Of a stretch of 64,000 nt of DNA, positions 1 to 64,000 are shown piece after piece. How positions within the stretch are numbered: the stretch's first letter is position 1; every line of letters begins with the position of its first letter. The stretch is from Escherichia phage vB_EcoM-pEB20. The stretch lies in the sequence record OP114733, one strand, 5' to 3'. Made by a program: the position numbers and the translations under genes. Below the pieces are notes generated by a model that was not told the DNA's origin, ran no database searches, and saw only the letters and a program-made list of their open reading frames with translations.

Positions 1-69
1 TACTCGTCGGGTTTCTGCTCCTAAACATGTGAACGGTGGTTTTTACGACTTACTTAAGAAGGGTTAATT

Positions 70-495
70 ATGGCTTTTAAAGGTTTTGAAGTTGGTAAGA
101 AATATCGTATTATCAAAGGTCAAGAAGATAATTTCTTGAGAATTCTTAATACGACTGGTAAACGTCTTAATACTAATCTGCATACTACTTTATTGTCCAA
201 AGATTTTATTGTGGAAGAGATGATTGGTTACGGTGTTTCGGTTATTGCTGTAGAAGCCGTAGGCGATTATGGCCGAACTATTCATAGTATGCAAGGTGAT
301 ATTCTGCTTTATGGTGCAGAATTTAAATTCTTTGAAGAAGTTCCGGAACCAGATACAGCTGTCGATTTCAAAAAAGGCTCTATAGAATTTGTTGATGGTT
401 CGGTGATCGTATCAGGCGATGTGGTCATTACAGTTAAAAGTGAACAAGGGCGTTTGGCTGCAATTGATGCACTTCAGAAAATTAAATTTAAATAA
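70..495 (+). CDS. small early protein (141 aa) directly upstream of gene 39; goF/39.x position of T4
   Basis: ORF with AAGAAGGG ribosome-binding site upstream; followed by GGGCTTCGGCCC hairpin plus T-run; assignment by position and length only. Confidence 0.55.
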   Translation: MAFKGFEVGKKYRIIKGQEDNFLRILNTTGKRLNTNLHTTLLSKDFIVEEMIGYGVSVIAVEAVGDYGRTIHSMQGDILLYGAEFKFFEEVPEPDTAVDFKKGSIEFVDGSVIVSGDVVITVKSEQGRLAAIDALQKIKFK

Positions 496-512
496 GGGCT
501 TCGGCCCTTTTT
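496..512 (+). terminator. intrinsic terminator GGGCTTCGGCCC + T-run
   Basis: GC stem with UUCG tetraloop followed by TTTTT. Confidence 0.7.
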
Positions 513-536
513 GCTTTAGATTTCGGATGATAGAAT
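509..536 (+). promoter_or_regulatory. middle-type promoter for gene 39 (MotA box TTTGCTTTA + -10 TAGAAT)
   Basis: MotA-box consensus (a/t)(a/t)TGCTT(t/c)A at 509-518, 12-bp spacer, TAGAAT at 531-536. Confidence 0.55.
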
Positions 537-558
537 ACCTTCATAACGAGGAGACAAC

Positions 559-2376
559 ATGATTAAAAATGAAATTAAGGTATTGTCAGATGTAGAACAT
601 ATTAAGAAACGTAGTGGTATGTATATTGGTTCTTCGGCTAAAGAAGCCCACGAGCGTTTTTTGTTTGGTAAATATCAACAAGTTGAATATGTTCCTGGTC
701 TGGTTAAATTAATCGATGAGATTATTGACAACTCGGTTGATGAAGCTATTCGTACATCATTTAAGTTTGCAAATAAAATTGATGTGCAAATTAAAAATAA
801 TCAAGTTTCGGTGGAAGATAACGGACGTGGTATTCCTCAAGGTTTAGTTACTGACCAAACAGGTGAACAAATTCCTGGGCCTGTAGCAGCCTGGACTATT
901 CCAAAGGCCGGTGGTAACTTTGGTGATGACTCTGAACGCAAGACTGGTGGTATGAACGGCGTCGGGAGTAGTTTAACTAATATCTTCTCTACGTTGTTTA
1001 CAGGCATCACGTCAGATGGCGAAAACGAAATCACTGTTAACTGTTCAAACGGAATGGAAAACAAATCATGGTCTTCTAAGAAATCTAAAGGTAAAGGCAC
1101 TAAAGTAATCTTCACTCCTGATTTCTCTTCATTTGAAGAGCATAATTTATCTCAAATTTATTTAGATATTACTTTAGACAGACTTCAAACATTGGCAGTC
1201 GTTTATCCTGATATCAAGTTCACATTTAATGGTAAAAAGGTTGATGGTAATTTTAAACGATTTGCTAAACAATTTGGTGAAGATAACATCATTCAAGAAA
1301 ATGATAAAGTCTCTATAGCATTCACAACATCACCAGATGGCTTCCGTCATTTAACTTATGTGAATAACATCCATACTAAAAATGGTGGTCATCATGTTGA
1401 ATGTGTGATGGATGATATCTGCGAACATCTTTTGCCCGGTATTAAAAAGAAATATAAGGGTATTGAAGTCACTAAAGCTCGTGTTAAAGAATGCCTCACA
1501 ATGTTGATGTTTATTAGAGACATGAGCAACATGCGTTTTGATTCTCAGACTAAAGAACGTTTAACGTCAACGTATGGTGATATTCGTAATCATATCCAAT
1601 TAGATGCTAAGAAAATTGCTCAGGCGCTTCTTAAAAACGAAGCCTTGATTATGCCTATTGTTGAAGCAGCATTAGCTCGTAAATTGGCAGCAGAAAAGGC
1701 TGCAGAAACTAAAGCAGCTAAAAAGGCAACTAAAGCTAAGGTTCATAAGCATATTAAAGCTAACCAATGTGGTAAAGATGCAGATACGACATTGTTTTTA
1801 ACAGAAGGTGATTCGGCAATTGGTTATCTCATTGATGTTCGTGACCGTGAACTACACGGCGGATTCCCACTACGTGGTAAGGTGATGAATAGCTGGGGTA
1901 TGTCATATGCTGATATGATGAAGAACAAAGAGCTCTTCGATATCTGTGCTATCACAGGTCTTATTCTTGGTGAAAAGGCAGAGAATACGAACTATCGTAA
2001 TATTGCAATTATGACTGATGCAGATCACGACGGCCTTGGAAGTATTTATCCGGCTTTGCTTGCTTTCTTTAGTAATTGGCCTGAATTGTTTGAACAAGGA
2101 CGTATTCGCTTTGTTAAAACGCCTGTAATTATTGCACAAATTGGCAAAACTCAAAAATGGTTTTATACTGTAGCTGAGTATGAAGAAGTTAAAGATACAC
2201 TGCCTAAGCATAGTATTAGATACATCAAGGGATTAGGCTCCCTTGAAAAGTCAGAGTATCGTGAAATGATTCAGAACCCTGTGTACGACGTAGTTAAACT
2301 TCCTGAAAATTGGAAAGAACTCTTTGAAATGTTGTTGGGTGATGATTCAGAACTTCGTAAAGAATGGATGTCCTAA
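559..2376 (+). CDS. 39: DNA topoisomerase II large subunit (GyrB-like), uninterrupted 605-aa form
   Basis: GAGGAG RBS before ATG; Toprim EGDSA motif (LFLTEGDSAIGYL); position upstream of rIIA as in T-even phages. Confidence 0.9.
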   Translation: MIKNEIKVLSDVEHIKKRSGMYIGSSAKEAHERFLFGKYQQVEYVPGLVKLIDEIIDNSVDEAIRTSFKFANKIDVQIKNNQVSVEDNGRGIPQGLVTDQTGEQIPGPVAAWTIPKAGGNFGDDSERKTGGMNGVGSSLTNIFSTLFTGITSDGENEITVNCSNGMENKSWSSKKSKGKGTKVIFTPDFSSFEEHNLSQIYLDITLDRLQTLAVVYPDIKFTFNGKKVDGNFKRFAKQFGEDNIIQENDKVSIAFTTSPDGFRHLTYVNNIHTKNGGHHVECVMDDICEHLLPGIKKKYKGIEVTKARVKECLTMLMFIRDMSNMRFDSQTKERLTSTYGDIRNHIQLDAKKIAQALLKNEALIMPIVEAALARKLAAEKAAETKAAKKATKAKVHKHIKANQCGKDADTTLFLTEGDSAIGYLIDVRDRELHGGFPLRGKVMNSWGMSYADMMKNKELFDICAITGLILGEKAENTNYRNIAIMTDADHDGLGSIYPALLAFFSNWPELFEQGRIRFVKTPVIIAQIGKTQKWFYTVAEYEEVKDTLPKHSIRYIKGLGSLEKSEYREMIQNPVYDVVKLPENWKELFEMLLGDDSELRKEWMS

Positions 2377-2399
2377 GCTCCTTCGGGAGCTTCATTTTA
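2377..2399 (+). terminator. hairpin GCTCCTTCGGGAGC after gene 39 (weak T-tract)
   Basis: UUCG-loop hairpin; downstream TTCATTTTA is not a clean T-run. Confidence 0.4.
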
Positions 2400-2418
2400 A
2401 TTTTAATAAGGCTTAATT

Positions 2419-3519
2419 ATGAAAGTTATGTTTATCCCATCTCGCGCAGTCCCATTTAACCCAGAACGTGTACAAGGTGGTCTTGAAGCAGTACATTTAA
2501 ATGTGTTGAAATATCTTGTGTCCATCGGTGCTGATATTGATTATATCGGCTTTGATAATGACACGTTTGGTGACTGGAAGGTTAATCATCATCCTGTTGG
2601 TCATCTGACTAAATTCAGTCTAGGTATGAGTTATACTATGGCTCGTAAGATTGTTGAACTAGCCGGCATTAATGAGTACGATTTCGTTGTTACAATGGAA
2701 CCGACCAAACTAACCGTTCAGGCAATTAAAGACGCGGGTCTCTCTAAAGTTCATAAGAATTTTATGGCAACACCATTTGAACCGGTATCTCGTGGCATTG
2801 TTCAAATTTGGGACCAGACTATTCAAATTCATAAGAACGGTGGTAAGAGTTATGCTCCTACTAAAGCCTTCCGTGAATTTGAACGCAAATATTGTTATAT
2901 GACTTCAGGTCTGACTGACAAAATTGATTATGATTATTGGCGAGCAAATCCGTTGTTTGAAGCCGAAGATTATCCGGTTATTTGTTTGAATGATAAACCT
3001 GAAGTTCTTCCGGCGACTGATCTGATTATTAGTGCACAACGTTATGACACTAAAATGCGTCGTACTGATGTTGCTCTTGAAGCGATTAAAGCACTAGGCG
3101 AAAATGGTGTAGGATACTGTCCTAGTAAATGGGCACCACCGGCTAAGTATCCTGTTATTATTGATGCTCCACACAGTGAAATCATGGAACGTCTTAAAAC
3201 AGCTAAAGCACTTATCAATACGTGTCCTGACACGGGTACGGTAGAGAATAGTTCTATTGAAGCCATCTCTAAAGGTGTCCCTGTGATTCAGTTAGTTTTT
3301 AAGGATTATCCTCATGCGACATTCGAATACGACCCAGATACTATGCGTGTAGAAATTGATTCCTCTACTCCTAAGAAAGAAGTAGTTGCGCTTTACACAA
3401 AAGCTGTATTAGAATTCACTGACACATACGAAGCTCGAGTTAAACGTGCTGAAGCAGTATGGAAGAAGTATAACCGAGATGCAGTTGTTGGGATGTGGGA
3501 TAAAATCTTCACAGCGTAA
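2419..3519 (+). CDS. GT-B-like glycosyltransferase candidate (possible hmC-DNA sugar transferase)
   Basis: 366-aa ORF; MKVMFIPS N-terminus and C-terminal TVENSSIEAISKGVPVIQ resembling the nucleotide-sugar-binding motif of GT4-type enzymes; sits where T4 has gene 60/mobA; fold assignment is by eye. Confidence 0.5.
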   Translation: MKVMFIPSRAVPFNPERVQGGLEAVHLNVLKYLVSIGADIDYIGFDNDTFGDWKVNHHPVGHLTKFSLGMSYTMARKIVELAGINEYDFVVTMEPTKLTVQAIKDAGLSKVHKNFMATPFEPVSRGIVQIWDQTIQIHKNGGKSYAPTKAFREFERKYCYMTSGLTDKIDYDYWRANPLFEAEDYPVICLNDKPEVLPATDLIISAQRYDTKMRRTDVALEAIKALGENGVGYCPSKWAPPAKYPVIIDAPHSEIMERLKTAKALINTCPDTGTVENSSIEAISKGVPVIQLVFKDYPHATFEYDPDTMRVEIDSSTPKKEVVALYTKAVLEFTDTYEARVKRAEAVWKKYNRDAVVGMWDKIFTA

Positions 3520-3611
3520 ATCCTGAATCGCCTGAGGCACTATTACACATAAGATGATAGATTATATGGTCTTTAGTAATAGTGCCCTAGGAATCTACTG
3601 AAGAGAATATT

Positions 3612-3812
3612 ATGAGAACATATAACGTGGACTTGGAACTTTTTGATAAAGCAGTGCTCCGGGAATTCCGGCTTATCCAAAGATTTTTTGATATCGAGTC
3701 AGCAGAGTCCTTTAAAGAACGCTTTAAAGAAATTCGATATAAAATACAAACCGATACAGCTACTAAAGAAGAACTTCTTGAAGTAGCAGAAATTTTTAAA
3801 CGTAACTTGTGA
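3612..3812 (+). CDS. small protein at the rIIA.1 position
   Basis: 66-aa ORF ending 12 nt before rIIA start. Confidence 0.5.
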   Translation: MRTYNVDLELFDKAVLREFRLIQRFFDIESAESFKERFKEIRYKIQTDTATKEELLEVAEIFKRNL

Positions 3813-3824
3813 TGAGAGAAAAAT

Positions 3825-6038
3825 ATGATTATTGAAACGGCTAAAGAAACGATTATTGGTTCTGGTGGTAAAAGCACAGCATTTACTATTCAAGGCAATA
3901 GCAAAGTTTATAAGATTTTGTCTAATGACCTTTATACAAACAAAGAATTGGCTTGTGTACGTGAATTAATCACAAACTGTATCGATGGACAAATTCTTAA
4001 TGGTTGCACTGATAAGTTTATTGTTCAGGCACCAGGTCGTTTAGACCCACGTTTTGTAGTTCGAGACTTTGGTCCTGGTATGAGTGATTTCACCATTCGA
4101 GGTAATGATGAAGAGCCAGGAATCTATAACTCATATTTTGCTTCAACTAAAACATCGAGTAACGATTTCATTGGTGGATTCGGACTCGGTTCTAAAGCTC
4201 CACTAGCATATACCGATACGTTTAACCTTACGTCTTATCACAACGGTGAAGTTCGTGGTTACGTAATCTACCAAGATGACACAGGTCCACAGATTAAGCC
4301 AACCTTCGTAGATAAGATGGGTCCTGATGACCGGACCGGCGTTGAAGTAGTTGTGCCTGTTAACCCAGAGGATTTTGAAAAGTTCGCATCCGAAATTGCT
4401 TATGTTATGCGTCCTCTAGGTGATATTGCAGAAGTTCGTGGTGTTAAAGATATCAAATACTTCCCGGAATTCGATGATGTTTATTTAGCCAAGGAAGCTC
4501 CATGGGGTGAACGTGGTAATATCATGGCTGTTTATGGTGGTATTGTATATCCAATTGGAAGTGTTATTAAAGAACAAACATGGATGATGACGCGATGCAC
4601 TACAGCTTATATTAAATTCCCTATGGGTGAACTAGATGTAGCCCCGTCTCGTGAAGCATTATCATTTGATAAACGTACAGTAGCAAATATCCATAAACGT
4701 GTTGCAGAAATCGATGCTAAATTGTTCGCTGAAGATTCTAAGAAATGGATTGATTGTAAATACCCGCGTCATGTGTTCCGTGAAATTGATTCTCTTGGCT
4801 ATACCGCTCGTAAATACATGGAAAAGGCTGGGTCTAATATTGAATCACTGAAATATTCTAAAGAACAACTAACTTATTCTGAGTTGTACAAACGTTTTAA
4901 AATGGGACCTGAATGGTGTAATCTTGGCATCGTATACGATATCGTTGAATCCCCTCGTCTTCGTCGTATTCGTGAAAGCGGTAGCTCAACGGCAACCATT
5001 TCAATTAACAGTCTGATTGGCATTAACATTAAAAATGTTGAAATTGTTATTGACGACGTTAAGGGACGCGTTCCATTAATGCGAGCTCTTAATTCAATTG
5101 AAATGTCTAAAGACGAGGTTAAATTAACTGGTAAAGTTCCACGCGGTTTTGGTAAAAGTGTACTATTCGTTGACCCTACAGACGAAGATGCAATGAAACT
5201 TCTGGAACGCCTTAAAGTTATCTTTGATGGCGACAACATTAACATGTACAAGACTTCAGAGCTTTTACAAATCGTTAAGCCATGGATTGAAGTCAGGAAA
5301 CGGACTAATGAGCCTCGTCCTAAATCGCCAAGTGCTCATCGATTCTTTAAGAATGAAAATGACGTTTGGGTATCAGAAGACCTCTTTATTCCGGCAAGTG
5401 AAGCAGATGAAATCCAAGGTTATGCTATAGTTCGTAATCGTTCTAATGCTGAATGTCTTGACTCAGATAAAGGTTGGTTGAACTATGACTCCAATTTCTT
5501 GACCCGTATTGCTGATTTGTCAGGTATTAAAGAGTTCACTGTAGTTCGTCCACAGATTGCTAAGAAAGTTCGTAAACTTGGTGAAGTAGAATGCTTGTTC
5601 GAAAAATCAATTAACGACTATATTACGCTAATCGATAAAGTGGATTATGATGAGTATGTATCACCAAGTCGTAGAGCACAGCCTTATTTGAATCATATTA
5701 CTCGTAATGAAGAGCTTAACTTCCTTAGTAAGTATTTTAGCTCTAAGAACAAAGAAATCAGTAAAGACTTTGCAAAACTCTCAACAGTAAATAATCGTTG
5801 GGGATGGAATCGATTCGCAGGTGCTACTAATACAGACCTGAATAAGAAGTTAGAATTGTGTGCTAAAATTTTCGATAAGCTTAAAGATAATGCTTACGAT
5901 AATGATGATAAAATGGTTATTGAATTTGAAACCAATTATCATATTGTGTCAGAATACATGGGACGACGTGGTACTCTTTCCAAAGAACAGGTCGCTCAAA
6001 TCGTTAAATTCATGAAGGCCGTGGAAGCGGCCAAATAA
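3825..6038 (+). CDS. rIIA: rIIA membrane-associated protein
   Basis: 737-aa ORF; N-terminus MIIETAKETIIGSGGKS matches recalled T4 rIIA; followed directly by rIIB. Confidence 0.92.
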   Translation: MIIETAKETIIGSGGKSTAFTIQGNSKVYKILSNDLYTNKELACVRELITNCIDGQILNGCTDKFIVQAPGRLDPRFVVRDFGPGMSDFTIRGNDEEPGIYNSYFASTKTSSNDFIGGFGLGSKAPLAYTDTFNLTSYHNGEVRGYVIYQDDTGPQIKPTFVDKMGPDDRTGVEVVVPVNPEDFEKFASEIAYVMRPLGDIAEVRGVKDIKYFPEFDDVYLAKEAPWGERGNIMAVYGGIVYPIGSVIKEQTWMMTRCTTAYIKFPMGELDVAPSREALSFDKRTVANIHKRVAEIDAKLFAEDSKKWIDCKYPRHVFREIDSLGYTARKYMEKAGSNIESLKYSKEQLTYSELYKRFKMGPEWCNLGIVYDIVESPRLRRIRESGSSTATISINSLIGINIKNVEIVIDDVKGRVPLMRALNSIEMSKDEVKLTGKVPRGFGKSVLFVDPTDEDAMKLLERLKVIFDGDNINMYKTSELLQIVKPWIEVRKRTNEPRPKSPSAHRFFKNENDVWVSEDLFIPASEADEIQGYAIVRNRSNAECLDSDKGWLNYDSNFLTRIADLSGIKEFTVVRPQIAKKVRKLGEVECLFEKSINDYITLIDKVDYDEYVSPSRRAQPYLNHITRNEELNFLSKYFSSKNKEISKDFAKLSTVNNRWGWNRFAGATNTDLNKKLELCAKIFDKLKDNAYDNDDKMVIEFETNYHIVSEYMGRRGTLSKEQVAQIVKFMKAVEAAK

Positions 6039-6047
6039 GGAAACATT

Positions 6048-6983
6048 ATGTACAATATCAAATGCTTGTCCCAAGAAGAACAGTTAGAAGCTTACGATCT
6101 GGTTGAATCAGGCAAATGGACTCGTAAAGAAATTGCCGATTACTTCGACATTTCAACAGATACTCTTCGTAAGATTGTTAAGAATTTTAAAGCTGAAGAG
6201 AAAGCAGCTGAATTTGAAGACGAAGAACAAGTCCCAGAAAATAATGAACCTATTATTACCGGTCATCGCCCAGAAATCGTATGGAACGCGTCATCTAAAT
6301 TTATTTCAATCATTGAAGGACGCGTAGCATACAATGCGACCCCATCAAGTCATGCAAATTTTGAAGAAATTAAAGCTAATTTGGTCGCAGGAAACCTTAG
6401 TAAAGCTGTCGAACTTATTAACATCAAGAAAGCTATTACTAAGTTTGTTGACGGTAATGTTACTATTGAAGGTGGTAGTTTATTTTATCAAGGTATAGAA
6501 ATTCGTTCAGGACTGGTTAATCGTATTATTGATTCCATGGAAAAAGGCGAAGACTTTAAATTCTATCTGCCGTTCCTTGAAAACCTGTTAGAAAACCCAA
6601 GCGAAAAAGCTGTACAACGTTTATTCGACTTCTTGGTTGCAAACGATATTGAAATCACTGAAGACGGGCATTTCTATGCGTGGAAAGTAGTTCGTAAAGA
6701 CTATTTAGATTGCTATAGCGGCACATTTGATAACTCGCCTGGTAAAGTTGTTTCAATGCCTCGTACTCGTGTTAACGATGATGATACACAAACTTGTTCC
6801 CGTGGTCTACATGTTTGTGCTAAATCATATATTCGTTACTTTGGTTCTAGCTCAGATAAAGTTGTTAAGGTTAAAGTTCATCCACGTGATGTTGTATCCA
6901 TCCCGGTTGACTATGGCGATGCTAAGATGCGTACTTGTCGTTATGAAGTAATTTCAGACGTTACTGAATTATTTGTAGAATAA
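6048..6983 (+). CDS. rIIB: rIIB protein
   Basis: 311-aa ORF immediately after rIIA; followed by GGGGACTTCGGTCCCC-T5 terminator. Confidence 0.85.
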   Translation: MYNIKCLSQEEQLEAYDLVESGKWTRKEIADYFDISTDTLRKIVKNFKAEEKAAEFEDEEQVPENNEPIITGHRPEIVWNASSKFISIIEGRVAYNATPSSHANFEEIKANLVAGNLSKAVELINIKKAITKFVDGNVTIEGGSLFYQGIEIRSGLVNRIIDSMEKGEDFKFYLPFLENLLENPSEKAVQRLFDFLVANDIEITEDGHFYAWKVVRKDYLDCYSGTFDNSPGKVVSMPRTRVNDDDTQTCSRGLHVCAKSYIRYFGSSSDKVVKVKVHPRDVVSIPVDYGDAKMRTCRYEVISDVTELFVE

Positions 6984-6988
6984 TAATT

Positions 6989-7009
6989 GGGGACTTCGGT
7001 CCCCTTTTT
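6989..7009 (+). terminator. intrinsic terminator GGGGACTTCGGTCCCC + T5 after rIIB
   Basis: perfect 6-bp GC stem, UUCG loop, T-run. Confidence 0.8.
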
Positions 7010-7023
7010 CTTTAGGGGTAATT

Positions 7024-7311
7024 ATGATTCATCCATTTGACGTATCAGAATCCAAAATTGCTAATCTTCGTGGTCATCATAAGTGTAAATCAGTTTATTG
7101 TGTTAAATTGGTAAAACATCCTGGCGATGCACACTACGGCTGGTTAGAATGTGACGAAGTTGTTATTGAAATCCCACCGGTGGATGCAGAATATCTTGAA
7201 GAAGGTGACCGCATTTATTTTGGCGAACTACACATCAGAGGTATCTATGGTAAAGACGAACTTGGGACTGTTGAGGCTGAAGAGTCTTCCGACATTTATC
7301 CTGTCGAATGA
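7024..7311 (+). CDS. hypothetical protein (95 aa) between rIIB and denB
   Basis: ORF-track ORF; overlaps the preferred denB start by 65 nt. Confidence 0.45.
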   Translation: MIHPFDVSESKIANLRGHHKCKSVYCVKLVKHPGDAHYGWLECDEVVIEIPPVDAEYLEEGDRIYFGELHIRGIYGKDELGTVEAEESSDIYPVE

Positions 7312-7804
7312 GTTTTTGACTAGCGAAATGAAGGTTAAGATCGCTGATACTGCTCGGTACTCGTTGAAACAAGATCCAGGTCAAATAAAAGAAGACGTTG
7401 TTCGACGTTGTAAGGTCGCAGTCTTTGCAGAGTATGTAGTAGCAAATTGGCTAGACGGATATGTTAATAAAGGTAATGAAGACGTAGAAGACCCGTACAC
7501 GTATGCATGGGACGTTTTAGCTCATCCTAAGTACTGTGGTCTACGCGTAGAAGTAAAGACCCATCAGATGGATTCGAAATGGATTTCGGTTACCACAGGA
7601 TACGGTGGTGATTATCCGGGTGGTAATGGAATCAATATAGGGCCCTTCTTGAATCATCGAGTCGCAGATTGCATTATTATATTAGATGTCAAAGAAACCT
7701 CACCTGACGTCTTCTCTTATTCTATAAAGTTCGTGGGAGATCATGAAGACCTAAAGAAAATCGTCCGCAAGAGCAACTACAACGGGTGGTATCTTCATCT
7801 TTAA
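7247..7804 (+). CDS. denB: endonuclease IV (denB)
   Basis: Conserved core EMKVKIADTARYSLKQDPGQIKEDVVRRC...NYNGWYLHL matches recalled T4 EndoIV; start placed at ATG 7247 (AGAGG RBS 5 nt upstream) giving 185 aa, the T4 length; ORF track begins at 7151. Confidence 0.75.
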   Translation: MVKTNLGLLRLKSLPTFILSNEFLTSEMKVKIADTARYSLKQDPGQIKEDVVRRCKVAVFAEYVVANWLDGYVNKGNEDVEDPYTYAWDVLAHPKYCGLRVEVKTHQMDSKWISVTTGYGGDYPGGNGINIGPFLNHRVADCIIILDVKETSPDVFSYSIKFVGDHEDLKKIVRKSNYNGWYLHL

Positions 7805-7816
7805 TTTCATAAAAGT

Positions 7817-7846
7817 GTTTACAACTAAGTAGGACTATGATATAGT
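7817..7846 (+). promoter_or_regulatory. early sigma70-type promoter (GTTTAC-N18-TATAGT)
   Basis: T4 early promoter consensus; 7-bp inverted repeat AGGACTA/TAGTCCT (7831-7837 / 7846-7852) brackets the -10. Confidence 0.6.
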
Positions 7847-7872
7847 AGTCCTATCTAAAAGAGGATAACATC

Positions 7873-8136
7873 ATGAAATTTAAATTTTTCTACGCAAAAC
7901 ATAAAGTAACAGGCGAATTTGTTTCAATGTACAACACCGCAGATGACGAAGGGATGATTTATACCCATTTGGGACTATCTCATTGGGACTCAGACGTGCC
8001 TTATATGTCATCTGAAGCCGAAATAACTCGTTTAGTTAATGGACATATGAACGACCATTTTGGTGTTATTCTTTCTAAAGACCTTAAAGAGGTTATCAAC
8101 AAAGGATATATGGAACTCGCGGAAGTTGAGATATGA
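7873..8136 (+). CDS. hypothetical protein (87 aa)
   Basis: ORF with AGAGGA RBS, preceded by early promoter at 7817-7846. Confidence 0.55.
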   Translation: MKFKFFYAKHKVTGEFVSMYNTADDEGMIYTHLGLSHWDSDVPYMSSEAEITRLVNGHMNDHFGVILSKDLKEVINKGYMELAEVEI

Positions 8137-8219
8137 GCTCTAAAATGTGGATAGGAATATGGTTGCTTAGTATCCCAATGATTTGTATAATATTTTCAAT
8201 TGTGTTGAGGTACTTATGA
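8133..8219 (+). CDS. small hydrophobic peptide (28 aa)
   Basis: ATGA overlap with upstream stop; MSSKMWIGIWLLSIPMICIIFSIVLRYL is a single predicted TM helix; below ORF-track size cutoff. Confidence 0.3.
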   Translation: MSSKMWIGIWLLSIPMICIIFSIVLRYL

Positions 8220-8326
8220 AAAATGCACTTCTTATTGTACTAAGAACAATTTGTGATACGGGTTTTTACATTGCATGTTCGTTCACTGGAACATGGTTGG
8301 CTTTAACATATTTTAATGTAATTTAA
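8216..8326 (+). CDS. small hydrophobic peptide (36 aa)
   Basis: ATGA overlap with previous small ORF; hydrophobic sequence MKNALLIVLRTICDTGFYIACSFTGTWLALTYFNVI. Confidence 0.3.
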   Translation: MKNALLIVLRTICDTGFYIACSFTGTWLALTYFNVI

Positions 8327-8328
8327 TT

Positions 8329-8358
8329 GTTTACATCACGGTAGGATTATGGTATAGT
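8329..8358 (+). promoter_or_regulatory. early promoter (GTTTAC-N18-TATAGT)
   Basis: consensus match; inverted repeat GTAGGA/TCCTAC flanks the -10. Confidence 0.6.
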
Positions 8359-8386
8359 AGTCCTACTGAAACATGAGGAACACAAA

Positions 8387-8587
8387 ATGGCTAAGCTTTT
8401 TAAAGATGTTGAAATTGGTGAAAAATTTGTTCTGAATAATGGTCAGCAGCTTATTCGTGTAGCTTCTATAGCCGGACAAACTCATAACTGTATCGCCCCA
8501 ACGTGTTGGACTCGATTCTTTATTGAAGATGACACTGAATGTTTAACTGTTGAAGAGCTTTTTGAACGTTCTGATATGGCCGAATAA
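8387..8587 (+). CDS. hypothetical protein (66 aa)
   Basis: ORF with GAGGAA RBS; preceded by early promoter 8329-8358. Confidence 0.5.
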   Translation: MAKLFKDVEIGEKFVLNNGQQLIRVASIAGQTHNCIAPTCWTRFFIEDDTECLTVEELFERSDMAE

Positions 8588-8589
8588 AA

Positions 8590-8619
8590 TTGTACAAACT
8601 CTTGAGAGCAGAGTATAAT
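8590..8619 (+). promoter_or_regulatory. early promoter upstream of ndd (TTGTAC-N18-TATAAT)
   Basis: consensus match; 8-bp inverted repeat TGAGAGCA/TGCTCTCA (8603-8610 / 8620-8627) brackets the -10. Confidence 0.6.
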
Positions 8620-8663
8620 GCTCTCATGGATTACAAAAACATTAATCAATTGAGGAAATTAGC

Positions 8664-9110
8664 ATGTCCAAATATTTAACTCGTAAAGACCTTCTGGCAG
8701 TTGGTGGTGAAGTTGTTGCAGTAGTTCGTAATGGCGAATACGGTTCCGAAGTTTCTAAAGAGTTTCGTTCTCGTGAAGGTTTTTACTTCTTTGTTAAAGG
8801 TTCATCTGATTGGCGACAAGTAGCAGCACGGTTCTTTGTAGGACGTCAACGTTCTAAACAAGGGTTGGATGCAATTCTTTCTCACATTCGTCAAGGCCGT
8901 TCGCAACTAGCCCGTACCATGGGCACTAACAATATTGAATATGATGTAATCTTTGTTGCAGCTAAGAACATGAAACCACTGACCACTGGTTATGGTAAAG
9001 GTCAATTGGCTCTAGCATTCACTCGCAACCATACATCAGAATATCAAACACTCACTGAAATGAACCGTCTTCTGGCTGATAATTTCAAATTCATTCTGCA
9101 GAGTTACTAA
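8664..9110 (+). CDS. ndd: nucleoid disruption protein Ndd
   Basis: 148-aa ORF; [46 protein letters not shown]...[12 protein letters not shown] matches recalled T4 Ndd. Confidence 0.85.
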
Positions 9111-9162
9111 TTTATACAGGCCTATTAAGTTAGGCCTTTAATTTATTTTTGAGGTAATTAAA

Positions 9163-9309
9163 ATGATAGCATGGATTATTGCATTGCTGTGTTGGACATT
9201 TTTATTCGTTAGCACTTTAGTTACAGGCGAAACAACAGTATTTCAACAGGCCATATCACAAGGCACCTTAGCGGTCTTAGCTCTTCTTAACGTGTTAAAA
9301 GGCGAGTAA
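9163..9309 (+). CDS. small membrane protein (48 aa), ac/stp locus position
   Basis: Hydrophobic ORF MIAWIIALLCWTFLFVSTLV...; lies between ndd and gene 52. Confidence 0.35.
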   Translation: MIAWIIALLCWTFLFVSTLVTGETTVFQQAISQGTLAVLALLNVLKGE

Positions 9310-9449
9310 TGATTAAGAAAATCTTAGCAGGAGCCTTCGGGCTCTTGTTGTTGCTTACGGTTCTGTACTACGGTGTGATGTTTGGACTAATCCAAGTAGT
9401 GCTTTTCATTTCAGATGTTATAATGGATATTCGTTCATTAATATGGTGA
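9309..9449 (+). CDS. small membrane protein (46 aa)
   Basis: Start overlaps previous stop; hydrophobic GAFGLLLLLTVLYYGVMFGLIQVVLFI. Confidence 0.35.
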   Translation: MIKKILAGAFGLLLLLTVLYYGVMFGLIQVVLFISDVIMDIRSLIW

Positions 9450-9453
9450 AAAT

Positions 9454-10779
9454 ATGCAATTGAATTCTCGTAATCTAAAAAGTATTATTGATAACGAAGC
9501 CTTAGCATATGCGATGTACACCGTTGAAAACCGTGCAATCCCAAACATGATTGATGGATTTAAGCCGGTTCAACGTTTTGTGGTCCATCGTGCGTTAGAT
9601 TTGGCTCGTGGTAATAAAGAAAAATTTCATAAACTTGCGTCAATTGCAGGCGGTGTTGCAGATTTAGGTTATCACCATGGTGAATCTTCTGCACAAGATG
9701 CAGGTGCATTGATGGCTAACACATGGAACAACAACTATCCACTGTTAGATGGCCAAGGCAACTTTGGTTCTAGAACAGTCCAAAAAGCTGCAGCATCTCG
9801 TTATATTTTTGCTCGTGTAAGTAAAAATTTCTATAACGTATATAAAGATACTGAATATGCTCCAGCTCATGAAGATAAAGAACACGTTCCGCCAAAATTC
9901 TATCTTCCTATTATTCCGACAGTTCTTTTGAATGGCGTCTCTGGTATTGCAACCGGTTACGCAACAAATATTCTGCCTCATAGTTTTAAATCAGTCAAAA
10001 AGGCTGTATTACAAGCTCTTCAAGGTAAAAATGTCACTAAGCCAAAAGTTGAATTCCCAGAATTCCGTGGTGAAGTACATGAAGTTGATGGGCGTTATGA
10101 GATTCACGGAACATATAAGTTCACATCTCGCACTCAAATGCAGATAACTGAAATCCCATATAAATTCGACCGTGAAACGTATGTGAGTAAGGTTCTTGAC
10201 CCGTTGGAAGACAAAGGTCTAATCTCATGGGAAGATGATTGCGGTGAACACGGCTTTGGGTTTAAGGTGAAGTTCCGTAAAGAGTACTCGCTTCCTGATG
10301 ATGAAGAGCTACGTCATGAAAAAATCATGAAAGATTTTAGTCTCATCGAACGTCGTTCACAAAACATCACAGTGATTAATGAAACGGGTAAATTAGCGGT
10401 CTATGATAACGTAGTGGACTTAATCAAAGATTTTGTTGAAGTCCGTAAGACTTACGTTCAGAAACGTATTGACAACAAAATCCTTGAATCTGAAAAAGCA
10501 TTTAAACTGGCTTTTGCTAAGGCACACTTCATCAAAAAAGTTATCAACGGTGAAATTGTGATTCAGGGCAAGACTCGTAAAGCTTTGACTGAAGAGCTAG
10601 CACAAATCGAAATGTATAAAGAACATGTCGATAAACTGGTAGGTCTTAACATCTTCCATATCACTTCCGACGAAGCACGTAAACTAGCAGAAGAAGCTAA
10701 AGCTAAGAAAGAAGAAAATGAGTATTGGAAGTCTACTGATGTTGTGACAGAGTACACTAAAGACTTGGAGGCACTTTGA
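9454..10779 (+). CDS. 52: DNA topoisomerase II medium subunit (GyrA-like)
   Basis: 441-aa ORF; N-terminal region MQLNSRNLKSIIDNEALAYAMYTVENRAIPNMIDGFKPVQR matches recalled T4 gp52. Confidence 0.9.
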   Translation: MQLNSRNLKSIIDNEALAYAMYTVENRAIPNMIDGFKPVQRFVVHRALDLARGNKEKFHKLASIAGGVADLGYHHGESSAQDAGALMANTWNNNYPLLDGQGNFGSRTVQKAAASRYIFARVSKNFYNVYKDTEYAPAHEDKEHVPPKFYLPIIPTVLLNGVSGIATGYATNILPHSFKSVKKAVLQALQGKNVTKPKVEFPEFRGEVHEVDGRYEIHGTYKFTSRTQMQITEIPYKFDRETYVSKVLDPLEDKGLISWEDDCGEHGFGFKVKFRKEYSLPDDEELRHEKIMKDFSLIERRSQNITVINETGKLAVYDNVVDLIKDFVEVRKTYVQKRIDNKILESEKAFKLAFAKAHFIKKVINGEIVIQGKTRKALTEELAQIEMYKEHVDKLVGLNIFHITSDEARKLAEEAKAKKEENEYWKSTDVVTEYTKDLEAL

Positions 10780-10855
10780 GTGCCCTAGCCTTAGGATTTC
10801 TCGGTGCAATAGCTGCACTAGTGATTTGGCTGTATTTGTTGGACAAACATGATTA

Positions 10856-10875
10856 GGGAGCTTCGGCTCCCTTTT
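10856..10875 (+). terminator. intrinsic terminator GGGAGCTTCGGCTCCC + T4 after gene 52
   Basis: GC stem, UUCG loop, T-run. Confidence 0.75.
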
Positions 10876-10896
10876 GTGCATTTTTCTCACAAAACA

Positions 10897-10925
10897 GTTT
10901 ACATGTGCTTCAAACATGATATTAT
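10897..10925 (+). promoter_or_regulatory. early/middle promoter (GTTTAC-N17-TATTAT with embedded TGCTTCA MotA-like box)
   Basis: consensus match; near-identical copy at 11219-11247. Confidence 0.6.
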
Positions 10926-10970
10926 AGACCTATCAAAACAAAACAACCAAATTGGAGAAATAAAATGTCT
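10897..10970 (+). repeat. promoter/leader cassette, copy 1 of 2
   Basis: about 90 percent identical to 11219-11290 including TGCTTCAAACATGATATTATAGACCTATCAAAACAAA and GGAGAAATAAAATGTCTAAA. Confidence 0.8.
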
Positions 10971-11180
10971 AAAATGAAATTAACCCAAAACACAACTACT
11001 CGTTTCGGTAAAGTTAAACCTGGTATGAATGCTCCCCGTAAAGCACTTGTTGAAGAATTAAATTTCTTAGAAGTTGAAATCAATTCTTTAGTGGTTCGCG
11101 GTTCAAATGGTCATCATTTAGAAAAGCTTCGTTCTAAAAAGGCAAAACTTATTGGCCTTATTAAAGAAATGAGTTTGTAA
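10965..11180 (+). CDS. hypothetical basic protein (71 aa), stand-alone module
   Basis: ORF with its own promoter/leader (10897-10964) that duplicates the motA promoter/leader; GGAGAAATAAA-ATG RBS. Confidence 0.55.
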   Translation: MSKMKLTQNTTTRFGKVKPGMNAPRKALVEELNFLEVEINSLVVRGSNGHHLEKLRSKKAKLIGLIKEMSL

Positions 11181-11218
11181 ATTTTACCAGGGCTTTTGGA
11201 AAAAGAGCCCAAAATAAA

Positions 11219-11247
11219 GTTTACTTTTGCTTCAAACATGATATTAT
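11219..11247 (+). promoter_or_regulatory. early/middle promoter of motA (GTTTAC-N17-TATTAT with TGCTTCA box)
   Basis: consensus match; duplicate of 10897-10925. Confidence 0.6.
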
Positions 11248-11290
11248 AGACCTATCAAAACAAATACTAATTTGGAGAAATAAAATGTCT
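11219..11290 (+). repeat. promoter/leader cassette, copy 2 of 2 (motA)
   Basis: see 10897-10970. Confidence 0.8.
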
Positions 11291-11917
11291 AAAGTTACTT
11301 ACATCATCAAAGCTTCCGAAAACGTTCTGAATGAAAAAACTGCTGCAATAATGGTTTATATCATTAAGAACAACTTCACCACTGCTGCCAATGTCCGTGA
11401 AGCTCTGGAAGCAGAATACAATGCATCGGTTGTTAACTCTAACATTGGTGTATTGATTAAGAAAGGTTTAGTCGAAAAATCCGGTGATGGACTTGTAGCA
11501 ACAGGTGAAGCAATGGATATTATCCAAAAAGCTGCAGACCTCTTTGCCCAAGAAAATGCTCCAGAACTTCTTCAGAAACGTAACACCAGAAAAGCACGTG
11601 GAGTTACTCCTGAAATGCATGAATTAGCAAACTTTGTTTTTGAAAATATTAAAGATAAAGTTGAAGTTAAAGAAATTGGTGAAAACCGTAGTAACTTAGA
11701 AGTTCGATTTGCAAAACGAGTTCTAGGTATTCGTCAGATCGAAATTCGTCGAGATGGTTCTCTTAGAATCTTTGCATACAACATGTCAGAAACTGAATCA
11801 AAGCTGTTTACTTCTCTTGAAAATGATGTTAAGATTAAGATCGGTGGTAAATATACTTATATTGACTTCCCTAATGTGTCCAAAGAAATCATTACCCTTG
11901 TAACTAACGTACTGTGA
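11285..11917 (+). CDS. motA: middle-transcription activator MotA
   Basis: 210-aa ORF; MSKVTYIIKAS...NSNIGVLIKKGLVEKSGDGL matches recalled T4 MotA. Confidence 0.9.
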   Translation: MSKVTYIIKASENVLNEKTAAIMVYIIKNNFTTAANVREALEAEYNASVVNSNIGVLIKKGLVEKSGDGLVATGEAMDIIQKAADLFAQENAPELLQKRNTRKARGVTPEMHELANFVFENIKDKVEVKEIGENRSNLEVRFAKRVLGIRQIEIRRDGSLRIFAYNMSETESKLFTSLENDVKIKIGGKYTYIDFPNVSKEIITLVTNVL

Positions 11918-11927
11918 GGAATACATA

Positions 11928-12257
11928 ATGAATAAGCTGAATATTATTAACGAACTTCGTAAATGTGCAGAACCTACTCAGGAAGGATGGGATATTTGGT
12001 ACCACGGGGCTTATTTAGGGACAATTGTAAAGATTAAAGCAGGCCAATATACGGTTATTCGTGAAAATAATGACGCGCCATTTGGCCTTCGTAAAAACTA
12101 CATGGCAGCGATCAGTTCGTTTGTTGATACAGCTTACGAAATCTATAAAGAAGATTATAAAGAATATCAGCAGTCACAACCGGTTATTCGTTCGATTGGT
12201 GTAAATAAACAAGCACAAAAATCTATTTGGCAGCGTATTAAAGGATGGTTTAAATGA
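11928..12257 (+). CDS. hypothetical protein (109 aa)
   Basis: ORF-track ORF in the motA-asiA interval. Confidence 0.5.
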
Positions 12258-12715
12258 AAACTTTTAAAGAACGTTTAGCTCTGTTAGATAAAGCTTTGTC
12301 GCGTGAGACTCCGGAAAGTCTGGCTGCTAAATTAGCTTCTTACGGTGGTGAATATACAGAACAAAATGTTTTAGATGAAGTTCCTGAAATCTGTTGGCAG
12401 ACTCTGTATTGGGATGAAAACCAAAAGTATCAACGACGAATTGTCTGCGCAGCCAACCGTTTTAAATTAAAAGATGGACGAACTCTTATTATTCCAGGTG
12501 CTCGTCATTATTCTAAAGATATGGCAGAAGTTTTAGATGTAGTTAAACCTCAATTAGTTACTCAACAAGTTTGTGATGATGACCAAGGGTTTATTGACCA
12601 ATATAGTAATTATTGGACACGTGAAGAAGCAATGATTATTGCAACTTACGCTGGACAAGTACGTATTGAACGTGGTGGTAATGAAAAAGAACTTTACTCT
12701 GAGGACCTTTACTAA
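12254..12715 (+). CDS. hypothetical protein (153 aa)
   Basis: ATGA-coupled to upstream ORF. Confidence 0.5.
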
Positions 12716-12996
12716 TGAATCTTAAACAACTCCAGATTGATGCTATTGAAGCCCACATTAATCATATCAAACGCCTGAATGCTATGATGGAAGAAAATTA
12801 TGGTATGTATGCTAATCAGCCCGGTTGGGATGCTTTAGACCATCCTTATTTGGTTAATTTATGTAAAGGTGATACGTTAGCAATTATTCGTGATGGGTTA
12901 AAACCTTTCTTGCGCGACATGTATATTAAAATGAACGAAGAAATTATTGGCTCGTTGCAATATCAATTAAGGAAATTAGATGATGAGAATAATTGA
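12715..12996 (+). CDS. hypothetical protein (93 aa); occupies the arn (anti-restriction) position of T4
   Basis: TAATG-coupled ORF; size and position resemble T4 Arn (about 92 aa) but sequence identity not verified. Confidence 0.45.
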   Translation: MNLKQLQIDAIEAHINHIKRLNAMMEENYGMYANQPGWDALDHPYLVNLCKGDTLAIIRDGLKPFLRDMYIKMNEEIIGSLQYQLRKLDDENN

Positions 12997-13198
12997 TTCT
13001 AAAGCAGATTATTTTAATTCTGTTAATGATAAGAATAAAGCTTTAATTCGTCACTTTATTACTGAGATGGGATATACTGTCTCTAAAGATTTGAAAGAGC
13101 ACATTATAGAATGTTCTGTGGCTAAAAAGTTTTCTTTCACAGACAAATGTTTAAACGAGGTTATAAATCATTATGAACAATCTTGTAGCAAAACATGA
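12980..13198 (+). CDS. hypothetical protein (72 aa)
   Basis: ORF-track ORF. Confidence 0.4.
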   Translation: MMRIIDSKADYFNSVNDKNKALIRHFITEMGYTVSKDLKEHIIECSVAKKFSFTDKCLNEVINHYEQSCSKT

Positions 13199-13281
13199 TT
13201 TCAATAAGGCTTCCGTCCATAAGGACAAAAAGAAATCAGAACTTCAATCTAAACGTAAACAAAAACATAAGGGTAAAGACT

Positions 13282-13581
13282 ATGCTTACTAAAATCAAAG
13301 AAAATCCTGCCACTGAACTTGTTATTCGTTGTGAAGAACTTGCAGAGCTTTATCAGGTTAACCGAGAAGTGTATCGTAGTGTTGTTGTAGATATGGCAGA
13401 CGAAGTATGTTCTCGTATTCCTTTTAGTGTCGATTTCAATGACATGAAGCCTGGTGAAATCACTATCGTCTTTGGTTCCGACTATACTGAAGAACGGGCT
13501 CTTAATGTCCTAGAATATGAAATGTCATTCTTTGACATACAGGACTACATTGATAGTTATAAGGAACAATATGAGTCATAA
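13282..13581 (+). CDS. hypothetical acidic protein (about 99 aa)
   Basis: ATG at 13282 preceded by TAAGGG RBS; ORF track extends to an ATGA-coupled start at 13195. Confidence 0.45.
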   Translation: MLTKIKENPATELVIRCEELAELYQVNREVYRSVVVDMADEVCSRIPFSVDFNDMKPGEITIVFGSDYTEERALNVLEYEMSFFDIQDYIDSYKEQYES

Positions 13582-13732
13582 TCTTCAGAACGTAGTAGAG
13601 GCCGAACGGGAGCGTGAGGCTTTAGTCTATAATGAACTATTAGCTTTGTTCTTAGCCTTAAACTCGTACGAACAGGAAGACTACATCAATTACGTTAAAA
13701 GCGTAGAAAAAGCCATTTACAATCAACACTGA
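13571..13732 (+). CDS. hypothetical protein (53 aa)
   Basis: ATGAGTCATAA overlap with upstream stop. Confidence 0.35.
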   Translation: MSHNLQNVVEAEREREALVYNELLALFLALNSYEQEDYINYVKSVEKAIYNQH

Positions 13733-13744
13733 TAATGGTACTAT
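13716..13744 (+). promoter_or_regulatory. early promoter of asiA (TTTACA-N17-TACTAT)
   Basis: consensus match about 35 nt upstream of asiA ATG. Confidence 0.55.
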
Positions 13745-13778
13745 ATCCATATCAACTAAGTGGAATGAATAAAACGTT

Positions 13779-14051
13779 ATGAATAAAGACATTGAAATCG
13801 TACGTGAAATTATTACTATTGCTTCTATTTTGATTAAATTCTCTAGGGAAGATATTGTTGAAGACCGAGCAAGTTTCATCGGATTCTTGAATGAGATTGG
13901 AATTAAAAAAGATGGTCGGCAGCTAAATCAGAATTCGTTCAGAAAACTAATTACAAATTTAACTGCCGAAGAAAAGAAAACACTGATTAGTGAATTCAAT
14001 GAAGGTTTTGAAAATATTTATCGTCATTTAGCGATGTATTCTAACAACTAA
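13779..14051 (+). CDS. asiA: anti-sigma-70 factor AsiA
   Basis: 90-aa ORF; MNKDIEIVREIITIASILIKFSREDIVEDRASFIGFLNEIG... matches recalled T4 AsiA. Confidence 0.93.
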   Translation: MNKDIEIVREIITIASILIKFSREDIVEDRASFIGFLNEIGIKKDGRQLNQNSFRKLITNLTAEEKKTLISEFNEGFENIYRHLAMYSNN

Positions 14052-14711
14052 TTATTTAGCCCTTCCTAGTATTCGGATCGCTTGGTTGCATATAGCCGCT
14101 AAGCGATCTTCCTCAAGTATATTACTCCCCTTATACCAATACATCGTCACAGTTCCAGCGTAGATGTTATCCAAATTAAAGTATGGACAACTATACATAT
14201 AAGAAAGTTCGGCAGTCTTAGATTTTGTAGGCAAAAATGCAAATTCTGATTTAGATGAGAAATGACGGCCACTTAAATGAATTATATATTCATTGGCCGT
14301 TTTATCCACCGGGAATCCGCCAAGGGACTTTTCAGAAATTGTGCTAGGTAGTTTGCCTTCATAAGCTATAAGGTCGACGAAATAATTTAAGTTTTTAGGT
14401 CTGAAAGAATACACAGCACTAAAATCTGCACCAGATGAGATATGAACTATTTGCAGTTGTTCTAGAGCCGCAGATTCAAAACGTAAAGCTCGTTCTTTTT
14501 GGATTATTTCAGTATAAGTATCATACTTAGCTCTTACATAATAATCCAGCAAAATACTTCCTTTGTACCATATTAGTGCCATTAGGAACAAAAGAATAAT
14601 TACCGCTACTCGGGACATTAAAACCTTTCCAGTAGCGTTATCTTTGAAAATACGATCTAGCAACCCAAATAGAATATCACTAGGTGAAAATGACACTTTT
14701 GGTGTTGCCAT
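14052..14711 (-). CDS. t: holin T
   Basis: 219-aa ORF; SFSPSDILFG...NATGKVL...FRPKNLNYFVD...YMYSCPYFNLDNIYAG matches recalled T4 holin. Confidence 0.93.
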   Translation of the reverse strand: MATPKVSFSPSDILFGLLDRIFKDNATGKVLMSRVAVIILLFLMALIWYKGSILLDYYVRAKYDTYTEIIQKERALRFESAALEQLQIVHISSGADFSAVYSFRPKNLNYFVDLIAYEGKLPSTISEKSLGGFPVDKTANEYIIHLSGRHFSSKSEFAFLPTKSKTAELSYMYSCPYFNLDNIYAGTVTMYWYKGSNILEEDRLAAICNQAIRILGRAK

Positions 14712-14720
14712 AATACCTCC

Positions 14721-15272
14721 TTACTTAAAGATATTTATAATCGCTTTGAAAATAGATTTGTTTTCAAGGTCAGGGAATTTAGGGAATTCGCCGCCAAGAT
14801 GTTCATGTTTTTCTAAAAGGGCAAAGAATTTTTTGAGCTCTTTAAATTTTCGTTTTTCTTCTCTATTAGCAACCTCTGCGTCAATAAGAGAACTTAAAAC
14901 ACCGAATAATTTATAGAGTTCATGAATTTTCTTGTCACGTTGAACTACGCGTTTATATGCTTCATCTTCCTTCCACCCGTCACCGGACCAAATGTCAAAT
15001 TCACCAGGTTCTTCTGTAGTAACATTTTGAAGAGTACCTGGAGTGTCAATAACAATTTTTTGCTTATCATAAGTCCATACTGTTTTTCCACGATGGTCTT
15101 CGACATATACCCATTCTTGTTCGCGTTCATCAAATACAACAGCATAGCCTTCTTTAGGGTCTAAAGGTTTTTTTGGTGTCGAATGAGCCGGAAATCCTAC
15201 GCCTTTTAATGGTTTATAATTTTCTTCTTTGTAAAATTCTTTAGTGTCAAAATAATAGTGATAGAGTTTCAT
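14721..15272 (-). CDS. 38: gp38 tail-fibre assembly chaperone (T4 type)
   Basis: 183-aa ORF; M.LYHYYFDTKEFYKEENYKP...ALLEKHEHLGGEFP matches recalled T4 gp38. Confidence 0.92.
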   Translation of the reverse strand: MKLYHYYFDTKEFYKEENYKPLKGVGFPAHSTPKKPLDPKEGYAVVFDEREQEWVYVEDHRGKTVWTYDKQKIVIDTPGTLQNVTTEEPGEFDIWSGDGWKEDEAYKRVVQRDKKIHELYKLFGVLSSLIDAEVANREEKRKFKELKKFFALLEKHEHLGGEFPKFPDLENKSIFKAIINIFK

Positions 15273-15274
15273 AT

Positions 15275-15296
15275 TATAAAAAGGGACCGAAGTCCC
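15275..15296 (-). terminator. hairpin GGGACTTCGGTCCC + T-run (minus strand) between genes 37 and 38
   Basis: UUCG-loop hairpin with T5 on the minus strand. Confidence 0.6.
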
Positions 15297-15302
15297 TTCT
15301 CC

Positions 15303-18300
15303 TTATGCTAAACGAACGATATAGTTAAAAGCAACGTTTTTAACTGTGTTTTCTGTATTTCCTGTGGCATTTACAGTTATTGTATGTCCATGGGAACCAA
15401 TTGCAACAGTATGAGAATGAGCACCAATACCCACAGTATGCGTATGAGCACCAATACCCACAGTATGAGCATGGTTACCCGTAGCGCTAGTAGTTCCTGA
15501 CCAACTATGAGTGTGGGCACCATCTGAAGAAGTTTTGGCTATATTCGACTCTGCAGTAGCACCATTCACGGTTCCAGTGAATTTAGCGTTGGCGTTTGCA
15601 CCTACACTATTATATCCGTCATAGAATATGTTATTGGGTATGCCGGCTTGTATCTGAGGGCCTGAACGCGCGTGTTGGTGCGCACCGGCGGAACTAGTAT
15701 TACCGCTCACTGTATGGTTATGGTTACCAGTGGTATTACTGGTCTTAGTACCATAATCAAAGCTTGAAGTCGTTTTGCTACCGTAATCAAAACTAGAAGT
15801 GGTCTTAGTACCCAAATCCGTGTTTGATGCACTTGCACTATGGCTATGTGACTTAACACCGTCTGCTTCTGTACTTAATACAGCACGCCCAGATGGTTTA
15901 CCCTTGATAGTTTGACCACGCATATCAGGCAGAGCGCCGGAAGGATACACCGCAGCTAACTTAGGATACAAGTCAGTATCAAACGTCTGGCCTTCCATGA
16001 CGGCATAACCTTCAGGAGGTGTATCAGTAGGCCAAGGAATCGGAGCACCAATTGGATAACTCGACACAATATCTATCTTAAGGTTATTTATTGTGGTATT
16101 CAAGTTAGCAAAATTACCAGAACCACCAGTAATATTACCGTCAGTACCAATACGAACATTACCAGCGCCTAATTTACCAGGAGAATAAAAATCACCGTTT
16201 TTATTAAATTCCCATCCAAGATCCTTTATAACAGCACCAGTAGAAACGCCGTCACCACCTTCGTGATAATGAACTCTAAAGTTACCACCATTAATTAAAG
16301 TACCAATAGAATAGCAACTATTATTTTGAACGTATCTTTGTTTCACAATAGGAACATAAGTGCTTGTATCTGTTCTATCAATATTCATATAGAACGGAGC
16401 ACGAACGTTTTCATTATTTTGTGAAGCAAAAGAACCGGCTCCAGCAGGTCGTGCAGTATCAGTACATTCAGCGTCGATATATGCCGATTGTCCTAATTGC
16501 ATACGGTAATTAGGAGAAATGCGACTATGACTAGTTATAACAACAAGTTTACTATCATTATCAACGGTCACCATATTACCGCCTGCACCGTCATCACCTA
16601 ACGTGACGGAATGACGCATTTGAACCATACCGTTATGAAGTGCGATGCTCAATGGACGAAGATTACCTATTTCACCATTTTCTCCTTGGTCTTTAAGAGT
16701 AGGAATAATGTGCAATGCCGTTTCTGAACGACGGAAAATTGCGCCATATTCGGCGTTCCAAATTCTCAATGCATTTGCTGTTCCACCAAATTTAGCTTGT
16801 CCGTTTACAGATAATCCATTATTTGCAACTAAACTTGATTCACTAACAATAGAACCGGCCGATATAATACCACCACCCACACGTAAAGCGCCAGAAATTC
16901 TAAATTGAAGAGAACCCACAGTTTCAGAACCCGTTGGAGCTAAACGTTGAGAATAAAAATGATAGCCCTGACCGTCATACAATTCAAATACGGTTTCACG
17001 ATTACCGGCAGTAGGGTCGAATGCATTACCCCAAGCTTTCATAGTTAGATAACTTTTATTTTGTCCTGCACGGGTCCCGGCGTTCCATTGGATAGTTCTC
17101 GAGCCATCAACTTTGCTAGGGGCACCAAATTTAAGGCCTTCGGTATTATTAGAACTATTTAAAAATAATTCGTTGTCTAATTTAACAGGTTGGATAGAGG
17201 AAATAGTGCCGTCAGCATAAAACTGTACATTATTAGAGCCAGTTACCAATTTCAAAATACCGGGGTTAACTTCCATGCCTTCTTGGGTATTAATGTTAGT
17301 TTTGCCTTTACCACGGAAATAGTGGTTCATTTTACCGCCTGAGTTATAGCCAATATGTGTCTGGCCGTCTCCAGCAGTGTTTTCATCAGCTTGTGTTTGA
17401 ACCGATAAAAACGCGGCGTTGTTTCCAGGCATGTTCCATGTAGCACCTTGGTCTTCTGAGCGACCAAATATACCTTTACGAGTACTACGGAAACTATCTG
17501 GAGTAACAGATGCAACGGAATAACCTCCACCAACTAAATCATAAACACCTTGCTTAATATATTTCAGACCGGTTACAGTGTCACCGAGAACAAGATACTT
17601 ATCGCCCATTACACCGACGTTACCATAATCACTAGACGGGAAACCCGTAGTGAATGTACCTAATGCAAGGCTATTACGGCCTGCCATTCGTCCGTCATTA
17701 CGAATGCCATATTGTTTAGATGATGGAGTATTACCTGTCCACCAAGACATTTCATCAGCCTGGCCAGTCTGAGCAGTACAAAGCTCATGCCACATAGTGC
17801 CACCTGATTTAGCTCGAACTTTACGAAGATAGTTTACTCCGTTAGTTTCACCAGTTCCAGGATAAACATACTGAACTAATGATTGCGAATCGTATTGTCC
17901 AAAGGCTTTATAATCATGATTAATTAAATTAACACTAATAGTTGGTGTACTAATAGAAGTTAAAGCAGTTAATTTGCGTGCCTGGAAGATACCGCCATCA
18001 GTAGAAATGAAATGAAATTCTGAATTTTGAGCCCCTGCTGCGGTTCCTTGACGAACGCGCATTGTAATTACGCCTTCATTTTCAGACTGCGGTTTTGAAT
18101 ATAAAACACCTCTCTCTGATCCATTTGTATTTTCAAACCAAAGATGGGCATTGGAAGTATCATTTGTTGCTCTTGCGTAAAATGACCCTCGCATAGATCT
18201 AAAAACTAAGGCGGATACGCCTTCAGTAGAACCAATAGGTCCATTTACGGTCATTCCACCTGTTTGTACATAATCGCCGTTTAATTTCAAAAGACCATTG

Positions 18301-18491
18301 ATAGTTACATTTCCATCAACTTGCCCGCCTTTAGTAAAACCCAGATCAATGATATTTCCTGAATCGTCTTTAGTAAAAATTGTTCTATCTTTTAAGTTTA
18401 TAGCCAATTCACCTTCGGCTAATACTGAAGCAGCAGGACGTGCACCTGCGGTTTTGCTTCTTTTAAATTGTATTTGTTTTAAAGTAGCCAT
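15303..18491 (-). CDS. 37: long tail fibre distal subunit gp37
   Basis: 1062-aa ORF; N-terminus [21 protein letters not shown]...; C-terminal His-x-His array and ...[16 protein letters not shown] as in T4 gp37. Confidence 0.93.
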
Positions 18492-18499
18492 AAGTCCTC

Positions 18500-19159
18500 T
18501 TAATAATAGCCGAAATCTTGAACAGAATCCTTAATTACGATTTGGTCAAATCGTGGAACATGATTAGCCTCAGATGCCGGATTCTGTGAGAAAAAGTTTG
18601 GTGCTGTTAAAGTACCGGTCATGGTATCGCCAGAACGCAATACACGGGAATTTGCGTTATCCGTAACAATATTTATTCGTCCATCAACATAATCTTTTCT
18701 TGTGAGATCATTTGCTGCAATGGGCGCTGCGGCTTCGGCTCGCACCTGACGCTGTGAATTTATATTACCACGGGCCGAAATTTCACCGTCACGAACGTTA
18801 AAAACAATTGTCCTGGGTCCTGTTCCTTGAGATGATTTAAATCCGATACCATACCAAGATACTATATCAAGGTTAACCTTATCATAAGTTGCTCCATCAC
18901 CTGGCCCAACAAACACCCCGGTCAGACCATTGCCAGCTGCCGGGACTTGAATACCCTTGTTAAAGATAACTCGGCCTAGATAAGTACCGCCATTAGCTTT
19001 AGAAACGAAATCGTTATCAGCCGCTTGTGGTTTATTATATTCCGAATAGAGTTTAAACGTTTTATACAGGACGTCATCACCTGCTGGCATTAAAGGGAAA
19101 TTACCTTGGTGCCATATAACGGCACCGCCAGTTGTACTACCAGCTTTTAAATCGGCCAT
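18500..19159 (-). CDS. 36: long tail fibre distal connector gp36
   Basis: 219-aa ORF between genes 35 and 37. Confidence 0.85.
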
Positions 19160-19183
19160 AGTTGTCTCCTTATATGTATACCA

Positions 19184-19191
19184 TATTTATA
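19184..19191 (-). promoter_or_regulatory. late promoter TATAAATA for gene 36 (minus strand)
   Basis: octamer on minus strand about 25 nt upstream of gene 36 start. Confidence 0.5.
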
Positions 19192-19216
19192 CAAAAATGG
19201 GAGACCGAAGTCTCCC
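19191..19216 (-). terminator. hairpin GGGAGACTTCGGTCTCCC + T-run (minus strand) after gene 35
   Basis: 8-bp stem, UUCG loop, followed on minus strand by ATTTTTG. Confidence 0.65.
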
Positions 19217-19221
19217 AAAAT

Positions 19222-20349
19222 TTATTCTGATGCTTCTTTAAATTCTTGTCCAAATACCTTACCGGTATCAGTTGAAGATTGAGTAGGTAATGTCATTATG
19301 TCTGGGGCACTTAAAGATTCTGAAACATAATTTACACGAATACCATTTATACCAAACTCGGCAGGTTTTGAAACGCTTCCATTACATGATACTTCAGTGA
19401 ATATAACGTTTCTTAATCCACCTTGCCCGACTGGAGCTGTACGATAACAATAAATCGTGAACCCGTCAGCACCAGCAGGAATTTCTATGTAGTCTTCATA
19501 TATCTTCCATTCACCTGCAGCCCCATCAAAGTTTGTATCCTTAAATGAAATAGGTGAAGTAGAAGGAGATTTAAAGAAACGAATAGAAAGTCGTGTCGTC
19601 CCTTGTGCTAACAAATCAGCATCGGCCATTAGTTGGAATTTCATATAAAGGAAATCTCCAGCCTTCAATTTATACCCAGCGAGAGGTGTAATAAGGGACG
19701 TTGTAGGCATCCTTTTAATTTCATTATTAGTACCTCCAACAGCAGATAAAAATGTGTCTGATGATTCGTACGTACGACTAGGGAAGCCGGTAGCACCAAT
19801 ATCATCAATCGTGTCGTACACAACATCAAGTGGTGTACTATAGTCGGTTGAAGTTTTCTTATTACTATACTTAATATGTTCTAGTGCTATAGCATTCTTA
19901 CCAGAAATATAAAACGCCGAATAAGAAATGTCCACTATATTTAAAACTTGTTGAGCTAATGGAATAGCAGAACTCCCAGCTTTAGTAAACCATGCAAGAA
20001 CTTCGGGTGGAAAGTTTGTTTTAGCATTAGTAACAAGAGCAAATATAAAATTAGAAGCATATGTGTCCATGTAAGTAACAAATGCACTTGACGTGGCGTC
20101 GTTTTCAGTAGAGAAATTATATGACTTAGATTCAACTACCGCACCTGTTGTAGGATTTATTACACGAATGTTTAATCCAACGGAAAAAACCTGGGACCCG
20201 AGTGGATTATCTTGGAACTTAATATAAGCAGGAGATGTTGATAACGGACAAGAGCCCGCTATGCTTAATTTAAATCGTACTGAATTGCTTTCCGATAAAA
20301 ATGGCGTTTGGACGTATCCTTGTCCAAACTTAGCCATAAATTTTTCCAT
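19222..20349 (-). CDS. 35: long tail fibre hinge protein gp35
   Basis: 375-aa ORF between genes 34 and 36. Confidence 0.85.
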   Translation of the reverse strand: MEKFMAKFGQGYVQTPFLSESNSVRFKLSIAGSCPLSTSPAYIKFQDNPLGSQVFSVGLNIRVINPTTGAVVESKSYNFSTENDATSSAFVTYMDTYASNFIFALVTNAKTNFPPEVLAWFTKAGSSAIPLAQQVLNIVDISYSAFYISGKNAIALEHIKYSNKKTSTDYSTPLDVVYDTIDDIGATGFPSRTYESSDTFLSAVGGTNNEIKRMPTTSLITPLAGYKLKAGDFLYMKFQLMADADLLAQGTTRLSIRFFKSPSTSPISFKDTNFDGAAGEWKIYEDYIEIPAGADGFTIYCYRTAPVGQGGLRNVIFTEVSCNGSVSKPAEFGINGIRVNYVSESLSAPDIMTLPTQSSTDTGKVFGQEFKEASE

Positions 20350-20357
20350 AATACCTC

Positions 20358-23300
20358 TTATTCAATCCACTCGAATTTAACAGATTTATTCACAGGGTCT
20401 GGAATAATGCGGACATTACCAATCCTTAAGAAATCCCTTATTGTCAAGTTTCCGATTGTTGCATTATCAGAAGGTAAAGCACCAATATCAGATGGCTGAG
20501 GAGGGTTTCCACCATCAAATACCTGAACAAAACTTGACCAAGAATTTTTAGTTTTCTGCCATGTACGTGTCCAACGGGTTGTACGTGCTTCTGGAGTTGT
20601 TGGATAAGTAATCCAATCTTGGTAAAGCGAATCAAGTGTGTTACCAAACTGAGTCAATGTACCAGGAGATTTAACTTCTTCACCACGTTCTAAGTATGGA
20701 AGCCCAGTCACTTCATTAGTTTTTTCAACCATTTTAAAATAACCCGGGAACTGGTTATAAGTGGCTGAATCGTTAATATCGATTGACCAGAATCCTACGG
20801 TATCAGATGTTGGTGCACGGGTATATAAGTCAGCAGTTTTAGAACCTTGTGAACGAATTCCTGGATAAACCGTTAAACCACCTGAATTTATAGTAACACC
20901 TTTGGCAATAACAAGCCCTTCGGCAATTGTAACCTGACCGGATGTATTATTAATAGCTAAAGGACGTAATCCATTAAAACCACCAGTCTGATCACCTGCT
21001 GCAGTGAGCAAAAAATAGGTATTAGTGCCATCATTACGAATAAAGAATCCGTAATCACCACTAATTGCTCTGAAAGCATTTGCAGACTTGCTGATGAATT
21101 CACCATTAGCAGTAACTGAACTACCAAATGTTGCAACGCCGTTCGCGTTCAAAGAACCCGAAGCATTAACGTTTATTGGCATTACAGTACCATTGATACT
21201 AAACGTTATATTCCCAGCTTTATTGCGTTGAGAATAAAAGTGATTAGACGTTTCATCGCCAACTTCAAATATCGTAGAACGACTTGTATCAGAACCACCA
21301 GCGAATTGGTTACCCCATACTCGGATATTCATGGTTTGAAACGGGTTATTTCCAGTTTGTGGTCCTTTTTCAAATATCAAACGAGTTGAAGCACCTGTAT
21401 TACGAATAGTAAATGTGCTATTAGCAGCTAAAGAACCACCAAATTCACCAGTACTAGATGATACAAGAGGGGCACTCAGATTCGTTTGTTGGGTTAATGT
21501 TAGTGAACCATTAACCGTCTGTGCAATGTCCCTACGAATGAACTGAGATGAATCTAGACCATCCAATAAATTCGTGTCAGCAGCTTTTGCTTTTAATGGC
21601 AAATAATTTGCTAATACACGGTTTAATTCATATGGTGATACTGCATAGCTATTTTTCTCGTATAGCTCTAAGTTCTGTGTAGAACCGACTGTATCATTAC
21701 CAACGAATGTAATTGAACCGGATGAAGTTTTAACAAAACCTCTTATCGCCGTAGTAGCAGCCCATGTTGGTTCACTCTGGACAATCCATTTTAAATTCTT
21801 AGGAGATACAGCAGTATTAGCAGAAGTTCCTGTTACAGTTTCAGCCTGAGTAGCAACTTTAATTACGCCTTCAGACGTTTCAGTGGACTTAGTCCCTAAA
21901 AGCTTTTTAGGAGTAATAAGAACATCATCTAAAGTTCCTGCATTAGATTCTGCCTGGGTCGCTACGCGAAGTGTACCACGTTGTGTTTCATTTGCTTTAG
22001 AAATATCAAGAGTATAATGGTTCCACAAGGTTCCTTCTTCAATAAGTCCGGAATCAGAATTAACACTGGTACGGTCAGAAGAATCAAAATGAGTTTTAAT
22101 TTTCAGTGGAGTTGAGATACGAGTATCATCAGTTCCAGTATCAAATTCAACTTGCGTAGCAATTTCGGCTATGCCGGATAATCCTTCTGTCGCTCTCCTA
22201 TCATTTAACGTCTTAGGCGTTACTGCACGTGTATAATCAGCCCCAGCATTAGTTTCTGCTTGCGTAGCAATTTCAATTAAACCAATACGTCCATCAGTAG
22301 AAGTTTTCTTATGTAGTGTTTCAGGAGTTACTACAGCGTGAGAATAACCTGCTTGTGATTGACCAGCAATTACTTCACTATCAATAGCTAAAATTACTGC
22401 GCCTTGTTGAGCATAAGTTGCTTTATATTGGTCAAGGGCTTTAGGAGAAATAGTTAAATTATTTACGGTTTTATTATAAACGTTAGTGCCTGCAGCCCCA
22501 CGAGTTTCAGCAGGAGTAGCAGAAGTAGTCGATACATATTTAACTATACCAGACAGCGTTTCAGAGCCCTGACGTGCCTGCAATTTCTTAGGCGTAATAA
22601 TCGTTGTGTCATCAAGACCAGCATCGGTTTCAGCCTGAGTAGCAATTTCAGCAAGACCGCGACGAGTTTCAGTTGCTGTACGCTCATTTAGTTTTTTAGG
22701 CGTAACAATAGTATCGTCCACAAATGATGCTGTGGAATTCTGGTTAACTTGTGCTGTTGTAGCAATTTTAGCGATACCACGTCGAGCTTCAGTTGCTGTA
22801 CGATTTGCCAACGTTTCAGGAGTAATAGCCACTTCTTTAGCTGGAGTATTCTCTAAATCAACATTTGCTTGCGCTTGAGTAGCAAGAGCAATAACACCTA
22901 AACGAGCTCGTGTAGCATCAGATCCAGCATCAACACGTTCTACCGTAGGGACGTTTTGTTGAACAACCCAATAACGTGTACCAGCAACGGTGTCTTCGAT
23001 ATACGATAATTCTAATACAGGAACATATGAAGTAGTGCCATTGAATTCTAGTTCAGTAACAGAGACCCATTGAGCACCAGGTGGATATTCAGAACGTTTA
23101 GGGAACTGAAGCAACGCAACAGAAGAAGCAATTGTATCACCTTCGGCCGCTTTAATTTTTACTGTTTGGCCTTTACGCATGTAGTTCATTGAAATTTTAA
23201 CAGTGTCACCACTCAAAATTCCGGTAGGCAGCGTAAGATTGATAGTTCCGGTTGTAGCATTATTTGTGCCAAAAATAAGAACTTCTTCATTTGGACGAAT

Positions 23301-24233
23301 ATTTGAATCCGCACGGATAATACGAAGACGCGATTTCTGGTCGCCTTCCCATATACGCCATAAACTATTTGCAGCATCAAAAACAAAAAACGCGTCGGAG
23401 TCATTTCTGCCTTCGGCAGTATGAGTCCCGACTTCACCAATAGACGTTGTATCATCAAATGTTTTAACAATTGTATGATACAGTGGGTTTAATCTATCTA
23501 AATCGACTAGGCTGATTATATCACCATTGTTAGCATTACGTGGAAGTGTAATGTTGATTGGTGCTGCACTAGTAAAACGACGAACGATAAAATCATTTGC
23601 TTGTGCTTGATATGGTGTCGCAGGTGTAACAGTGATTGATTCTTTACCGTAATCAATGATATACATCTGCCACAAACGATTGCTAAACACAAACACTAGT
23701 TGTGAACGTGGTCGTGTCATTAAAACTGTACGAACTTGTTCACCTCTAAAGTTTAAAATACTCTGCACAGACGCGTTAATCTGTACTTTAACTGTCCCGG
23801 TTCTTCCACCAATATCAGCCAAAACAACAGTATCACCATCAACCGGCGCATTTGGCAACGTGAAAACCATATCATTGCCGGCACCAGTGTTAACCGAAAT
23901 CGATTCACCTGAAGAAAGTTGATAAGTCCCAGAAGCGACAGTTATCCATTGTGCATCGGTACGAACTGTACGCCATTGTAAAAGGTTAAATGCCCCGGAA
24001 GGAGACACGATATCATTTATTGCTTGATATAAACGGTTGTCATAAAGAACAACAAATCCTTTGTTATATCCACGCGTAGAATCATATACTTGAACGGTGT
24101 TTTCTTGTACCAGGAAGTCAACGTTTACGCCATCAGTACCTACTGTACGGTCGGCTAATGCTACGTTAACAATCTTGTCGCCACCGGCGTCCAGACCGTC
24201 TTCGGCTCTGAACTTACGTTTGATGTCGGCCAT
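20358..24233 (-). CDS. 34: long tail fibre proximal subunit gp34
   Basis: 1291-aa ORF; N-terminus MADIKRKFRAEDGLDAGGDKIVNVALADRTVGTDGVNVDFL matches recalled T4 gp34. Confidence 0.93.
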   Translation of the reverse strand: MADIKRKFRAEDGLDAGGDKIVNVALADRTVGTDGVNVDFLVQENTVQVYDSTRGYNKGFVVLYDNRLYQAINDIVSPSGAFNLLQWRTVRTDAQWITVASGTYQLSSGESISVNTGAGNDMVFTLPNAPVDGDTVVLADIGGRTGTVKVQINASVQSILNFRGEQVRTVLMTRPRSQLVFVFSNRLWQMYIIDYGKESITVTPATPYQAQANDFIVRRFTSAAPINITLPRNANNGDIISLVDLDRLNPLYHTIVKTFDDTTSIGEVGTHTAEGRNDSDAFFVFDAANSLWRIWEGDQKSRLRIIRADSNIRPNEEVLIFGTNNATTGTINLTLPTGILSGDTVKISMNYMRKGQTVKIKAAEGDTIASSVALLQFPKRSEYPPGAQWVSVTELEFNGTTSYVPVLELSYIEDTVAGTRYWVVQQNVPTVERVDAGSDATRARLGVIALATQAQANVDLENTPAKEVAITPETLANRTATEARRGIAKIATTAQVNQNSTASFVDDTIVTPKKLNERTATETRRGLAEIATQAETDAGLDDTTIITPKKLQARQGSETLSGIVKYVSTTSATPAETRGAAGTNVYNKTVNNLTISPKALDQYKATYAQQGAVILAIDSEVIAGQSQAGYSHAVVTPETLHKKTSTDGRIGLIEIATQAETNAGADYTRAVTPKTLNDRRATEGLSGIAEIATQVEFDTGTDDTRISTPLKIKTHFDSSDRTSVNSDSGLIEEGTLWNHYTLDISKANETQRGTLRVATQAESNAGTLDDVLITPKKLLGTKSTETSEGVIKVATQAETVTGTSANTAVSPKNLKWIVQSEPTWAATTAIRGFVKTSSGSITFVGNDTVGSTQNLELYEKNSYAVSPYELNRVLANYLPLKAKAADTNLLDGLDSSQFIRRDIAQTVNGSLTLTQQTNLSAPLVSSSTGEFGGSLAANSTFTIRNTGASTRLIFEKGPQTGNNPFQTMNIRVWGNQFAGGSDTSRSTIFEVGDETSNHFYSQRNKAGNITFSINGTVMPINVNASGSLNANGVATFGSSVTANGEFISKSANAFRAISGDYGFFIRNDGTNTYFLLTAAGDQTGGFNGLRPLAINNTSGQVTIAEGLVIAKGVTINSGGLTVYPGIRSQGSKTADLYTRAPTSDTVGFWSIDINDSATYNQFPGYFKMVEKTNEVTGLPYLERGEEVKSPGTLTQFGNTLDSLYQDWITYPTTPEARTTRWTRTWQKTKNSWSSFVQVFDGGNPPQPSDIGALPSDNATIGNLTIRDFLRIGNVRIIPDPVNKSVKFEWIE

Positions 24234-24263
24234 TCGTTTTTCCTTTATTGTTTCAATAATACT

Positions 24264-24271
24264 TATTTATA
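24264..24271 (-). promoter_or_regulatory. late promoter TATAAATA for gene 34 (minus strand)
   Basis: octamer on minus strand about 30 nt upstream of gene 34 start. Confidence 0.55.
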
Positions 24272-24274
24272 CCA

Positions 24275-24304
24275 GTTTACGCTTTCAAATGAGTATGTTA
24301 CTAT
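24275..24304 (+). promoter_or_regulatory. early promoter of rnh (GTTTAC-N18-TACTAT)
   Basis: consensus match in the 34/rnh divergent intergenic region. Confidence 0.55.
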
Positions 24305-24336
24305 AGACAAGTTGACTAACTGAACAAGAGGTTCAT

Positions 24337-25254
24337 ATGGATTTAGAAATGATGTTGGATGAAGATTACAAAGAAGGTATTGCACTTGCCGACTTTAGTA
24401 ACATTGCATTGGCAGCCGCATTAAACAACTTTGAAGACGGCGATAAAATTACTGTTCCGATGGTTCGTCATGTAATCTTGAATTCAATTCGTAAAAACGT
24501 AGTGATGTTCCGTAAGCAAGGCTATACAAAATTTGTATTGTGTATGGATAATGCTACTTCAGGTTATTGGCGTCGTGACTTTGCTTACTACTACAAGAAA
24601 AATCGTAAAACCGATCGTGAAGCTTCAAAGTGGGATTGGGAAGGATATTTTACTGCGCTCCGTCAAGTTGTTGATGAGATTAAGAAATACATGCCATACG
24701 TTGTAATGGATATTGACAAGTATGAAGCGGATGACCATATCGGTGTATTAACTAAATATTTGTCATTAGCTGGACATAAGGTATGTATTGTTGCATCAGA
24801 TGGTGACTTTACACAATTACACAAATATCCTAACGTTAAACAGTGGTCACCACCACAGAAAAAATGGGTTAAAATTAAGAACGGTTCTGCTGAAATTGAT
24901 TGCATGACTAAAATTCTTAAAGGTGACCGTAAAGACGGCGTTGCATCTGTTCGAGTTCGTGGCGACTTCTGGTTTACCAGAGTTGATGGTGAACGAACTC
25001 CGAGCATGAAAACAACGATTATTGAAGCAATTGCCAATGACCGTTCTCAAGCTGAAGTATTATTAAGTGCAGAAGAATATAAACGGTATCAAGAAAATTT
25101 GGTTCTCATTGATTTTGATTATATCCCTGATAATATTGCTTCAACCATTATAGAGTATTATAACTCATATAAACCACAACCTAAAGGCAAGATTTATTCA
25201 TACTTTGTAAAATCTGGTCTTTCTAAATTAACAAGTGTAATTAATGAATTCTGA
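24337..25254 (+). CDS. rnh: RNase H (5'-3' exonuclease)
   Basis: 305-aa ORF; MDLEMMLDEDYKEGI...YWRRDFAYYYKKNR...KYEADDHIGVL matches recalled T4 RNase H. Confidence 0.93.
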   Translation: MDLEMMLDEDYKEGIALADFSNIALAAALNNFEDGDKITVPMVRHVILNSIRKNVVMFRKQGYTKFVLCMDNATSGYWRRDFAYYYKKNRKTDREASKWDWEGYFTALRQVVDEIKKYMPYVVMDIDKYEADDHIGVLTKYLSLAGHKVCIVASDGDFTQLHKYPNVKQWSPPQKKWVKIKNGSAEIDCMTKILKGDRKDGVASVRVRGDFWFTRVDGERTPSMKTTIIEAIANDRSQAEVLLSAEEYKRYQENLVLIDFDYIPDNIASTIIEYYNSYKPQPKGKIYSYFVKSGLSKLTSVINEF

Positions 25255-25261
25255 GGTAAAC

Positions 25262-25531
25262 ATGGCTAAGAAAGAAGCAGTTGAATTTAATCAAGATGTG
25301 CATGGTGAAGAACTGGCTAAACTAGTCAAGGAAGCTTCCGATAACAAACTTAAAATTTCTGGTTATAATGAACTGATTAAAGACATTCGTACTCGTGCTA
25401 AAGAAGAACTTGGCGTCGATGGAAAAATGTTTAATCGTTTGTTAGCTCTTTATCATAAAGACGCTCGTGACCAATTTGAAGCTGAAAACGAAGAGGTAGT
25501 CGAGCTTTATGACACAGTTTTCACTAAGTGA
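25262..25531 (+). CDS. dsbA: dsDNA-binding late transcription enhancer DsbA
   Basis: 89 aa from ATG 25262 (GAGGTAA RBS); position rnh-dsbA-33 as in T4. Confidence 0.75.
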   Translation: MAKKEAVEFNQDVHGEELAKLVKEASDNKLKISGYNELIKDIRTRAKEELGVDGKMFNRLLALYHKDARDQFEAENEEVVELYDTVFTK

Positions 25532-25847
25532 TATTAAACCGGTAGATGAGGCCGGTTTATCTGAACAAGAATTAGCAGTAAAACACGATAAAGATGATAT
25601 CGCTAAATTGCTTGACCGACAAGAAAACGGATTCATTATCGAATCCATGGTTGAACAATTTGGTATGTCTTATTTAGAAGCAACAACTGCTTTCTTGGAA
25701 GAAAATTCTATTCCAGAAACACAATTTGCTAAATTTATTCCTACAGGAATTGTTGAAAAAATTACAAGCGAAGCAATTGACGAAAACATGCTTCGCCCAT
25801 CAGTTGCTCGTGGTGAAAAAACTAATACGTTAGATTTCTTATTATGA
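25509..25847 (+). CDS. 33: late transcription accessory protein gp33
   Basis: 112-aa ORF (T4 length) between dsbA and 59. Confidence 0.75.
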   Translation: MTQFSLSDIKPVDEAGLSEQELAVKHDKDDIAKLLDRQENGFIIESMVEQFGMSYLEATTAFLEENSIPETQFAKFIPTGIVEKITSEAIDENMLRPSVARGEKTNTLDFLL

Positions 25848-26497
25848 TTAAAATACGCATGCCTCCTGACGGAGAACGTTATATTAACGGAAAATCGGTA
25901 TACAAACTATACTTGATGTGCAAACAACATTTTAATGGTCGGTATGACGTAATCAAATATAACTGGTGCATGCGTGTTTCGGATAATGCGTATCAAAAAC
26001 GCCGAGATAAATATTTCTTTGAAAAACTAGCAGAGAAATATAAATTGAAGGAACTCACCTTGATATTCATAAGCAACTTAGTTGCTAACCAAGACGCATG
26101 GATTGGTGAGATATCAGACGCTGATGCATTAGTTTTCTATAGGGAATATATTGGACGTCTCAAACAAGCCAAGGAGACGTTTGCTGAAGATGTACGTAAC
26201 ATCTACTATTTCAGTAAGAAAGTTGAAGTTAGTGCGCTTCAAGAGATATTTGATTATAATAACAACGTTCAGTCGAGCTACATATTCAAATTGCTACAAA
26301 GCAATATAATTTCATTTGAGACTTTCTTATTGTTGGACTCATTTTTGAATATTATAGATAAGCACGACGAACTCACCGATAACTTAGTCTGGCAAAATTA
26401 TTCTACCAAATTAAAGGCATATCGAAAAATACTTCAAATCGATGGAAATGCTGCTAAGAAATTGTTCATAGAAACAATCAAATCATGTAAGTATTAA
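25844..26497 (+). CDS. 59: helicase loader gp59
   Basis: 217-aa ORF (T4 length) immediately upstream of gene 32. Confidence 0.8.
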   Translation: MIKIRMPPDGERYINGKSVYKLYLMCKQHFNGRYDVIKYNWCMRVSDNAYQKRRDKYFFEKLAEKYKLKELTLIFISNLVANQDAWIGEISDADALVFYREYIGRLKQAKETFAEDVRNIYYFSKKVEVSALQEIFDYNNNVQSSYIFKLLQSNIISFETFLLLDSFLNIIDKHDELTDNLVWQNYSTKLKAYRKILQIDGNAAKKLFIETIKSCKY

Positions 26498-26526
26498 GCT
26501 TTATTTTATCTGTGTTAGAATTACCG

Positions 26527-26534
26527 TATAAATA
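26527..26534 (+). promoter_or_regulatory. late promoter TATAAATA upstream of gene 32
   Basis: exact T4 late-promoter octamer. Confidence 0.5.
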
Positions 26535-26544
26535 AAACATACCA

Positions 26545-26611
26545 GCTACGAGGTATAAGTGTCGTAGCAACCAACTGTAAAATTTAATTAATCTAAATAA
26601 AGGCAAATAAA
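26545..26611 (+). promoter_or_regulatory. gene 32 translational operator: leader hairpin followed by unstructured A/U-rich region
   Basis: hairpin GCTACGA-N10-TCGTAGC at 26545-26568 (about -67 to -44 from AUG) then AU-rich tract with repeated UAAA; matches the known architecture of the T4 gene 32 autoregulatory leader. Confidence 0.6.
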
Positions 26612-27511
26612 ATGTTTAAACGTAAAAGTACCGCAGACCTCGCAGCTCAGATGGCTAAACTGAATGGTAACAAAGGTTTCTCTTCAGAAGATAAAGGTGA
26701 ATGGAAGCTGAAACTCGATGCATCCGGTAATGGTCAAGCGGTAATTCGTTTCCTGCCGGCAAAAACAGATGACGCACTTCCATTTGCAATTCTTGTTAAC
26801 CACGGGTTCAAGAAAAATGGTAAATGGTATATTGAAACCTGTTCATCTACACATGGTGATTATGACTCTTGTCCGGTATGTCAGTACATTAGTAAAAATG
26901 ACCTGTACAATACAAACAAAACAGAATATTCTCAACTGAAACGTAAAACTTCTTATTGGGCTAATATCCTGGTTGTTAAAGACCCACAAGCTCCAGATAA
27001 TGAAGGTAAAGTATTCAAATACCGTTTTGGTAAAAAGATTTGGGACAAAATTAATGCAATGATTGCAGTCGATACTGAAATGGGTGAAACTCCTGTTGAT
27101 GTAACTTGCCCATGGGAAGGTGCTAACTTTGTGCTGAAAGTTAAACAGGTTTCTGGTTTCAGTAACTACGACGAATCTAAATTCCTGAATCAATCTGCGA
27201 TTCCAAACATTGATGATGAATCTTTCCAGAAAGAATTGTTCGAACAAATGGTTGACCTTTCTGAAATGACTTCTAAAGATAAGTTCAAATCGTTTGAAGA
27301 ATTGAATACTAAATTTACTCAAGTTCTTGGTACTGCCGCTCTTGGTGGTGCAGCAGCTGCCGCAGCTTCTGTTGCAGATAAAGTTGCTTCTGACCTCGAC
27401 GATTTTGATAAAGACATGGAAGCCTTTAGTTCTGCAAAAACTGAAGATGACTTCATGAGTTCCTCGTCTTCTGACGATGGCGACCTCGATGACCTGTTAG
27501 CTGGTCTATAA
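26612..27511 (+). CDS. 32: ssDNA-binding protein gp32
   Basis: 299-aa ORF; [36 protein letters not shown]...; acidic C-terminus; matches recalled T4 gp32. Confidence 0.93.
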
Positions 27512-27517
27512 TAAAAC

Positions 27518-27539
27518 GGGAGACTTCGGTCTCCCTTTT
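27518..27539 (+). terminator. intrinsic terminator GGGAGACTTCGGTCTCCC + T4 after gene 32
   Basis: 7-bp stem, UUCG loop, T-run. Confidence 0.8.
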
Positions 27540-27565
27540 GAGTATCTGTAAATTGCCAAAAAGTT

Positions 27566-27594
27566 GTTTACTTCTTCCCTAGATGTGATATTAT
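27566..27594 (+). promoter_or_regulatory. early promoter (GTTTAC-N17-TATTAT)
   Basis: consensus match; leader ATCAACAACATGAGGAAA shared with promoter at 49708. Confidence 0.6.
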
Positions 27595-27624
27595 AGTTCC
27601 TATCAACAACATGAGGAAATCAAA

Positions 27625-28017
27625 ATGGAAATCGGAAAATCTTATATCATTAACCCTTTATTTAAAGACGACTTTGTTCAAGAAGCACCACATAATAACG
27701 CTAAGATGTTAAAATTGATTGAACTCCATGGGCCTAGTTTTGTTGTAAACGGAATGGAACCTGATTATGATGACGATACGCCAAACGTAGTAAGTGTAAC
27801 TATGGAAGACGGTACTGTATGTTCTGCCGGTGGTGAAATTGAAACTTATTTTGAGATTTATCCTGACGAGTTCAAATACTTTACTGAGGTAGATTTAGTA
27901 AAGCCTCAATCTACTAACAAAGGTATAGCTTTAGGTGTAACAAAAATCCATTGTATCGTAGATGAAACCAACGTCGACGAAATCATCAAACTTTTGCAAA
28001 AAACTTTTAAAAAGTAG
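27625..28017 (+). CDS. hypothetical protein (130 aa), frd.x position
   Basis: ORF with GAGGAAA RBS and its own early promoter. Confidence 0.55.
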   Translation: MEIGKSYIINPLFKDDFVQEAPHNNAKMLKLIELHGPSFVVNGMEPDYDDDTPNVVSVTMEDGTVCSAGGEIETYFEIYPDEFKYFTEVDLVKPQSTNKGIALGVTKIHCIVDETNVDEIIKLLQKTFKK

Positions 28018-28045
28018 TTTATAACAAGATAGGGCTACTATAACA
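28017..28045 (+). promoter_or_regulatory. early promoter (GTTTAT-N16/17-TATAAC)
   Basis: consensus-like; perfect 10-bp inverted repeat GATAGGGCTA/TAGCCCTATC (28028-28037 / 28046-28055) brackets the -10. Confidence 0.5.
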
Positions 28046-28078
28046 TAGCCCTATCAAATAAAAGTGAAGGAGAATAAA

Positions 28079-29774
<1,696 letters not shown>

Positions 29775-30029
29775 ATGATTTTACGTTTTATTAATTCATA
29801 TGGCACCACAATTTTTGAAATGAAAAATCCTACCGAACTAGATATCCCTTCACCAAATAGTGAAATCACAGTTAAAGGTGAACGATTCATTTGTTATTCA
29901 CATGAACGAATTTATGAATATCGTGAATTCTGTGGTGGATTCGGTGTGGAAAAAGAGCCTCTGGTTTATTTCGATATCACAGTCTTGACTCCTAAAGAAT
30001 ATGAAGAAATTATTGCTGAGGATAATTAA
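29775..30029 (+). CDS. hypothetical protein (84 aa)
   Basis: ATG abuts td stop. Confidence 0.5.
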   Translation: MILRFINSYGTTIFEMKNPTELDIPSPNSEITVKGERFICYSHERIYEYREFCGGFGVEKEPLVYFDITVLTPKEYEEIIAEDN

Positions 30030-30116
30030 CGCTTCAGTTTAAAAGTGTATAATAAATTAACGGGATAAATACTATCCCGTTTGGAGTAATGTCTATCAAC
30101 CTATACTGAGGAATAT

Positions 30117-32372
30117 ATGCAAGTAACTAAGAGCAGTGGTGTATCCCAAAATTTTGATGCACAGAAAATTATTCAAGTCTTAACTTGGCAATGTGAAGGA
30201 ACACAAATTGACCCATATGAATTGTACGAAGAAATTAAGACCCATCTTGTCGACGGGATGAGCACCAAAGATATCCAGAAGATTTGTATTAAAGTTGCAG
30301 CTAACTCGATTTCTGTCGAAGAACCTGATTATCAGTATGTCGCCGCTAAAGGGCTAATGTTTGCACTTCGTAAAGATGTATATGGGCAGTTTGAACCGCC
30401 TGCTTTTATCGACCATATTTCTTACTGTGTTAATGAAGGCAAATACGACCCTGAGCTGTTGTCTCAATATTCAGCAGAAGAAATCATTTATCTCGATTCA
30501 CAGATTAAACATGAACGAGACTTTGACCTGACTTATGCTGGTGCTATGCAGCTTAAAGAAAAATACTTGGTTAAAGATAAAACAACTGGGAAGATTTATG
30601 AAACTCCACAGTTTGCTATCATGGCTATTGGCATGGCCTTACACCAAGACGAAACTCATGACCGTTTGAAACATATTATTCGTTTTTATGATGCCGTTTC
30701 TACTCATCAAGTTTCATTGCCAACCCCAATTATGGCAGGTGCTCGTACTCCAACTCGCCAGTTCTCTAGTTGTGTAGTTATTGAAGCCGGTGATTCGTTA
30801 AAATCTATTAACAAAACTTCAGCATCAATTATTGAATATATTTCTAAACGAGCTGGTATCGGTATCAACGTTGGTATGCTTCGTGCAGAAGGTTCTAAGA
30901 TCGGTATGGGTGAAGTTCGACATACAGGTGTTATTCCATTCTGGAAACATTTCCAAACTGCAGTAAAATCTTGTTCTCAAGGTGGTATTCGTGGCGGTGC
31001 TGCTACAGCGTATTATCCGATGTGGCACTTAGAAGTAGAGAACCTATTAGTTCTGAAAAATAACAAAGGTGTGGATGAAAACCGTATTCGACATATGGAC
31101 TACGGAATTCAGATTAATGACCTCATGATGGAACGCCTTGGTAAAAATGATTATATTACTTTATTTAGCCCTCACGAAATGTCAGGCGAACTATACTACT
31201 CGTTCTTTGAAGATCAAGATAAATTCCGTGAGCTTTATGAGAAAGCTGAAAAAGACCCAACAATCAGAAAGAAAAGAATCAAAGCACTAGAACTCTTTGA
31301 ATTGTTCATGACTGAACGTTCTGGCACTGCTCGAATTTATCCACAGTTTGTTGATAATACGAATAACTACACTCCCTTTATTCGTGAAAAAGCTCCAATT
31401 CGTCAGAGTAACTTATGTTGTGAAATCGCTATTCCAACTAATGATGTGAATGGTCCTGATGCTGAAATTGGTTTATGCACATTATCTGCTTTTGTATTAG
31501 ATAAATTTGATTGGCAAGACCAAGATAAAATTAATGAACTTGCTGAAGTACAAGTACGTGCACTTGATAACCTGTTAGACTATCAAGATTATCCGGTTCC
31601 AGAAGCTTTAAAAGCTAAAAAGCGTCGAAATCTCGGTGTTGGTGTGACGAACTATGCTGCATGGTTAGCTTCTAACTTTGCTTCATATGAAGACGCTAAC
31701 GATTTGACTCATGAATTGTTTGAGAGATTGCAATATGGCCTTATCAAAGCTTCAATCAAACTCGCCAAAGAAAAAGGATGTTGCGAGTATTATTCAGACA
31801 CTAAATGGTCTAGAGGCGAATTACCTATCGACTGGTACAATAAAAAGATTGACCAAATCGCAGCCCCGAACTACGTATGTGATTGGGAAGAACTTCGAGC
31901 TGAACTCAAAGAACATGGAATTCGTAACTCAACGTTGTCTGCACTCATGCCTTGTGAGTCAAGCAGTCAAGTATCAAACTCTACAAACGGGATTGAACCG
32001 CCGCGTGGTCCAGTGAGTATTAAAGAATCTAAAGAAGGCAACTTCCGTCAGGTTGTTCCTAATATAGAACATAACATGGGTCTTTACGACTACGCGTGGA
32101 AACTTGCTAAGAAAGGTAATAAACCTTATTTGACCCAAGTTGCTATCATGTTGAAATGGGTGTGCCAATCTGCTTCTGCTAATACTTACTATGACCCTGC
32201 AGTATTTGAGAAAGGTAAAGTGCCAATGTCAGTAATGCTTGACGATCTGCTTTACTTCTGGTACTTTGGCGGAAAAAACCTCTACTATCATAACACTCGT
32301 GATGGGTCAGGTACAGATGACTATGAATTAGAAACACCTAAAGCTGAAGATTGTTCTGCTTGTAAGCTTTAA
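30117..32372 (+). CDS. nrdA: ribonucleotide reductase large subunit (class Ia)
   Basis: 751-aa ORF; active-site NLCCEI; C-terminal CSACKL cysteine pair. Confidence 0.92.
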   Translation: MQVTKSSGVSQNFDAQKIIQVLTWQCEGTQIDPYELYEEIKTHLVDGMSTKDIQKICIKVAANSISVEEPDYQYVAAKGLMFALRKDVYGQFEPPAFIDHISYCVNEGKYDPELLSQYSAEEIIYLDSQIKHERDFDLTYAGAMQLKEKYLVKDKTTGKIYETPQFAIMAIGMALHQDETHDRLKHIIRFYDAVSTHQVSLPTPIMAGARTPTRQFSSCVVIEAGDSLKSINKTSASIIEYISKRAGIGINVGMLRAEGSKIGMGEVRHTGVIPFWKHFQTAVKSCSQGGIRGGAATAYYPMWHLEVENLLVLKNNKGVDENRIRHMDYGIQINDLMMERLGKNDYITLFSPHEMSGELYYSFFEDQDKFRELYEKAEKDPTIRKKRIKALELFELFMTERSGTARIYPQFVDNTNNYTPFIREKAPIRQSNLCCEIAIPTNDVNGPDAEIGLCTLSAFVLDKFDWQDQDKINELAEVQVRALDNLLDYQDYPVPEALKAKKRRNLGVGVTNYAAWLASNFASYEDANDLTHELFERLQYGLIKASIKLAKEKGCCEYYSDTKWSRGELPIDWYNKKIDQIAAPNYVCDWEELRAELKEHGIRNSTLSALMPCESSSQVSNSTNGIEPPRGPVSIKESKEGNFRQVVPNIEHNMGLYDYAWKLAKKGNKPYLTQVAIMLKWVCQSASANTYYDPAVFEKGKVPMSVMLDDLLYFWYFGGKNLYYHNTRDGSGTDDYELETPKAEDCSACKL

Positions 32373-32427
32373 GACTTTTGATTATAATTTACTCATGGAT
32401 GAGTTAATAACTAAGTGAGAAAATATA

Positions 32428-33606
32428 ATGAGTACAGTTTTTAACACGCAACAAGTCGATGTTTTGAATGAACCGATGTTCTTTGGTTCTGGTCTTGGCC
32501 TCGCACGGTATGATATTCAGCGTCATAAAGTTTTTGAAGAACTTATTGAAAAGCAATTGTCGTTTTTCTGGCGCCCAGAAGAGGTAAACTTGATGTTGGA
32601 CTCTGCGCAGTTCAATAAGCTTCCTCAGTTCCAACAGGACATCTTTACAAACAATCTTAAGTATCAATCATTATTAGATTCTATCCAAGGCAGGGCCCCA
32701 TCTGCGGTACTTATGGCACTGATTTCTGACCCTTCATTAGATACGTGGGTTGCAACATGGACATTCAGTGAAACTATTCACTCTCGTTCGTATACTCATA
32801 TTATGCGAAATCTTTATACCGATCCATCTAAGGTATTTGATGAGATTGTATTAGACGAAGCTATTATGAAACGCGCTGAATCCATTGGACGTTATTATGA
32901 TGACGTTCTGATTAAAACCCGTGAATGGGAAAATGCTAAAGAAATTTTTAAGTGTTTTTCCGAAAATGAATATGATTTAGATGCATATTCAAATAGTCTT
33001 ATGCACATGGAAGAATGTAAACATGACCTAATGAAGTCTCTTTATCTCTGTTTGCATGTTATCAACGCCTTAGAAGCTATTCGTTTTTACGTATCATTTG
33101 CATGTACTTTCAACTTCCATAAAAATATGGAAATTATGGAAGGCAATGCAAAGATTATGAAGTTCATTGCTCGTGACGAACAACTCCACCTCAAGGGTAC
33201 TCAGTACATTATCCGTCAACTTCAATCTGGTACTGATGGTGATGAGTGGGTTCAAATTGCTAAAGAATGTGAACAAGAAGCAGTTGACATTTTTATGGAA
33301 GTAAATAGTCAAGAGAAGGAATGGGCTGCACACCTCTTTAAAGACGGTACATGTCCAGGTATCAATACGCAGAGTATGTGTGCTTTTGTTGATTACTTGA
33401 CTGTGTCTCGTATGAAACAGTGCGGGTTACCATGCCCAATCACTGATGCTCCGACCAAGCATCCGTATCCTTGGATTCGTGAATATCTGAACTCTGATTT
33501 AGTTCAAGCAGCTCCTCAGGAAGTTGAAATCAGTTCTTATCTTGTCGCACAAATTGATAATGATGTAGACCAAAATGTAATCAATTCATACAAAAAATAT
33601 TTCTAA
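32428..33606 (+). CDS. nrdB: ribonucleotide reductase small subunit, intron-free
   Basis: 392-aa uninterrupted ORF directly after nrdA; followed by GGGACTTCGGTCCC hairpin. Confidence 0.88.
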   Translation: MSTVFNTQQVDVLNEPMFFGSGLGLARYDIQRHKVFEELIEKQLSFFWRPEEVNLMLDSAQFNKLPQFQQDIFTNNLKYQSLLDSIQGRAPSAVLMALISDPSLDTWVATWTFSETIHSRSYTHIMRNLYTDPSKVFDEIVLDEAIMKRAESIGRYYDDVLIKTREWENAKEIFKCFSENEYDLDAYSNSLMHMEECKHDLMKSLYLCLHVINALEAIRFYVSFACTFNFHKNMEIMEGNAKIMKFIARDEQLHLKGTQYIIRQLQSGTDGDEWVQIAKECEQEAVDIFMEVNSQEKEWAAHLFKDGTCPGINTQSMCAFVDYLTVSRMKQCGLPCPITDAPTKHPYPWIREYLNSDLVQAAPQEVEISSYLVAQIDNDVDQNVINSYKKYF

Positions 33607-33610
33607 GGAC

Positions 33611-33630
33611 GGGACTTCGGTCCCACTTTA
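33611..33630 (+). terminator. hairpin GGGACTTCGGTCCC after nrdB
   Basis: UUCG-loop hairpin; weak T-tract. Confidence 0.5.
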
Positions 33631-33632
33631 TT

Positions 33633-34043
33633 ATGAAAGATATCGCCGCCGAATATTCCTTTATTAAATATACAGAATTGGAGCTATTAGAAGATGCAAC
33701 AATTAAAACAGTTGATGTCCCTAATAAGAAAAATGTCATATATGCTATTGCTATAGATGACGAACTTGTGTATATTGGTAAAACCAAGAATTTAAAGAAA
33801 CGCATTAACTATTATCGAACAGCCATAAATCGAAAAGACCAGACTTCAGATTCAAGAAAATCACTTATGATTTTGGATGCCTTAATGCAAGGCAAAAAGG
33901 TTGAATTCTGGGCCCGCCAATGTTTTGACCTTTCAGTCACCAACGAACTCGGTTCAATGACCATCGCAACAATGGACCTTGAAGAACCACTTTTTATCAA
34001 AAAGTTCAACCCGCCTTGGAATATCCAACATAAGAAAAAGTAG
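33633..34043 (+). CDS. denA: endonuclease II (GIY-YIG family)
   Basis: 136-aa ORF; IYAIAIDDELVYIGKTKNLKKRINYYR matches recalled T4 EndoII. Confidence 0.9.
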   Translation: MKDIAAEYSFIKYTELELLEDATIKTVDVPNKKNVIYAIAIDDELVYIGKTKNLKKRINYYRTAINRKDQTSDSRKSLMILDALMQGKKVEFWARQCFDLSVTNELGSMTIATMDLEEPLFIKKFNPPWNIQHKKK

Positions 34044-34072
34044 TTTACATACCACAAGGATTGTGGTACAAT
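34043..34072 (+). promoter_or_regulatory. early promoter of rnlA (GTTTAC-N18-TACAAT)
   Basis: consensus match; 7-bp inverted repeat ACCACAA/TTGTGGT inside spacer. Confidence 0.55.
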
Positions 34073-34089
34073 TTAAAAAAATTAACTGA

Positions 34090-35223
<1,134 letters not shown>

Positions 35224-35225
35224 TG

Positions 35226-35255
35226 GTTTACAAACACCAAGGAAGGTGTTACTAT
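35226..35255 (+). promoter_or_regulatory. early promoter of alc (GTTTAC-N18-TACTAT)
   Basis: consensus match; inverted repeat AACACC/GGTGTT inside spacer. Confidence 0.55.
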
Positions 35256-35285
35256 GGCTTTTATCAACAACACGAGGAGAAAATT

Positions 35286-35786
35286 ATGAATATGCAATTG
35301 ATTACTAACGATATGGTCGTAAACGCTTTTGGAGACACAACTGACGGAATCCGGGTCTTTAAGAAAGGACGTCCAGTTGGTTATCTTACTGACCTACGTG
35401 TTACACTGGCCAAAAATCTTAAAAAGAAAGTAAAACAAAAAGAGTATTCAACCCGATACGCTGAAGAGAAACGCGAAGCGATGCCAGAAGCAGTTAATGC
35501 TATGGTAGAATTTCTTCAAAACAATTTGACTAAATATGACGCTAATGTGTTCATTAATATTAGTCAACCAAACGTACATATCGCAGGTATCAAATTCTAT
35601 ATTATTTGCGACCCTCTTACCGACAAATTCAACCGTCTCGGAATCTCAAGCCCATATCATACAGCAGAAGAGTTGTGTGTATTGTTTGAATCATACAAAA
35701 TCCAAACTGACGGGCCTAAAACAGTTCTTATCAATGGATTATCCCGAGATGAAATCATTGAGATTATTAAAACATGCTTAAAGTAA
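35286..35786 (+). CDS. alc: Alc host-transcription inhibitor (position and length based)
   Basis: 166 aa from ATG 35286 after GAGGAGA RBS; early promoter at 35226-35255; between rnlA and pseT as in T4; ORF-track start 35223 lies inside the promoter. Confidence 0.65.
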   Translation: MNMQLITNDMVVNAFGDTTDGIRVFKKGRPVGYLTDLRVTLAKNLKKKVKQKEYSTRYAEEKREAMPEAVNAMVEFLQNNLTKYDANVFINISQPNVHIAGIKFYIICDPLTDKFNRLGISSPYHTAEELCVLFESYKIQTDGPKTVLINGLSRDEIIEIIKTCLK

Positions 35787-36130
35787 ATCCTATTTACGCT
35801 ATAGTAGCAGCTTTTGCTCTAGTTTCTACGGTAACAATAGTTGTCTTAAACAACAAAGTTGATTCGTTGAATACTGAATTAGCTTCTGTCAAAGAGGCCG
35901 CTAAAAACAATGCTAAAGTATTAGACGACTTCAAGGTTCAGTATCAGTCTATAGAAGAAATGACATATAAGAATCGTGTTTTAGTTGACCAACTTAAGGC
36001 CGAAAATGAAAAGCTCCGTAAGGATTCGAAGAAGAAGAACGTGGTGGCAAGTAAGCCAGGATTGGTCGAAAAACAAATCAACAGGTCCTTCGATTCCTTT
36101 GCAGAAGACCTCAGGAAGCTCTCAGAATGA
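35774..36130 (+). CDS. i-spanin (inner-membrane spanin subunit)
   Basis: 118 aa; N-terminal TM helix IYAIVAAFALVSTVTIVVL then coiled-coil-like segment; gene pair architecture as T4 pseT.3/pseT.2. Confidence 0.7.
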   Translation: MLKVNPIYAIVAAFALVSTVTIVVLNNKVDSLNTELASVKEAAKNNAKVLDDFKVQYQSIEEMTYKNRVLVDQLKAENEKLRKDSKKKNVVASKPGLVEKQINRSFDSFAEDLRKLSE

Positions 36131-36417
36131 TTAAATTAACCGCAGTTGTATTATCTATTGGTCTCCTAGTTGGATGTACTCAGGATGTGCTAGTAAGCCC
36201 TAAAGAAACTTTACATCCTTCATGGCCTACGCCTATTTCCGAATACAACCAGAAATGGCAAGTAAAGGTTATCAACGGTAATCCATGGGTTGGAATGCCA
36301 TTTGAAGACTCTCAAGAATTTCGTATCTGGTTAAACGACGTAAAAAGATATGTACATGACCAGAAGACTATGTTATGTTATTATCGTAGTGGTTTAAAAG
36401 AGGAAAAATGTCAATGA
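36127..36417 (+). CDS. o-spanin (outer-membrane lipoprotein spanin subunit)
   Basis: 96 aa; signal peptide with lipobox LVGC; ATGA-coupled to i-spanin. Confidence 0.7.
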   Translation: MIKLTAVVLSIGLLVGCTQDVLVSPKETLHPSWPTPISEYNQKWQVKVINGNPWVGMPFEDSQEFRIWLNDVKRYVHDQKTMLCYYRSGLKEEKCQ

Positions 36418-36632
36418 CTAAAGAACAGCATGAATACATTAAAGGGCTTATCTATGAATCTGAAATGGCGGCTATGATTTATGGACGCCAGATTCAACGA
36501 TTAGAATCTTTGCCTCCGACTAATGACCGTCTACTAGTTCAGTCTCGTGCTAATCTGAAAAATGAATACCAAAACAAGTGGGCAGTGGCGACTAAAGCTC
36601 TTCATGAGTATATCGAATCTTTAGTAAAATAG
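36408..36632 (+). CDS. hypothetical protein (74 aa)
   Basis: ORF overlapping o-spanin end. Confidence 0.5.
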   Translation: MSMTKEQHEYIKGLIYESEMAAMIYGRQIQRLESLPPTNDRLLVQSRANLKNEYQNKWAVATKALHEYIESLVK

Positions 36633-36662
36633 TTTACAAACTCTCGGGAGCAGAGTATAATG
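36633..36662 (+). promoter_or_regulatory. early promoter (GTTTAC-N18-TATAAT)
   Basis: consensus match; homologous to promoter at 8590 with compensatory change in stem. Confidence 0.6.
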
Positions 36663-36694
36663 CTCCTATGGATAATAAAATTGAGGAAATCTAA

Positions 36695-36993
36695 ATGAAA
36701 ACATTGTTAGAGAATTACATCAAACTATCTGATAAGTATTCTGAAATGCTCCATGCGGAAGACCGAGAAGAATATGATATGGATTTGGCTAAAGAATTGG
36801 ATGCCGCTGGTAAAGCTCTTCGTAAAGCTGCCAAAGAAAAGGGAATGGATATTCCGCAGCTAAAAAGTCATCTGTATAAATTTAACTCTTCAAATATTAG
36901 CAGATATTCTAATAACAAATCATATGCAGAACAATGTAAAGGACGGCGAGAGCATAACATTCGTATTCTTGAAACTTTCTTAGGAATAAAATA

Positions 36994-36994
<1 letters not shown>
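36695..36994 (+). CDS. hypothetical protein (99 aa)
   Basis: ORF with GAGGAAA RBS and its own early promoter. Confidence 0.55.
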
Positions 36995-38081
<1,087 letters not shown>

Positions 38082-38273
38082 ATGAAACGATTATATGAAG
38101 TGATTGAGGCCATCGAACAGCATAAAGAATATTTGTTTGTAGTATGGCCTTTAGTAAATGGACAGTTCGGTATTGATGTGCTGGACTATGAACATGAAGA
38201 ATGGTTGGACGGCGGTATATTTGATAACGTCGACCAGGCAATTGAATGGTTAAATGAAAACTATGTACGATAA
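38082..38273 (+). CDS. hypothetical protein (63 aa)
   Basis: ATG abuts pseT stop. Confidence 0.45.
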   Translation: MKRLYEVIEAIEQHKEYLFVVWPLVNGQFGIDVLDYEHEEWLDGGIFDNVDQAIEWLNENYVR

Positions 38274-38478
38274 ACATCATGAAATCGAAGATGAAGCATA
38301 CAAAATGCTTCGTAAACTAGTGGGACTTAATATGAGTCCTACATTAATCAACAAACTCGCAGGAATTCGTAATGATCTGAATACTCGTTACAAAGGTGAA
38401 TATCATGTAGAGTTTGTTCCTGTAGGTGAACCAACCGAGCGATTTGTTGTTCGAGTTAAAGTAAATACTGTGCACTGA
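38254..38478 (+). CDS. hypothetical protein (74 aa)
   Basis: ORF-track ORF. Confidence 0.45.
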   Translation: MKTMYDKHHEIEDEAYKMLRKLVGLNMSPTLINKLAGIRNDLNTRYKGEYHVEFVPVGEPTERFVVRVKVNTVH

Positions 38479-38485
38479 GGTAATT

Positions 38486-38761
38486 ATGTTCCCAACTTAT
38501 TCTGAAATTGTAAAGGTAGTCTTCAGTCAGATTATTGCTAATAATATGTTTGAAGTGCTTGATAATGCAGCCGAACTCAGAGTTCATGCTCAACTAACTC
38601 ATGTACTCAATGCTTTGCTCCCAGACCAAGTAGATTCTATTGCTATTACTCTTCTCCCTGGGTCTGCACACGTCATAGTGGTATTTGATCTTGACGGCGA
38701 TTTAGTTATCCAATGTGATATCAATTTCGGTACACAAAAAATTGAATGCAAAGCAATTTAA
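38486..38761 (+). CDS. hypothetical protein (91 aa)
   Basis: ORF-track ORF. Confidence 0.45.
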   Translation: MFPTYSEIVKVVFSQIIANNMFEVLDNAAELRVHAQLTHVLNALLPDQVDSIAITLLPGSAHVIVVFDLDGDLVIQCDINFGTQKIECKAI

Positions 38762-38763
38762 TG

Positions 38764-38793
38764 GTTTACAACATGGTGGAGTTGTGATACTAT
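38764..38793 (+). promoter_or_regulatory. early promoter (GTTTAC-N18-TACTAT)
   Basis: consensus match; inverted repeat GGTGGAGTT/AACTCTACC brackets the -10. Confidence 0.55.
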
Positions 38794-38821
38794 AACTCTA
38801 CCAACAAATGAGGAAATAGAA

Positions 38822-39058
38822 ATGCTAAGTGAAAACCCAATTACAGTACACGAATTTCAGATTAAAGTAAAAGAATTTGCTCAAGCACTCATCAATAAAG
38901 TGTCTGAACGTTTCCAAGATGCAACATTACGAGTTATTCAAGAATCTCCACGTTCTTTTCTCATAATCGTTAATCCTAAAGATGGTGACCAAATTACTAA
39001 TCTTAAATTAGGCAGTGATGGTCTTGTTGAAGCAACTCGAGTATATGGAACACTATAA
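38822..39058 (+). CDS. hypothetical protein (78 aa)
   Basis: ORF with GAGGAAA RBS and its own early promoter. Confidence 0.5.
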   Translation: MLSENPITVHEFQIKVKEFAQALINKVSERFQDATLRVIQESPRSFLIIVNPKDGDQITNLKLGSDGLVEATRVYGTL

Positions 39059-39178
39059 TGAGAGCTATCTCATTACTATCGAGAATGGTCATAAATCTGA
39101 GCACTACCAACTTAGCCTGTCTAATCCGGTTAAAGGTATTGTTGAATCAGAATCTGTTTATATCTCCTAAGGATTGTT

Positions 39179-40171
39179 ATGTTACCTGTCGTCGGAAAAC
39201 TTATTTCTCCAAAAGAACTGGCTGAGATTATTCCTTTGTCGGAAGCTTACGCATCACAAGTGGCTTCTCATCGCGAACAAGTTAATTCGATTATGAATGG
39301 TGAAGACCCACGCAAACTTATTGTTGTAGGTCCTTGTTCAATTCATGACCCTATTGCTGCTGTTGAATACGGCAAACGTCTGGCTGAACTTCAAACTCGT
39401 CTTCCTAATGTTCTGTTAGTGATGCGCGTTTATTTTGAAAAGCCTCGAACTACCGTAGGTTGGAAAGGTCTTGTAAATGATCCATATCTTGACGGAAGTT
39501 TTGATATGAACCACGGTCTTATAGTTGCACGAACATTGTGTCGTAAACTTCTACGTATGGGACTTCCATTAGCAACTGAAGTATTAGACCCATTCACGAT
39601 TAAGTATCTTTCTGGTATTTTCTCATGGGTTGCTATTGGCGCCCGTACGACTGAAAGTCAGACACATCGTGAAATTGCTTCAGGTCTACCGATGTGCGTA
39701 GGCTTCAAGAACGCAACCAATGGTTCTATTAAAGTAGCTACAGACGCGATGTATAGTGCCGCCTGGCCTCATCGGTATATGGGTATGGACGTCGATGGTA
39801 CTGTAGGCATTGTTGAAGCTGAAGGTAATCAGAATACGCATATCGTATTGCGTGGCGGGACCAACGGCCCGAACTATCATTCTTCTGATATTCAAGAAGC
39901 TTCTAACAAAGCAAGGGCAGTAGGTCTGAATCATTATGTAATGGTTGACTGTAGCCATGCAAACGCTGCCGGGCATTATAGCAATCAAATTGGTATTGGT
40001 AAAAATTTAGCAGCTAATGATTTGGTCAAAGGAATTATGATAGAATCATTCCTACATGAAGGAAATCAAAAAATTTCTGATAATATGTCCTATGGCGTTT
40101 CCGTTACCGATGCGTGCATCAGTTGGGAACAAACTAAAGAGCTGTTAACTTATATTAATAAGGTTCAATAA
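39179..40171 (+). CDS. 3-deoxy-D-arabino-heptulosonate 7-phosphate (DAHP) synthase, AroG-like
   Basis: 330-aa ORF; LIVVGPCSIHDP and RVYFEKPRTTVGWKGLVNDP motifs, IGARTTESQTHRE, HEGNQ, DACISWE all align with recalled E. coli AroG; TAATG-coupled to cd. Confidence 0.88.
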   Translation: MLPVVGKLISPKELAEIIPLSEAYASQVASHREQVNSIMNGEDPRKLIVVGPCSIHDPIAAVEYGKRLAELQTRLPNVLLVMRVYFEKPRTTVGWKGLVNDPYLDGSFDMNHGLIVARTLCRKLLRMGLPLATEVLDPFTIKYLSGIFSWVAIGARTTESQTHREIASGLPMCVGFKNATNGSIKVATDAMYSAAWPHRYMGMDVDGTVGIVEAEGNQNTHIVLRGGTNGPNYHSSDIQEASNKARAVGLNHYVMVDCSHANAAGHYSNQIGIGKNLAANDLVKGIMIESFLHEGNQKISDNMSYGVSVTDACISWEQTKELLTYINKVQ

Positions 40172-40752
40172 TGAAAGCTAGCACATACCTTCAGATTGCA
40201 TATCTGATTTCTCAAGAATCAAAATGTTGTTCATGGAAAGTTGGCGCAGTCATTGAAAAAGATGGACGCATTATTTCTACAGGTTATAATGGCTCTCCTT
40301 CAGGTGGTACAAACTGTTGCGAACATGCATCCGAAAACGGTTGGTTGAAGAATAAACCAAGCCCGGTCATCGTTGCTGGTCATAAAGAAGGTACTACAGC
40401 ATTTGGACGGGTGGATAATTTTGTTTTGGCTAAAGAACATCGAGCGGCTCATAGTGCATGGTCTGCTAATAATGAAATCCATGCTGAACTGAATGCAATT
40501 TTATTTGCAGCTCGTAAAGGTAATTCTATTGAAGGTGCTACGTTGTATACGACGCTTTCTCCATGTCCTGATTGCACTAAAGCTATTACACAGTCAGGTA
40601 TTAAAAAGGTTGTATACGCAGAATTATATGACAGATCTCCTGAAAATTGGGCAGACATTCTAAAACAAGCCGGTATTGAAGTAATTCAGTACTCTCGTAA
40701 TAATCTTCGTTCTCTGAATTGGGAACAAATCCGAAACTTTTGTGGTGAATAA
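40171..40752 (+). CDS. cd: dCMP deaminase
   Basis: 193-aa ORF; MKASTYLQIAYLISQESKCCSWKVGAVIEK...SPCPDC zinc-binding motif; matches recalled T4 Cd. Confidence 0.93.
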   Translation: MKASTYLQIAYLISQESKCCSWKVGAVIEKDGRIISTGYNGSPSGGTNCCEHASENGWLKNKPSPVIVAGHKEGTTAFGRVDNFVLAKEHRAAHSAWSANNEIHAELNAILFAARKGNSIEGATLYTTLSPCPDCTKAITQSGIKKVVYAELYDRSPENWADILKQAGIEVIQYSRNNLRSLNWEQIRNFCGE

Positions 40753-40753
40753 T

Positions 40754-41050
40754 ATGATTTTAACTGAACAAGAAACTATGGTTCTTCGTGAACGTATTAA
40801 AACTATTCTGTCTGTAGGCGTTCATTGTGTTGTATTTGAAAAGGCTAACGGTGAGGTACGCACTATGTTTGCTTCGCGCGATGAACTTGAAGTCAAATAT
40901 GAAAATAACAATCCGGCAACAGAAGTTCGTTCTGAACCTCGTGAATCAGTTCGAGCATTCGATACCAAGTTAGGTCAGTGGCGTTCTTTCCGCCTTGATA
41001 AAGTAATTTCGGTTGATGGTACTCCGGTAGAACGTTTGCTTCTTATGTAA
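40754..41050 (+). CDS. hypothetical protein (98 aa)
   Basis: ATG 40754 one nt after cd stop; ORF track begins at GTG 40742. Confidence 0.5.
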   Translation: MILTEQETMVLRERIKTILSVGVHCVVFEKANGEVRTMFASRDELEVKYENNNPATEVRSEPRESVRAFDTKLGQWRSFRLDKVISVDGTPVERLLLM

Positions 41051-41107
41051 TATGCTTTACGAATAGTATGGTATTATTAATCTATCGTCAAACAACAAGG
41101 AAATAAG

Positions 41108-41440
41108 ATGTCTGAAGTACAACTCCCAATTCGTGCTGTTGGTGAATACGTCATTCTGGTTTCTGAACCCGCTCAAGCAGGTGATGAAGAAGTTACCGAA
41201 TCAGGACTTGTGATTGGTAAACGTGTTCAAGGTGAAGTTCCTGAACTATGTGTAGTTCATTCTGTAGGTCCTGATGTTCCTAAAGGTTTTGTTGAAGTCG
41301 GTGATTTGACTCCACTACCAGTTGGACAAATTCGAAATGTTCCACATCCATTTGTGGCTTTGGGACTTAAACAACCTAAAGAAATTAAACAGAAATTCGT
41401 AACATGCCACTATAAAGCTATTCCGTGTCTTTATAAGTGA
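41108..41440 (+). CDS. 31: co-chaperonin gp31 (GroES-like)
   Basis: 110-aa ORF; [34 protein letters not shown]...[10 protein letters not shown] matches recalled T4 gp31. Confidence 0.95.
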
Positions 41441-41448
41441 TATAAATA
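41441..41448 (+). promoter_or_regulatory. late promoter TATAAATA upstream of rIII
   Basis: exact octamer immediately after gene 31 stop. Confidence 0.5.
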
Positions 41449-41564
41449 ACTATATGAAGAGAACACTCTTCTAAGCGGTAGCCTACAACTGAGAGACTTG
41501 TCGAAAGAAGGTGAAATTCAGACGAACGTGGCTACTAAATATTATCTCGAATTGAGAATTTAAA

Positions 41565-41813
41565 ATGATTAAACAATTACAACACGCTCTTGAACTGCAA
41601 CGAAACGCATGGAATAATGGTCACGAAAACTACGGCGCGTCGATTGATGTTGAAGCCGAAGCACTGGAAATCTTGCGTTATTTCAAACATCTGAACCCGG
41701 TACAGGCAGCTTTGGCCTCTGAACTGGAAGCAAAAGATGAACTGAAATATGCTAAGCCTTTGGCTTCTGCAGCTCGTAAAGCAGTACGTCATTTTGTTAT
41801 TACCCTTAAATAA
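41565..41813 (+). CDS. rIII: lysis-inhibition accessory protein rIII
   Basis: 82-aa ORF following gp31 and a TATAAATA late promoter. Confidence 0.8.
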   Translation: MIKQLQHALELQRNAWNNGHENYGASIDVEAEALEILRYFKHLNPVQAALASELEAKDELKYAKPLASAARKAVRHFVITLK

Positions 41814-42107
41814 GTTTTAGGTGATTCGCTACCTTAGTGCGGCTAGAAAATCGAGGAGCCGTCGAACTGTCTGATTAATGATTTGCGAATCATTATAGTT
41901 TTAAGACCCCGACAGTTTTACGGTGTACCTCTTGAATGTATTTTATACTATCACGCGTCAGAAAAAGGTTATCTGTCTAAGTCGTGGTTGGTATGATGAC
42001 GGGTTTATGGTTATCCTGTCGTTAAATATCCAAAACCTATGTTCCCCTTGAGGGCTTGCGCAGGCAATGTCAATAAGTCCTGCATTTTCATTTAAAGAGA
42101 ATTTATA

Positions 42108-42287
42108 ATGGCAAAACAAGCTAAAGCAAAGAAAGCAGTTGAAAAGAAAGTTGATGGTACCTCTAAACGCGCTGGATACAAGCGTGGGTCGAACTCTCGT
42201 ATTAATCAAACAGTTGAGAAGATCATGCGCAGAGCACGTGCAGTTCTTCGAGATGATGCTTCTCGTTTTGGAAAGGTTGTTGCATAA
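42108..42287 (+). CDS. small basic protein (59 aa)
   Basis: MAKQAKAKKAVEKKVDGTSKRAGYKRGSNSR...; followed by GGGAGACTTCGGTCTCCC-T4 terminator; below ORF-track cutoff. Confidence 0.45.
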   Translation: MAKQAKAKKAVEKKVDGTSKRAGYKRGSNSRINQTVEKIMRRARAVLRDDASRFGKVVA

Positions 42288-42292
42288 TTTTA

Positions 42293-42314
42293 GGGAGACT
42301 TCGGTCTCCCTTTT
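42293..42314 (+). terminator. intrinsic terminator GGGAGACTTCGGTCTCCC + T4 (identical to 27518-27539)
   Basis: identical hairpin/T-run sequence reused. Confidence 0.8.
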
Positions 42315-42346
42315 GTGCGTTTAGGGCAGAAAAAGTTTAAAAAGAT

Positions 42347-42375
42347 GTTTACTCTCCTGTAGGATGTGTTACTAT
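42347..42375 (+). promoter_or_regulatory. early promoter (GTTTAC-N17-TACTAT)
   Basis: consensus match; homologous to promoter at 42791. Confidence 0.55.
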
Positions 42376-42417
42376 AGACTTGTACCACCTAATCAATAAA
42401 ACAACCTGGAGAACAAA

Positions 42418-42786
42418 ATGAAAATCAATCTGAACTCATACATCAAATGTAAAGACCACGATGGTTATAAAGCTATCGAAATTAAAGAATTCCAGTGGAT
42501 GTTATACAAAGAGCAATTTGAGTTCGTAGGTTGTATGACCCCTGAAGGTCCTTCTGATGATTTCTCTTGGAAAATTGTGTTAGCAAACTTTTTCACAGGT
42601 GACACATACGAATTAAAAACTATTATTACCGGTAAAATTCGTTCAGAAACATATGTTGACGAAGAAACTGGTTACTCTGAAGATGTTACATGGTATCAAA
42701 ATGGGCGCATTACAGCAGATAACCTGATCGAAAAAATGAAAGCCAAAGGTGTTTTAAATTTAGACAATTGGATTAAAGTTGCATAA
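42418..42786 (+). CDS. hypothetical protein (122 aa)
   Basis: ORF with GGAGAA RBS and its own early promoter. Confidence 0.55.
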   Translation: MKINLNSYIKCKDHDGYKAIEIKEFQWMLYKEQFEFVGCMTPEGPSDDFSWKIVLANFFTGDTYELKTIITGKIRSETYVDEETGYSEDVTWYQNGRITADNLIEKMKAKGVLNLDNWIKVA

Positions 42787-42790
42787 AACA

Positions 42791-42819
42791 GTTTACTTTG
42801 GTACAGGTTATGTTATTAT
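42791..42819 (+). promoter_or_regulatory. early promoter (GTTTAC-N17-TATTAT)
   Basis: consensus match; 9-bp inverted repeat GGTACAGGT/ACCTGTACC (42800-42808 / 42822-42830). Confidence 0.6.
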
Positions 42820-42860
42820 AGACCTGTACCAACAAACAACTTAAACATCTGGAGAATAAA

Positions 42861-43226
42861 ATGAACTACACCAACTTCGAACGTAAATATGTTTCTAACG
42901 GTATTGCTGGTTCTTCTGAAGTTATTTGCTTATGGAAACACGAAAACGGTACAGTTTGTGAAATCGAACAGTGCATGACTCCTAATTACGTTTATATGCG
43001 ATTTGAAAATGGTATCACGGTTTCAATCACGATGGAAGGTTCAAATTTTAAAATTGCATTAGATGATGATTTCCGTCAGCGTGATTTAGGTACTCATCCT
43101 TGCTGGAATGGTGTTAATCGTAAACTTCTGGTTAAAACTTGGATTCGTCATATCCTGAGTAACCGAGCTAAACCTGAACATCTCGAAGCAATCTTTGATG
43201 TAGTTCTTAACGAATTTGATATCTAA
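42861..43226 (+). CDS. hypothetical protein (121 aa)
   Basis: ORF with GGAGAA RBS and its own early promoter. Confidence 0.55.
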   Translation: MNYTNFERKYVSNGIAGSSEVICLWKHENGTVCEIEQCMTPNYVYMRFENGITVSITMEGSNFKIALDDDFRQRDLGTHPCWNGVNRKLLVKTWIRHILSNRAKPEHLEAIFDVVLNEFDI

Positions 43227-43233
43227 ATTAATT

Positions 43234-43249
43234 GGGAGCTTCGGCTCCC
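43234..43249 (+). terminator. hairpin GGGAGCTTCGGCTCCC (no T-run; identical stem-loop to 10856-10871)
   Basis: UUCG-loop hairpin directly before RBS of next ORF; may be an RNA stability or processing element rather than a terminator. Confidence 0.4.
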
Positions 43250-43261
43250 ACTGAGGAAATT

Positions 43262-43876
43262 ATGTTTAAAGTTAATACTTTTTATAAAATGAATTTTAAA
43301 AATGGGGATATTACTCCACGCCTTAAAAACATGTTCTCATATGACCTTATTGAGCCTTTTGAAGTTTTAGAAGTTACTGATGCCGGCTCAGTTTGTGAAA
43401 TTAGAACTTCTGAAGGTAAAATTTATCAGGCCGGTGTTGGTAAATTCAGTAATTGTTTTACTTTAATATTCTCGACCGATTTAGATGAGCATTTTATTGA
43501 ATGTCCTAACCCTAAGGTCTATGAAGTTCCACATCAAGAAACTAAGAAAAATGGACCGCACGAATATACGAAGGTTGAAACTCCTCACGGCGTGATGTGG
43601 CGACATAACTCTCCTTTTGGAAGTAAAGGAACATTTGCTCAACTGGCTAAGCCCTACGACGATGAAAAATATGTAGTAGTCCTTTTATCTGAACAGGGTA
43701 CTCAAGACCGTGGATGCCAGCGTTCCGGTTTATTGAGTGAACTCGAAGCTCATAACCTAGCACGTGAATTCGTTGAGAAAAATCCTGGTTCTGAAGCTCT
43801 AGTCATGAAAGCAATTACTCAATATATCACTGCTCAACCTGTTGTTCATCCGGTAGAAATTAATTTCATTAAGTAG
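43262..43876 (+). CDS. hypothetical protein (about 204 aa)
   Basis: ATG 43262 follows hairpin and GAGGAAA RBS; ORF-track start 43232 lies inside the hairpin. Confidence 0.55.
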   Translation: MFKVNTFYKMNFKNGDITPRLKNMFSYDLIEPFEVLEVTDAGSVCEIRTSEGKIYQAGVGKFSNCFTLIFSTDLDEHFIECPNPKVYEVPHQETKKNGPHEYTKVETPHGVMWRHNSPFGSKGTFAQLAKPYDDEKYVVVLLSEQGTQDRGCQRSGLLSELEAHNLAREFVEKNPGSEALVMKAITQYITAQPVVHPVEINFIK

Positions 43877-43930
43877 TGTACATCCAAGGACGGATTAGAG
43901 TATAATGATTTCTTTAGTAAGTGGAAAAAT

Positions 43931-44128
43931 ATGAAATTTTTAATAGCACAAACAGTCCAATTAAAAGGTGTTGGAATCCCTGGGATGATTTTTAAAGTTC
44001 TCAACGAATTTAAAACTGCCGCTGGAATTATCAATGAAGCGTATGCTGTTCAATGGGTTGATGGGACTTCTGACATACGTATGGGTAAAGAGTTATCTCC
44101 TATTAAAGGGTTGAAACATGTTGAATAA
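43931..44128 (+). CDS. hypothetical protein (65 aa)
   Basis: ORF-track ORF. Confidence 0.45.
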   Translation: MKFLIAQTVQLKGVGIPGMIFKVLNEFKTAAGIINEAYAVQWVDGTSDIRMGKELSPIKGLKHVE

Positions 44129-44336
44129 ATTAATCCAGAAATTGTTTGGTACGGAAATGATTGAAGTTACTTATCGTGTAACCGACGTTTTTCCATATTA
44201 CGCGGAAAACCGTTTAGAACCATACGTTACGTCAATTAAAATGCCTAAAAATGACAGAAATTTATCTATCGAAGACCGTATACCTGGATACGGACATTGG
44301 GCTGATGTTGAAATTATAAGTGTTAAAGATGTCTGA
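44118..44336 (+). CDS. hypothetical protein (72 aa)
   Basis: ORF-track ORF. Confidence 0.45.
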   Translation: MLNKLIQKLFGTEMIEVTYRVTDVFPYYAENRLEPYVTSIKMPKNDRNLSIEDRIPGYGHWADVEIISVKDV

Positions 44337-44787
44337 ATTAGAAATAAGAAGTAATTTCAAATGGCCGTCATGTGCATTAAGTAACTTTGCTCAATGGCCT
44401 TTTGTTATGGATGGTATTCAATTCGGAGGTCTTGAAGGATTTCTCCAAGGATGTAAGGTGAAAAATGTTGAACAACAAAGACGTATATTTGGGTTGTCTG
44501 GATTGGCTGCACAGCAAGCTGGAAGGTCTTACGCAAGAGCTCAGGACCGTGGGACTCTCTTCTGGTTAGGAGTTCCATTTTCAAGATACTCTGAAGCGTG
44601 GAAAGAATTATACACAAATGCATATTTTGAAGCCGCGATCCAAAACAAGGGGTTTCGTGATGCCTTACAAGCCTCTAAAGGAAAAATTTTGAAGCACAGC
44701 ATGGCCAGCCACCTAACAAAAGATGATACAATACTAACTGAAGCTGAATTTATTGATGTGTTAAACCTATTAAGAGACTCTTTATGA
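44329..44787 (+). CDS. NADAR-domain protein (YbiA/DUF1768-like), candidate ADP-ribose-processing enzyme
   Basis: SNFAQWPFVMDGIQFGGLEGFLQGCK aligns with E. coli YbiA SNFAAWPIKVDGKTWPTSEHYFQAQK; start taken at ATG 44329 (ORF track begins at GTG 44320). Confidence 0.65.
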   Translation: MSELEIRSNFKWPSCALSNFAQWPFVMDGIQFGGLEGFLQGCKVKNVEQQRRIFGLSGLAAQQAGRSYARAQDRGTLFWLGVPFSRYSEAWKELYTNAYFEAAIQNKGFRDALQASKGKILKHSMASHLTKDDTILTEAEFIDVLNLLRDSL

Positions 44788-45608
44788 AGCCTACTATTTT
44801 GACTGATATTGATGGTGTATGTTTAAGCTGGCAATCTGGACTTCCTTATTTTGCCCAAAAATATAATCTTCCATTAGAACATATTTTAAAAATGATTCAG
44901 GACGAAAAATTTATTTCTCCTGGTAAACTATTCAATACCGACGATAACCTCGGTAAACAATTAATAGAAAAATATAATCGCTCTGATTTTATTCGTTACT
45001 TAGCGCCTTATTCGGATGCTCTTCGAGTTATCAATAAACTAAAAGAAGACTATAATTTTGTAGCCGTGACGGCGCTAGGTGATTCAATTGATGCTCGATT
45101 GAATAGACAATTTAATTTGAATGCTTTGTTCCCAGGCGCTTTCTCTGAAGTAATGATGTGTGGTCATGATTCTTCAAAGGAACAATTATTTGAACTAGCT
45201 AAAACAAAATATAACGTGATTTGTTACGTTGACGATTTAGCTCATCACTGTGACCATGCGGCAGAAATTCTTAATGTACCGATTTATTGGTTGGCTCGTG
45301 GTGAGCGTGATGCCATTCCTCGTACTGCACAACGTGTACACACGTGGGATGATATTGAATCTCGTTTGGTTCTGCCTAAGAATAATTCAGATTCAGATCG
45401 TGAAGACCTTTTAAAACGATTGGCGGATTTGCTTAAAGAATCTGGTGCAACAAGTCCAGGTGCATGGCCTAATCAAATTGGTGGCCCCTCGACAACACGT
45501 ACTCCATATACCTGGCGAACCCCAGGACCAACTGATATGCAGCCGTGGTGGACGATTCAAAACTTTCCTTTAGATTCGTCTAAATGGACTTGGTCTATAA
45601 ATTGTTAA
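44784..45608 (+). CDS. HAD-superfamily hydrolase-like protein with Pro/Trp/Thr-rich C-terminal tail
   Basis: 274-aa ORF; N-terminal ILTDIDGV (DxDG motif I); ATGA-coupled to NADAR ORF. Confidence 0.55.
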   Translation: MKPTILTDIDGVCLSWQSGLPYFAQKYNLPLEHILKMIQDEKFISPGKLFNTDDNLGKQLIEKYNRSDFIRYLAPYSDALRVINKLKEDYNFVAVTALGDSIDARLNRQFNLNALFPGAFSEVMMCGHDSSKEQLFELAKTKYNVICYVDDLAHHCDHAAEILNVPIYWLARGERDAIPRTAQRVHTWDDIESRLVLPKNNSDSDREDLLKRLADLLKESGATSPGAWPNQIGGPSTTRTPYTWRTPGPTDMQPWWTIQNFPLDSSKWTWSINC

Positions 45609-45617
45609 GGGATAATT

Positions 45618-45887
45618 ATGTTTGTAGTTCATGATATTACAGATGGCAAAAACACAACGCGTGACTACGGTCACGTTAACATGTTCTTTCGAGACTGGCC
45701 ATTGTTTCGTTCAGTAAAAGACGCAGAAATATTTAAAGAGTGTGTTGAACAAGGGTTCATCTACATTTCAGAATATTATGTTGAAGGACTCGGTAAATGG
45801 ATTACCACTTATCAGAAAACGCTGAAATCGCTTCTAGATGAAGTGGCTTATAATAGAACCGTAACCAAAATTGAGGACATCAAATGA
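45618..45887 (+). CDS. hypothetical protein (89 aa)
   Basis: ORF-track ORF overlapping ligase start. Confidence 0.5.
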   Translation: MFVVHDITDGKNTTRDYGHVNMFFRDWPLFRSVKDAEIFKECVEQGFIYISEYYVEGLGKWITTYQKTLKSLLDEVAYNRTVTKIEDIK

Positions 45888-47377
45888 TTTTAGATATTTT
45901 AAACCAAATAGCTGCGATCGGTTCTACTAAAACAAAACAAGAAATCCTTAAGAAAAATAAGGACAACAAATTACTTGAACGTGTGTATCGTTTAACATAT
46001 GCACGTGGTATCCAGTATTATATTAAGAAATGGCCAGGACCAGGTGAAAGGTCCCAAGCATATGGTCTTCTTGAATTAGATGACATGTTGGATTTTATTG
46101 AGTTCACATTAGCCACTCGTAAACTCACTGGTAATGCTGCAATTAAAGAGCTCATGGGTTATATCGCTGACGGTAAACCTGATGATGTAGAAGTCCTTCG
46201 TCGTGTAATGATGCGCGACCTTGAAGTAGGTGCTTCAGTGTCTATCGCGAATAAGGTGTGGCCTGGACTTATTCAATTGCAACCACAGATGTTAGCATCT
46301 GCATATGACGAGAAATTGATTACTAAAAATATTAAATGGCCTGCATTTGCTCAATTAAAAGCCGATGGTGCTCGTTGTTTCGCTGAAGTTCGCGATGATG
46401 GTGTTCAATTCTTTTCTCGTGCCGGTAATGAATACCATGGTCTTACTCTATTAGCGGATGAACTAATGGAAATGACTAAAGAAGCTCGTGAAAGACACCC
46501 TAATGGGGTTTTAATCGACGGTGAATTAGTTTATCATTCATTCGATATTAAAAAGGCTGTGAGCTCAGGAAATGACCTGTCGTTCTTATTTGGTGATAAT
46601 GAAGAATCCGAAGAAGTACAGGTTGCAGACCGTAGCACTTCAAATGGTTTAGCAAATAAATCTCTTCAAGGGACTATTTCTCCTAAAGAAGCGGAAGGTA
46701 TGGTTCTTCAAGCCTGGGACTATGTTCCTTTAGATGAAGTCTATTCTGACGGCAAAATTAAAGGTCAGAAATACGATGTTCGTTTTGCTGCTCTTGAAAA
46801 TATGGCTGAAGGCTTTAAACGAATTGAGCCAATTGAAAATCAGTTAGTTCGTAATCTTGACGAAGCTAAAGTGGTTTATAAAAAATATGTTGACCAAGGT
46901 CTTGAAGGTATTATCCTTAAAAACCGTGATTCATATTGGGAAAACAAACGTTCTAAGAACCTAATTAAATTTAAAGAAGTTATTGATATCGCTTTAGAAG
47001 TTGTAGGATACTATGAACACTCTAAAGACCCTAACAAATTAGGTGGTGTCGAACTCGTATCACGTTGTCGTCGTATTACAACCGACTGTGGTTCAGGGTT
47101 TAAAGATACAACTCATAAAACAGTTGACGGTGTAAAGGTTCTTATTCCTTTAGACGAGCGTCATGATTTAGACCGTGAACGATTAATGACCGAAGCTCGT
47201 GAAGGTAAATTAATTGGACGTATCGCTGATTGTGAATGTAATGGTTGGGTTCATTCTAAAGGCCGTGAAGGTACTGTAGGTATTTTCCTTCCAATTATTA
47301 AAGGGTTCCGTTTTGATAAAACAGAAGCGGATTCATTTGAAGACGTATTTGGACCGTGGTCCCAGACAGGTTTATAA
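45884..47377 (+). CDS. 30: ATP-dependent DNA ligase
   Basis: 497-aa ORF; adenylation motif KADGARC; position upstream of alt. Confidence 0.9.
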   Translation: MILDILNQIAAIGSTKTKQEILKKNKDNKLLERVYRLTYARGIQYYIKKWPGPGERSQAYGLLELDDMLDFIEFTLATRKLTGNAAIKELMGYIADGKPDDVEVLRRVMMRDLEVGASVSIANKVWPGLIQLQPQMLASAYDEKLITKNIKWPAFAQLKADGARCFAEVRDDGVQFFSRAGNEYHGLTLLADELMEMTKEARERHPNGVLIDGELVYHSFDIKKAVSSGNDLSFLFGDNEESEEVQVADRSTSNGLANKSLQGTISPKEAEGMVLQAWDYVPLDEVYSDGKIKGQKYDVRFAALENMAEGFKRIEPIENQLVRNLDEAKVVYKKYVDQGLEGIILKNRDSYWENKRSKNLIKFKEVIDIALEVVGYYEHSKDPNKLGGVELVSRCRRITTDCGSGFKDTTHKTVDGVKVLIPLDERHDLDRERLMTEAREGKLIGRIADCECNGWVHSKGREGTVGIFLPIIKGFRFDKTEADSFEDVFGPWSQTGL

Positions 47378-47565
47378 TGAAAGCTTATTTAGAAACAGTA
47401 ATTGTCGCTAATAAAGATGGTGGCGATGTTTCCACCTCTTGTTCCCAAATTGTATTAGATTTTCCTAATAACGATTCCTATCATATTTTTATGGACAATT
47501 TTGATAAGTACGAAAAAGGCCCTAATTTTGAAGTTTATCGTACTTTGCTCCCGATTGTGGATTAA
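47377..47565 (+). CDS. hypothetical protein (62 aa)
   Basis: TAATG-coupled to ligase stop; followed by AGAGCCTTCGGGCTCT-T4 terminator. Confidence 0.45.
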   Translation: MKAYLETVIVANKDGGDVSTSCSQIVLDFPNNDSYHIFMDNFDKYEKGPNFEVYRTLLPIVD

Positions 47566-47584
47566 GAGCCTTCGGGCTCTTTTT
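47565..47584 (+). terminator. intrinsic terminator AGAGCCTTCGGGCTCT + T4 before alt
   Basis: GC stem, UUCG loop, T-run. Confidence 0.7.
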
Positions 47585-47620
47585 GGCATAAATATAAATT
47601 ATTACTAAAAGGAAAACACT

Positions 47621-49708
47621 ATGTCTGAACAATTAAATGAAGTGTTTGAATCTGAAGGCAGTCTTCCTGTCGTCAATTTGAACCCTAAAGCTAAAGTTCC
47701 ACAAGTCTGGAAAATTGGTGATATCGATACAAATATTGTAGTTCGTTTATTCTCTTACCTTTCCGAAGGCGATGCTGTAAAACAAGTTAAACTCGGCGAC
47801 AAATACGCTCATGTTGTTATTATGAGTCTGTCTGAAAAGGGTAATCTCGCTGAATTGAAAAATGGCCTTGGTCCTGCTCCTATTGATGCAATCAACACCA
47901 TTTTCAATACAGTATATGAACAAGTTAAAGCTCTTCGTATGGATGCAGTTCTGTTCCGATTCCCTACCAAGAAATTGAAAGGACGTGGACAACAGCTTCA
48001 AACTCTTCTTGCTCGTTTAGTTTCTACTAAAACTGGTGGTCGTTTTAAAGTATTGTCGGCAATGTATCAATTCACAGGTAAACACACCTATGTGATGATG
48101 GTTCGTAAAAATGCCAACATTGAAGATATTAAAGGCATCCCTAACATTAACACAGAGTTGTACACGAAAGTAGATTCTGATGTTGGCGAAGTTTATGTGA
48201 GTAAAAAGACCGGCGAAACGGTCACCAAAGAAACGGCTATCGCTGGTTCTATTGCTGCTGTAGAAGAAAAACGTAAAGATAAGCCTGTTATTGCTCGTAC
48301 TAAAATTTCTCGTCGTGCTATTGCAGCAAGTCAATCTTTAGAAGCTGACCGACAAGAAGGTGAGTTATTCCAGAAATACGAAAATTCTGCTAAAGAAGTT
48401 AGTGGCCCAGCTACAGCCGAATTACTTCCTGAAGCATATGAAATCGTACTAGCCCAAGCATCATCCACAGCAAAAGGCACTTTAGTTGCTGATATCGAAA
48501 ATAAGATTTATAATCGTATTGATGAATCCTTTAGATTTGCTGATGAAGTTTCTTATGGTAGTGTTATTAAACCAACTTTAGAAAAGTTTGCTAAGAAAAT
48601 TAAAACTGAAAAAACAACATCTGTTAAAGCATTAGCTGCTTTTGTTGAAGCTGCAAATGAAATTGCAGACTCTATTAAAGACGAATGGTTTGAAGATTTT
48701 AGACGTGATAATTTCCAACTGGCCGACGATGTTTTAGCTGAAGTATCTGAAAAAACTTGGAAACAACGTAAATCAGCGTTCTTGTCTAATGTGATGTATA
48801 CTTATGCACGAGAATCGGCTAGAGGCACCTTTAATATAACAATGAATCGGGTCCCTCAACAATACTCTGTTGCTGAAAAACGAGCTATTCGTGAATATGC
48901 CTCTTCTGCGTATACCGATATCAATAATATGTTGTTAGGTCGTTATAAACCAGATTTTTACGATGTTGCAGATGAAGATGAAGTTAAACGCGCTATCGAT
49001 GGTCTTGATTCGGCGTTTTTAAATGGAGACCGTTTACCTGAAGGACTAACGTTATATAGAGCTCAGTCTATCAGAATGCCTATTTACGAAGCAATGGTTA
49101 AAAATAAGGTATTCTACTTCAGAAACTATGTTTCCACTTCACTAGCTCCTATTATTTTCGGTGGGTTTAAAGAGAACGTTGCCCTTGGACTTGCTCCTGA
49201 AGAAGTTCGCAAAGAGCTTAACATTGACAATAATGATGAAGGTGTTACTATTTCTCCTAGCCTGGTGCGTACCGCTATGCATGCGCCAGAACAAATTCGT
49301 GTTAATGTTGGATGGGCTATTGATGGCGCCCATAAAGTTAACGTGATTTATCCGGGACAGTTGAGTAATCACCCTAATGAGCAAGAAATTATTTTGCCTA
49401 GAGGCATTCTCTTGCAGATAAATAAAATTACAGATGCGTCATCTGACACTGGTGCAGGTTTAGAATCCAACCTTAAATTTATTCAAGCTGAAGTCATGTC
49501 CTCGGACCAGTTGGATGAAGCCGTCATTTACGATGGTGATGTTCTCATGGAAACAGGCGAGGTGGTTGCTATGACGGGTGAAATCGAATCAGATGAGCCG
49601 GTATCTTTTGCCTCATTTGTAGAAAAAACTAGTGCACCTAAAGGTTTGAAATTGTTAGCATCTTTAATGGATTTAGAATCAGTTCCGTTTAAATTTGTCC
49701 AAGGATAG
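47621..49708 (+). CDS. alt: Alt-like ADP-ribosyltransferase (packaged head protein)
   Basis: 695-aa ORF at the alt position downstream of ligase; size close to T4 Alt; sequence identity not verified. Confidence 0.7.
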   Translation: MSEQLNEVFESEGSLPVVNLNPKAKVPQVWKIGDIDTNIVVRLFSYLSEGDAVKQVKLGDKYAHVVIMSLSEKGNLAELKNGLGPAPIDAINTIFNTVYEQVKALRMDAVLFRFPTKKLKGRGQQLQTLLARLVSTKTGGRFKVLSAMYQFTGKHTYVMMVRKNANIEDIKGIPNINTELYTKVDSDVGEVYVSKKTGETVTKETAIAGSIAAVEEKRKDKPVIARTKISRRAIAASQSLEADRQEGELFQKYENSAKEVSGPATAELLPEAYEIVLAQASSTAKGTLVADIENKIYNRIDESFRFADEVSYGSVIKPTLEKFAKKIKTEKTTSVKALAAFVEAANEIADSIKDEWFEDFRRDNFQLADDVLAEVSEKTWKQRKSAFLSNVMYTYARESARGTFNITMNRVPQQYSVAEKRAIREYASSAYTDINNMLLGRYKPDFYDVADEDEVKRAIDGLDSAFLNGDRLPEGLTLYRAQSIRMPIYEAMVKNKVFYFRNYVSTSLAPIIFGGFKENVALGLAPEEVRKELNIDNNDEGVTISPSLVRTAMHAPEQIRVNVGWAIDGAHKVNVIYPGQLSNHPNEQEIILPRGILLQINKITDASSDTGAGLESNLKFIQAEVMSSDQLDEAVIYDGDVLMETGEVVAMTGEIESDEPVSFASFVEKTSAPKGLKLLASLMDLESVPFKFVQG

Positions 49709-49737
49709 TTTACAAACACATGGATGTGTGATACTAT
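49708..49737 (+). promoter_or_regulatory. early promoter (GTTTAC-N18-TACTAT)
   Basis: consensus match; leader shared with 27566 promoter. Confidence 0.55.
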
Positions 49738-49766
49738 CATCCCATCAACAACATGAGGAAAACGTT

Positions 49767-50060
49767 ATGAAATCTATGCTTCGCTTTAATGGTCAAGAAC
49801 TAGTAGTTGAAGATGCTATCCCAGCGGATGATGTTTTTAACGAAGCTGTGATTGACGAATTGAATCGAGTATTCCCAGGTGCATTCCATATTGCTATGGA
49901 ACCTCTTAAAAACTTTCGTGACCCTGAGCACACTGATCAAATTTTTATCGGTGTGGTGACAGGTCATTTAGAAACAGAGGTACCAATGGTCGTATTAGTT
50001 AAATACTCTAAAGATGATACTCCATTCCGAGCACCAGCATTCCTTTCATTCCGTAAATAA
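49767..50060 (+). CDS. hypothetical protein (97 aa)
   Basis: ATG 49767 after GAGGAAA RBS and early promoter; ORF-track start 49695 lies upstream of the promoter. Confidence 0.5.
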   Translation: MKSMLRFNGQELVVEDAIPADDVFNEAVIDELNRVFPGAFHIAMEPLKNFRDPEHTDQIFIGVVTGHLETEVPMVVLVKYSKDDTPFRAPAFLSFRK

Positions 50061-50069
50061 ACCCCTAAA

Positions 50070-50091
50070 GGGAGACGTTGTCTCCCTTTTT
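50070..50091. terminator. bidirectional hairpin GGGAGACGTTGTCTCCC + T5 between convergent + strand ORF and gene 54
   Basis: stem-loop with T-run on + strand; lies between convergent transcription units. Confidence 0.6.
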
Positions 50092-50092
50092 C

Positions 50093-51055
50093 TTATAGTC
50101 CTAAAACTCTTGACGCAGAATTCACAACACCTGTCAATGTGTTTATATTAGACACACCACCAGCAGTCCCACCTAATCTAGAAAGTCTTGATACTGCACT
50201 TCCTAGGCCAGAATCATTCTGATTATTTCCAAACATTCCTGAAACACTACTAATAAGTCCTGATTCCAGCCATTCTAAAGCAGCCTGTCTATTTACAGCA
50301 CCTGATTGCATAACGCGATAAGCAAATGTTACATCAAAAACTGTTATCTGATTATCACCATCATACGTTAACTCAGGAGAAGAGACACTAACAGGAATAC
50401 ATCCGGTGAACATGACAGCGGTATGTGGTAAACCATTTCGCGCATGTAAATTAACCTGAATATCTGCTTCGACGTCTTGTGGTAAAGCGCGAAGACCCGT
50501 TACAGGGTCTTGGACCGAGTTTACCCAGTCTTGCATTGCTCTAAAGTTAGATGCTTCAGAATCCATTCTAAAGCTTATTACTAACGGGTCCATTTCACGG
50601 CCGGTAATTCGGATGTTCGGGGAGTTATAGTTGAAATCCGTTTCGTAAGATAATCGGTTCTCAGGCATTTTTACAGAATAAATCATTAAACCTGTATTAT
50701 TATATGCCATATTGAAGAAGTCTATCAGATAAGCTCCTACTGTGAACTCACCTAACAAGCTTTGTACCGTACGTTGACTCATTGCTCCAATCAGATATTT
50801 ACTTATACCTGATTTTCGAATTAATTTCTGTGTTCCTGCTGTAATCAGGGTTGTTACGCCCTGATTGATATCACCTTGAGTCAATCCTAGCCAATCGGAA
50901 TCCAACCCTAAGTTATTATAAGCAAAACTACCAATTGACGAAATTAGTGAAGACGATTTGGTTGATGGCGTAGTAGCAAATACACAACTAAACATATTGT
51001 TTCGTTGGAAATCCGCATTTATAGCTTGGTTATTAAATTCTTCTAAAGAGTACAT
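50093..51055 (-). CDS. 54: baseplate-tail tube junction protein gp54
   Basis: 320-aa ORF (T4 length), position next to gene 48. Confidence 0.8.
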   Translation of the reverse strand: MYSLEEFNNQAINADFQRNNMFSCVFATTPSTKSSSLISSIGSFAYNNLGLDSDWLGLTQGDINQGVTTLITAGTQKLIRKSGISKYLIGAMSQRTVQSLLGEFTVGAYLIDFFNMAYNNTGLMIYSVKMPENRLSYETDFNYNSPNIRITGREMDPLVISFRMDSEASNFRAMQDWVNSVQDPVTGLRALPQDVEADIQVNLHARNGLPHTAVMFTGCIPVSVSSPELTYDGDNQITVFDVTFAYRVMQSGAVNRQAALEWLESGLISSVSGMFGNNQNDSGLGSAVSRLSRLGGTAGGVSNINTLTGVVNSASRVLGL

Positions 51056-52164
51056 TAGAAAGTCCCCGCATAAAGTGAAGAACGGTTTAATGTAATAATT
51101 TCTCGCATTGTTATCTCTAACGTAAATGTTGATGGTAAGTTAGGAGCAACAGCGAGACCATTAAATTGTCCATTTGGAGTTTTATCAAAACGTACGCTTT
51201 GAATTTGACATGGGCCAAATACATCAGTTAACCCGTCAAATTTAGACGTGTGTCCAAAGTTTTTAACCATCCAAATTGTAGGGTTGCTTACAACTAATAC
51301 ATTTGTTAATGACGCAGTAATCTTTTCAAACAATGTCTTATTTTTTACTGCATCGTCTGGTGTCATAGGCTCAATAAACGTTGAACGGTACCATTCGTCT
51401 AAATAACTTTTAATCTCTTGGGCGTACTGTGATTTACCGGTCTCACCATAAGAGAAATAGTTAAAATACTGGTAAATGTTTATAATAGCCATAAGGTCTT
51501 CAGTTGAACGCGGAGTTAAATCCCATGTAAAGACTTTAGTACGGTTCTCAGCACCGCCGTACATACTACGAGAAGTCGTATAAATCTGCTCGTTATTATC
51601 AGCCATAAGCCCTTGAGTAATAGAATCTAATGCACCAAAAACTGCAGTAGAAGCAATGTTACTTAAAACACCCGTAGCAGTACCTCCACCTTTAGTAATA
51701 AGGCTATCACCGATATCGTTAAAACGATGTGAAGTTGTATCAACGTCGGATTTGGAACGTGGCAAAAGTATATTAGCAACAGGAGTTTTGTTTATAGTAG
51801 ACTTATTAGCTCCGGCAGGAAGCAATCCATTTGAGAATTTAGTCACTGCATCTTTCACATTATCAGTTAAATCTGATATGATACCATTAGATGAAGTACC
51901 GGCATACGCCGGACGTAAATTCCTGAGGGATCCTGAATCGCGTGCAGACATATTGTACGCGGTAAATAATAATCCATTCTTATAAAGGTCTGTTACCTGG
52001 AAGTCTCCTGTGGAGTCATTTCCGGCTGCTCTTCCTGTAGGAAATTGAGCAACATAAGTTTTAGTAGTTGTTTCGGTTTTAGTGCTTTGCCCGGCACTTT
52101 CTGAGACTGGGATTGCTTTATTTAAATCCTTTGCATCTACTACTATTTCTTTTACACTAATCAT
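51055..52164 (-). CDS. 48: baseplate-tail tube junction protein gp48
   Basis: 369-aa ORF between genes 29 and 54. Confidence 0.8.
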   Translation of the reverse strand: MISVKEIVVDAKDLNKAIPVSESAGQSTKTETTTKTYVAQFPTGRAAGNDSTGDFQVTDLYKNGLLFTAYNMSARDSGSLRNLRPAYAGTSSNGIISDLTDNVKDAVTKFSNGLLPAGANKSTINKTPVANILLPRSKSDVDTTSHRFNDIGDSLITKGGGTATGVLSNIASTAVFGALDSITQGLMADNNEQIYTTSRSMYGGAENRTKVFTWDLTPRSTEDLMAIINIYQYFNYFSYGETGKSQYAQEIKSYLDEWYRSTFIEPMTPDDAVKNKTLFEKITASLTNVLVVSNPTIWMVKNFGHTSKFDGLTDVFGPCQIQSVRFDKTPNGQFNGLAVAPNLPSTFTLEITMREIITLNRSSLYAGTF

Positions 52165-52172
52165 AATAATCC

Positions 52173-53945
52173 TTAATTAACACCGGTGGCATGGAAAATT
52201 CCAGGAGCCGTTGTACTTGTTACAGGGGTCATATTCTGGACTACGGTATTCTTTTTGACGACATTATTTGTGTTACTAATCGCCGCTACCGGTTGCTGTT
52301 GTTTAGATTCAGAAGCACGTCCTTTCTCTATTGACTGAACTTGTTTTGCTTCCGGAGATTTAGACGAAGATTCAGGCTTAACTGTTGTCTGAGCCTTTTT
52401 GGCTTCAGCCATTTTATTATTTAGCTTTTCAAATCTAGCATCTAATTCCTTTTTAACAACAGGAGTTTTATTAAGTTCAGGGTCTTTAATAAGTTTACTT
52501 AAATCAGCATAAGACTTCTCGACGTTTTTAGCATTTTCCGGATTAGTCATATCGATTTTATCGATATAATCCTCAAATCTAACCAGTGCCGCACGAGTTT
52601 CATTAGCTTTTATATACGCCTCTTTACGCTCCTCTTCAGGTAACTCTTTTAATTTTGCTGATTCCGCAGCACGCTCATCGCTTGTACTAAACTCTTCTTT
52701 ATTGTCATTACCACGAACCCAGTTAGTAACGAATGTTTTGCCGCGTTGTAACATATCAAGACCTTTAGAAACGGTTCCTAATTCCCCATCGTCACGCTTC
52801 ATTTGATATTTAGCGACTTTCTCTTGGTCTTCTTTCTTTAATTTGTTCCCAGTAGTTTCTTGGAATCCTTCCAAAGCACGTCCTTCTATTTCGTCCGCGG
52901 TATCACCAAAACCTATAGCACGCAATATAGACGCAGAGAGTTTAGCCATTCCTAATTGAATTAGTTCACCTAAGTTCATTAATGCTGTTCCTACACCTTT
53001 GACAATAGCAACGGTTAAACCACCCCAGTCTCCAGCTTCCCACAATTGTTTTATAGAGTCAATAGAAGTGAATATATCACTTAAGAATTTACCCCACTCT
53101 TTAGCTTCATCGGAGAATTTAGTAAAGTTTTCATCAAATAAATCCCAGGCAGAAGTGAACTTGTCTGTCCAATATTTGAAATGGACTATCAATAAATCAA
53201 TACCGATAACAATACCAAGAATAAGTGCGGCCATTTTTGCTGCTTCAATAGCAGCCGTTATAGTGTATTTGAAAAGCATTCCAGCAATTCTGTCTGAAAT
53301 TGATATTGATTTATTAAACCCGGTTTGAACTGTTTTGGTGAGCATTGCAATTTTATCGCTCAATTTAAAGCTAATCCCGCCTTTAGAATCGGAAGTAGAA
53401 TTAGCACTTTCTTGAACCGGCGCTGGGAAGAAATCTTCGTCTGGCTTATTATCAATCTTTTCAGGTGTAGGGAATGCTTTAAACAGCTCATCAGAAGTTT
53501 CATTCTCAACCACTTTAACAGGTATTGCGTTCTCAATTACTTCAAGAGAGGTGCCTCCTGTATTTTGAATAGCGGTAGATGTTTGTAATTTTTGCTCTAA
53601 TAATGTAGCTAATCGGTCTAACTTAGAGCTTATTGCACTAGAAACTTCGTTTATACTTTTAGTGACTTCAGTTTGTTTTTCAATAACTTCTGCGATAAGC
53701 TCTGTGCCTTCAGCAGTATTATCTGTCGAATTCTTTAAGTCTCCAATTGATTCAATAATTCCATTGCCTTTATCTTCTACACTTTGTGATGTGAGTTCAG
53801 ACGCGGCTTGGACATCGTCTAGTTTTGATGAAATGTTATTCAATGCTTCTAATGAATCGGTAGCTGCATCAGCAGCTACTTTTTGTGGTTTATTATCGGC
53901 AATGACCTTATTTCTACGCATGGATTTCATTTCTTCAGGTTTCAT
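52173..53945 (-). CDS. 29: baseplate hub / tail length determining protein gp29
   Basis: 590-aa ORF (T4 length); N-terminus [17 protein letters not shown] resembles recalled T4 gp29. Confidence 0.85.
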   Translation of the reverse strand: MKPEEMKSMRRNKVIADNKPQKVAADAATDSLEALNNISSKLDDVQAASELTSQSVEDKGNGIIESIGDLKNSTDNTAEGTELIAEVIEKQTEVTKSINEVSSAISSKLDRLATLLEQKLQTSTAIQNTGGTSLEVIENAIPVKVVENETSDELFKAFPTPEKIDNKPDEDFFPAPVQESANSTSDSKGGISFKLSDKIAMLTKTVQTGFNKSISISDRIAGMLFKYTITAAIEAAKMAALILGIVIGIDLLIVHFKYWTDKFTSAWDLFDENFTKFSDEAKEWGKFLSDIFTSIDSIKQLWEAGDWGGLTVAIVKGVGTALMNLGELIQLGMAKLSASILRAIGFGDTADEIEGRALEGFQETTGNKLKKEDQEKVAKYQMKRDDGELGTVSKGLDMLQRGKTFVTNWVRGNDNKEEFSTSDERAAESAKLKELPEEERKEAYIKANETRAALVRFEDYIDKIDMTNPENAKNVEKSYADLSKLIKDPELNKTPVVKKELDARFEKLNNKMAEAKKAQTTVKPESSSKSPEAKQVQSIEKGRASESKQQQPVAAISNTNNVVKKNTVVQNMTPVTSTTAPGIFHATGVN

Positions 53946-54475
53946 TCAAGCAATCCAATAATTTCTGCTATACCCTTAATAGGACCATTAGGGCCTGGAA
54001 TAGCAATAGTTGTCGAAAGGTCTTCTGCCCATTTGATTACAAAAGCAGGCATCTCAAGGAAAGAAATTTCTTTCTCTTCGTCATTAACTTTTATTAAGCA
54101 ATTTGATAGCATTTCACTGATTGTAGCGAATTGTTCAAATTTGCCTGGGGGTCTAAAATAAAAAGTATTACCTTGAAATTGGAATTCTGTTCGTTGGCAT
54201 ACATAGACGTCATCTAGTTTATAAGTGAATCCATCTTTTTCAACTTCGGACTTAAGTTTGTTATTAAATTCCAATATGTGTAGACATGCAAAATCAAAAT
54301 CTGCGGGACTCATATTTTTACAAATAGAATCAGCTAAGATTTTCATGTTTTCGTCAGGACCTTTAACGTCCTTTAAAAGATTATAATGTTTGAGCCCTAA
54401 TTTAGGAATCATTACCTTTTTATTAGACTGTGGTAGAATTATTTTCTTTAGAGGTAGAATCAGATTTAAGTTCAT
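53942..54475 (-). CDS. 28: baseplate hub distal subunit gp28
   Basis: 177-aa ORF (T4 length). Confidence 0.75.
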
Positions 54476-55595
54476 TTTTAACCTTAACTGGGTTAACAGG
54501 TTCTAACACCATTGAGTTGGTAAACATGTACAGATGAGTTTGTGAGTTGTTATTTGATAACTCATGAATAACTTCATCTACGTAAAATTCGGATTTGAAT
54601 TGGTTCTTTTGGTCAACAAATATAATTTTAGTAGCAGGCGTTATGTTAAAATTACCTGTAGTAGTGCATTTAGCATATCCGTCATATTGAGCCATTGTCT
54701 GAAGACGACTTGCTTCTTCAAATCCATTACGATAGGTCATTTCAGAATATCCGCCGGATCTTGACACAAGAATAGCATTATCACCATCGCCTGTAACAAT
54801 AACCGGAATAGATGTATCTAAAAATGAATGGGCGAATATTGTGGCGTTTTTAATAGGGTCTCTTGTAAATTGGTTGGCTTTAGTCATCCAGGTGAAATCC
54901 CATACTAATGGATACTCAAGCTCTTGAATATACTGACCTACGGTATTTGGCTCACCTACAATCATCTTAATGCCTTCCTGACCAATAAGAGTATCGTAGT
55001 CAATCATGTTTACGCCTAAAATATCTTGCCATACGAATACGAACTTATCACTCGCTGTAGCAAGTCCTAATTCTCTGACATATGCCAAATAATCATCAAA
55101 TGTGCTTGTCCAAGGGATATCAGGAACATAAGCATTAATAGTGTTTATTGGCGGAGTAATTAACGCACGGTCTTTGTATATGACACCTAACATTTCACGT
55201 ATAGATTCGCCTGCGTCCGGGAAGAATGGACGCCCAAATTTAAGGTTCTCTATAGAATGTATTGTTCCAAGCTCAATTGCAATAATATTGTCACCTTTTG
55301 AGTCCACAGACACAGAATAATGTCTACATCCATAAATTCGAGTTCTAACTTGGAGAGGTGTGTTTGAATTTGAAACAGAGATTTGAACTATCTGTCTACC
55401 GTCCATTTTAGTGTGGATGTTTTTAGTGTCATAAAATTGAAGAATCCCTTCATTTCTTCCATATAGCGAATCTCGCATGGTTAAAGTTGTTATTGTTGCC
55501 GCGAGTTCAACGTATCTATTTTCTTGCCAAGCCGAATAATCTTGGTATAATTTAACGCTTAAGTTAGGATATCCTGGACGTTGGAATACTTTCAT
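54423..55595 (-). CDS. 27: baseplate hub subunit gp27
   Basis: 390-aa ORF (T4 391 aa). Confidence 0.8.
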
Positions 55596-56344
55596 TTTTT
55601 ATGGTCCTTTTCTACTAATGTTAAAGCAATACCACGTTCAACAGGAATCATTTGCATAATAGAATCCAATGTGTATTGACTCTTTACCAGTGAATGGTTT
55701 ATCTGATAGAATGTAAAAATCTCATCAGGGTTAACTAACAATTTAAAAACCTCTAAGATATCAGTATATGTTTTAACATGACGTTCACAACAGCCTAATC
55801 TAAGGGTCAAATTAATAGGGTTCATAGAAGCAATAACCTTCTCGAGCGAGTCAATGTCTATTGCTTCTATTACTTGGATTTGGTTCTCTTCAGTCAAATC
55901 ATTCCATGGGTACCATTCATCATTATAATATATTTCTTTTATGTTTTCACTTATCATTAATGCCTTGTTGTCATAAAACTTTTCAGGGAAAGAAAAACGT
56001 ATTTTTATACCAGCAACATCAAGTTCAGGTTCGACTAGTTCTTTTTGATATATCTCAAATGGTGCAGTTTTTTCTTTAGAGCATTTAGGGCAAGTGAAAA
56101 TAACGGGAACTTTTGTTTTGCCTATAGAGCCTGCAAAAACTTGCAGGAATATAAATGGTTGCCATGTTTTAGGGTACTCGCCAAAATAATCATCAATCAG
56201 ATCGGCAATTATTTCTTTTTGTTCTTGCGGCGAACGATGTTCGATATCATTTCTAACTAGTAAAAAGTCTCTATAATCCGCTACGGTGAACGGCTTAAAA
56301 CGATGAACACCATCCGGTAATTTACAACGAATTATATTAGCCAT
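55592..56344 (-). CDS. 51: baseplate hub assembly protein gp51
   Basis: 250-aa ORF (T4 249 aa), divergent from gene 26. Confidence 0.75.
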
Positions 56345-56361
56345 AATTACTCCTTTTCTAT

Positions 56362-56373
56362 TATTTATAAATA
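56362..56373. promoter_or_regulatory. overlapping divergent late promoters (TATTTATAAATA) for genes 51 (minus) and 26 (plus)
   Basis: TATAAATA present on both strands within a 12-bp near-palindrome between divergent baseplate genes. Confidence 0.5.
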
Positions 56374-56391
56374 CACAATAAAGGAGTTAAC

Positions 56392-57018
56392 ATGTACAAA
56401 TATACGTTTACAGTACGTTTAGGCGATAAAGAAGTGAATTGTAGAGCCTTTACTTTAAAAGAATATTTAGGACTCATAGGTGCGCGGGCTACCGGTACTA
56501 TTGAATCCGCAGTGAACAATATTATCACTAATTGCTCTAATGCTAAAAACTTGACTAAACAAGAAGCCGAGTTATTGTTGGTAAATCTGTGGGCACATTC
56601 ATTAGGTGAAGTGAATCAAGAACACACCTGGAATTGTTCCTGTGGGCATTCATTTCAAGTCTATATGAATTTATTGCACACTCAATTAGATGAACAGGCC
56701 GATCCCTGGTATTCGTTCAGCGGTATTAAAATTAAGTTCCGTCAACCTAAATTATTTGACGATAAAAATATCGCATTAATGATTGCTTCATGTATTGAGG
56801 CCGTTTTTGTCAATGGAGAGTCCATCCCTGTTGAAGATTTAACTGAAGCAGAAATAAACGACCTTTACGGCCTTATAACGGAAGATGACATGATCAATAT
56901 TAAAAATCTTTTAGTGTCGCCATCAATTTATCTGGCAACCCCTATTAAATGTCCCAAATGTGGGGCATCACACGTTCACACAATACGAGGCCTCAAAGAA
57001 TTCTTTGAGTTACTATAA
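56392..57018 (+). CDS. 26: baseplate hub subunit gp26
   Basis: 208-aa ORF (T4 length) after TATAAATA late promoter. Confidence 0.8.
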   Translation: MYKYTFTVRLGDKEVNCRAFTLKEYLGLIGARATGTIESAVNNIITNCSNAKNLTKQEAELLLVNLWAHSLGEVNQEHTWNCSCGHSFQVYMNLLHTQLDEQADPWYSFSGIKIKFRQPKLFDDKNIALMIASCIEAVFVNGESIPVEDLTEAEINDLYGLITEDDMINIKNLLVSPSIYLATPIKCPKCGASHVHTIRGLKEFFELL

Positions 57019-57416
57019 TGTCTAATATCAATAAACTTTATTCAGATATCGACCCAGAAATGCGTATGGATTGGAACAAGGACGTTGCTCGTTCTGTAGG
57101 ACTTCGTTCTATTAAAAATAGTCTTCTTGGTATAGTGACAACTAGAAAAGGCTCACGCCCCTTCGACCCTGAATTTGGATGCGATTTGGTTGATGAACTT
57201 TTCGAGAACATGACACCACTTACAGCCGATACGATTGAGCGTAATATCCAGGCAGCTGTTCGTAACTATGAGCCACGCATCGACAAACTTTCTGTAAGTG
57301 TAACGCCAGTATATGATGACTATACGGTTATAGTAGAGATTAGATTTTCGGTCGTAGACAACCCTGACGATATTGAACAAATTAAACTTCAGTTAGCGTC
57401 AAGCAATAGAGTGTAA
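57018..57416 (+). CDS. 25: baseplate wedge / sheath initiator gp25
   Basis: 132-aa ORF (T4 length), TAATG-coupled to gene 26. Confidence 0.8.
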   Translation: MSNINKLYSDIDPEMRMDWNKDVARSVGLRSIKNSLLGIVTTRKGSRPFDPEFGCDLVDELFENMTPLTADTIERNIQAAVRNYEPRIDKLSVSVTPVYDDYTVIVEIRFSVVDNPDDIEQIKLQLASSNRV

Positions 57417-57441
57417 TGCTTCAAGGCAACCTATGTATAAT
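57415..57441 (+). promoter_or_regulatory. MotA-dependent middle promoter of uvsY (AATGCTTCA box + TATAAT)
   Basis: MotA-box consensus at 57415-57423, 12-bp spacer, TATAAT at 57436-57441. Confidence 0.65.
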
Positions 57442-57495
57442 GGTTTTAGGTCCTTCCGATACAGCCGGGAGATTATTAGTTAAAGAGAGAATATT

Positions 57496-57909
57496 ATGAA
57501 GCTGGAAGATTTACAGGAAGAGTTAGACGCAGACTTAGCTATTGATATGACAAAGTTGCAATATGAGACGGCGAATAATGTTAAGTTATACAGCAAATGG
57601 CTACGTAAGCACTCATTTATTCGTAAAGAAATGTTGCGTATAGAGACTCAGAAGAAAACTGCTCTAAAAGCAAGATTAGACTACTACTCGGGACGAGGTG
57701 ACGGTGATGAATTCAGTATGGACCGATACGAGAAATCTGAAATGAAAACTGTCCTGGCTGCAGATAAAGATGTGCTTAAAATAGAGACTACTTTACAATA
57801 CTGGGGAATTTTACTTGAGTTCTGTAGTGGTGCACTTGACGCAGTTAAGTCTCGTAGTTTTGCACTTAAACATATCCAAGATATGCGAGAATTTGAAGCG
57901 GGGCAATAA
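57496..57909 (+). CDS. uvsY: recombination mediator UvsY
   Basis: 137-aa ORF (T4 length) preceded by MotA-box middle promoter. Confidence 0.8.
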   Translation: MKLEDLQEELDADLAIDMTKLQYETANNVKLYSKWLRKHSFIRKEMLRIETQKKTALKARLDYYSGRGDGDEFSMDRYEKSEMKTVLAADKDVLKIETTLQYWGILLEFCSGALDAVKSRSFALKHIQDMREFEAGQ

Positions 57910-58133
57910 TGCGTTATTCAATTGAAGATGCCTTTAATAATGACGAAGAATTTGAAACTGAAATTAAATTCTTAATGGAAAAGTATCGTCTACGTCGTCA
58001 GGATATTCGTATCCTGGCAGACCACCCGTGTGGTGAAGACGTCCTTTATATTAAAGGAAAATTTGCCGGATATCTTGATGAATATTTTTATTCTAAAGAT
58101 ATGGGCATTGATATGCATATGAGAGTTGTATAA
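57909..58133 (+). CDS. hypothetical protein (74 aa), uvsY.-1 position
   Basis: TAATG-coupled to uvsY. Confidence 0.5.
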   Translation: MRYSIEDAFNNDEEFETEIKFLMEKYRLRRQDIRILADHPCGEDVLYIKGKFAGYLDEYFYSKDMGIDMHMRVV

Positions 58134-58165
58134 ATAGATATGTAATTTCAACTTAGGAGGCAATC

Positions 58166-58333
58166 ATGTCAGATAAGATTTGTGTTGTCTGTAAAACTCC
58201 AATCGATTCTGCATTGGTTGTTGAAACAGACAAAGGTCCAGCACATCCTGGTCCTTGTTATAATTATGTCCAACAATTACCGGTTTCAGAAAGTTCAGAA
58301 GAGCAATTGAACGAAACCCAACTTTTACTATAG
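58166..58333 (+). CDS. small Cys-containing protein (55 aa), uvsY.-2 position
   Basis: AGGAGG RBS; CVVC...PC pattern suggests a small zinc-binding protein; below ORF-track cutoff. Confidence 0.45.
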   Translation: MSDKICVVCKTPIDSALVVETDKGPAHPGPCYNYVQQLPVSESSEEQLNETQLLL

Positions 58334-58393
58334 TGTTACCTTTTTTTGCCTATGGTTTTTGGCCCTTCCAAAAAAGGTCGGGCCTTTTTTTAA

Positions 58394-58624
58394 TTAGAAG
58401 TCTTCTTCCACATCCTCATCATCGCCTTCAAGTTCGGCACGCTTACCTGCTAAGGCATCCCTGACAGAAATATCATCTGTATCTTTTAATTCCGTTTCTT
58501 TTATACGTTTCTTATAATAAGCTTCCAATTCTTCAAGCCCTTCTAGGGTATGACAACTAGCAATTTTACCCATGAATTCGTCAATAGATGCTTCGTATAA
58601 AAATTGTTTAAATTCAAGTACCAT
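58394..58624 (-). CDS. uvsW.1: UvsW.1 small acidic protein
   Basis: 76-aa ORF downstream of uvsW, separated from it by a hairpin and AGGAG RBS. Confidence 0.7.
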   Translation of the reverse strand: MVLEFKQFLYEASIDEFMGKIASCHTLEGLEELEAYYKKRIKETELKDTDDISVRDALAGKRAELEGDDEDVEEDF

Positions 58625-58649
58625 TTTTATCTCCTAAGGGCCGAAGCCC

Positions 58650-60164
58650 TTATAAATTAATTGTTTTCATTACATAGTTAAATTTCTCATCAGCGTAACG
58701 TTGGATACGATCAATACCGTGTTTTAACAAGTAATTAAGATGAGTATACTTCTTTTTAGTATTTAATGATTTAGGTTTTACACCTGCGTCATCTATGAGA
58801 TCCCAAACTGTAGCAACAGATTTAGAACCATGCTTGCGAAGCACACGACCTACGGTTTGAAGTACGATAATTTTTGATTTAACACCATGGGCAAAAATAA
58901 CATGATGAAGATTCTTGACTGAAATACCAGTAGAGAATACTCCATATGATGCGACAATAATAATGCCTTTACCATTTTCTGCCATGACTTTAAGCGCATT
59001 ACGTGTTTCAGTATCAACTTCACCTGATACGTAATAAACTTTTTCGTATCCAAGCTCTTTAATAGCTTCAAATATTTCTTTACCGTGTGTAACGTGTTTA
59101 AACATTACAAAGGCGTTCTCGTCTTTCTTAGCCAATTTTACTGAAAGTTGAGCAATCCACTTTGTACGTCGTTTTAGTCCTGTAATAATTTTAACTTCTT
59201 CTTGGTATGTTTTACCTTTTAATTTGGTGGCGAATTCGTCTGGATAACGAAGGAAAATACTATTAATCTTAAGCTCAGTTACCTGTCCATCTTCCATTAA
59301 TTTAGACGTGCTAACAGGACGGAAGATTTCGCCGAACATACCTACGTACTGCATTACATTGGCTTTTCCGTCTCTTAATGAGCCAGATAAACCGAATTTA
59401 AACATACAATTATTTAATCCTGCGATGATTGAAGAAATACTTTTGCCTGTTGCTAAGTGGCATTCATCGTTCATCATCATACCGAACTGAGAGAACCATT
59501 CTTTAGGCTGCTTAACTACCGTTTGCCATGTGCCAACAATAATTGGAGCGTCGTTTTTAGCTCTGTCTGCTTTATCAGCGCCACCGCCAATTTTCTTAAT
59601 CATCGAATGACTAAACAAGCGATAATCAACAAAATCGTTAGCCATTTGGGTTGTCAATGCTGTTGTAGGGACGATAATGAGAATTTTACCTTCATAGTTC
59701 TCTAGATAATACCGAGCTAAAAGTGCTTGGATTAGTGATTTACCTGCTGATGTCGGAAGGTTTAAAATTCGACGACGATTAACTAGTCCTTCATATACCG
59801 CGTCTTTTTGATACCAATGTGGTTCGATTTTGGCATTGCCAGAATAAATTTCTTGTTTAGAAAGCCATGCGTCAAAATCTTCCCTGGTAAGGTCTTCGGT
59901 CTCAAAGATTTTAGGGTCAATCCATACAGAATAACTCATATTGTTACAGAACTTTTTTATTTGTCCTACAAGTCCATATGGTAACAAACGGTTGTAATCT
60001 AAAAGTCGAATTCTACCATCCCATTGCCCGTAGCGATATTTTGGGTTAAATTTATACCCGTCAGCTTCAAAGCTAAAAAAGTCACGAAGTTCGTAAAACG
60101 TACTTTCGTCGCATTCAATGCGCACGTGACTAAAATCATAAAAATGTACTTTAATGTCAGTCAT
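58650..60164 (-). CDS. uvsW: UvsW SF2 DNA/RNA helicase
   Basis: 504-aa ORF; Walker A TSAGKS and DECH box (MMNDECHLATG). Confidence 0.9.
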   Translation of the reverse strand: MTDIKVHFYDFSHVRIECDESTFYELRDFFSFEADGYKFNPKYRYGQWDGRIRLLDYNRLLPYGLVGQIKKFCNNMSYSVWIDPKIFETEDLTREDFDAWLSKQEIYSGNAKIEPHWYQKDAVYEGLVNRRRILNLPTSAGKSLIQALLARYYLENYEGKILIIVPTTALTTQMANDFVDYRLFSHSMIKKIGGGADKADRAKNDAPIIVGTWQTVVKQPKEWFSQFGMMMNDECHLATGKSISSIIAGLNNCMFKFGLSGSLRDGKANVMQYVGMFGEIFRPVSTSKLMEDGQVTELKINSIFLRYPDEFATKLKGKTYQEEVKIITGLKRRTKWIAQLSVKLAKKDENAFVMFKHVTHGKEIFEAIKELGYEKVYYVSGEVDTETRNALKVMAENGKGIIIVASYGVFSTGISVKNLHHVIFAHGVKSKIIVLQTVGRVLRKHGSKSVATVWDLIDDAGVKPKSLNTKKKYTHLNYLLKHGIDRIQRYADEKFNYVMKTINL

Positions 60165-60214
60165 GTCAAATTACCATGTAATAAATATAGTTATATTTAT
60201 AATGAGGAAATACC

Positions 60215-60883
60215 ATGATCGATAAAGACTATATTGAAGAGTTACGTGCTCTTTCTGATAAAAAGGAAGCCAAAGCTAAACTGTTCGAATATGCGGAACA
60301 ATTTGGCATTAGTGTTAAGAAAACAAAATCATTCGATAATATTGTTATTGATATCGAAGAAGCTCTTAACGCACTGGCTGATGAACCATTACCTGAAACT
60401 GATGGATTATCTATCACCGATTTAATTACTGCCGCAGATGATGTGGACGGTGTTAATTTCACTAATGAAGAAGTTAAAGAAGAAGCTATTCTGTTGTTTG
60501 ATTCTCCAACAGAACAAGTTGAAGTATTAGAAGTTGTCGAACAAGAAAAAGAATTCGACCATGATAAATTCGAAGAAGCAATTACTCAGGTTGTTGAATC
60601 TGAAAAAGAGCCTGAGCCAGAGGTAAATAAAGAAGTAAAATTTGTTCTGCCTGAAAATTTTAGTCCTACACTCATTAAATTAGGCAAAGGCCCAGGATAT
60701 GTTACTGTTCCTTGGTGGATTTATCAATGGATAGCCGAAACCCCGGATTGGAAATCTCGTCCAACCAGTTTTGTGCACGCTTCTGCTCACCAAACATTAT
60801 TTAGCTTAATTTATTATATTAATCGCGATGGATCAGTTCTAATTCGTGAAACTCGTAATTCTTCTTTCGTAACATTAAAATAA
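60215..60883 (+). CDS. inh: prohead protease inhibitor Inh
   Basis: 222-aa acidic ORF directly upstream of hoc; position and size as T4 inh. Confidence 0.7.
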   Translation: MIDKDYIEELRALSDKKEAKAKLFEYAEQFGISVKKTKSFDNIVIDIEEALNALADEPLPETDGLSITDLITAADDVDGVNFTNEEVKEEAILLFDSPTEQVEVLEVVEQEKEFDHDKFEEAITQVVESEKEPEPEVNKEVKFVLPENFSPTLIKLGKGPGYVTVPWWIYQWIAETPDWKSRPTSFVHASAHQTLFSLIYYINRDGSVLIRETRNSSFVTLK

Positions 60884-60892
60884 GGATAACTT

Positions 60893-62311
60893 ATGGCTTT
60901 TACAGTTGATATAACTCCTAAAACACCTACTGGAGTTATAGATCAGACTCAGCAGTTTACTGCTACTCCCAGTGGTGAAACTGGAGGTGGAACTATTACC
61001 TATGCATGGAGTGTAGACGATGCTCCTCAAGTAGGATCGGCAGAAACTTTTGATTATGTGTTAAAAGGACCCGCTGGAACAAAAACAATTAAAGTTGTTG
61101 CAACAAATACACTTTCTGAAGGAGGCCCGGAAACGGCTGAAGCGACAACAACTATCACAATTCAAAATAAAACTCAGACAACTACGTTGGCAGTAACTCC
61201 TAATAGCCCTGACGCTGGAGTAATTGGAACAGCTATTGAATTTACTGCCGCTTTAGCTTCGCAGCCATCGGGCGCAAACGCTACTTATCAATGGTATGTA
61301 GATGATTCACAGGTTGGTGGAGAAACTAACTCTACATTCAATTACACTCCTGCCGAAAGCGGGGTAAAAAGAATTAAGTGTGTGGCCCAAGTAACCGCAA
61401 CAGATTATGACGCACTAAGCGTTACTTCTAATGAAGTGTCACTGACTGTTAATAAAAAGACACAGACAACTACGTTGGCTGTAACTCCGGCTTCTCCGGC
61501 GGCAGTAGAAATTGGAACAGCAACAACATTCACTGCTAATGTAAGCAATCAACCTGCTAGTGCCGTTATTGCTTATACATGGAAAGTTGATGGTTCTACT
61601 ATTAGTGGTCAAACGCAATCAACCTTTAAATATATACCAACATCTGAAGGAACTAAGTCTATAACTTGTTCTGTCACGGTGACTGCAACCAATTATGATG
61701 ATAAAACAGTAGAATCGTCACCGGTGTCTTTGACCGTAAATAAGAAGACAATGAATCCACAGGTTACGTTGACCCCTCCTTCTATTAATGTTCAGCAAGA
61801 CGCTTCAGCCACATTTACTGCTAATGTCACTGATGCACCACCAGAAGCACAAATTACTTATTCATGGAAGAAAGATTCTTCTCCTGTAGAAGGATCAACT
61901 AACGTGTATACTGTCGATACCTCATCTATCGGAAGTCAAACTATTGAAGTTACTGCAACTGTTACCGCTACTGATTATGATAGCAAAACTATTACAGCAG
62001 AAGGTCAAGTTCAGGTAACCGATAAAGTTGCTCCAAAACCAGAAGGTGAACTACCTTATGTTCATCCTCTTCCGCACCGTACTTCAGCTTATATCTGGTG
62101 TGGTTGGTGGGTTATGGATGAAATCCAAAAAATGACTGAAGAAGGTAAAGATTGGAAAACTGACGACCCGGATAGTAAGTACTACTTGCATCGTTACACG
62201 CTTCAGAAGATGTTGAAAGACTATCCAGAAGTTGATGTTCAAGAATCACGTAACGGATACATCATCCATAAAACTGCTTTGGAAACTGGTATCATCTATA
62301 CATATCCATAA
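60893..62311 (+). CDS. hoc: highly immunogenic outer capsid protein Hoc with four Ig-like domains
   Basis: 472-aa ORF; N-terminus and C-terminal capsid-binding region ...LPYVHPLPHRTSAYIWCGWWVMDEIQKMTEEGKDWKTDDPDSKYYLHRYTLQKM match recalled T4 Hoc; contains a tandem duplicated Ig-like unit. Confidence 0.93.
   Translation: MAFTVDITPKTPTGVIDQTQQFTATPSGETGGGTITYAWSVDDAPQVGSAETFDYVLKGPAGTKTIKVVATNTLSEGGPETAEATTTITIQNKTQTTTLAVTPNSPDAGVIGTAIEFTAALASQPSGANATYQWYVDDSQVGGETNSTFNYTPAESGVKRIKCVAQVTATDYDALSVTSNEVSLTVNKKTQTTTLAVTPASPAAVEIGTATTFTANVSNQPASAVIAYTWKVDGSTISGQTQSTFKYIPTSEGTKSITCSVTVTATNYDDKTVESSPVSLTVNKKTMNPQVTLTPPSINVQQDASATFTANVTDAPPEAQITYSWKKDSSPVEGSTNVYTVDTSSIGSQTIEVTATVTATDYDSKTITAEGQVQVTDKVAPKPEGELPYVHPLPHRTSAYIWCGWWVMDEIQKMTEEGKDWKTDDPDSKYYLHRYTLQKMLKDYPEVDVQESRNGYIIHKTALETGIIYTYP
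61172..61747 (+). repeat. tandem duplication of an Ig-like domain coding unit within hoc (2 x 288 bp, diverged)
   Basis: protein units aa 94-189 and 190-285 both run TQTTTLAVTP...VSLTVNKK with matching internal landmarks. Confidence 0.8.
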
Positions 62312-62317
62312 TCGTAA

Positions 62318-62340
62318 GGGGCCGAAGCCCCTTTCTTCGT
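62318..62340 (+). terminator. hairpin GGGGCCGAAGCCCC + T-rich tract after hoc
   Basis: GC stem with GAAG loop followed by TTTCTTCGTTTTT. Confidence 0.6.
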
Positions 62341-62407
62341 TTTTAAAGCATACAAAACACAACTTGAGATTGATGTATATAATGGCACAAACCAAATAAT
62401 ATGGGAA

Positions 62408-62608
62408 TTGATTATGAGAGCTGAAGTTGAAGTTTATACATTACATGAGGCGGGATTTTCATTCGTAGAAATTGCTCAAAAAATTGGTTTACAACCTAAA
62501 GAAGTTGGATTACTATGGACTAAAGCCGAGACAGCTCGGTCAAAGTTTAAAGCAAAAGAAAAAGTTGTATACCGTAAACGTTTGATTAACAAAAAGGTGA
62601 AGAAATGA
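62408..62608 (+). CDS. hypothetical protein (66 aa)
   Basis: ORF-track ORF. Confidence 0.5.
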   Translation: MIMRAEVEVYTLHEAGFSFVEIAQKIGLQPKEVGLLWTKAETARSKFKAKEKVVYRKRLINKKVKK

Positions 62609-62856
62609 GTTTTGCGCAGGAATTAAGAGAAAGGGCTCTGGCCACTAAAGCCAATTTGTTGAGTGATTTTATTACTAACTTCTCTGTGATGGCAGAGAAA
62701 GCCGCTGACAAAGGCCAGACACAATTCACGTACTATCCATCAAAGAATGATTTAACTATCACCGAACAAGTCGGGCAGTGGTTACGTGATAATGGCTTTC
62801 AGTATAAAATTAATCACGACCAGCGTGATGGACACTGGATAGAAATCAAGTTCTAG
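62605..62856 (+). CDS. hypothetical protein (83 aa)
   Basis: ATGA-coupled ORF. Confidence 0.5.
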   Translation: MSFAQELRERALATKANLLSDFITNFSVMAEKAADKGQTQFTYYPSKNDLTITEQVGQWLRDNGFQYKINHDQRDGHWIEIKF

Positions 62857-62975
62857 TATGCTTTACATTTTTTGATGGTATAATGAATCTAGGTTCTATC
62901 CATTCAAATTAAACATCTGGTCAGAGACAGAGTCTCTGCTAATTATTTTGATATTATTATTTATAATGGTGATTT

Positions 62976-63974
62976 ATGTTTAAGAAATACAGCAGTCTTG
63001 AAAACCACTACAACTCTAAGTTTATTGAAAAACTCTACACTAATGGTTTGACTACTGGTGTTTGGGTAGCACGTGAGAAAATCCATGGGACCAACTTCTC
63101 GTTAATAATTGAACGTGACAACGTCACATGCGCCAAGCGCACAGGCCCTATTCTTCCAGCAGAAGATTTTTATGGTTATGAAATCGTACTCAAGAAGTAT
63201 GATAAAGCTATTAAAGCCGTTCAGGAATTCATGTACACAGCTCGAGCCGTATCATATCAAGTCTTTGGTGAATTCGCTGGTGGTGGAATCCAGAAAGGTG
63301 TTGACTACGGTGAAAAAGATTTTTATGTGTTCGATATCCTTATCAATACAGAAAGTGGTGATAATACGTATTTGACCGATTACGAAATGCAAGATTTCTG
63401 TAATGAATTCGGTTTTAAAATGGCACCAATGCTTGGACGTGGCACATTTGATGCTCTTATCATGATTCCAAACGACCTTGATTCTGTCTTAGCCGCTTAT
63501 AATGCTACTGCGTCAGAAGACCTTGTCGAAGCAAATAATTGCGTATTTGACGCTAATGTTATTGGCGATAATACGGCAGAAGGTTATGTTCTGAAGCCTT
63601 GTTTCCCTAAATGGCTGCCAAACGGTACTCGTGTAGCTATTAAGTGCAAGAACTCTAAATTCAGTGAAAAGAAAAAGTCTGATAAGCCTATTAAAACTCA
63701 GGTTCCATTAACCGAAATTGACAAAAACTTGCTTGATGTTCTAGCTTGTTATGTTACATTAAACCGTGTTAATAATGTGATTTCTAAGATTGGGACTGTA
63801 ACGCCAAAAGATTTTGGCAAAGTGATGGGATTGACTGTTCAAGATATTCTGGAAGAAACTTCTCGTGAAGGTATTGTATTAACATCATCTGATAATCCGA
63901 ATCTTGTTAAGAAAGAATTAGTCCGAATGGTGCAAGATGTTCTGCGTCCTGCATGGATTGAATTAGTATCATAA
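62976..63974 (+). CDS. rnlB: RNA ligase 2
   Basis: 332-aa ORF; [21 protein letters not shown]...[18 protein letters not shown] (ligase KxHG motif) matches recalled T4 Rnl2. Confidence 0.95.
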
Positions 63975-63982
63975 CGAAAAAA

Positions 63983-63998
63983 GGGACCTTACGGTCCC
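63983..63998 (+). terminator. hairpin GGGACCTTACGGTCCC after rnlB (window ends before any T-run)
   Basis: GC stem with UUACG loop; truncated by window end. Confidence 0.45.
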
Positions 63999-64000
63999 TT

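Follow-up and report, generated by a model that had tools for sequence, protein, structure and literature searches.

The gene at positions 2419–3519 of the stretch analyzed here (the window: 64,000 nucleotides of Escherichia phage vB_EcoM-pEB20, sequence record OP114733) very probably encodes a soluble GT-B DNA glycosyltransferase that adds the second, beta-(1->3)-linked D-arabinofuranose (Araf) from UDP-arabinofuranose, a role and a linkage that we infer. The gene is already known: judged by its sequence it is the gene of phages RB69 (ORF003c) and HY126 in another isolate, and it was proposed as a glycosyltransferase gene in 2018, crystallized as protein by 2025 and placed in a revised, published pathway in 2025–2026. 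The features of the locus are given below by their positions in the window.

559..2376, plus strand: topoisomerase II large-subunit gene, 605 aa, uninterrupted, corresponding to T4 genes 39 and 60 fused
2375..2392, plus strand: hairpin AAGCTCC-TTCG-GGAGCTT (7 bp) with a T-rich run behind it, terminator-like or RNA-stabilizing stem-loop
2407..2411, plus strand: Shine-Dalgarno sequence TAAGG, read directly from the sequence, 7 nt 5' of the transferase ATG
2419..3519, plus strand: glycosyltransferase CDS, 366 aa, ATG-to-stop ORF, ortholog of RB69 ORF003c/gp3 and of the phage HY126 glycosyltransferase
2476..2481, plus strand: codons of G20-G21, glycine loop following strand beta1, nearly invariant in family alignments
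3040..3060, plus strand: codons of R208...R214 (QRYDTKMR), start of the C-terminal Rossmann domain, invariant alignment columns
3244..3288, plus strand: codons of E276-NSSI-E281-AISK-G286-VPVI, shortened E-x4-E variant of the GT4 E-x7-E nucleotide-sugar motif
3531..3591, no strand: inverted repeat with 16-nt arms, 88% complementary, and a 29-nt spacer, in the gap between the transferase gene and rIIA.1
3612..3812, plus strand: rIIA.1 homolog, 66 aa, 71% identical to T4 rIIA.1 from end to end, PHROG 1683
3825..6038: rIIA, downstream of rIIA.1 and followed by rIIB

The transferase ORF is a real gene under purifying selection and no chance ORF. It is intact, and the 366-aa product, its MKVMFIPS N-terminus and the E-x-x-x-x-E...G-PVI segment are all present as the initial annotation had described them. 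The protein matches PHROG 8302 from positions 1 to 366 of 366 in a profile search (E 1e-221), the DNA recurs at 90–99% identity in 163 phage records, and the protein is found at full length and 94–99% amino acid identity in about 155 records of Mosigvirus-type phages (tblastn), with dN/dS values of 0.08–0.12 relative to RB69 and AV109. A recent horizontal acquisition of the gene was considered and rejected, since its GC3 is the same as that of its neighbors and its codon usage agrees with theirs (cosine 0.96), despite a GC content of 40.1% vs. 37–38% in the flanks. A promoter scan gave no excess of sigma-70-like sites over shuffled sequence.

The product is a GT-B (GT4-like) glycosyltransferase according to its structure model, which has a pLDDT of 91.9 and shows a pair of Rossmann-like domains flanking a cleft. 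Searching the PDB by sequence retrieved two entries, 9IQZ and 9IR0, about 98% identical over all 366 residues (released on 2025-07-16 under the titles “phage HY126 glycosyltransferase” and, for 9IR0, the same “with UDP”), and the model superposes on both at a TM score of 0.96–0.97. These entries likely stem from the HY126 study of He et al. 2026 (Nat Chem Biol). The structural matches that follow them are GT4-like GT-B enzymes including PimA, BshA, and WaaG. A first model, built from a 6-sequence alignment, reached a pLDDT of only 59, and the prediction became good once the representatives from an exhaustive search were added. Binding of UDP by the window protein itself is putative and is suggested by the title of the 9IR0 entry for the 98%-identical protein.

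Profile searches, by contrast with the structure, do not recognize the fold: no Pfam family, Glycos_transf_1 and Glyco_transf_4 included, matches the protein at E<=10, no NCBIfam family matches it, and a sequence-profile search of the PDB returned nothing beyond 9IQZ/9IR0 except noise. The GT-B assignment made in the initial annotation is thus confirmed by structure and a solved homolog, crystallized with UDP (9IR0), and not by profile search; the Pfam test that had been suggested as a check would, taken on its own, have wrongly dismissed the glycosyltransferase. The family is small, with five clusters (90% identity) among 5.8 billion proteins, two of them named by a source and both of these from phages. 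Among 1.84 billion proteins it has 12 representatives, of which two are borderline and carry ordinary GT4 Pfam domains; the Glycos_transf_1/Glyco_transf_4 models are matched only by a borderline relative at 18% identity (P0015).

In the family alignment, G20, R208, R214, E281, and G286 vary little or not at all, distant GT4-annotated relatives included, with R208 and R214 invariant throughout that range and E281 and G286 invariant in the family alignments, and all family-invariant motif residues are present in the window protein. G20 was aligned with G15 of T4 a-gt, a beta-phosphate contact, and the counterpart of E281 in that enzyme is E311, a ribose contact (Thomas et al. 2018; PMC6024577). 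R208 and R214 are predicted to bind the diphosphate, a role suggested by the analogy to GT4 enzymes and by the alignment that the same authors published. In P0015 the canonical first Glu of the nucleotide-sugar motif aligns with T272, while E281 and G286-x-P288 are conserved.

The protein encoded at the equivalent locus of RB69 (ORF003c/gp3, NP_861693), between 60plus39 and rIIA.1, is 98.1% identical to that of the window, bearing out the equivalence drawn in the initial annotation. The two differ by seven conservative substitutions (E16D, N85H, D192E, V231A, M309V, T327I, and G358A), none of them at a family-invariant position.

The gene order of the window is 39(+60 fused)-GT-rIIA.1-rIIA, with the same order and spacing in RB69, vs. 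39-mobA-60.1-60-rIIA.1-rIIA in T4. Residues 1–474 of the upstream gene match T4 gp39 1–473 at 79% identity and residues 473–605 match T4 gp60 27–159 at 86% identity (BLASTP), and the fused gene is named 60plus39 in the RB69 record. Gene 39 is uninterrupted, as the initial annotation had it. The accompanying claim that the transferase gene replaces the gene 60/mobA region holds only in that the T4 mobA/60.1 insertion is absent from the locus; the gene 60 sequence has been kept, fused into gene 39. The transferase gene lies between the gene 60 sequence and rIIA.1, which in T4 are 54 nt apart, and is separated from rIIA.1 by a gap of 92 nt that contains the inverted repeat. The locus is plastic, harboring mobA and 60.1 in T4 and a homing endonuclease in AV109, where the latter separates the topoisomerase and transferase genes. 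The hairpin at 2375..2392 directly follows the topoisomerase stop codon, between gene 39 and the transferase gene, and is the sole terminator-like site in the interval 2000–4200, a count no higher than that of shuffled sequence (mean 1.4). It is annotated as a terminator in several related records.

The chemistry in which such an enzyme would take part has been revised in recent years. Arabinose in RB69 DNA was described by Thomas et al. 2018 (PMC6024577), who, relying solely on HMM and HHpred, suggested that ORF003c was the arabinosyl-hmC transferase. Lee et al. 2026 (PMC13326640) identified the RB69 base by MS/MS and NMR as beta-D-Araf-(1->3)-alpha-D-Araf, O-linked to cytosine C5. The modified base of RB69-type phages is hence given, in that study and in the Durham-collection paper (PMC13390438), as an arabinosylated 5-hydroxycytosine (5hoC) without the hydroxymethyl bridge and not as hmC; in the words of the latter paper, RB69 “was erroneously identified” as a phage with hmC. 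The initial annotation was accordingly right to expect a sugar or linkage unlike that of T4, the sugar of this phage group being arabinose and not glucose, and wrong in naming hmC as the base, which is 5-hydroxycytosine with a C5 ether-linked arabinofuranose in the same two sources. Mosigvirus NP has mono- and di-arabinosyl cytosine in a ratio of 1:4 (PMC13390438).

RB69 gp48, a “gene 42-like” thymidylate-synthase homolog, makes 5-hydroxy-dCMP (PMC13326640), and the RB69 “gene 42” homolog is described as a flavin-dependent 5-hydroxy-dCMP synthase (PMC13326640 and PMC13390438). The former paper further reports that a sequencing error had divided RB69 gp46:47, in fact a single gene, in two; its product is put forward as the transferase that acts first, and gp3 (ORF003c) is named “beta-arabinosyltransferase 2.” The transferases assayed there were those of DLP3 only, and the role of RB69 gp3 is explicitly a proposal. 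In those assays, gp76 and gp77 of DLP3, acting jointly in vitro, extended RB69 DNA by a third arabinose taken from UDP-Araf, and single DLP3 transferases, each alone, showed no activity on plain 5hoC DNA.

DLP3 gp77 and gp76 (beta-arabinosyltransferases 2/3) are 42.3% and 40.0% identical to the window protein from end to end and share its motifs. They are tandem paralogs inside the arabinosylation cluster of a phage whose DNA carries three arabinoses, whereas Mosigvirus DNA carries two, and the window-type gene there has no second copy and lies about 21 kb outside the cluster. One observation runs counter to a second-step role: gp76 and gp77 are active only as a pair, yet Mosigvirus has a single copy.

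The distribution of the two transferase types among phages bears on the step catalyzed. Members of the window-protein family were found by tblastn in 211 phage records, with one copy in each Mosigvirus-type phage and two places in each of 55 Acinetobacter phages (about 42% identity to the window protein), and none in phages of Shewanella, Serratia, Klebsiella, Enterobacter, Proteus, and Edwardsiella; proteins of the DLP3 gp77 and gp76 type are the sole relatives outside Mosigvirus detectable by tblastn and BLASTP. The gp46:47-type transferase, searched for with the uninterrupted 298-codon ORF of phage ATK47 as tblastn query, occurs in 348 phage records from more than 10 host genera, including Thanatos-1, and, among the matches listed, almost all annotated records place its gene beside or overlapping that of the thymidylate-synthase homolog. 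About 137 records, mono-pentosylated Thanatos included, have the gp46:47-type transferase without the window family, which is thus accessory, the gp46:47 type being present in every arabinosylating phage found. Copies of the window family number 0, 1, and 2 in phages with 1 (Thanatos), 2 (RB69, NP), and 3 (DLP3) reported arabinoses. This series, together with the universal gp46:47-type enzyme, indicates that the window gene most likely encodes the second, sugar-on-sugar arabinosyltransferase.

The phyletic pattern agrees with the pathway in PMC13326640, with gp46:47 as the proposed first transferase and gp3 as the second, and the view of ORF003c as “the” arabinosyl-hmC transferase, repeated in the initial annotation, is superseded. 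That the window enzyme is nevertheless the primary transferase attaching the first arabinose to the modified cytosine, as put forward for RB69 ORF003c in 2018, appears unlikely. HMM and HHpred searches then ranked ORF003c first among the RB69 glycosyltransferase candidates (PMC6024577), gp46:47, divided by a sequencing error, was overlooked, and a GT-B fold with UDP binding is compatible with either step; however, a family missing from those 137 or so records is not a universal first step, its copy number follows the count of extra arabinoses, and the homologs gp76 and gp77, inactive singly on 5hoC DNA, extend arabinosylated DNA when paired (PMC13326640). In addition, the window-type gene is about 21 kb from the ThyA homolog and the hydroxylase/sugar-activation cluster in both RB69 and ATK47, whereas gp46:47 is embedded there.

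A second alternative, very unlikely in our judgment, is that the acceptor is not phage DNA but, for example, a protein or part of the host envelope, or that the donor is not UDP-arabinofuranose. Its structural neighbors PimA, BshA, and WaaG do act on lipids, small molecules, and LPS, and some GenBank orthologs are labeled [quoted passage not shown] but the 98%-identical protein was crystallized with UDP and not GDP, and the homologs gp76 and gp77 use UDP-Araf on DNA (PMC13326640). Moreover, the family is confined to phages equipped with the 5hoC/UDP-Araf pathway, both Acinetobacter phage copies lie inside the arabinosylation cluster, and the family has few representatives, its two source-named clusters both coming from phages. 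It is scarcely credible that the gene is a decaying or dispensable, inactive remnant, as the plasticity of the locus and the silence of Pfam and NCBIfam might suggest, given a full-length ORF in about 155 genomes, the low dN/dS, a codon usage like that of the neighbors, the complete set of invariant motif residues, and a protein soluble and ordered enough to give crystals (9IQZ).

For the preferred reading, in which the window gene encodes the second arabinosyltransferase, the first steps are those published for phages of this group. The thymidylate-synthase homolog converts dCMP to 5-hydroxy-dCMP, which takes the place of C in DNA, and a phage pathway leads from ribulose-5-phosphate to UDP-D-arabinofuranose. 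The proposed first transferase (RB69 gp46:47 type), encoded beside the hydroxylase, places an alpha-D-Araf onto the C5 oxygen. The window enzyme, holding UDP-Araf in its C-terminal domain (the diphosphate by R208/R214, the ribose by E281), would transfer a beta-(1->3)-D-Araf onto O3 of the first arabinose, already in DNA, giving the di-arabinosylated cytosine that predominates in Mosigvirus DNA. With the bulkier glycan, the access of nucleases, glycosylases, and CRISPR systems to the DNA changes.

The stereochemistry of the two steps raises a further point. The second Araf is beta-linked and the first alpha-linked (PMC13326640); if both transferases use one UDP-D-Araf donor, as is presumed, one of the two must invert. 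The closest structural neighbors of the window model are retaining enzymes; the RB69 gp46:47-type transferase also has a GT4-like GT-B fold and resembles retaining GT4 enzymes (Table 1 of PMC13326640). If the inverting one were the window enzyme, which we consider possible but doubtful, it would be an inverting, DNA-glycan-extending enzyme with a shortened E-x4-E motif on an otherwise retaining scaffold.

The known enzymes to which the window protein can be compared differ from it in sequence, acceptor, or sugar. The transferase of the RB69 gp46:47/DLP3 gp79 type (the proposed first, alpha-arabinosyltransferase) belongs to the same pathway, with a UDP-Araf donor that is presumed common, but has about 298 aa and the base as acceptor, vs. 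a sugar for the window-type enzyme, and neither BLASTP nor hhalign revealed a sequence relation between the two. T4 a-gt (GT72) and b-gt (GT63) gave nothing below E=5 by BLASTP and probabilities of 0.5% and 0.2%, respectively, in hhalign, which upholds the distinction from them drawn in the initial annotation; the hhalign targets (a-gt, b-gt, and the first arabinosyltransferase) were single sequences, hence of low sensitivity. Retaining enzymes of CAZy family GT4 (PimA, MshA, BshA, WaaG, and sucrose-phosphate synthase) are 10–15% identical and have E-x7-E where the window protein has E-x4-E, and the acceptor of the window-type enzyme, by inference a sugar on DNA, is unlike theirs. The beta-1,6-glucosyl-alpha-glucose transferase of T2/T6 would be a functional analog. 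It makes gentiobiosyl-hmC and is thus a second transferase extending a cytosine-bound sugar in DNA, with a disaccharide that alters restriction sensitivity; its substrate is glucose on hmC, vs. arabinofuranose and 5hoC for the window-type enzyme. Arabinosyltransferases named Aat were reportedly described by Mahler et al. in 2025 (Cell Host Microbe). A Bas46 aat deletion is cited from that study in PMC13216743.

The remainder of the pathway has to be sought in relatives. None of RB69 ORF045–055, T4 a-gt, b-gt, and gene 42 is encoded within the 64-kb window, where the initial annotation would have had the last three looked for in the rest of the genome; the window runs from gene 39 towards rIIB, away from the cluster region, which accounts for the absence of the arabinosylation cluster. 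The nearest relative, ATK47 (locus 99.1% identical; gp39 identical over the 458 available residues), has the whole RB69 ORF045–055 cluster, its proteins 92–100% identical; the cluster is flanked by DNA polymerase and uvsX, where T4 has b-gt, and the RB69-type gene 42-like enzyme of ATK47 is 99% identical. No b-gt homolog was found in the 32 kb of ATK47 examined, and in RB69 gene 47 is directly followed by a-gt.2, the a-gt gene being absent there. The cluster occurs at an identity of at least 95% in about 154 records, and the window gene in about 155. By analogy with these relatives, vB_EcoM-pEB20 itself probably carries genes for a 5-hydroxy-dCMP synthase, the enzymes of the UDP-arabinose pathway, and a first transferase.

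The gene would signal a phage group with di-arabinosylated 5-hydroxycytosine DNA rather than T4-type glucosyl-hmC. From what is reported for related phages, the predicted consequences include resistance to numerous type II restriction enzymes (PMC13326640), protection against the Brig1 glycosylase and type I CRISPR-Cas (as summarized in PMC13216743), only very mild restriction by CMoRE (PMC12923530), persisting sensitivity to the GmrSD-family protein BrxU (PMC13390438), and strongly degraded nanopore read quality and mapping (PMC12838424). Such knowledge may be of use in the choice of phages for therapy and in annotation, its main practical value lying in the correction of database labels: among the matches listed, nearly all are called “hypothetical protein” and a few mannosyltransferase or “DNA alpha-glucosyltransferase.”

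The folds nearest to the product of the transferase gene (window 2419..3519) are those of retaining enzymes and, according to PMC13326640, the first arabinosyltransferase (RB69 gp46:47) resembles the GT4-type enzymes MshA and sucrose-phosphate synthase. The same paper reports that the two arabinoses differ in linkage, one being alpha and the other beta; if both arabinosyltransferases use a shared donor, one of the two must therefore be inverting, despite the retaining or GT4-like resemblance of both.

The first arabinosyltransferase is encoded by a single uninterrupted 298-codon ORF in phage ATK47 and is split in two ORFs in RB69 (ORF046c/047c), as is the RB69 bifunctional kinase/UDP-sugar pyrophosphorylase (ORF052c/053c). 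In the ATK47 RefSeq record both the transferase (11019..11915) and the kinase/pyrophosphorylase (about 6732..8414) are left without annotation. A match with 47.5% identity to the Mosigvirus first arabinosyltransferase occurs in Shewanella phage Thanatos-1 (MT457552.1, 55465-56355), and this ORF is probably the 300-aa TH1_063. The assignments for this gene are in conflict: TH1_063 has been reported as a UDP-xylose pyrophosphorylase (PMC12838424), whereas PMC13326640 takes the gene syntenic to it as the arabinosyltransferase.

Escherichia phage AV109 carries an annotated homing endonuclease gene (661..1458) between the topoisomerase large-subunit and transferase genes, an insertion which shows that mobile endonucleases target this junction in Mosigvirus, just as they do the 39/60 region of T4. 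In Shigella phage JK45 (NC_054940.1, 2523-4123) the transferase match is split in two pieces that extend over 1.6 kb, compared with 1.1 kb, and fall under two features both labelled 'hypothetical protein', which suggests a partial duplication or insertion in the JK45 copy of the gene. On the other side of the transferase gene, the spacer preceding rIIA.1 contains the following element:

3531-3546 / 3576-3591, inverted repeat between the transferase gene and rIIA.1 (16-nt arms, 88% complementary, 29-nt spacer)

The corresponding T4 spacer has instead a GTTTAC...TATAAT early-promoter-like sequence.

Two other genes of the window were also considered:

7151..7804, + strand, DenB-like endonuclease IV gene (homology from residue 33)
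9454..10779, + strand, 441-aa ORF with a full-length match to the PHROG 'DNA topoisomerase II' family

As mechanically called, the ORF of the former has a GTG start codon and shares part of its length with the ORF before it (7024..7311); since homology begins only at residue 33, the true start probably lies further downstream. The latter, about 7 kb from gene 39, probably encodes a gene 52-type topoisomerase subunit and is ordinary T4-like gene content, of value only as a landmark.

Follow-up and report, generated by a model that had tools for sequence, protein, structure and literature searches.

On balance, we regard the two micro-ORFs that lie between denB and the ndd cluster of Escherichia phage vB_EcoM-pEB20 as genuine early accessory genes, and the product of the first of them is in our view most likely, with moderate confidence, a small inner-membrane modulator that packs against a partner. 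This first ORF, of 28 codons, is assigned by profile match, alignment and gene order as the orthologue of the T4/T2 gene ndd.6 (NP_049886, UniProt P39248, phrog_8851). Both micro-ORFs are already known, as ndd.6 has long stood in the T4 annotation and the second ORF, of 36 codons, is annotated in most Mosigvirus records.

The window, that is, the whole 64-kb stretch of record OP114733 that was analysed, belongs to an RB69-like Mosigvirus, a T-even phage of the Tevenvirinae, and over 150 Mosigvirus genomes share 98-99% identity with its positions 7800-8700. The early strand is here the + strand, and the gene order on it is rIIB, denB, 87-aa ORF, 28-aa ORF, 36-aa ORF, ndd.1, ndd, ac, 52.1 and gene 52. 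The initial annotation had described, in a T-even early region, two tandem micro-ORFs chained to the 87-aa ORF by ATGA overlaps. The region is indeed the denB-ndd interval on the early strand, and the coordinates and frames of the chain were confirmed (Table 1). No sizeable or competing ORF was seen on the opposite strand of the micro-ORF stretch. By their arrangement, the three ORFs form one unit between two near-identical PeSL-type cassettes (promoter-early stem-loop), the second of which starts 4 nt past the stop codon of the 36-aa ORF. The unit is presumably transcribed in the first minutes of infection.

Table 1. Coordinates of the features of the ndd.6 unit in the window
Feature	Position	Strand	Description
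Upstream PeSL-type early promoter/stem-loop	7818..7853	+	TTTACA-17-TATAGT; inverted repeat TAGGACTA/TAGTCCTA around the -10 box; precedes the Shine-Dalgarno sequence AAGAGGA of the 87-aa ORF
87-aa ORF (RB69ORF270c, phrog_2390)	7873..8136	+	First cistron; TGA 8134-8136 overlaps the start of the 28-aa ORF (ATGA)
28-aa ORF, assigned as Ndd.6 orthologue	8133..8219	+	ATG 8133, TGA 8217-8219; peptide MSSKMWIGIWLLSIPMICIIFSIVLRYL
GAGGT, putative Shine-Dalgarno sequence of the 36-aa ORF	8207..8211	+	Supplied by codon Arg26 (AGG) in the 28-aa ORF
36-aa ORF (phrog_18561)	8216..8326	+	ATG 8216 overlaps the TGA of the 28-aa ORF (ATGA); peptide MKNALLIVLRTICDTGFYIACSFTGTWLALTYFNVI
Downstream PeSL-type early promoter/stem-loop	8330..8365	+	TTTACA-17-TATAGT; inverted repeat TAGGATTA/TAGTCCTA; ends the unit, predicted to drive ndd.1

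The profile phrog_8851 matches the 28-aa ORF with E=3.7e-11, residues 1-28 falling on profile positions 1-28 of 28, and in a tblastn comparison the ORF is 53.6% identical to T4/T2 ndd.6 across 28/28 residues. Its synteny is also that of ndd.6, with denB on one side and the ndd cluster on the other. A tblastn search for the family returned 758 records with the 28-aa ORF as the query and 748 with its Dhakavirus version, and the frame is kept in ∼750 records of Tevenvirinae, which cover at least six genera. Ndd.6 is conserved throughout the Tevenvirinae infecting enterobacteria. Homologues were extracted from six genera: they are 28 aa long in Mosigvirus and Tequatrovirus and 29 aa long in Dhakavirus (JS10) and Gelderlandvirus (CGG4-1), and they start with TTG in Gaprivervirus (VR20) and Kanagawavirus (IME523). 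In an alignment of nine sequences representing the six genera, residues M1, S3, W6, W10, I14, P15, and C18 are invariant, and the 28-aa ORF has the motif of the family, M-S-S-x2-W-x3-W-x3-I-P-x2-C, whose members are 28-29 aa long. As T4 Ndd.6 has no internal methionine and the N-terminal M-S-S is conserved, translation appears to begin at codon 1. The homologue in Yersinia phage P8 has a frameshift at the 3' end.

Between genera, synonymous sites of ndd.6 are near saturation, with pS of 0.5-0.76, while pN is only 0.11-0.37. This shows that the amino acid sequence of Ndd.6 is under purifying selection. The dN/dS ratio lies at 0.07-0.11 among JS10, CGG4-1, and VR20, and at 0.3-0.5 for Mosigvirus against the others; it exceeds 1 only when Mosigvirus, T4, and T2 are compared with the divergent Kanagawavirus copy. 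Inside Mosigvirus, in 11-13 sequences picked for diversity, pN/pS is 0.28, with four of the nine changes synonymous (P=0.06). Judging from these comparisons, the 28-aa ORF is a gene, and neither a chance ORF nor a mere leader.

That such ORFs would be missed by standard annotation had been suggested initially, and this applies to only one of the two. The 28-aa ORF is annotated in one of the ten Mosigvirus records inspected, and the RefSeq record of RB69 lacks it. On the other hand, ndd.6 is annotated in T4, T2, JS10, and JS98 and is present in PHROGs, and a CDS for the 36-aa ORF is found in ∼40 of the 55 annotated Mosigvirus records sampled. Phage 55 annotates both ORFs alike, as "putative transmembrane protein." Scans of Pfam and NCBIfam returned no family for the 28-aa peptide, the 36-aa peptide, or the 87-aa ORF, and in a profile search of the PDB with Ndd.6 the single match, ATP synthase subunit c (E=2.2), was put down to chance.

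The 36-aa ORF has a single PHROG match, phrog_18561 (E=1.4e-29), and tblastn finds it in 152 records, all of them Mosigvirus-like. Its peptide has a basic N-terminus (K2, R10), and the C-terminal 20 residues are rich in aromatic residues and moderately hydrophobic. It occupies the position of T4 ndd.5, directly after ndd.6, with an ATGA overlap and a GAGG Shine-Dalgarno sequence. The window, T4, and T2 share the junction TGAGGTnnTTATGAAAA in front of the second ORF, and the N-terminus can be aligned with that of Ndd.5 (NP_049885, UniProt P39247, phrog_5011), MK--NALLIV in the window corresponding to MKILNSVLIA in T4, or MK(IL)N[AS][LV]LI. The DNA alignment with T4 ndd.5 covers the first 8-10 residues only. 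A Smith-Waterman comparison of the 36-aa peptide with T4 Ndd.5 gave a score of 22, with a mean of 19 for shuffled sequences (z=0.78), and there was no profile match of the ORF to phrog_5011. The two products also differ in family and length (phrog_5011 and 32 aa in T4, phrog_18561 and 36 aa in the window) and in hydrophobicity, the best 19-residue Kyte-Doolittle mean being 2.17 for T4 Ndd.5 and 0.98 for the window peptide. Homology to Ndd.4, Ndd.2, or Ndd.6 was ruled out (z<0.5). We treat the 36-aa ORF as the positional counterpart of ndd.5 and as a probable, much-diverged orthologue of it, not as an established member of its family. By its distribution and divergence, it is specific to its lineage and evolves faster than Ndd.6. 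In JS10, CGG4-1, VR20, and IME523, representing Dhakavirus, Gelderlandvirus, Gaprivervirus, and Kanagawavirus, there is no second ORF, and ndd.6 leads directly into the next promoter.

The initial annotation proposed conservation of the reading frames in relatives as a check. The 28-aa frame is disrupted in none of the Mosigvirus records, and 150 of the 152 retain an uninterrupted 36-aa frame. The two exceptions are PECP20 and KAW3E185, which have different backgrounds and in which one G is missing from the GGGTTTTT run at 8260-8267 (G3T5), leaving a truncated peptide of 29 aa. This deletion may reflect either a genuine loss or an error in sequencing the homopolymer. Some other records have an in-frame deletion of 3 nt in the 36-aa ORF, yielding a peptide of 35 aa.

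These observations bear on whether the 36-aa ORF has a function of its own. It is conceivable, although we consider it rather unlikely, that only Ndd.6 is functional and that the second ORF is decaying or non-functional, or matters merely through the passage of ribosomes. Its peptide is weakly hydrophobic and, by the best 19-residue measure, ordinary among short ORFs; its similarity to T4 Ndd.5 ends past the N-terminus; the identical deletion of one nucleotide truncates it in two different backgrounds; and it is absent in four genera. Moreover, seven of its 16 changes inside Mosigvirus are synonymous, an excess that is not significant (P=0.05; 11-13 sequences). On the other hand, the frame is nearly always intact, the recurrent indel preserves it, pN/pS is 0.38, a good Shine-Dalgarno sequence and the ATGA start are kept in both Mosigvirus and T4, and the truncating deletions fall within the G3T5 run and are possibly sequencing errors. 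As the peptide is a marginal transmembrane candidate, is frameshifted in these two phages, and is missing in four genera, its contribution may be small even if the ORF is, as we prefer to think, a genuine accessory gene.

The overlaps themselves suggest how the micro-ORFs are translated. Where an ATGA overlap precedes ndd.6, the predicted duplex with the anti-Shine-Dalgarno sequence is weak, at -3.6 kcal/mol in the window, -2.7 in T4/T2, and -2.9 in JS10; elsewhere it is strong: the overlap-free CGG4-1 has -7.1 and VR20, with its TTG start, -12.9 kcal/mol. In T4 and T2, an 8-codon mini-ORF, MKI(A/V)EIEL* (MKIAEIEL* in T4), is homologous to the last eight codons of the 87-aa ORF, MELAEVEI*, and this relic still ends in ATGA on the ndd.6 start. 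The Shine-Dalgarno sequence of the 36-aa ORF, GAGGT, forms a duplex of -6.9 kcal/mol. The AGG/GAGG junction is restricted to the lineages that have the second ORF, where the good Shine-Dalgarno sequence and the ATGA start are conserved; genera without this ORF have TGG/ATG AAA at the junction, with a lysine codon AAA one codon later (position 27) and no Shine-Dalgarno sequence. Given the weak Shine-Dalgarno sequences at the overlaps, the relic retained in T4/T2, and the occurrence of the AGG Shine-Dalgarno sequence only together with the second ORF, we infer that translation of the unit proceeds by termination-reinitiation coupling at its ATGA overlaps. Likewise, the terminal Arg AGG codon of Ndd.6 presumably acts as the Shine-Dalgarno sequence of the second ORF. 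The 8-codon leader of T4/T2 would be a neat natural test case for such coupling.

RNA structure does not account for the conservation, as the ORF junctions fold no better than shuffled sequences (z from 0 to +1.5) and no Rfam family matches the region. An RNA-based explanation was ruled out on these grounds.

The first cistron of the unit, the 87-aa ORF, is itself well conserved, with pN/pS of 0.11 inside Mosigvirus, where 16 of its 23 changes are synonymous and seven are not (P=3e-7). It is present in Mosigvirus, Dhakavirus, and Gaprivervirus, and homologues are found upstream of ndd.6 in JS10, VR20, and P8. T2 and CGG4-1 have an unrelated ORF of 68-83 aa in its place, and in T4 it is deleted, leaving the 8-codon relic. 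A search of IMG/VR with the 87-aa ORF yielded three close loci only.

The unit is flanked by two promoter-like sites, 7818-7846 and 8330-8358, which in a promoter scan are of the T4 early type with 10/12 matches, and an inverted repeat of 8 bp surrounds the -10 box of each. Exactly two copies of the 25-nt core GTAGGAyTATGrTATAGTAGTCCTA are present in the window, with 0 expected. In T4-type phages, PeSL cassettes combine a promoter with an attenuator and bring about the shuffling of small ORFs (Arbiol 2010; Comeau 2014; PMC2839356, PMC4122927). The window copies, which are putative cassettes, resemble them in having TTTACA-N17-TATAGT and a stem-loop that overlaps the -10 box, followed by a Shine-Dalgarno sequence and a start codon, while their stem, TAGGAyTA/TAGTCCTA, is specific to the lineage. 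The turnover of genes around ndd.6 agrees with the picture of PeSL shuffling.

In the initial annotation, each micro-ORF was taken to encode essentially one transmembrane helix; this is borne out for the 28-aa peptide, but the 36-aa peptide is only moderately hydrophobic. The hydrophobic helix of Ndd.6 spans residues ∼5-25 of 28. The peptide has a GRAVY value of 1.61, a best 19-residue Kyte-Doolittle mean of 2.62, and a simple sum of deltaG(app) on the Hessa scale of -1.8 kcal/mol. It ranks first by the best 19-residue hydrophobicity (top 0.5%) and second by GRAVY in a set of 191 short ORFs, which comprises the ATG-ORFs of 25-45 aa from the six frames of the window. The values are comparable to those of KdpF and AcrZ of E. 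coli and of the neighbouring Ac and 52.1. By all these measures, Ndd.6 is a strong candidate for a single-helix transmembrane peptide. The 36-aa peptide, with a GRAVY value of 1.07, is in the top 7% of the same set; its best 19-residue mean of 0.98 is equalled by one third of the short ORFs, and its simple Hessa sum is +3.5 kcal/mol. It may form a marginal helix that needs a partner, or may lie at the membrane interface.

RefSeq names both Ndd.6 and Ndd.5 "outer membrane protein." We consider this wrong, as the hydrophobic stretch makes up the whole peptide, there is no lipobox, and nothing would be left after cleavage of a signal peptide. For Ndd.6, an outer-membrane or lipoprotein reading is excluded by the sequence, which has no lipobox [LVI][ASTVI][GAS]C, the invariant Cys18 being preceded by P-x-[IV].

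The conserved positions of Ndd.6 recur at a spacing of i+4 (6, 10, 14, 18, and 22), which would place them on one face of the helix. The conservation moment at 100 degrees is 0.121, with a mean of 0.063 for shuffles, a borderline result (P=0.05) obtained with six sequences only. A single conserved face is expected for packing on a specific transmembrane partner, and not for a pore-former. In the model that we favour, Ndd.6 would insert into the inner membrane, probably with the N-terminus out and the C-terminus in, and the face W6-W10-I14-C18-S22, together with P15, would pack on a transmembrane helix of a partner protein. A host protein might serve as the partner, as might the co-translated second peptide. 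The latter could accordingly be either a partner made together with Ndd.6 or an independent, faster-evolving add-on. The effect would be a conditional benefit, non-essential in laboratory hosts.

What is known of T4 bears on the last point. Transcripts of T4 ndd.5 and ndd.6 have been classed as early, and the proteins were undetected in the T4 proteome (Wolfram-Schauerte 2022, Table S2). Hydrophobic peptides of 28-32 aa are difficult to detect in proteomics. In a CRISPRi-ART screen, knockdowns of ndd.5 and ndd.6 of T4 were scored as "Not Fit," that is, had no fitness effect in the laboratory host (Adler 2025, supplementary file 15). The T4 deletion sa-delta-9, which removes 52.1 through denB including ndd.1-6, is viable, with about half the normal burst, and loses the stimulation of phosphatidylglycerol synthesis that follows infection; in the same paper, the ndd.1-6 products are given as unknown (Kutter 2018). 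The viability of sa-delta-9 and the neutrality of both knockdowns argue for an accessory status of the micro-ORFs. As regards Mosigvirus AV110, the available part of a 2026 screen of 45 early proteins makes no mention of the 28-aa and 36-aa ORFs. The AV110 "Emp" preprint was considered and set aside, since its subject is a protein of 109 aa encoded beside motA.

Two other functions in the membrane can be envisaged. The peptides might be membrane-damaging effectors, similar to type I toxins or holins, that oligomerise, dissipate the proton motive force, and aid the early shut-off of the host. Their size and hydrophobicity fall within the range of TisB-type toxins, and they are early; many small immediate-early genes of T4 are lethal for the host once cloned (Kutter et al.). 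However, Ndd.6 has no amphipathic or charged face, and its conserved Trp, Pro, Cys, and Ile at i+4 resemble a packing surface and not the lining of a pore. Moreover, a phage depends on an energised host during early infection, there are no reports of toxicity for ndd.5 or ndd.6, and their knockdowns are neutral. We consider this function improbable.

Alternatively, the peptides could act in superinfection exclusion, which the initial annotation had suggested together with host takeover, or in evasion of defence at the membrane, by blocking DNA entry of a second phage or by neutralising a membrane-acting system of abortive infection. Membrane proteins are abundant in the rIIB-denB-ndd-ac-52.1 block, to which the locus belongs, and the neighbouring rIIA/rIIB, which act against RexAB, provide an analogy. 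Conditional anti-defence genes typically leave fitness in a laboratory strain unaffected, as is the case for ndd.5 and ndd.6 of T4, and the rapid turnover of the second ORF is what one sees in an arms race. Against this, Ndd.6 is conserved and not diversifying, and superinfection exclusion in T4 is attributed to Imm and Sp. A role of this kind is hardly probable, and a modulator packing on a membrane partner remains our preferred reading.

One specific partner was considered. From residue 5 on, Ndd.6 reads MW..xW..[S/C]IP.IC, similar to MWY..W..G.LL.C of CydX/AppX (sequences of CydX and AppX were checked against PDB 6RKO_X and 7OSE_C). As a mimic of these small subunits, Ndd.6 would fill or disturb the CydX site of CydA/AppC in the host cytochrome bd oxidase and thus retune respiration early in infection, with the ATGA-coupled second peptide as a lineage-specific partner. 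Ungapped BLOSUM scores are 2-5 z units above composition-preserving shuffles, CydX and AppX are the two best non-family matches of an Ndd.6 HMM among 419 sequences (417 decoy ORFs, CydX, and AppX), and in hhalign the probability is 85% for AppX and 56% for CydX, compared with 11% for the highest-scoring of 421 decoys. In addition, the lipid phenotype linked to the sa-delta-9 region is likewise caused by respiratory poisons (Kutter et al.). If the mimicry were real, it would indirectly alter the synthesis of membrane lipids, which is the sa-delta-9 phenotype. However, one of 330 composition-preserving shuffles of AppX equals the observed score, none of the Ndd.6 members retrieves a CydX-type family in Pfam scans with E up to 1 and 10, neither CydX nor AppX comes up in an unbiased PDB profile search (E up to 10), and CydX had been chosen post hoc. 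Tyr3 and Gly9, which are conserved in CydX, are not kept in Ndd.6. The resemblance is thus below significance and is a lead only, and we think mimicry of CydX/AppX very improbable.

As it stands, the finding matters little, since it rediscovers annotated hypothetical genes. Still, it has some use for annotation: the 28-aa gene should be added to most Mosigvirus records, including the RefSeq record of RB69, and the name "outer membrane protein" should be corrected. Further outputs are the sequence evidence for translational coupling, the PeSL-bounded cassette, and the testable but weak idea of a CydX mimic. Ndd.6 is among the smallest strongly conserved genes of T-even phages, and if a membrane target were defined for it, part of the unexplained set of early genes would gain a function; the lipid-synthesis phenotype that maps to the sa-delta-9 region might then be accounted for as well.

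Among known systems, the closest is Ndd.6 of T4/T2, with which the window peptide shares its length of 28 aa, the position downstream of denB on the early strand, the motif MSS..W...W...IP.IC, and an ATGA-coupled second micro-ORF that comes next with a 4-nt overlap (ndd.5 in T4/T2). The difference is that the window copy is preceded by the intact 87-aa ORF, of which T4 retains only the 8-codon relic. Outside phages, AcrZ, KdpF, CydX/AppX, MgrB, and MgtS are peptides of 28-50 aa that consist of essentially one transmembrane helix and act by packing on a larger membrane protein. Ndd.6 differs from these bacterial regulators in being encoded by a phage and expressed early in infection, and the likeness is one of analogy, not of established homology; in size and hydrophobicity, Ndd.6 is comparable to these small single-pass regulators.

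A 25-nt core of the PeSL type, an early promoter/stem-loop cassette in which the stem-loop lies over the -10 box, is present in two near-identical copies, and no others were found in the 64-kb window. The copies are direct repeats 512 bp apart and exactly bracket the unit formed by the 87-aa, 28-aa (ndd.6) and 36-aa ORFs, which is therefore a candidate for a cassette mobile by recombination. The early promoter 5' of ndd, the third listed below, has around its -10 box an inverted repeat of its own, GAGAGCA/TGCTCTC.

Promoters and small reading frames around the three-ORF unit and in T4 and T2
Feature	Location	Description
PeSL-type promoter/stem-loop core, copy 1	window 7829-7853	25 nt
PeSL-type promoter/stem-loop core, copy 2	window 8341-8365	25 nt
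Third early promoter	window 8591-8626	upstream of ndd; inverted repeat around the -10 box
ac	window 9163-9309	48 aa; hydrophobic micro-gene
52.1	window 9309-9449	46 aa; hydrophobic micro-gene
8-codon mini-ORF, T4	T4 locus 878-904	MKI(A/V)EIEL*
8-codon mini-ORF, T2	T2 locus about 1578-1604	MKI(A/V)EIEL*

Both T4 and T2 are without the 87-aa gene and have kept an 8-codon mini-ORF homologous to the final eight codons of this gene, and the ATGA at the start of ndd.6 still terminates it. Judged by its sequence, the mini-ORF looks like a relic leader retained for translational coupling. In a metagenomic Mosigvirus contig from IMG/VR, the 87-aa ORF has a premature stop, W38* (equivalent to window 7985); if real, it would leave ndd.6 there uncoupled from upstream translation.

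The ndd.6 homologues of VR20 (901-990 of its locus), Yersinia phage P8 (901-975) and IME523 have a TTG start codon, which in VR20 and P8 forms part of a TTGA overlap. In P8, moreover, the gene has lost 1 nt close to its 3' end and so encodes a 24-aa peptide with an altered C-terminus.

As for the 36-aa ORF, PECP20 and KAW3E185, two different Mosigvirus backgrounds, carry an identical 1-nt deletion in a G3T5 run (equivalent to window 8260-8262) that cuts it to 29 aa, and in KAW3E185 the five nucleotides TAATT are additionally duplicated close to the stop, after window 8318. These indels are either genuine losses or homopolymer sequencing errors. The same ORF contains a terminator-like hairpin (window 8274-8295; 7-bp stem CATGTTC/GAACATG, weak T-tail), which may well be a chance match.

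Several database labels in this region are propagated annotation errors: "naphthalene 1,2-dioxygenase" on homologues of ndd, ndd.1 and ndd.4, and, without support from the sequences, "outer membrane protein" on Ndd.6 and Ndd.5 (GenBank OL964735, OP870147, PP693301 and OK272473; RefSeq T4 and JS98). Shigella phage JK45 (NC_054940) is assigned to Tequatrovirus by RefSeq, yet in this region it shares 99.0% identity with the Mosigvirus window and its gene content is that of Mosigvirus; we consider the record either misclassified or mosaic.

Just 5' of gene 52, ac and 52.1 overlap by 1 nt; like the 28-aa and 36-aa ORFs, this pair encodes chained small membrane peptides of the same kind.

Follow-up and report, generated by a model that had tools for sequence, protein, structure and literature searches.

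Promoter-early stem-loops (PeSLs), described by Arbiol et al. (2010, PMC2839356) and Comeau et al. (2014, PMC4122927), are intergenic modules that run from an upstream stop codon to the next start codon, carry a sigma70-like early promoter preceded by AT-rich DNA and end in a Shine-Dalgarno sequence and ATG. Their stems contain G.T pairs, they cluster among small non-essential ORFs and they are associated with indels between related phages. PeSL promoters are very strong, and PeSL-flanked genes excise as mini-circles (PMC2839356; PMC4122927). A common subclass in which the stem overlaps the -10 box was described in RB49/phi1 (PMC2839356), and the PeSL211/210 stem-loop, of the RB49/phi1 type, cut downstream lacZ expression as strongly as rrnB T1 (PMC2839356; PMC4122927). 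That published terminator assay concerned a different stem from those considered here, with a G-run and a C-run (PMC2839356). We found no formal covariation or strand-bias analysis in either paper (PMC2839356; PMC4122927), and the 2010 text does not use the word 'compensatory'; PeSLs go unmentioned in the T4 transcription review, and our literature search found no T4 transcript-end map.

Here, we describe two homologous promoter cassettes in a 64,000-nt stretch of Escherichia phage vB_EcoM-pEB20 (sequence record OP114733; the window, below), one upstream of ndd and the other upstream of a 99-aa ORF. Both are members of the published PeSL class, and the element is therefore not new; our interest lies in the hairpin that each promoter encodes, in the evidence that its pairing has been kept and in the RNA on which it may act.

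Two promoter cassettes with an embedded hairpin

Around both cassettes, every gene lies on the + strand. Copy 1 sits in a 4-kb region (8000–12000) with 98–99% identity to Mosigvirus (RB69-like) coliphages, such as APCEc01, JS09 and HX01, and starts directly 3' of the TAA stop codon (8585–8587, + strand) of a 66-aa ORF (8387–8587). Its -35 hexamer, TGTACA (8591–8596, + strand; a consensus match only), is followed by a 17-nt spacer. The 5' arm of the hairpin, TGAGAGC (8603–8609, + strand), lies within that spacer at about -24 to -18; the loop, AGAGTATAAT (8610–8619, + strand), holds the -10 box TATAAT (8614–8619); and the 3' arm, GCTCTCA (8620–8626, + strand), spans the discriminator (-6 to -1) and the start site, placed at A8626 by its spacing from the -10 box. 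The Shine-Dalgarno block ATTGAGGAAAT (8649–8659) then leads to the ATG at 8664 of ndd (8664–9110), block and start codon together occupying 8649–8666 on the + strand. Directly 3' of the ndd stop codon, and 5' of the ac gene, lies a terminator-like hairpin (9118–9137), AGGCCTA-ttaagt-TAGGCCT, followed by TTAATTTATTTTT.

Copy 2 (36633–36694, + strand) belongs to the pseT stretch, for which the best database match reaches only ~91% identity, as against ~99% for the ndd region. The TAG stop codon (36630–36632, + strand) of the pseT.1 homologue (36408–36632) abuts its -35 hexamer, TTTACA (36633–36638, + strand), which is separated by a 17-nt spacer from the -10 box TATAAT (36656–36661) in the loop AGAGTATAAT (36652–36661, + strand). 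The arms are CGGGAGC (36645–36651, + strand) and GCTCCTA (36662–36668, + strand), with a predicted start site at A36668, and the Shine-Dalgarno block ATTGAGGAAAT (36680–36690) precedes the ATG at 36695 of the 99-aa ORF (36695–36994; block and start codon, 36680–36697, + strand), the orthologue of AR1 ar1_230. Ndd and the product of the 99-aa ORF are unrelated proteins.

Compared with phage AR1, the whole of copy 2 amounts to 62 inserted nucleotides. At the orthologous AR1 site the flanking genes overlap by ATGA and there is zero intergenic DNA, the AR1 orthologues sharing 82% and 57% protein identity with the genes in the window. Because the cassette is missing between these orthologues, copy 2 is either a 62-nt gain or a sequence lost in AR1; it is missing at the corresponding T4 junction too. 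A 63-aa ORF (36994–37185) lies between the 99-aa ORF and pseT, and T4 has neither ORF; homology to AR1-type phages ends at ~36996.

In their architecture, both copies carry the published PeSL features. The matches to a sigma70-like early promoter read TGTACA-17-TATAAT after the AT-rich GAATAAAAT in copy 1 and TTTACA-17-TATAAT after GTAAAATAG in copy 2 (sequence match only), and a stable 6–7-bp stem encloses the -10 box, as in the -10-overlap subclass. The modules fill the space from stop to start (TAA 8585–8587 to ATG 8664; TAG 36630–36632 to ATG 36695), they recur in the genome, in clusters among small non-essential ORFs of hyperplastic regions, and they are linked to gene insertion, deletion or replacement between related phages. 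Searching the Rfam 15 families gave no match at gathering score anywhere in the 64-kb window.

The cassette sequences, Shine-Dalgarno block and ATG quoted in an initial annotation of this DNA, and the homology that it proposed between the copies, agree exactly with the window. The core 18-mer GAGCAGAGTATAATGCTC occurs exactly twice, against 0.02 occurrences expected by chance, and a short-word BLAST search of the window for further diverged paralogues of this cassette subfamily returned only the two copies. Their 39-nt cores differ at four positions, all transitions and all within the stem arms (P = 0.012 for this placement). Going from copy 1 to copy 2, two of the four differences turn pair 3 from A-T into G-C (A8605-T8624 becoming G36647-C36666), exactly the exchange that the initial annotation had noticed; the others change pair 2 from G-C to G.T and the outermost pair from T-A to C.A, where pairing is broken. 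In simulations, four random changes in 39 nt produced at least one compensatory pair with a probability of 0.056 for transitions and 0.019 for any substitution, and the chance rose to 0.44 when all four changes were conditioned to fall in the stem. With chance levels of 0.02–0.06 (0.44 conditioned on the stem), the two-copy evidence is only borderline. The exchange had been read as direct covariation evidence for selected pairing: the single change is weak by itself, and the maintained pairing holds up on other grounds, as the case for it is carried by the broader alignment and not by the two copies.

Covariation across the cassette family

We searched viral contigs with patterns in which the promoter and loop bases were fixed and the stem was left as N, and we added BLAST hits from annotated phages. 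BLAST matched the cassette at 1,311 places in 716 records, and the stem-agnostic scans and BLAST together gave ~18 distinct stems from T4, AR1, JS98, Bp7, Kanagawavirus and uncultured T4-like phages. Examples include TGAGAGC/GCTCTCA, CAGGAGC/GCTCCTA, TGGGACC/GGTCCCA and TGGGAGT/ACTCCCA, along with TGGGGTC/GACCCCA, TGAGGAC/GTCCTCC and AGAGGAC/GTCCTCA.

For the covariation alignment, members were picked on non-stem columns only, and two unrelated control sequences were kept in. In this alignment of related T4-like copies, which had been suggested as a check on the two-copy observation, 92.3% of cells are paired and six of the seven pairs show double changes. Stem variation that does not preserve complementarity, the outcome that would speak against maintained pairing, was looked for in the same alignment, and the opposite was seen. 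The covariation score is 0.567, compared with 0.27 in shuffles, and none of 500 shuffles reaches 0.567, a control that overstates significance because the sequences share ancestry. Sliding the 3' partner by 1–3 columns lowers pairing to 37–50%, and RNAalifold independently predicts the same helix plus a closing A-U pair. Across the 18 stems, pairs 2–7 comprise 100 Watson-Crick and 8 G.T pairs and are free of A.C and of any other mismatch. Pairing at the outermost position is marginal.

Unrelated promoters and phage sequences that match the same pattern pair at background level only. A scan of metagenomes with the stem-agnostic pattern, used as a background control, brought up one new T4-like stem and many unrelated AT-rich promoters among the matches listed. 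The 'non-stem distance' criterion separates family members imperfectly, since the search pattern itself fixes many of those columns. Taken together, these data support the conclusion that stem pairing is conserved across several genera of T4-like phages. The covariation is evidence that pairing has been maintained, to which templated mutation in inverted repeats could contribute.

Conservation across the cassette family, seen in several genera, extends to two stretches that belong to neither the hexamers nor the stem: AAACTCT in the 5' part of the spacer (8596–8602 and 36639–36644), and the presumed first transcribed bases, TGGAT, CGGAT or TGGAG (8627–8631 and 36669–36673).

The cassette is also portable. 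Across phages it stands upstream of at least 10 different genes (ndd, motB, e.6, 55.2, the 99-aa ORF and at least five others): before motB in T4, pSs-1 and JoYop; before e.6 in AR1, Bp7 and PSD9; before 55.2 in JS98; before ndd in Kanagawavirus KLB31; and before several other genes in uncultured T4-like contigs.

Strand bias and predicted transcripts

The predicted hairpin in the sense RNA has a free energy of -14.6 kcal/mol in copy 1 (z = -4.2) and -12.2 kcal/mol in copy 2 (z = -2.4), and with the -35 and -10 hexamers fixed during shuffling the z-scores are -4.1 and -3.0, respectively. On the antisense strand, copy 1 folds at -14.0 kcal/mol and copy 2 at -9.5 kcal/mol (z = -1.55). The loop is long, at 10 nt, or 8 nt if the closing A-U pair is counted. 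A sense G.T pair is an A.C mismatch on the other strand, so a bias toward G.T is not expected from a cruciform or a symmetric protein site. When the two cassette families that we recognize in the window are combined (the second is described below), at least seven separate G.T events stand against one interior A.C event (P ~0.035, from few independent events), an excess that is suggestive of selection on the sense-strand RNA.

The usual spacing from the -10 box would place the start of the embedded promoter's transcript on the final base of the 3' arm, a purine (A or G) in 16 of 18 stems. Such a start would leave the promoter's own transcript without the hairpin, so that only RNA reading through from upstream would carry it.

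Hairpins at other early promoters in the window

Of ten plausible early promoters in intergenic DNA of the window, nine have a hairpin, which either lies within the promoter or forms a separate element just upstream. The promoter-embedded hairpins at 7818, 8330 and 8591 fall within 800 bp, each before a small ORF, and others lie at 34044, 36633 and 42792. Three early-promoter-like sites besides the two copies have a significant hairpin around the -10 box, namely 7818–7853 (TAGGACT/AGTCCTA), 8330–8368 (TAGGATT/AGTCCTA) and 42792–42832 (GGTACAGGT/ACCTGTACC); at a fourth, 34044–34068, the stem ACCACAA/TTGTGGT lies inside the spacer. Shuffles with fixed hexamers gave z-scores of -3 to -6 for the 7818, 8330, 42792 and 34044 sites and both copies.

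The sites at 7818 and 8330 belong to a second cassette family, TTTACA-N13-ATGRTATAGT, with the same geometry and covariation. Its stem-agnostic scan is bimodal, random matches pairing at ~3 of 7 positions and T4-like members at 7 of 7, and its covarying stems include CAAGACT/AGTCTTG and TAAGAGC/GCTCTTA. The promoters that have no embedded stem (10898, 11220 and 27567) are preceded by a separate hairpin just upstream, which in two cases is a canonical UUCG-tetraloop terminator with a T-run. The presence of a hairpin at nearly every early promoter junction, in a flexible position, suggests that it serves the transcript boundary rather than promoter mechanics.

Several features of the window border on this subject. 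GC-rich TTCG-tetraloop hairpins of 7–8 bp lie on the + strand at 2375–2392, 10855–10872, 27518–27535, 42292–42311 and 47564–47581, and CGAA-loop hairpins (UUCG on the - strand) lie at 15281–15298, 19198–19217, 58635–58652 and 62316–62333; most of them are followed by a T-run and resemble canonical intrinsic terminators. Those at 10855 and 27518 precede, by 26–32 nt, early promoters in which no stem is embedded. At 43233–43250, the hairpin TGGGAGC-TTCG-GCTCCCA has no promoter and runs straight into ACTGAGGAAATTATG, a Shine-Dalgarno sequence and start codon; its stem is the same as that of several promoter-cassette family members, and it may be related to the cassette stem or left over from it. 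Two near-identical promoter-to-start-codon cassettes of another family (10898–10985 and 11220–11305) lie 320 bp apart with the pattern TTTACa/t-tgcttcaaacatga-TATTAT-agacctatcaaaacaaa...ggagaaataaaATGtct, and the promoter at 42792 has its TATTATagacct part in common with them.

Discussion

We propose, with a probability of roughly 0.7, that these cassettes are portable PeSL-type early-expression modules whose hairpin acts on read-through RNA as a cistron boundary. Each module fills the gap from the stop codon of a small early gene to the next start codon and supplies a Shine-Dalgarno block and an early promoter of the sigma70 type. Where the promoter sequence is free to vary, in the discriminator to +1 and at about -24 to -18 in the spacer (its 3' part), it encodes the 6–7-bp arms of a hairpin with the -10 box in its loop, and this hairpin would form only in RNA from promoters further upstream, 12–15 nt 3' of the upstream stop codon. 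There it could act as a weak attenuator or pause site, as a barrier to 3' exonucleases that protects the upstream message, or as both, after which the embedded promoter would re-initiate expression of the next gene. The conserved module would also offer ~40–70 nt of homology for the gain, loss or swap of genes.

We also considered an intrinsic terminator and rejected it: the loop is 8–10 nt long, the stem is followed by a tail, TGGATTACAAAAAC or TGGATAATAAAA, that contains no U-run, and a consensus scan of the + strand was negative. The sequence UGGAUUACAAAAAC after the stem likewise contains no T-run and was not terminator-like on the + strand, and since canonical UUCG terminators with T-runs exist elsewhere in the genome, strong intrinsic termination is unlikely here. 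A bolder version, which we regard as doubtful, is that U-run-less hairpins with the -10 box in the loop form a distinct signal, confined to read-through (delayed-early) RNA, and are not terminators at all. If this were true, one gene would give rise to two mRNA species, read-through and immediate-early, with different fates, whether through stability of the upstream cistron, a processed 5' end or a pause that prevents promoter occlusion by incoming polymerases. The sigma70 spacer and discriminator would then co-evolve through RNA made from other promoters, which could explain part of the 'extra consensus' of T4 early promoters (PMC2988021).

Complementary arms could also be kept for reasons that lie in the DNA. 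The inverted repeat might form a cruciform or hairpin that helps the promoter open or regulates this step, serve as a symmetric site at which a dimeric protein of phage or host shuts off early promoters, or present a target to a structure-specific nuclease that stimulates recombination; its arms do occupy sensitive promoter DNA (discriminator and spacer) and bracket the -10 box exactly, in copy 1 the antisense strand folds nearly as well as the sense strand (-14.0 kcal/mol), and PeSLs are recombination sites (PMC2839356). Yet the stems are nearly all different between families (GAGAGC, TAGGACT, GGTACAGGT) with pairing kept, which argues against sequence-specific protein recognition; the sense-strand mismatches in pairs 2–7 are G.T in eight cases and A.C in none, although a cruciform or symmetric site would treat both alike; copy 2 folds weakly on the antisense strand (-9.5 kcal/mol, z = -1.55); and hairpins that lie outside the promoter elsewhere in the same genome indicate that promoter mechanics do not need one. 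We therefore consider a DNA-level role quite improbable. We would give similarly long odds to complementarity that arose by mutation instead of selection, through quasi-palindrome template switching or gene conversion between cassettes. T4 is the phage in which templated mutation at quasi-palindromes was first described, and the cassettes have clearly been exchanged between loci. Template switching can both create and maintain hairpin complementarity (PMC8794818), but it would give perfect complements in one step, whereas stepwise G.T intermediates occur at four pairs. Nor would it account easily for the lack of non-wobble mismatches in 108 interior cells from several genera or for two unrelated stem families with the same geometry, and it would leave the hairpin at nearly every early promoter junction unexplained.

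Two other explanations place the hairpin in RNA, as we do, and differ in what it does there. It might mark read-through RNA for different translation or decay, for example by changing access to the downstream Shine-Dalgarno sequence or by leaving a protective 5' stem after RNase E cleavage. From the predicted start site, only read-through RNA would carry the hairpin, and its 3' arm (UCUCA or CUCCU) is complementary to the Shine-Dalgarno GAGG. There is also a parallel in gene e, soc, 49 and I-TevI, where transcripts from the late promoter begin within the stem and thereby avoid a block. For gene e of T4-related phages, a stem-loop keeps the early transcript from being translated, and the region encoding its 5' strand contains a late promoter (PMC3014915). 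Against such marking, the hairpin keeps no constant distance from the translation start region, its end lying 22 nt in copy 1, 11 nt in copy 2 and 5 nt in L006 from the Shine-Dalgarno block, and the predicted Shine-Dalgarno accessibility with the native as compared with a scrambled 5' arm moves in opposite directions in the two copies (0.51 vs 0.23 and 0.16 vs 0.35). Sequestration of the Shine-Dalgarno sequence by the 3' arm was dropped on account of these opposite shifts, and marking as a whole seems to us an improbable role. Least credible of all is that the hairpin terminates antisense transcription, for instance of late transcripts that enter the early region from the opposite direction. 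The minus strand after the stem does read AGAGTTTGTACAATTTT, a T-rich stretch complementary to the -35 and UP region, and the scan called a sister element (7853–7830) terminator-like on the minus strand; however, each sense G.T pair becomes an A.C mismatch in antisense RNA, the T-run is interrupted and begins 4–5 nt past the stem, and the scan was negative for both 8626–8603 and 36668–36645.

A cistron boundary on read-through RNA thus remains the reading that we prefer. More broadly, these cassettes illustrate how the free positions of promoter DNA can carry a second, RNA-level code. Their stems have been kept paired across several T4-like genera, probably as sense-strand RNA, and this pairing was confirmed with unbiased sampling and controls. 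PeSLs are a very common phage regulatory module, and the published 'terminator' label misfits their U-run-less subclass. In practical terms, the cassettes are portable, compact expression modules, and they mark likely recombination breakpoints in phage genomes.

Comparison with known systems

Like the cassette hairpins, the canonical terminators of T4-like phages, often with C(UUCG)G, place a GC-rich stem on the sense strand immediately behind a stop codon, and some tetraloop hairpins in the window use the identical stem GGGAGC-TTCG-GCTCCC (10855–10872 and 43233–43250). Some of them stand 25–32 nt before early promoters without an embedded stem. They differ in having mostly a 4-nt loop and a T-run, with 43233–43250 as the exception, whereas the embedded hairpins have an 8–10-nt loop that holds the -10 box and have no T-run.

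The intercistronic hairpins of REP-type 3' stabilisers in polycistronic bacterial mRNA lack a T-run, lie just after a stop codon and could block 3'-to-5' exonucleases. There is no sequence relationship between them and the cassette, REP elements are not known to overlap a promoter and the corresponding role of the cassette is putative.

The hairpins of T4 gene e, soc, 49 and I-TevI (PMC3014915) share with the cassettes a promoter inside the DNA that encodes the hairpin, so that upstream and internal transcripts differ in structure. In the T4 genes, the Shine-Dalgarno sequence and AUG are sequestered by the hairpin, from which the internal late promoter removes only the 5' arm. In the cassettes, by contrast, both arms lie upstream of the predicted start, the translation start is outside the stem and the promoter is of the early sigma70 type. 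A translational hairpin of the gene e, soc or 49 type was rejected here, because 22, 11 or 5 nt separate the stem from the Shine-Dalgarno sequence, which it does not sequester.

PeSLs are the closest relatives. The published sets come from RB49/phi1 (with G-run/C-run stems), T4/PST and KVP40/nt-1, and the cassettes described here add Mosigvirus (RB69-like). The stems figured for PST are described there as just upstream of the promoter, in contrast to the arms that enclose the -10 box in both copies, and the 'terminator' part of the PeSL description is unsupported for these two copies, in which no T-run follows the stem. What sets this family apart within the class is its AGAGTATAAT loop, and the T4 motB promoter is one of its members.

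Follow-up and report, generated by a model that had tools for sequence, protein, structure and literature searches.

Two nearly identical copies of a promoter and leader lie between gene 52 and motA of Escherichia phage vB_EcoM-pEB20 (sequence record OP114733), with a small open reading frame of 71 codons (ORF-71) held between them, and this raises the question of whether the arrangement is static or a site at which small genes are gained, lost and exchanged. The original prediction, made from the letters of the sequence, held that a promoter-ORF-hairpin unit had been inserted by recombination between the copies and that the direct repeats could also permit its excision; a comparison across related phage genomes and a BLAST search of the 71-aa protein were proposed as checks. 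We examined the locus within the whole stretch of 64,000 nt that was analysed (the window), and the features of the interval are as follows.

9454..10779, + strand: gene 52, topoisomerase II medium subunit, the left conserved flank (441-aa ORF; annotated as gp52 in ATK47, RB69, T4 and JS98).
10776..10856, + strand: hydrophobic micro-ORF of 26 codons, MSALALGFLGAIAALVIWLYLLDKHD, with a TTG start overlapping the gp52 stop (from translation; outside the repeat, in the same intergenic slot).
10855..10886, + strand: intrinsic terminator after gene 52 and the micro-ORF; stem AGGGAGC/GCUCCCU, UUCG loop, U-rich tail (dG -15.7 kcal/mol, z -4.1).
10888..10973, + strand: cassette copy A, consisting of A-rich tract, T4-type early promoter, leader, RBS and start codons (repeat alignment and motif scan); -35 GTTTAC at 10897-10902, 17-nt spacer, TG and -10 TATTAT at 10920-10925, GGAG at 10954-10957, ATG TCT AAA at 10965-10973.
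10965..11180, + strand: ORF-71, an 8-kDa basic protein of 71 aa (pI 10.35) in phrog_6200, a family of unknown function (match 4e-40).
11190..11210, + strand: hairpin GGGCUUUU-GGAAA-AAGAGCCC (GGGC...GCCC) with an 8-bp stem, upstream of copy B (dG -12.2 kcal/mol, z -2.4).
11210..11293, + strand: cassette copy B, motA's own promoter and leader (repeat alignment; homologous cassette before motA in relatives); -35 GTTTAC at 11219-11224, TG and -10 TATTAT at 11242-11247, GGAG at 11274-11277, ATG TCT AAA at 11285-11293.
11285..11917, + strand: motA, activator of middle transcription, the right conserved flank (Pfam MotA_activ 4e-40 and MotCF 2e-8; phrog_1345 5e-90).

Alignment of copy A (86 nt) with copy B (84 nt) showed identity at 76 of the 86 aligned positions (88%), and the copies differ by one 2-nt indel, located in the leader. 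The copies, only 320 bp apart, have two perfect blocks in common: a 37-nt block (10906-10942 and 11228-11264) and the 22-nt block TTGGAGAAATAAAATGTCTAAA (10952-10973 and 11272-11293). The near-identical repeat of about 70 bp that had been proposed at 10897-10970 and 11219-11290 is real and slightly longer than described, and the repetition of the RBS and the first codons ATG TCT AAA, also part of that proposal, lies within the 22-nt block. Exactly two occurrences of the 34-nt promoter core were counted in the 64-kb window, where 100 shuffles gave an expectation of 0, and no third cassette-like site matching beyond 16 nt was found in the window. Since the window has about ten further early-type promoters (GTTTAC-N17-TAnnAT), none of which shows extended similarity to either copy, the identity between A and B exceeds mere promoter consensus.

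Within the copies, the A-rich tracts preceding GTTTAC read CACAAAACA and CAAAATAAA, the leader is about 28 nt long, and GGAG stands 7 nt before ATG TCT AAA in both. A structured 5' UTR element was rejected, as neither leader folds better than shuffled sequence, and Rfam gave no match within 10600-11500 at E <= 1. The gene that follows copy B was confirmed as motA by its Pfam and phrog matches, in agreement with the original prediction, and arn-like ORFs come after it on the + strand. A homologous cassette precedes motA in RB69, JS98, JS10 and Marfavirus F48. The two stem-loops of the interval differ in form. The upstream one (10855-10872, followed by a U-run), which lies within the terminator that is also annotated in ATK47 and NRG-P0074, has the canonical form of an intrinsic terminator and supplies the upstream cassette with its stem-loop. 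The downstream one, the hairpin at 11190-11210, was rejected as a canonical intrinsic terminator, having no U-run on either strand and not being called by a terminator scan; it supplies the stem-loop of the downstream cassette and is the common linker, and as it lacks a U-tract, transcription begun at copy A may continue into motA. In Dhakavirus the hairpin reads GAGCUCUU...AAGAGCUC, and two changes preserve the stem, one compensatory (G-C to A-U) and one that turns a wobble into a pair.

The reading frame between the copies was found where it had been described, as a basic 71-aa ORF after the first copy followed by a hairpin. In the BLAST check (tblastn against phage records), ORF-71 was detected in 93 records, all Mosigvirus or Dhakavirus and each with a single copy; 76 of these match at >= 80% identity (Mosigvirus) and 17 at 72-77% (Dhakavirus: JS98, Bp7, IME08, VR5). 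Likewise, a search of 5.8 billion proteins returned just 8 clusters, all Mosigvirus- or Dhakavirus-like. Wherever the context was inspected (the window, ATK47, NHEP10, JS98 and IME08), ORF-71 adjoins motA. The protein shows 75% amino-acid identity to its JS98 ortholog with a dN/dS of 0.23, and on this sequence measure it is a real gene under purifying selection. Nucleotide identity between the window and JS98 is 72% for ORF-71, motA and the 3' end of gene 52 alike, and dS is about 1.0 for ORF-71 and 0.94 for motA. Because its divergence equals that of the gp52 and motA flanks, ORF-71 predates the split of Mosigvirus and Dhakavirus. A recent horizontal gain in the lineage of the window was rejected for the same reason, and the recent events at this locus are losses and copy-to-copy conversion, with no recent insertion. 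Pfam returned nothing significant for ORF-71. An AF2 model (pLDDT 76) predicts helices at residues 23-44 and 50-70 that form a helical hairpin, preceded by a disordered basic tail (residues 1-22), and when this model was compared with PDB and BFVD by Foldseek, all that matched were helical hairpins of a non-specific kind. Presumably, ORF-71 acts as an accessory early factor in host takeover or in relation to defence.

The window belongs to an RB69-like Mosigvirus, with best matches at 98-99% identity to vB_Eco_F31, BEU50, APCEc01 and ATK47. In the comparison across genomes, ORF-71 proved not to be universally present: it was found in 76 of about 150 Mosigvirus records at >= 95% identity, and 84 records covered >= 80% of a 701-nt query. 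As the counts of carriers and non-carriers differ by about 10 records between searches, we state only that roughly half of the approximately 150 close relatives, RB69 included, lack exactly one unit of about 320 bp. For example, in sampled relatives with partial coverage (H106-H110; 95-97% identity) the interval measures only 381-385 nt, which corresponds to one missing unit. A scan of IMG/VR with MotA yielded only two loci, both with an empty site, and alleles were therefore sampled from GenBank phage records. In the empty genomes RB69, NRG-P0074, phiC120 and mar005P1 and in the two IMG/VR contigs, one unit is gone and one cassette is kept, and every junction inspected maps inside the cassette identity blocks, so that these natural variants directly support the proposed excision by recombination between the repeats. 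In RB69, A-type upstream sequence and spacer are joined to a B-type leader, and the crossover therefore lies within the 37-nt core. In NRG-P0074, phiC120 and the two IMG/VR contigs, an A-type leader is fused directly to motA codon 4, which therefore places the crossover within the 22-nt block that runs from GGAG to ATGTCTAAA (RBS to codon 3). The latter junction is common (92 records at >= 95% identity) and the RB69-type junction is rare. As read from these alleles, at least two junction types are demonstrated, the count of independent events being uncertain. Distances in the flanks do not sort carriers from non-carriers: by this measure the carrier ATK47 is farther from the window than are mar005P1 and NRG-P0074, both of them empty. 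Ordinary double crossovers in gp52 and motA, occurring in co-infected cells, are another route by which presence and absence could spread within a genus.

The two copies also evolve in concert. The core bases are lineage-specific, yet they are common to the copies within one genome: GCTTCAAACATGATATTAT in Mosigvirus, GCTTTAAACATGATACTAT in the copies of JS98 and JS10, and GCTTTAAACGTGTTATTAT in those of IME08. The cassette of mar005P1 is an A/B/A mosaic, and NHEP10 keeps ORF-71, yet its copy B has an A-type leader. In Mosigvirus, codons 2-3 of ORF-71 are TCT AAA (start MSK), the same as in motA, and every Dhakavirus ortholog starts with MNK. This pattern indicates a conversion tract from the leader of motA into ORF-71 in Mosigvirus.

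The same gp52-motA slot was compared in other phages, first in Dhakaviruses, among which all combinations occur, with the following content.

IME08: cassette, ORF-71, hairpin, cassette, ORF-73, cassette, motA (an array), with cassettes 1 and 2 matching perfectly for about 63 nt.
JS98: ORF-71 alone.
IME341: ORF-73 alone.
PSD9: empty; A-type leader joined to motA via the common GGAGATACAAAATG.
JS10: ORF-75 (75 aa) between two cassette copies, then the same hairpin.

No similarity between ORF-75 and ORF-71 was detectable, and yet one and the same hairpin trails both: in JS98 and IME08 it comes after ORF-71, in JS10 and fFiEco06 after ORF-75. The promoter-ORF-hairpin unit of the original prediction thus stands as a unit bounded by the copies, but not with the hairpin as part of one cargo, since it follows ORF-71 and ORF-75 alike. 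ORF-75 was found in 168 records, many Tequatroviruses among them at 97-99% amino-acid identity to JS10, and it is absent from T4. In the Tequatrovirus fFiEco06, ORF-75 occupies the gp52-motA slot, and identity to JS10 is 97-100% over a tract made up of the leader, ORF-75, the hairpin and cassette B as far as ATGTCTAAA, as against 50-75% in gp52 and motA. The tract ends on the left at CTATCAA, just past the -10 box, and on the right at the motA start, inside the cassette. Since this high-identity tract includes cassette B, motA of fFiEco06 now has a Dhakavirus-type promoter. Insertion by recombination between cassettes, as originally proposed, is supported as exchange at the slot by the sister cargos, the ORF-75 tract shared by JS10 and fFiEco06 ending inside the cassette; it does not hold as a recent insertion of ORF-71, whose divergence is that of its flanks. 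Relatives of ORF-75 were found in the gp52-motA slot of Citrobacter phage Merlin, together with two further ORFs, in the nrdC.10/.11 region of Salmonella phage S16, between direct repeats of about 60 nt that extend from the -10 box to the ATG, and near the tRNA genes of a Jiaodavirus; relatives of ORF-73 lie at other loci of Mosigviruses. None of ORF-73, ORF-75 and the two extra Merlin ORFs has a tblastn match in the window. Because relatives of ORF-75 and ORF-73 sit at other loci, in S16 again with repeats, the cargos are mobile, and a flanking duplicated promoter and leader is recurrent.

A static arrangement was considered in which the motA promoter was copied once for ORF-71, the similarity of the copies was kept by selection, and the indels of relatives are unrelated illegitimate deletions. 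Functional constraint does act on the motA cassette, which is conserved across genera (Mosigvirus and Marfavirus F48, for example, match at about 92% along 67 nt), and ORF-71 is old and vertically inherited, as this explanation would have it. Against it, all junctions inspected fall in identity blocks and remove exactly one unit, leader positions that vary freely are co-identical within genomes, the copies in NHEP10 and mar005P1 are converted or mosaic, and unrelated cargos lie within the same boundaries. Junction mapping has largely refuted a static origin, and we hold it to be very improbable. Even less can be said for the empty genomes being assembly artefacts, in which a tandem-like unit of 320 bp was collapsed; the chance of this is close to negligible. 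Repeats can indeed be collapsed by short-read assemblers, but the repeat here is only about 85 nt, below typical read length, and the unit is absent from dozens of independent assemblies including the reference RB69. Moreover, there are two distinct junction types, and tblastn finds no ORF-71 anywhere in the empty records.

The remaining alternative concerns the route of exchange, which might be a dedicated, sequence-specific recombination at the stem-loop (GGGC...GCCC) instead of general homologous recombination. Recombination directed by stem-loops was speculated by Mosig et al. 1998 for T4 deletions and discussed by Arbiol et al. (PMC2839356), and the hairpin at 11190-11210 has the GGGC...GCCC form, conserves its structure with compensatory changes and accompanies different cargos. 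However, the crossovers are placed in the promoter core and the RBS/ATG blocks, outside the hairpin; the Dhakavirus hairpins contain GAGCTC and lack GGGC/GCCC, yet the same shuffling occurs; the ORF-73 unit has no such hairpin; and no recombinase candidate was identified here. A dedicated system of this kind is therefore unlikely, only slightly less so than a static arrangement, and general homologous recombination between the cassettes is the reading that we retain.

The elements with which this locus agrees are the PeSLs (promoter-early stem-loop cassettes), composite elements of stem-loop, early promoter and RBS that flank ORFans, leave a single chimeric element at empty sites and allow cargo replacement (PMC2839356, PMC4122927). 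They have been documented in RB49/phi1 (Arbiol et al. 2010, PMC2839356) and in PST/T4 and nt-1/KVP40 (Comeau et al. 2014, PMC4122927), and PeSL mini-circles were shown experimentally in RB49/phi1 (PMC2839356). The T-even consensus is TTTACW-N17-TAYWAT (PMC4122927); copy A reads GTTTACA-N17-TATTAT and copy B GTTTACT-N17-TATTAT, both with an extended -10 TG. A stem-loop precedes each copy (10855-10872 for copy A and 11190-11210 for copy B), and the A/T-rich tract, Shine-Dalgarno sequence and start codon are present in both. Indels and replacements are represented by the hybrid empty cassettes of RB69, NRG-P0074, phiC120, mar005P1 and PSD9 and by the cargos ORF-75 and ORF-73. The likeness thus extends to the order of stem-loop, A/T-rich tract, early promoter, Shine-Dalgarno sequence and start codon, to the flanking of small ORFs of unknown function, to the hybrid element at the empty site and to replacement by unrelated ORFs. 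There are also differences. Here, one copy is the promoter of the essential regulator motA, so that exchange swaps the motA promoter too, as in fFiEco06; the identity runs three codons into both coding sequences, and the downstream stem-loop has no U-run; and circles, which were shown in RB49/phi1, would be a prediction at the gp52-motA locus of Mosigvirus, Dhakavirus and Tequatrovirus. The main texts of PMC2839356 and PMC4122927 make no mention of motA, RB69 or the gp52-motA locus, and mention JS98 only for the gene 43 locus. The gp52-motA slot is a new locus of an already published mechanism, and we conclude that PeSL-mediated modular shuffling between duplicated cassettes very probably accounts for it.

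Other known systems were compared in the same way. The IP loci of T-even phages carry repeated early-promoter/stem-loop elements (Repoila et al. 1994, as described in PMC2839356); compared by that description only, they resemble the present locus in being based on T4-type early promoters, with weaker AT-rich stem-loops, and in their association with small-gene shuffling among T-evens, and differ in locus and cargo. Integron arrays are similar in that a fixed site gains, loses and reorders small promoter-proximal ORF units, as in IME08, JS98, IME341, PSD9 and JS10, but here each unit has its own promoter, and the exchange presumably proceeds by general homologous recombination. There is no integrase among the annotated genes that were examined near the slot (gp52, motA, arn genes, ndd and ac) and no attI/attC, the repeats being promoters that do not resemble attC. 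Morons, as named by Hendrix et al. in 2000, reportedly consist of one accessory gene that is inserted between two conserved genes, has a promoter to itself and is followed by a stem-loop. The ORF-71 unit has the same make-up and position; unlike it, morons lack conserved direct repeats that mediate movement, whereas at this locus recombination acts on the regulatory sequence itself. The resemblance to integrons and morons is one of functional analogy only.

Under the PeSL mechanism, copy A would put ORF-71 under the same immediate-early control as motA, and the efficient homologous recombination of the phage would cross over between the copies via the 37-nt and 22-nt blocks. This could have three outcomes: one unit may be lost, so that one hybrid cassette stays behind and a circle of about 320 bp could in principle be released; gene conversion may homogenise the copies; and in mixed infection cargo ORFs may be inserted or replaced at any resident cassette. 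The gp52-motA gap thus behaves as a small cassette array, the content of which varies among otherwise near-identical phages. For this scheme we infer promoter activity, RegB sensitivity, the circular intermediate, the recombination proteins used and the function of ORF-71. RB69 encodes regB, its annotation names GGAG as the cleavage site, and both leaders in the window share the GGAG RBS; by analogy with T4, ORF-71 is probably made together with MotA, in one short immediate-early burst.

The locus provides an unusually clean natural series for a mechanism so far documented in few phage pairs, spanning empty sites with two junction types, single and alternative cargos, an array of two cargos, copies altered by conversion and a tract, bounded by the cassette, that was transferred between genera. 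It illustrates how T4-type phages gain, lose and exchange small accessory early genes without disturbing essential neighbours, and that exchange at the slot can rewire the motA promoter. ORF-71, ORF-73 and ORF-75 would be dispensable mobile early genes and are candidates for roles in host takeover or anti-defence, and the gp52-motA gap would be a naturally tolerated insertion site for the engineering of RB69-like phages.

The spacer of copy B contains a consensus MotA box, TTTGCTTCA (11226-11234), which stands just 7 bp from the -10 box, and the positions 11-13 bp downstream of this MotA box in copy B hold no TAnnnT. In T4 middle promoters the MotA box, (a/t)(a/t)(a/t)TGCTTtA, precedes the -10 TAnnnT at a distance of 12 +/- 1 bp (PMC2988021), and the cassette was rejected as a MotA-dependent middle promoter since its spacing is wrong (7 bp vs 12 +/- 1 bp). 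A speculative extension, which we consider doubtful, is that the motA cassette serves as a conserved "landing pad" across Mosigvirus, Dhakavirus, Tequatrovirus and Moonvirus, capturing arrays of small ORFs under the immediate-early, RegB-limited programme of motA; capture could replace the motA promoter, as in fFiEco06, and the MotA box in the spacer could let MotA shut off its own promoter and those of captured genes. If true, repression through this box would constitute an undescribed autoregulatory loop.

The micro-ORF at 10776..10856 is the positional counterpart of T4 motA.1, which in T4 encodes the 49-aa MotA.1 and has an ATG that overlaps the gp52 stop, and JS98 and JS10 have an equivalent of 34 codons.

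Tequatrovirus fFiEco06 and Dhakavirus JS10 share a block of ~390 nt (positions 1190-1600 of extracted locus L011 and 590-1010 of L009, respectively) that comprises the leader, ORF-75 (a 75-aa cargo ORF unrelated to ORF-71), a hairpin and the promoter cassette. Because this block is 97-100% identical while the genes flanking it are only 50-75% identical between the two phages, the sequences point to a recent intergeneric transfer, in which the motA-driving promoter would have been replaced as well. The promoter/leader cassette of the window also precedes motA in the Marfavirus Klebsiella phage vB_Kpn_F48 (L015 316-1066; ~92% identity over 67 nt). In place of gene 52, the gene upstream of it encodes an HExxH-containing protein of 215 aa (phrog_10840), and synteny is therefore broken exactly at the cassette.

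In the Dhakavirus phages IME341 (L012 1415-1485) and IME08 (L019 1122-1198), the motA cassette differs in its upstream half: it lacks GTTTAC and carries an inverted repeat, AGGTCTAT..ATAGACCT, that overlaps the -10 box. This variant resembles another subclass of the promoter-early stem-loop (PeSL) cassette described in RB49/phi1. The annotated start of the IME08 motA CDS (L019 1122-1829) lies within the promoter cassette and is probably placed 75 nt too far upstream.

Of the window's two copies of the cassette, copy A upstream of ORF-71 and copy B upstream of motA, copy B contains a MotA-box motif with a counterpart in copy A, and copy A also contains an inverted repeat.

11226-11234, + strand: perfect MotA-box consensus TTTGCTTCA in the spacer of copy B
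10904-10912, + strand: copy A counterpart of the motif, TGTGCTTCA
10901-10917, + strand: copy A inverted repeat CATGT..ACATG

The motif was also found in the motA promoters of Dhakavirus and Marfavirus, and in the T4 motA promoter spacer it is inverted (AAGCA). In copy B, 7 bp separate the MotA box from the -10 box, whereas this distance is 12 +/- 1 bp in middle promoters; the motif could serve as an operator through which MotA regulates its own expression. WWTGCTTYA is over-represented in the window, with 27 matches against 9 expected.

The copy A inverted repeat reads CACGT..ACGTG in ATK47, changed on both sides, and phiC120 has a one-sided intermediate between the two versions. Short inverted repeats (for example CCACAA..TTGTGG and ACACC..GGTGT) also lie between -35 and -10 in several early promoters of the window (34043, 35226, 38764, 42347 and 49708, + strand), a pattern that resembles the PeSL subclass with a stem-loop between both promoter boxes.

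Between gp52 and its terminator lies a further small reading frame.

10776-10856, + strand: hydrophobic micro-ORF of 26 codons, whose start codon, TTG, overlaps the TGA stop of gp52; MSALALGFLGAIAALVIWLYLLDKHD

It ends where the gp52 terminator stem begins. By position the micro-ORF corresponds to T4 motA.1 (49 aa, with an ATG overlapping the gp52 stop) and to a 34-codon ORF of JS98 and JS10. It is unannotated in all four Mosigvirus records examined (ATK47, NRG-P0074, mar005P1 and phiC120). The 'hypothetical protein' spanning the terminator and promoter in NRG-P0074 (L002 775-912) and NHEP10 is probably an annotation error; it recurs as a spurious ORF of 42 aa (10849-10977) among the mechanically listed ORFs of the window.

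Follow-up and report, generated by a model that had tools for sequence, protein, structure and literature searches.

The 3′ end of gene 37 in Escherichia phage vB_EcoM-pEB20 (OP114733) most probably encodes a T4-type gp37 tip, with a stem one rung longer than that of T4 and a head whose most likely ligand is OmpC; we put the probability of this whole reading at roughly 0.8. The repeats emphasised in the initial annotation belong to a conserved structural stem rather than to a receptor contact, and both specificity and variation reside in the head at aa 941–992. The window is the whole analysed stretch of DNA, 64,000 nucleotides long. Gene 37 and its neighbours in it are as follows:

20358–24233, minus strand: gp34, 1291 aa
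Minus-strand neighbour of gp37: gp35, 375 aa
Minus-strand neighbour of gp37: gp36, 219 aa
15303–18491, minus strand: gene 37, long tail fibre distal subunit, a mosaic protein of 1062 aa (open reading frame, phrog_1699, Pfam Collar)
15273–15302, minus strand: gp37–gp38 intergenic stem-loop GGGAC-UUCG-GUCCC
14721–15272, minus strand: gene 38, T4-type tail-fibre assembly chaperone, 183 aa (T4 gp38 identity, Pfam Caudo_TAP, phrog_105)
14052–14711, minus strand: t holin

The order gp34-35-36-37-38-t is that of T4. gp37 falls into the PHROG family of the long tail fiber protein distal subunit (phrog_1699, E=1.5e-290), and aa 815–862 match the Pfam Collar domain. The 24 kb flanking gp37 show ~93–95% identity to Mosigvirus genomes (JS09, mogra and mar005P1), and the source phage is a Mosigvirus, i.e., an RB69-like T-even phage. 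Within gp37, T4 is the nearest relative of the first ~200 aa, the middle part reaches only 12–58% identity to DCP548, with Bas40 and Bas42 the better matches, and the last ~260 aa have 100% identity to DCP548. For the gene as a whole, the best phage records reached ~87–94% identity at partial coverage, with no close match over its full length. The list of open reading frames contained none of at least 60 aa on the plus strand across 15303–15850, and the promoter and terminator scans gave background levels only.

The product of gene 38 aligns end to end with T4 gp38 at 66% identity (E=2e-90), and its only matches to protein families are to those of tail-fibre assembly (phrog_105, "tail fiber assembly", and Pfam Caudo_TAP). 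Because the identity to T4 gp38 extends over the whole length, this short protein is the chaperone and not a T2-type adhesin, as the initial annotation had held. In T2 and T6, gp38 is a glycine-rich adhesin of ~260 aa that caps a processed gp37 (PMC3157838). The present phage resembles that system in that gene 38 follows gene 37, but its 183-aa gp38 is not the ~260-aa form with glycine-rich motifs and hypervariable segments, and its gp37 has a collar, needle and head of its own. A gp38-type chaperone gene immediately downstream of gp37 is instead a mark of the T4-type tip. At the junction of the two genes, the gp37 stop codon and the Shine-Dalgarno sequence AAGGAG share nucleotides, and the UUCG-loop hairpin (folding dG −15.7 kcal/mol, z −3.9) separates the latter from the gp38 AUG. 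The T4 junction has the same layout with changed stem bases, and the arrangement is consistent with the hairpin-bridged ribosome-binding site described for T4 gene 38. The terminator scan flagged a similar hairpin, with a perfect 8-bp stem, a UUCG loop and a following T-run, in the gp35–gp36 intergenic region at 19198–19217.

When the gp37 C-terminus was compared by phmmer with the T4 crystal chain 2xgf_A, aa 785–1062 aligned to chain residues 2–242 (E=7.3e-87), the homology extending across the whole D10–D11 region of the solved T4 structure. The indels came down to a longer head and two additional units, a 10-aa FDYG unit and a 9-aa HxH unit. The alignment to T4 gp37, proposed in the initial annotation as a check, thus gave a repeat number different from that of T4, by one FDYG and one HxH unit. 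With the T4 tip (PDB 2XGF, D10–D11), the present one shares the collar, the out-and-back HxH needle and the C-terminal strand, with homology over the C-terminal 278 aa, as well as the gp38 chaperone and the locus order. It differs in having eight HxH motifs instead of seven, together with the two added units, and overall the tips are 55% identical. The segment 15303–15850, assigned to the gp37 tip in the initial annotation, does cover the needle and head (aa ~881–1062), whose parts could be delimited as follows:

15672–15848, minus strand: outgoing (ascending) arm of the needle stem, aa 882–940 (repeats and T4 alignment)
15750–15806, minus strand: two KTTSSFDYG units, at aa 896–904 (15780–15806) and aa 906–914 (15750–15776)
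15516–15671, minus strand: variable head or tip domain, aa 941–992 (drop of identity between alleles)
15549–15551, minus strand: codon 981, GAG (Glu), a hypervariable site of the head (allele comparison and DNA probes)
15384–15515, minus strand: returning (descending) arm, aa 993–1036 (repeats and T4 alignment)
15306–15383, minus strand: C-terminal strand going back into the collar domain (near-invariant in 48 aligned homologues)

The eight HxH motifs flank the head as three on the outgoing arm (aa 882, 924 and 938) and five on the returning arm (aa 993, 1007, 1016, 1025 and 1034), which is the disposition of a T4-type tip, and in the 48 aligned homologues their histidine columns show little or no variation. 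Besides its HxH motifs, the outgoing arm contains three 10-aa modules (DLGTK, FDYGSK and FDYGTK) and aligns to T4 residues 883–931 with one extra 10-aa unit. The returning arm carries tandem 9-aa units, SHGHTITVN included, and aligns to T4 966–1000 with one extra 9-aa unit. As to the C-terminal strand, D10 of T4 takes in residues 1010–1026 (PMC6957217). An AlphaFold2 monomer of aa 785–1062, computed with a 48-sequence alignment, was uninformative on fold and register (mean pLDDT 49.8, pTM 0.20), a poor model being expected of an interwoven, chaperone-dependent and metal-bound trimer.

At the DNA level, Tandem Repeats Finder detected a 27-nt period at 15406–15473 (2.5 copies, 90% matches, score 115). 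The repeat search extended the 27-nt family to 15382–15489 plus 15712–15738, and found a 30-nt family in three copies at 15742–15831. The doubled KTTSSFDYG and the tandem HxH units of the initial annotation were both recovered. These repeats are not due to chance, since they are conserved across hundreds of homologues.

An important question is how the two repeat families relate to each other. Needles were collected from 269 homologues, made up of 120 proteins from a word-indexed search, 147 cluster representatives, and phage and IMG/VR loci. The word-indexed protein search gave mostly prophage fibres, not full-length gp37, and served for the arm-matching statistics; the frequencies of T-even alleles were taken from the phage collection instead. 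In 267 of the 269 homologues, the HxH span of the outgoing arm exceeded that of the returning arm by 13–16 aa (Pearson r 0.956), albeit these numbers represent few independent events, since the sequences fall into only ~7 length classes. The gaps between HxH motifs are mirror-symmetric and follow the scheme 12+10a, 14 × b, head, 14 × b, 9 × a. T4 belongs to class (a,b) = (2,1), with gaps of 32 and 14 before the head and 14, 9 and 9 after it, and the present phage to class (3,1), with 42 and 14 before and 14, 9, 9 and 9 after. The other classes observed were (2,0), with 32 before the head and 9, 9 after it; (3,0), with 42 and 9, 9, 9; (4,0), with 52 and 9, 9, 9, 9; (1,2), with 22, 14, 14 and 14, 14, 9; and (3,2), with 42, 14, 14 and 14, 14, 9, 9, 9. 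Because the gap patterns mirror each other, one outgoing 10-aa module goes with one returning 9-aa unit, and every 14-aa HxH module with its partner on the other arm: the present tip has three outgoing D-[L/Y]-G modules compared to two in T4, and four returning tandem 9-aa HxH units compared to three, plus one 14-aa HxH module per arm. The FDYG and the HxH repeat families are therefore not separate features but the two sides of a single extra stem module.

Two homologues departed from this pattern. One, the only clear exception to arm matching, is a locus (L001:2067-2310) on a closely related metagenomic T-even contig (IMG/VR UViG 3300030021_000020), in which a clean 27-nt deletion has removed one HxH unit, leaving three outgoing modules, with both FDYG units kept, against three returning tandem units. 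This may be a repeat collapsed in assembly or a viable mismatched stem; unless the assembly is collapsed, strict matching of the arms is perhaps not obligatory. The other (P0230) is without one outgoing HxH motif. Further homologues (P0066 and P0246) had ten HxH motifs (4+6) and eight (4+4), the latter built from a single FDYG-type module plus two 14-aa ones; stems in nature thus span a broad series of discrete lengths.

On the proposed reading, the region encodes the collar (D10) and the needle (D11, stem and head) of gp37, the distal adhesin subunit of the long tail fibre, with gp38 acting as its folding chaperone. The three chains of the trimer would each, as they do in T4, run out from the collar, form the head and run back, whereby HxH motifs of the three chains would coordinate metal ions along the axis. 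In the T4 needle, there are seven irons along the axis, and the histidines serve as structural iron ligands (PMC6957217). D11 of T4 spans residues 882–1009, with contacts between G921 and F970 and between G964 and H929 (PMC6957217). These contacts and boundaries give a T4 register of i+j ~1891–1893, in which D893-L-G and F902-D-Y stand at the height of H998/H1000 and H989/H991 on the returning arm. An outgoing D-x-G module might thus pack around the metal site made by a returning HxH unit. The one extra rung would make the stem ~2–3 nm longer than in T4 and bring the predicted metal sites from seven to eight, the eighth probably also occupied by iron. This predicted eighth site and the register rest on the sequence plus a few published T4 contacts. 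The more general proposal, that every outgoing D-[L/Y]-G module cradles one returning HxH metal site and that codon 981 may in addition be a natural single-site switch of host range, is a tentative one, which we regard as rather doubtful.

The long-needle form is not peculiar to this phage. Over the last 798 nt, the nucleotide identity was 99.9% to DCP548 and 98% to HX01, and the best 40 phage matches to this segment were all without length change. DCP548, HX01, AV110, Bas40 (FelixPlatter) and Bas42 (AndreasVesalius), which belong to Mosigvirus/Tequatrovirus, have the same module count and head type as the present phage and differ from it in residue 981 and in the upstream two-thirds of gp37, which form another mosaic. 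The 203-aa tip was found at no less than 80% aa identity in 111 phage records, in comparison to 44 for the T4 tip at the same threshold, 20 of which were at least 99% identical; the form with eight HxH motifs is thus commoner in the phage collection than the shorter form of T4. The same architecture also occurs in lambda-like Stf proteins and many prophage fibres. The Stf of HK629 has an eight-HxH (3+5) needle with two FDYG units and, at 62% identity, is nearer to the present tip than T4 is; it likewise has its assembly protein (Tfa) encoded immediately downstream, but it is a short siphovirus fibre with a head that differs in sequence and is 7 aa shorter. Overall, the long-needle allele is common, ordinary and already known, with ~100 or more deposited T-even phages carrying it. 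The "expanded" HxH array of the initial annotation is therefore true only relative to T4 (eight motifs against seven), since T4 is the rarer, shorter form in the phage collection, and there has been no special expansion here.

This distribution also bears on whether recent slippage or duplication in this very phage produced a new host range, similar to the T4 duplications of Tetart et al. 1996. The DNA could in principle support such an event, neighbouring HxH units being identical at 22 of 27 nt with a 24-nt exact stretch in common, and the deletion in the metagenomic contig described above is a natural variant of the same 27-nt size. Moreover, duplications in the adhesin domain of gene 37 are documented to expand the host range of T4, according to the title of a work cited in PMC3157838. 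The repeat number, however, is the same in the best 40 phage matches, in the 111 records and in lambda-like Stf and prophage fibres. In addition, both FDYG units have the same amino acid sequence, whereas their DNA agrees at only 23 of 30 nt, with synonymous differences at 5 of 9 conserved codons, so that the FDYG duplication is old and has been kept by selection on the protein. Given this silent divergence and the broad occurrence of the architecture, a recent slippage expansion was rejected as extremely improbable.

The differences between alleles are concentrated outside the stem. In comparison with FP43, the outgoing arm was identical at 59 of 59 positions and the returning arm at 42 of 44, but the head at only 23 of 52. 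With F27, the corresponding figures were 56 of 59, 43 of 44 and 15 of 50. The T4 head, with ~34 aa against 52 aa here, has practically no sequence similarity to it (identical at 4 of 34 positions). Mutagenesis of T4 has traced the binding of LPS and OmpC to residues 932–959 of the tip (PMC6957217). Since the arms are near-invariant while the heads change, and since T4 binding maps to the tip, the repeats are scaffold, and in the proposed model specificity would be held by the 52-aa head of the Bas40/Bas42/HX01 type. The initial annotation had seen in the gp37 tip the determinant of receptor specificity and a hotspot of host-range variation. This stands insofar as the C-terminus is the adhesin; the repeats, however, are in the conserved stem, and it is the head that varies. 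Head swapping at the gene 37 locus was proposed by Tetart 1998, as cited in PMC3157838, and it is plausible that the conserved arms serve as junctions for it.

Could the HxH and FDYG units nevertheless bind the receptor themselves, e.g., laterally to LPS or OmpC, with stem length tuning specificity? A transversal docking model of Bartual et al., as it is reported in PMC5221442, involves both head and needle, a review has T4 gp37 touching LPS at several points along its length (PMC9603124), and several discrete stem lengths persist in nature. On the other hand, the arms hardly vary among alleles with completely different heads, and loss of LPS or OmpC binding in T4 maps to residues 932–959 and to histidines whose role in binding iron is structural (PMC6957217). 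Moreover, T4 with its short stem and Bas40/42 with their long stem both use OmpC. We consider receptor binding by the stem unlikely and hold to the head as the site of specificity.

The head of the present phage is identical to those of Bas40 and Bas42 at 51 of 52 positions each, as expected for a head of the OmpC type. The dependence of Bas40 on ompC was shown and complemented (PMC8594841), and Bas42 has been used as an OmpC-dependent phage (PMC12557735). With these near-identical heads, and with AV110 (96% nt identity) predicted to use OmpC (PMC10844046) and a large screen in which gp37 D10/D11 with variable tips served 17/17 OmpC-specific Straboviridae (bioRxiv 10.64898/2026.04.02.716166), OmpC is very probably the primary receptor of this phage, as judged from the head sequence. 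By analogy with T4, LPS may contribute to binding.

Residue 981 is the sole difference of the head from those of Bas40, HX01, AV110 and DCP548 (G981E). At this codon, GGG (Gly) is found in HX01, mobillu, AV110, DCP548, teqskov and Bas40, TGG (Trp) in Bas42, CGG (Arg) in APCEc01, and TCG (Ser) in phiD1, JS09, mogra and p000y, in every case within identical flanking DNA. Among 14 compared phages, five residues thus occur at position 981 in near-identical heads, or six if the divergent head of FP43 is included. A 55-nt probe with GAG at codon 981 had 0 matches in 50,697 phage records, while the GGG control probe had 48. The site looks like one under diversifying or adaptive change. This raises the alternative that G981E has switched or broadened receptor use, e.g., to another porin or the LPS core, so that OmpC is no longer the primary receptor. 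Besides the hypervariability of the codon and the lack of a match for Glu in the phage collection, it is favoured by single substitutions in the T4 tip that change the use of LPS or OmpC (PMC5221442, PMC6957217). Yet the other 51 residues of the head are identical, and Bas40 (Gly) and Bas42 (Trp) differ at exactly this position and are both OmpC-dependent. A change of primary receptor is therefore improbable, and codon 981 more likely tunes binding than switches the receptor, since both the Gly and the Trp variants use OmpC.

The current understanding of T-even adsorption is not overturned by these results, the matched-module rule and the codon-981 polymorphism being the only points of novelty, and mildly new ones. 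If the matching of modules holds true, stem length would change only by matched pairs or by exchange of the whole cassette. If, furthermore, it is undescribed and stem length is functional (e.g., in reaching through LPS/O-antigen), it would amount to a design rule for fibre length. In engineering or interpreting tips of the T4 or lambda type, any gain or loss of units would then have to be paired between the two arms, and the conserved arms, which encode the HxH motifs, would offer natural junctions for head swaps. For annotation and host-range prediction, there is good confidence in placing the phage in the class of gp37 adhesins of the OmpC type. Where related phages differ in host range, it is the 52-aa head, and codon 981 in particular, that should be examined rather than the repeats.
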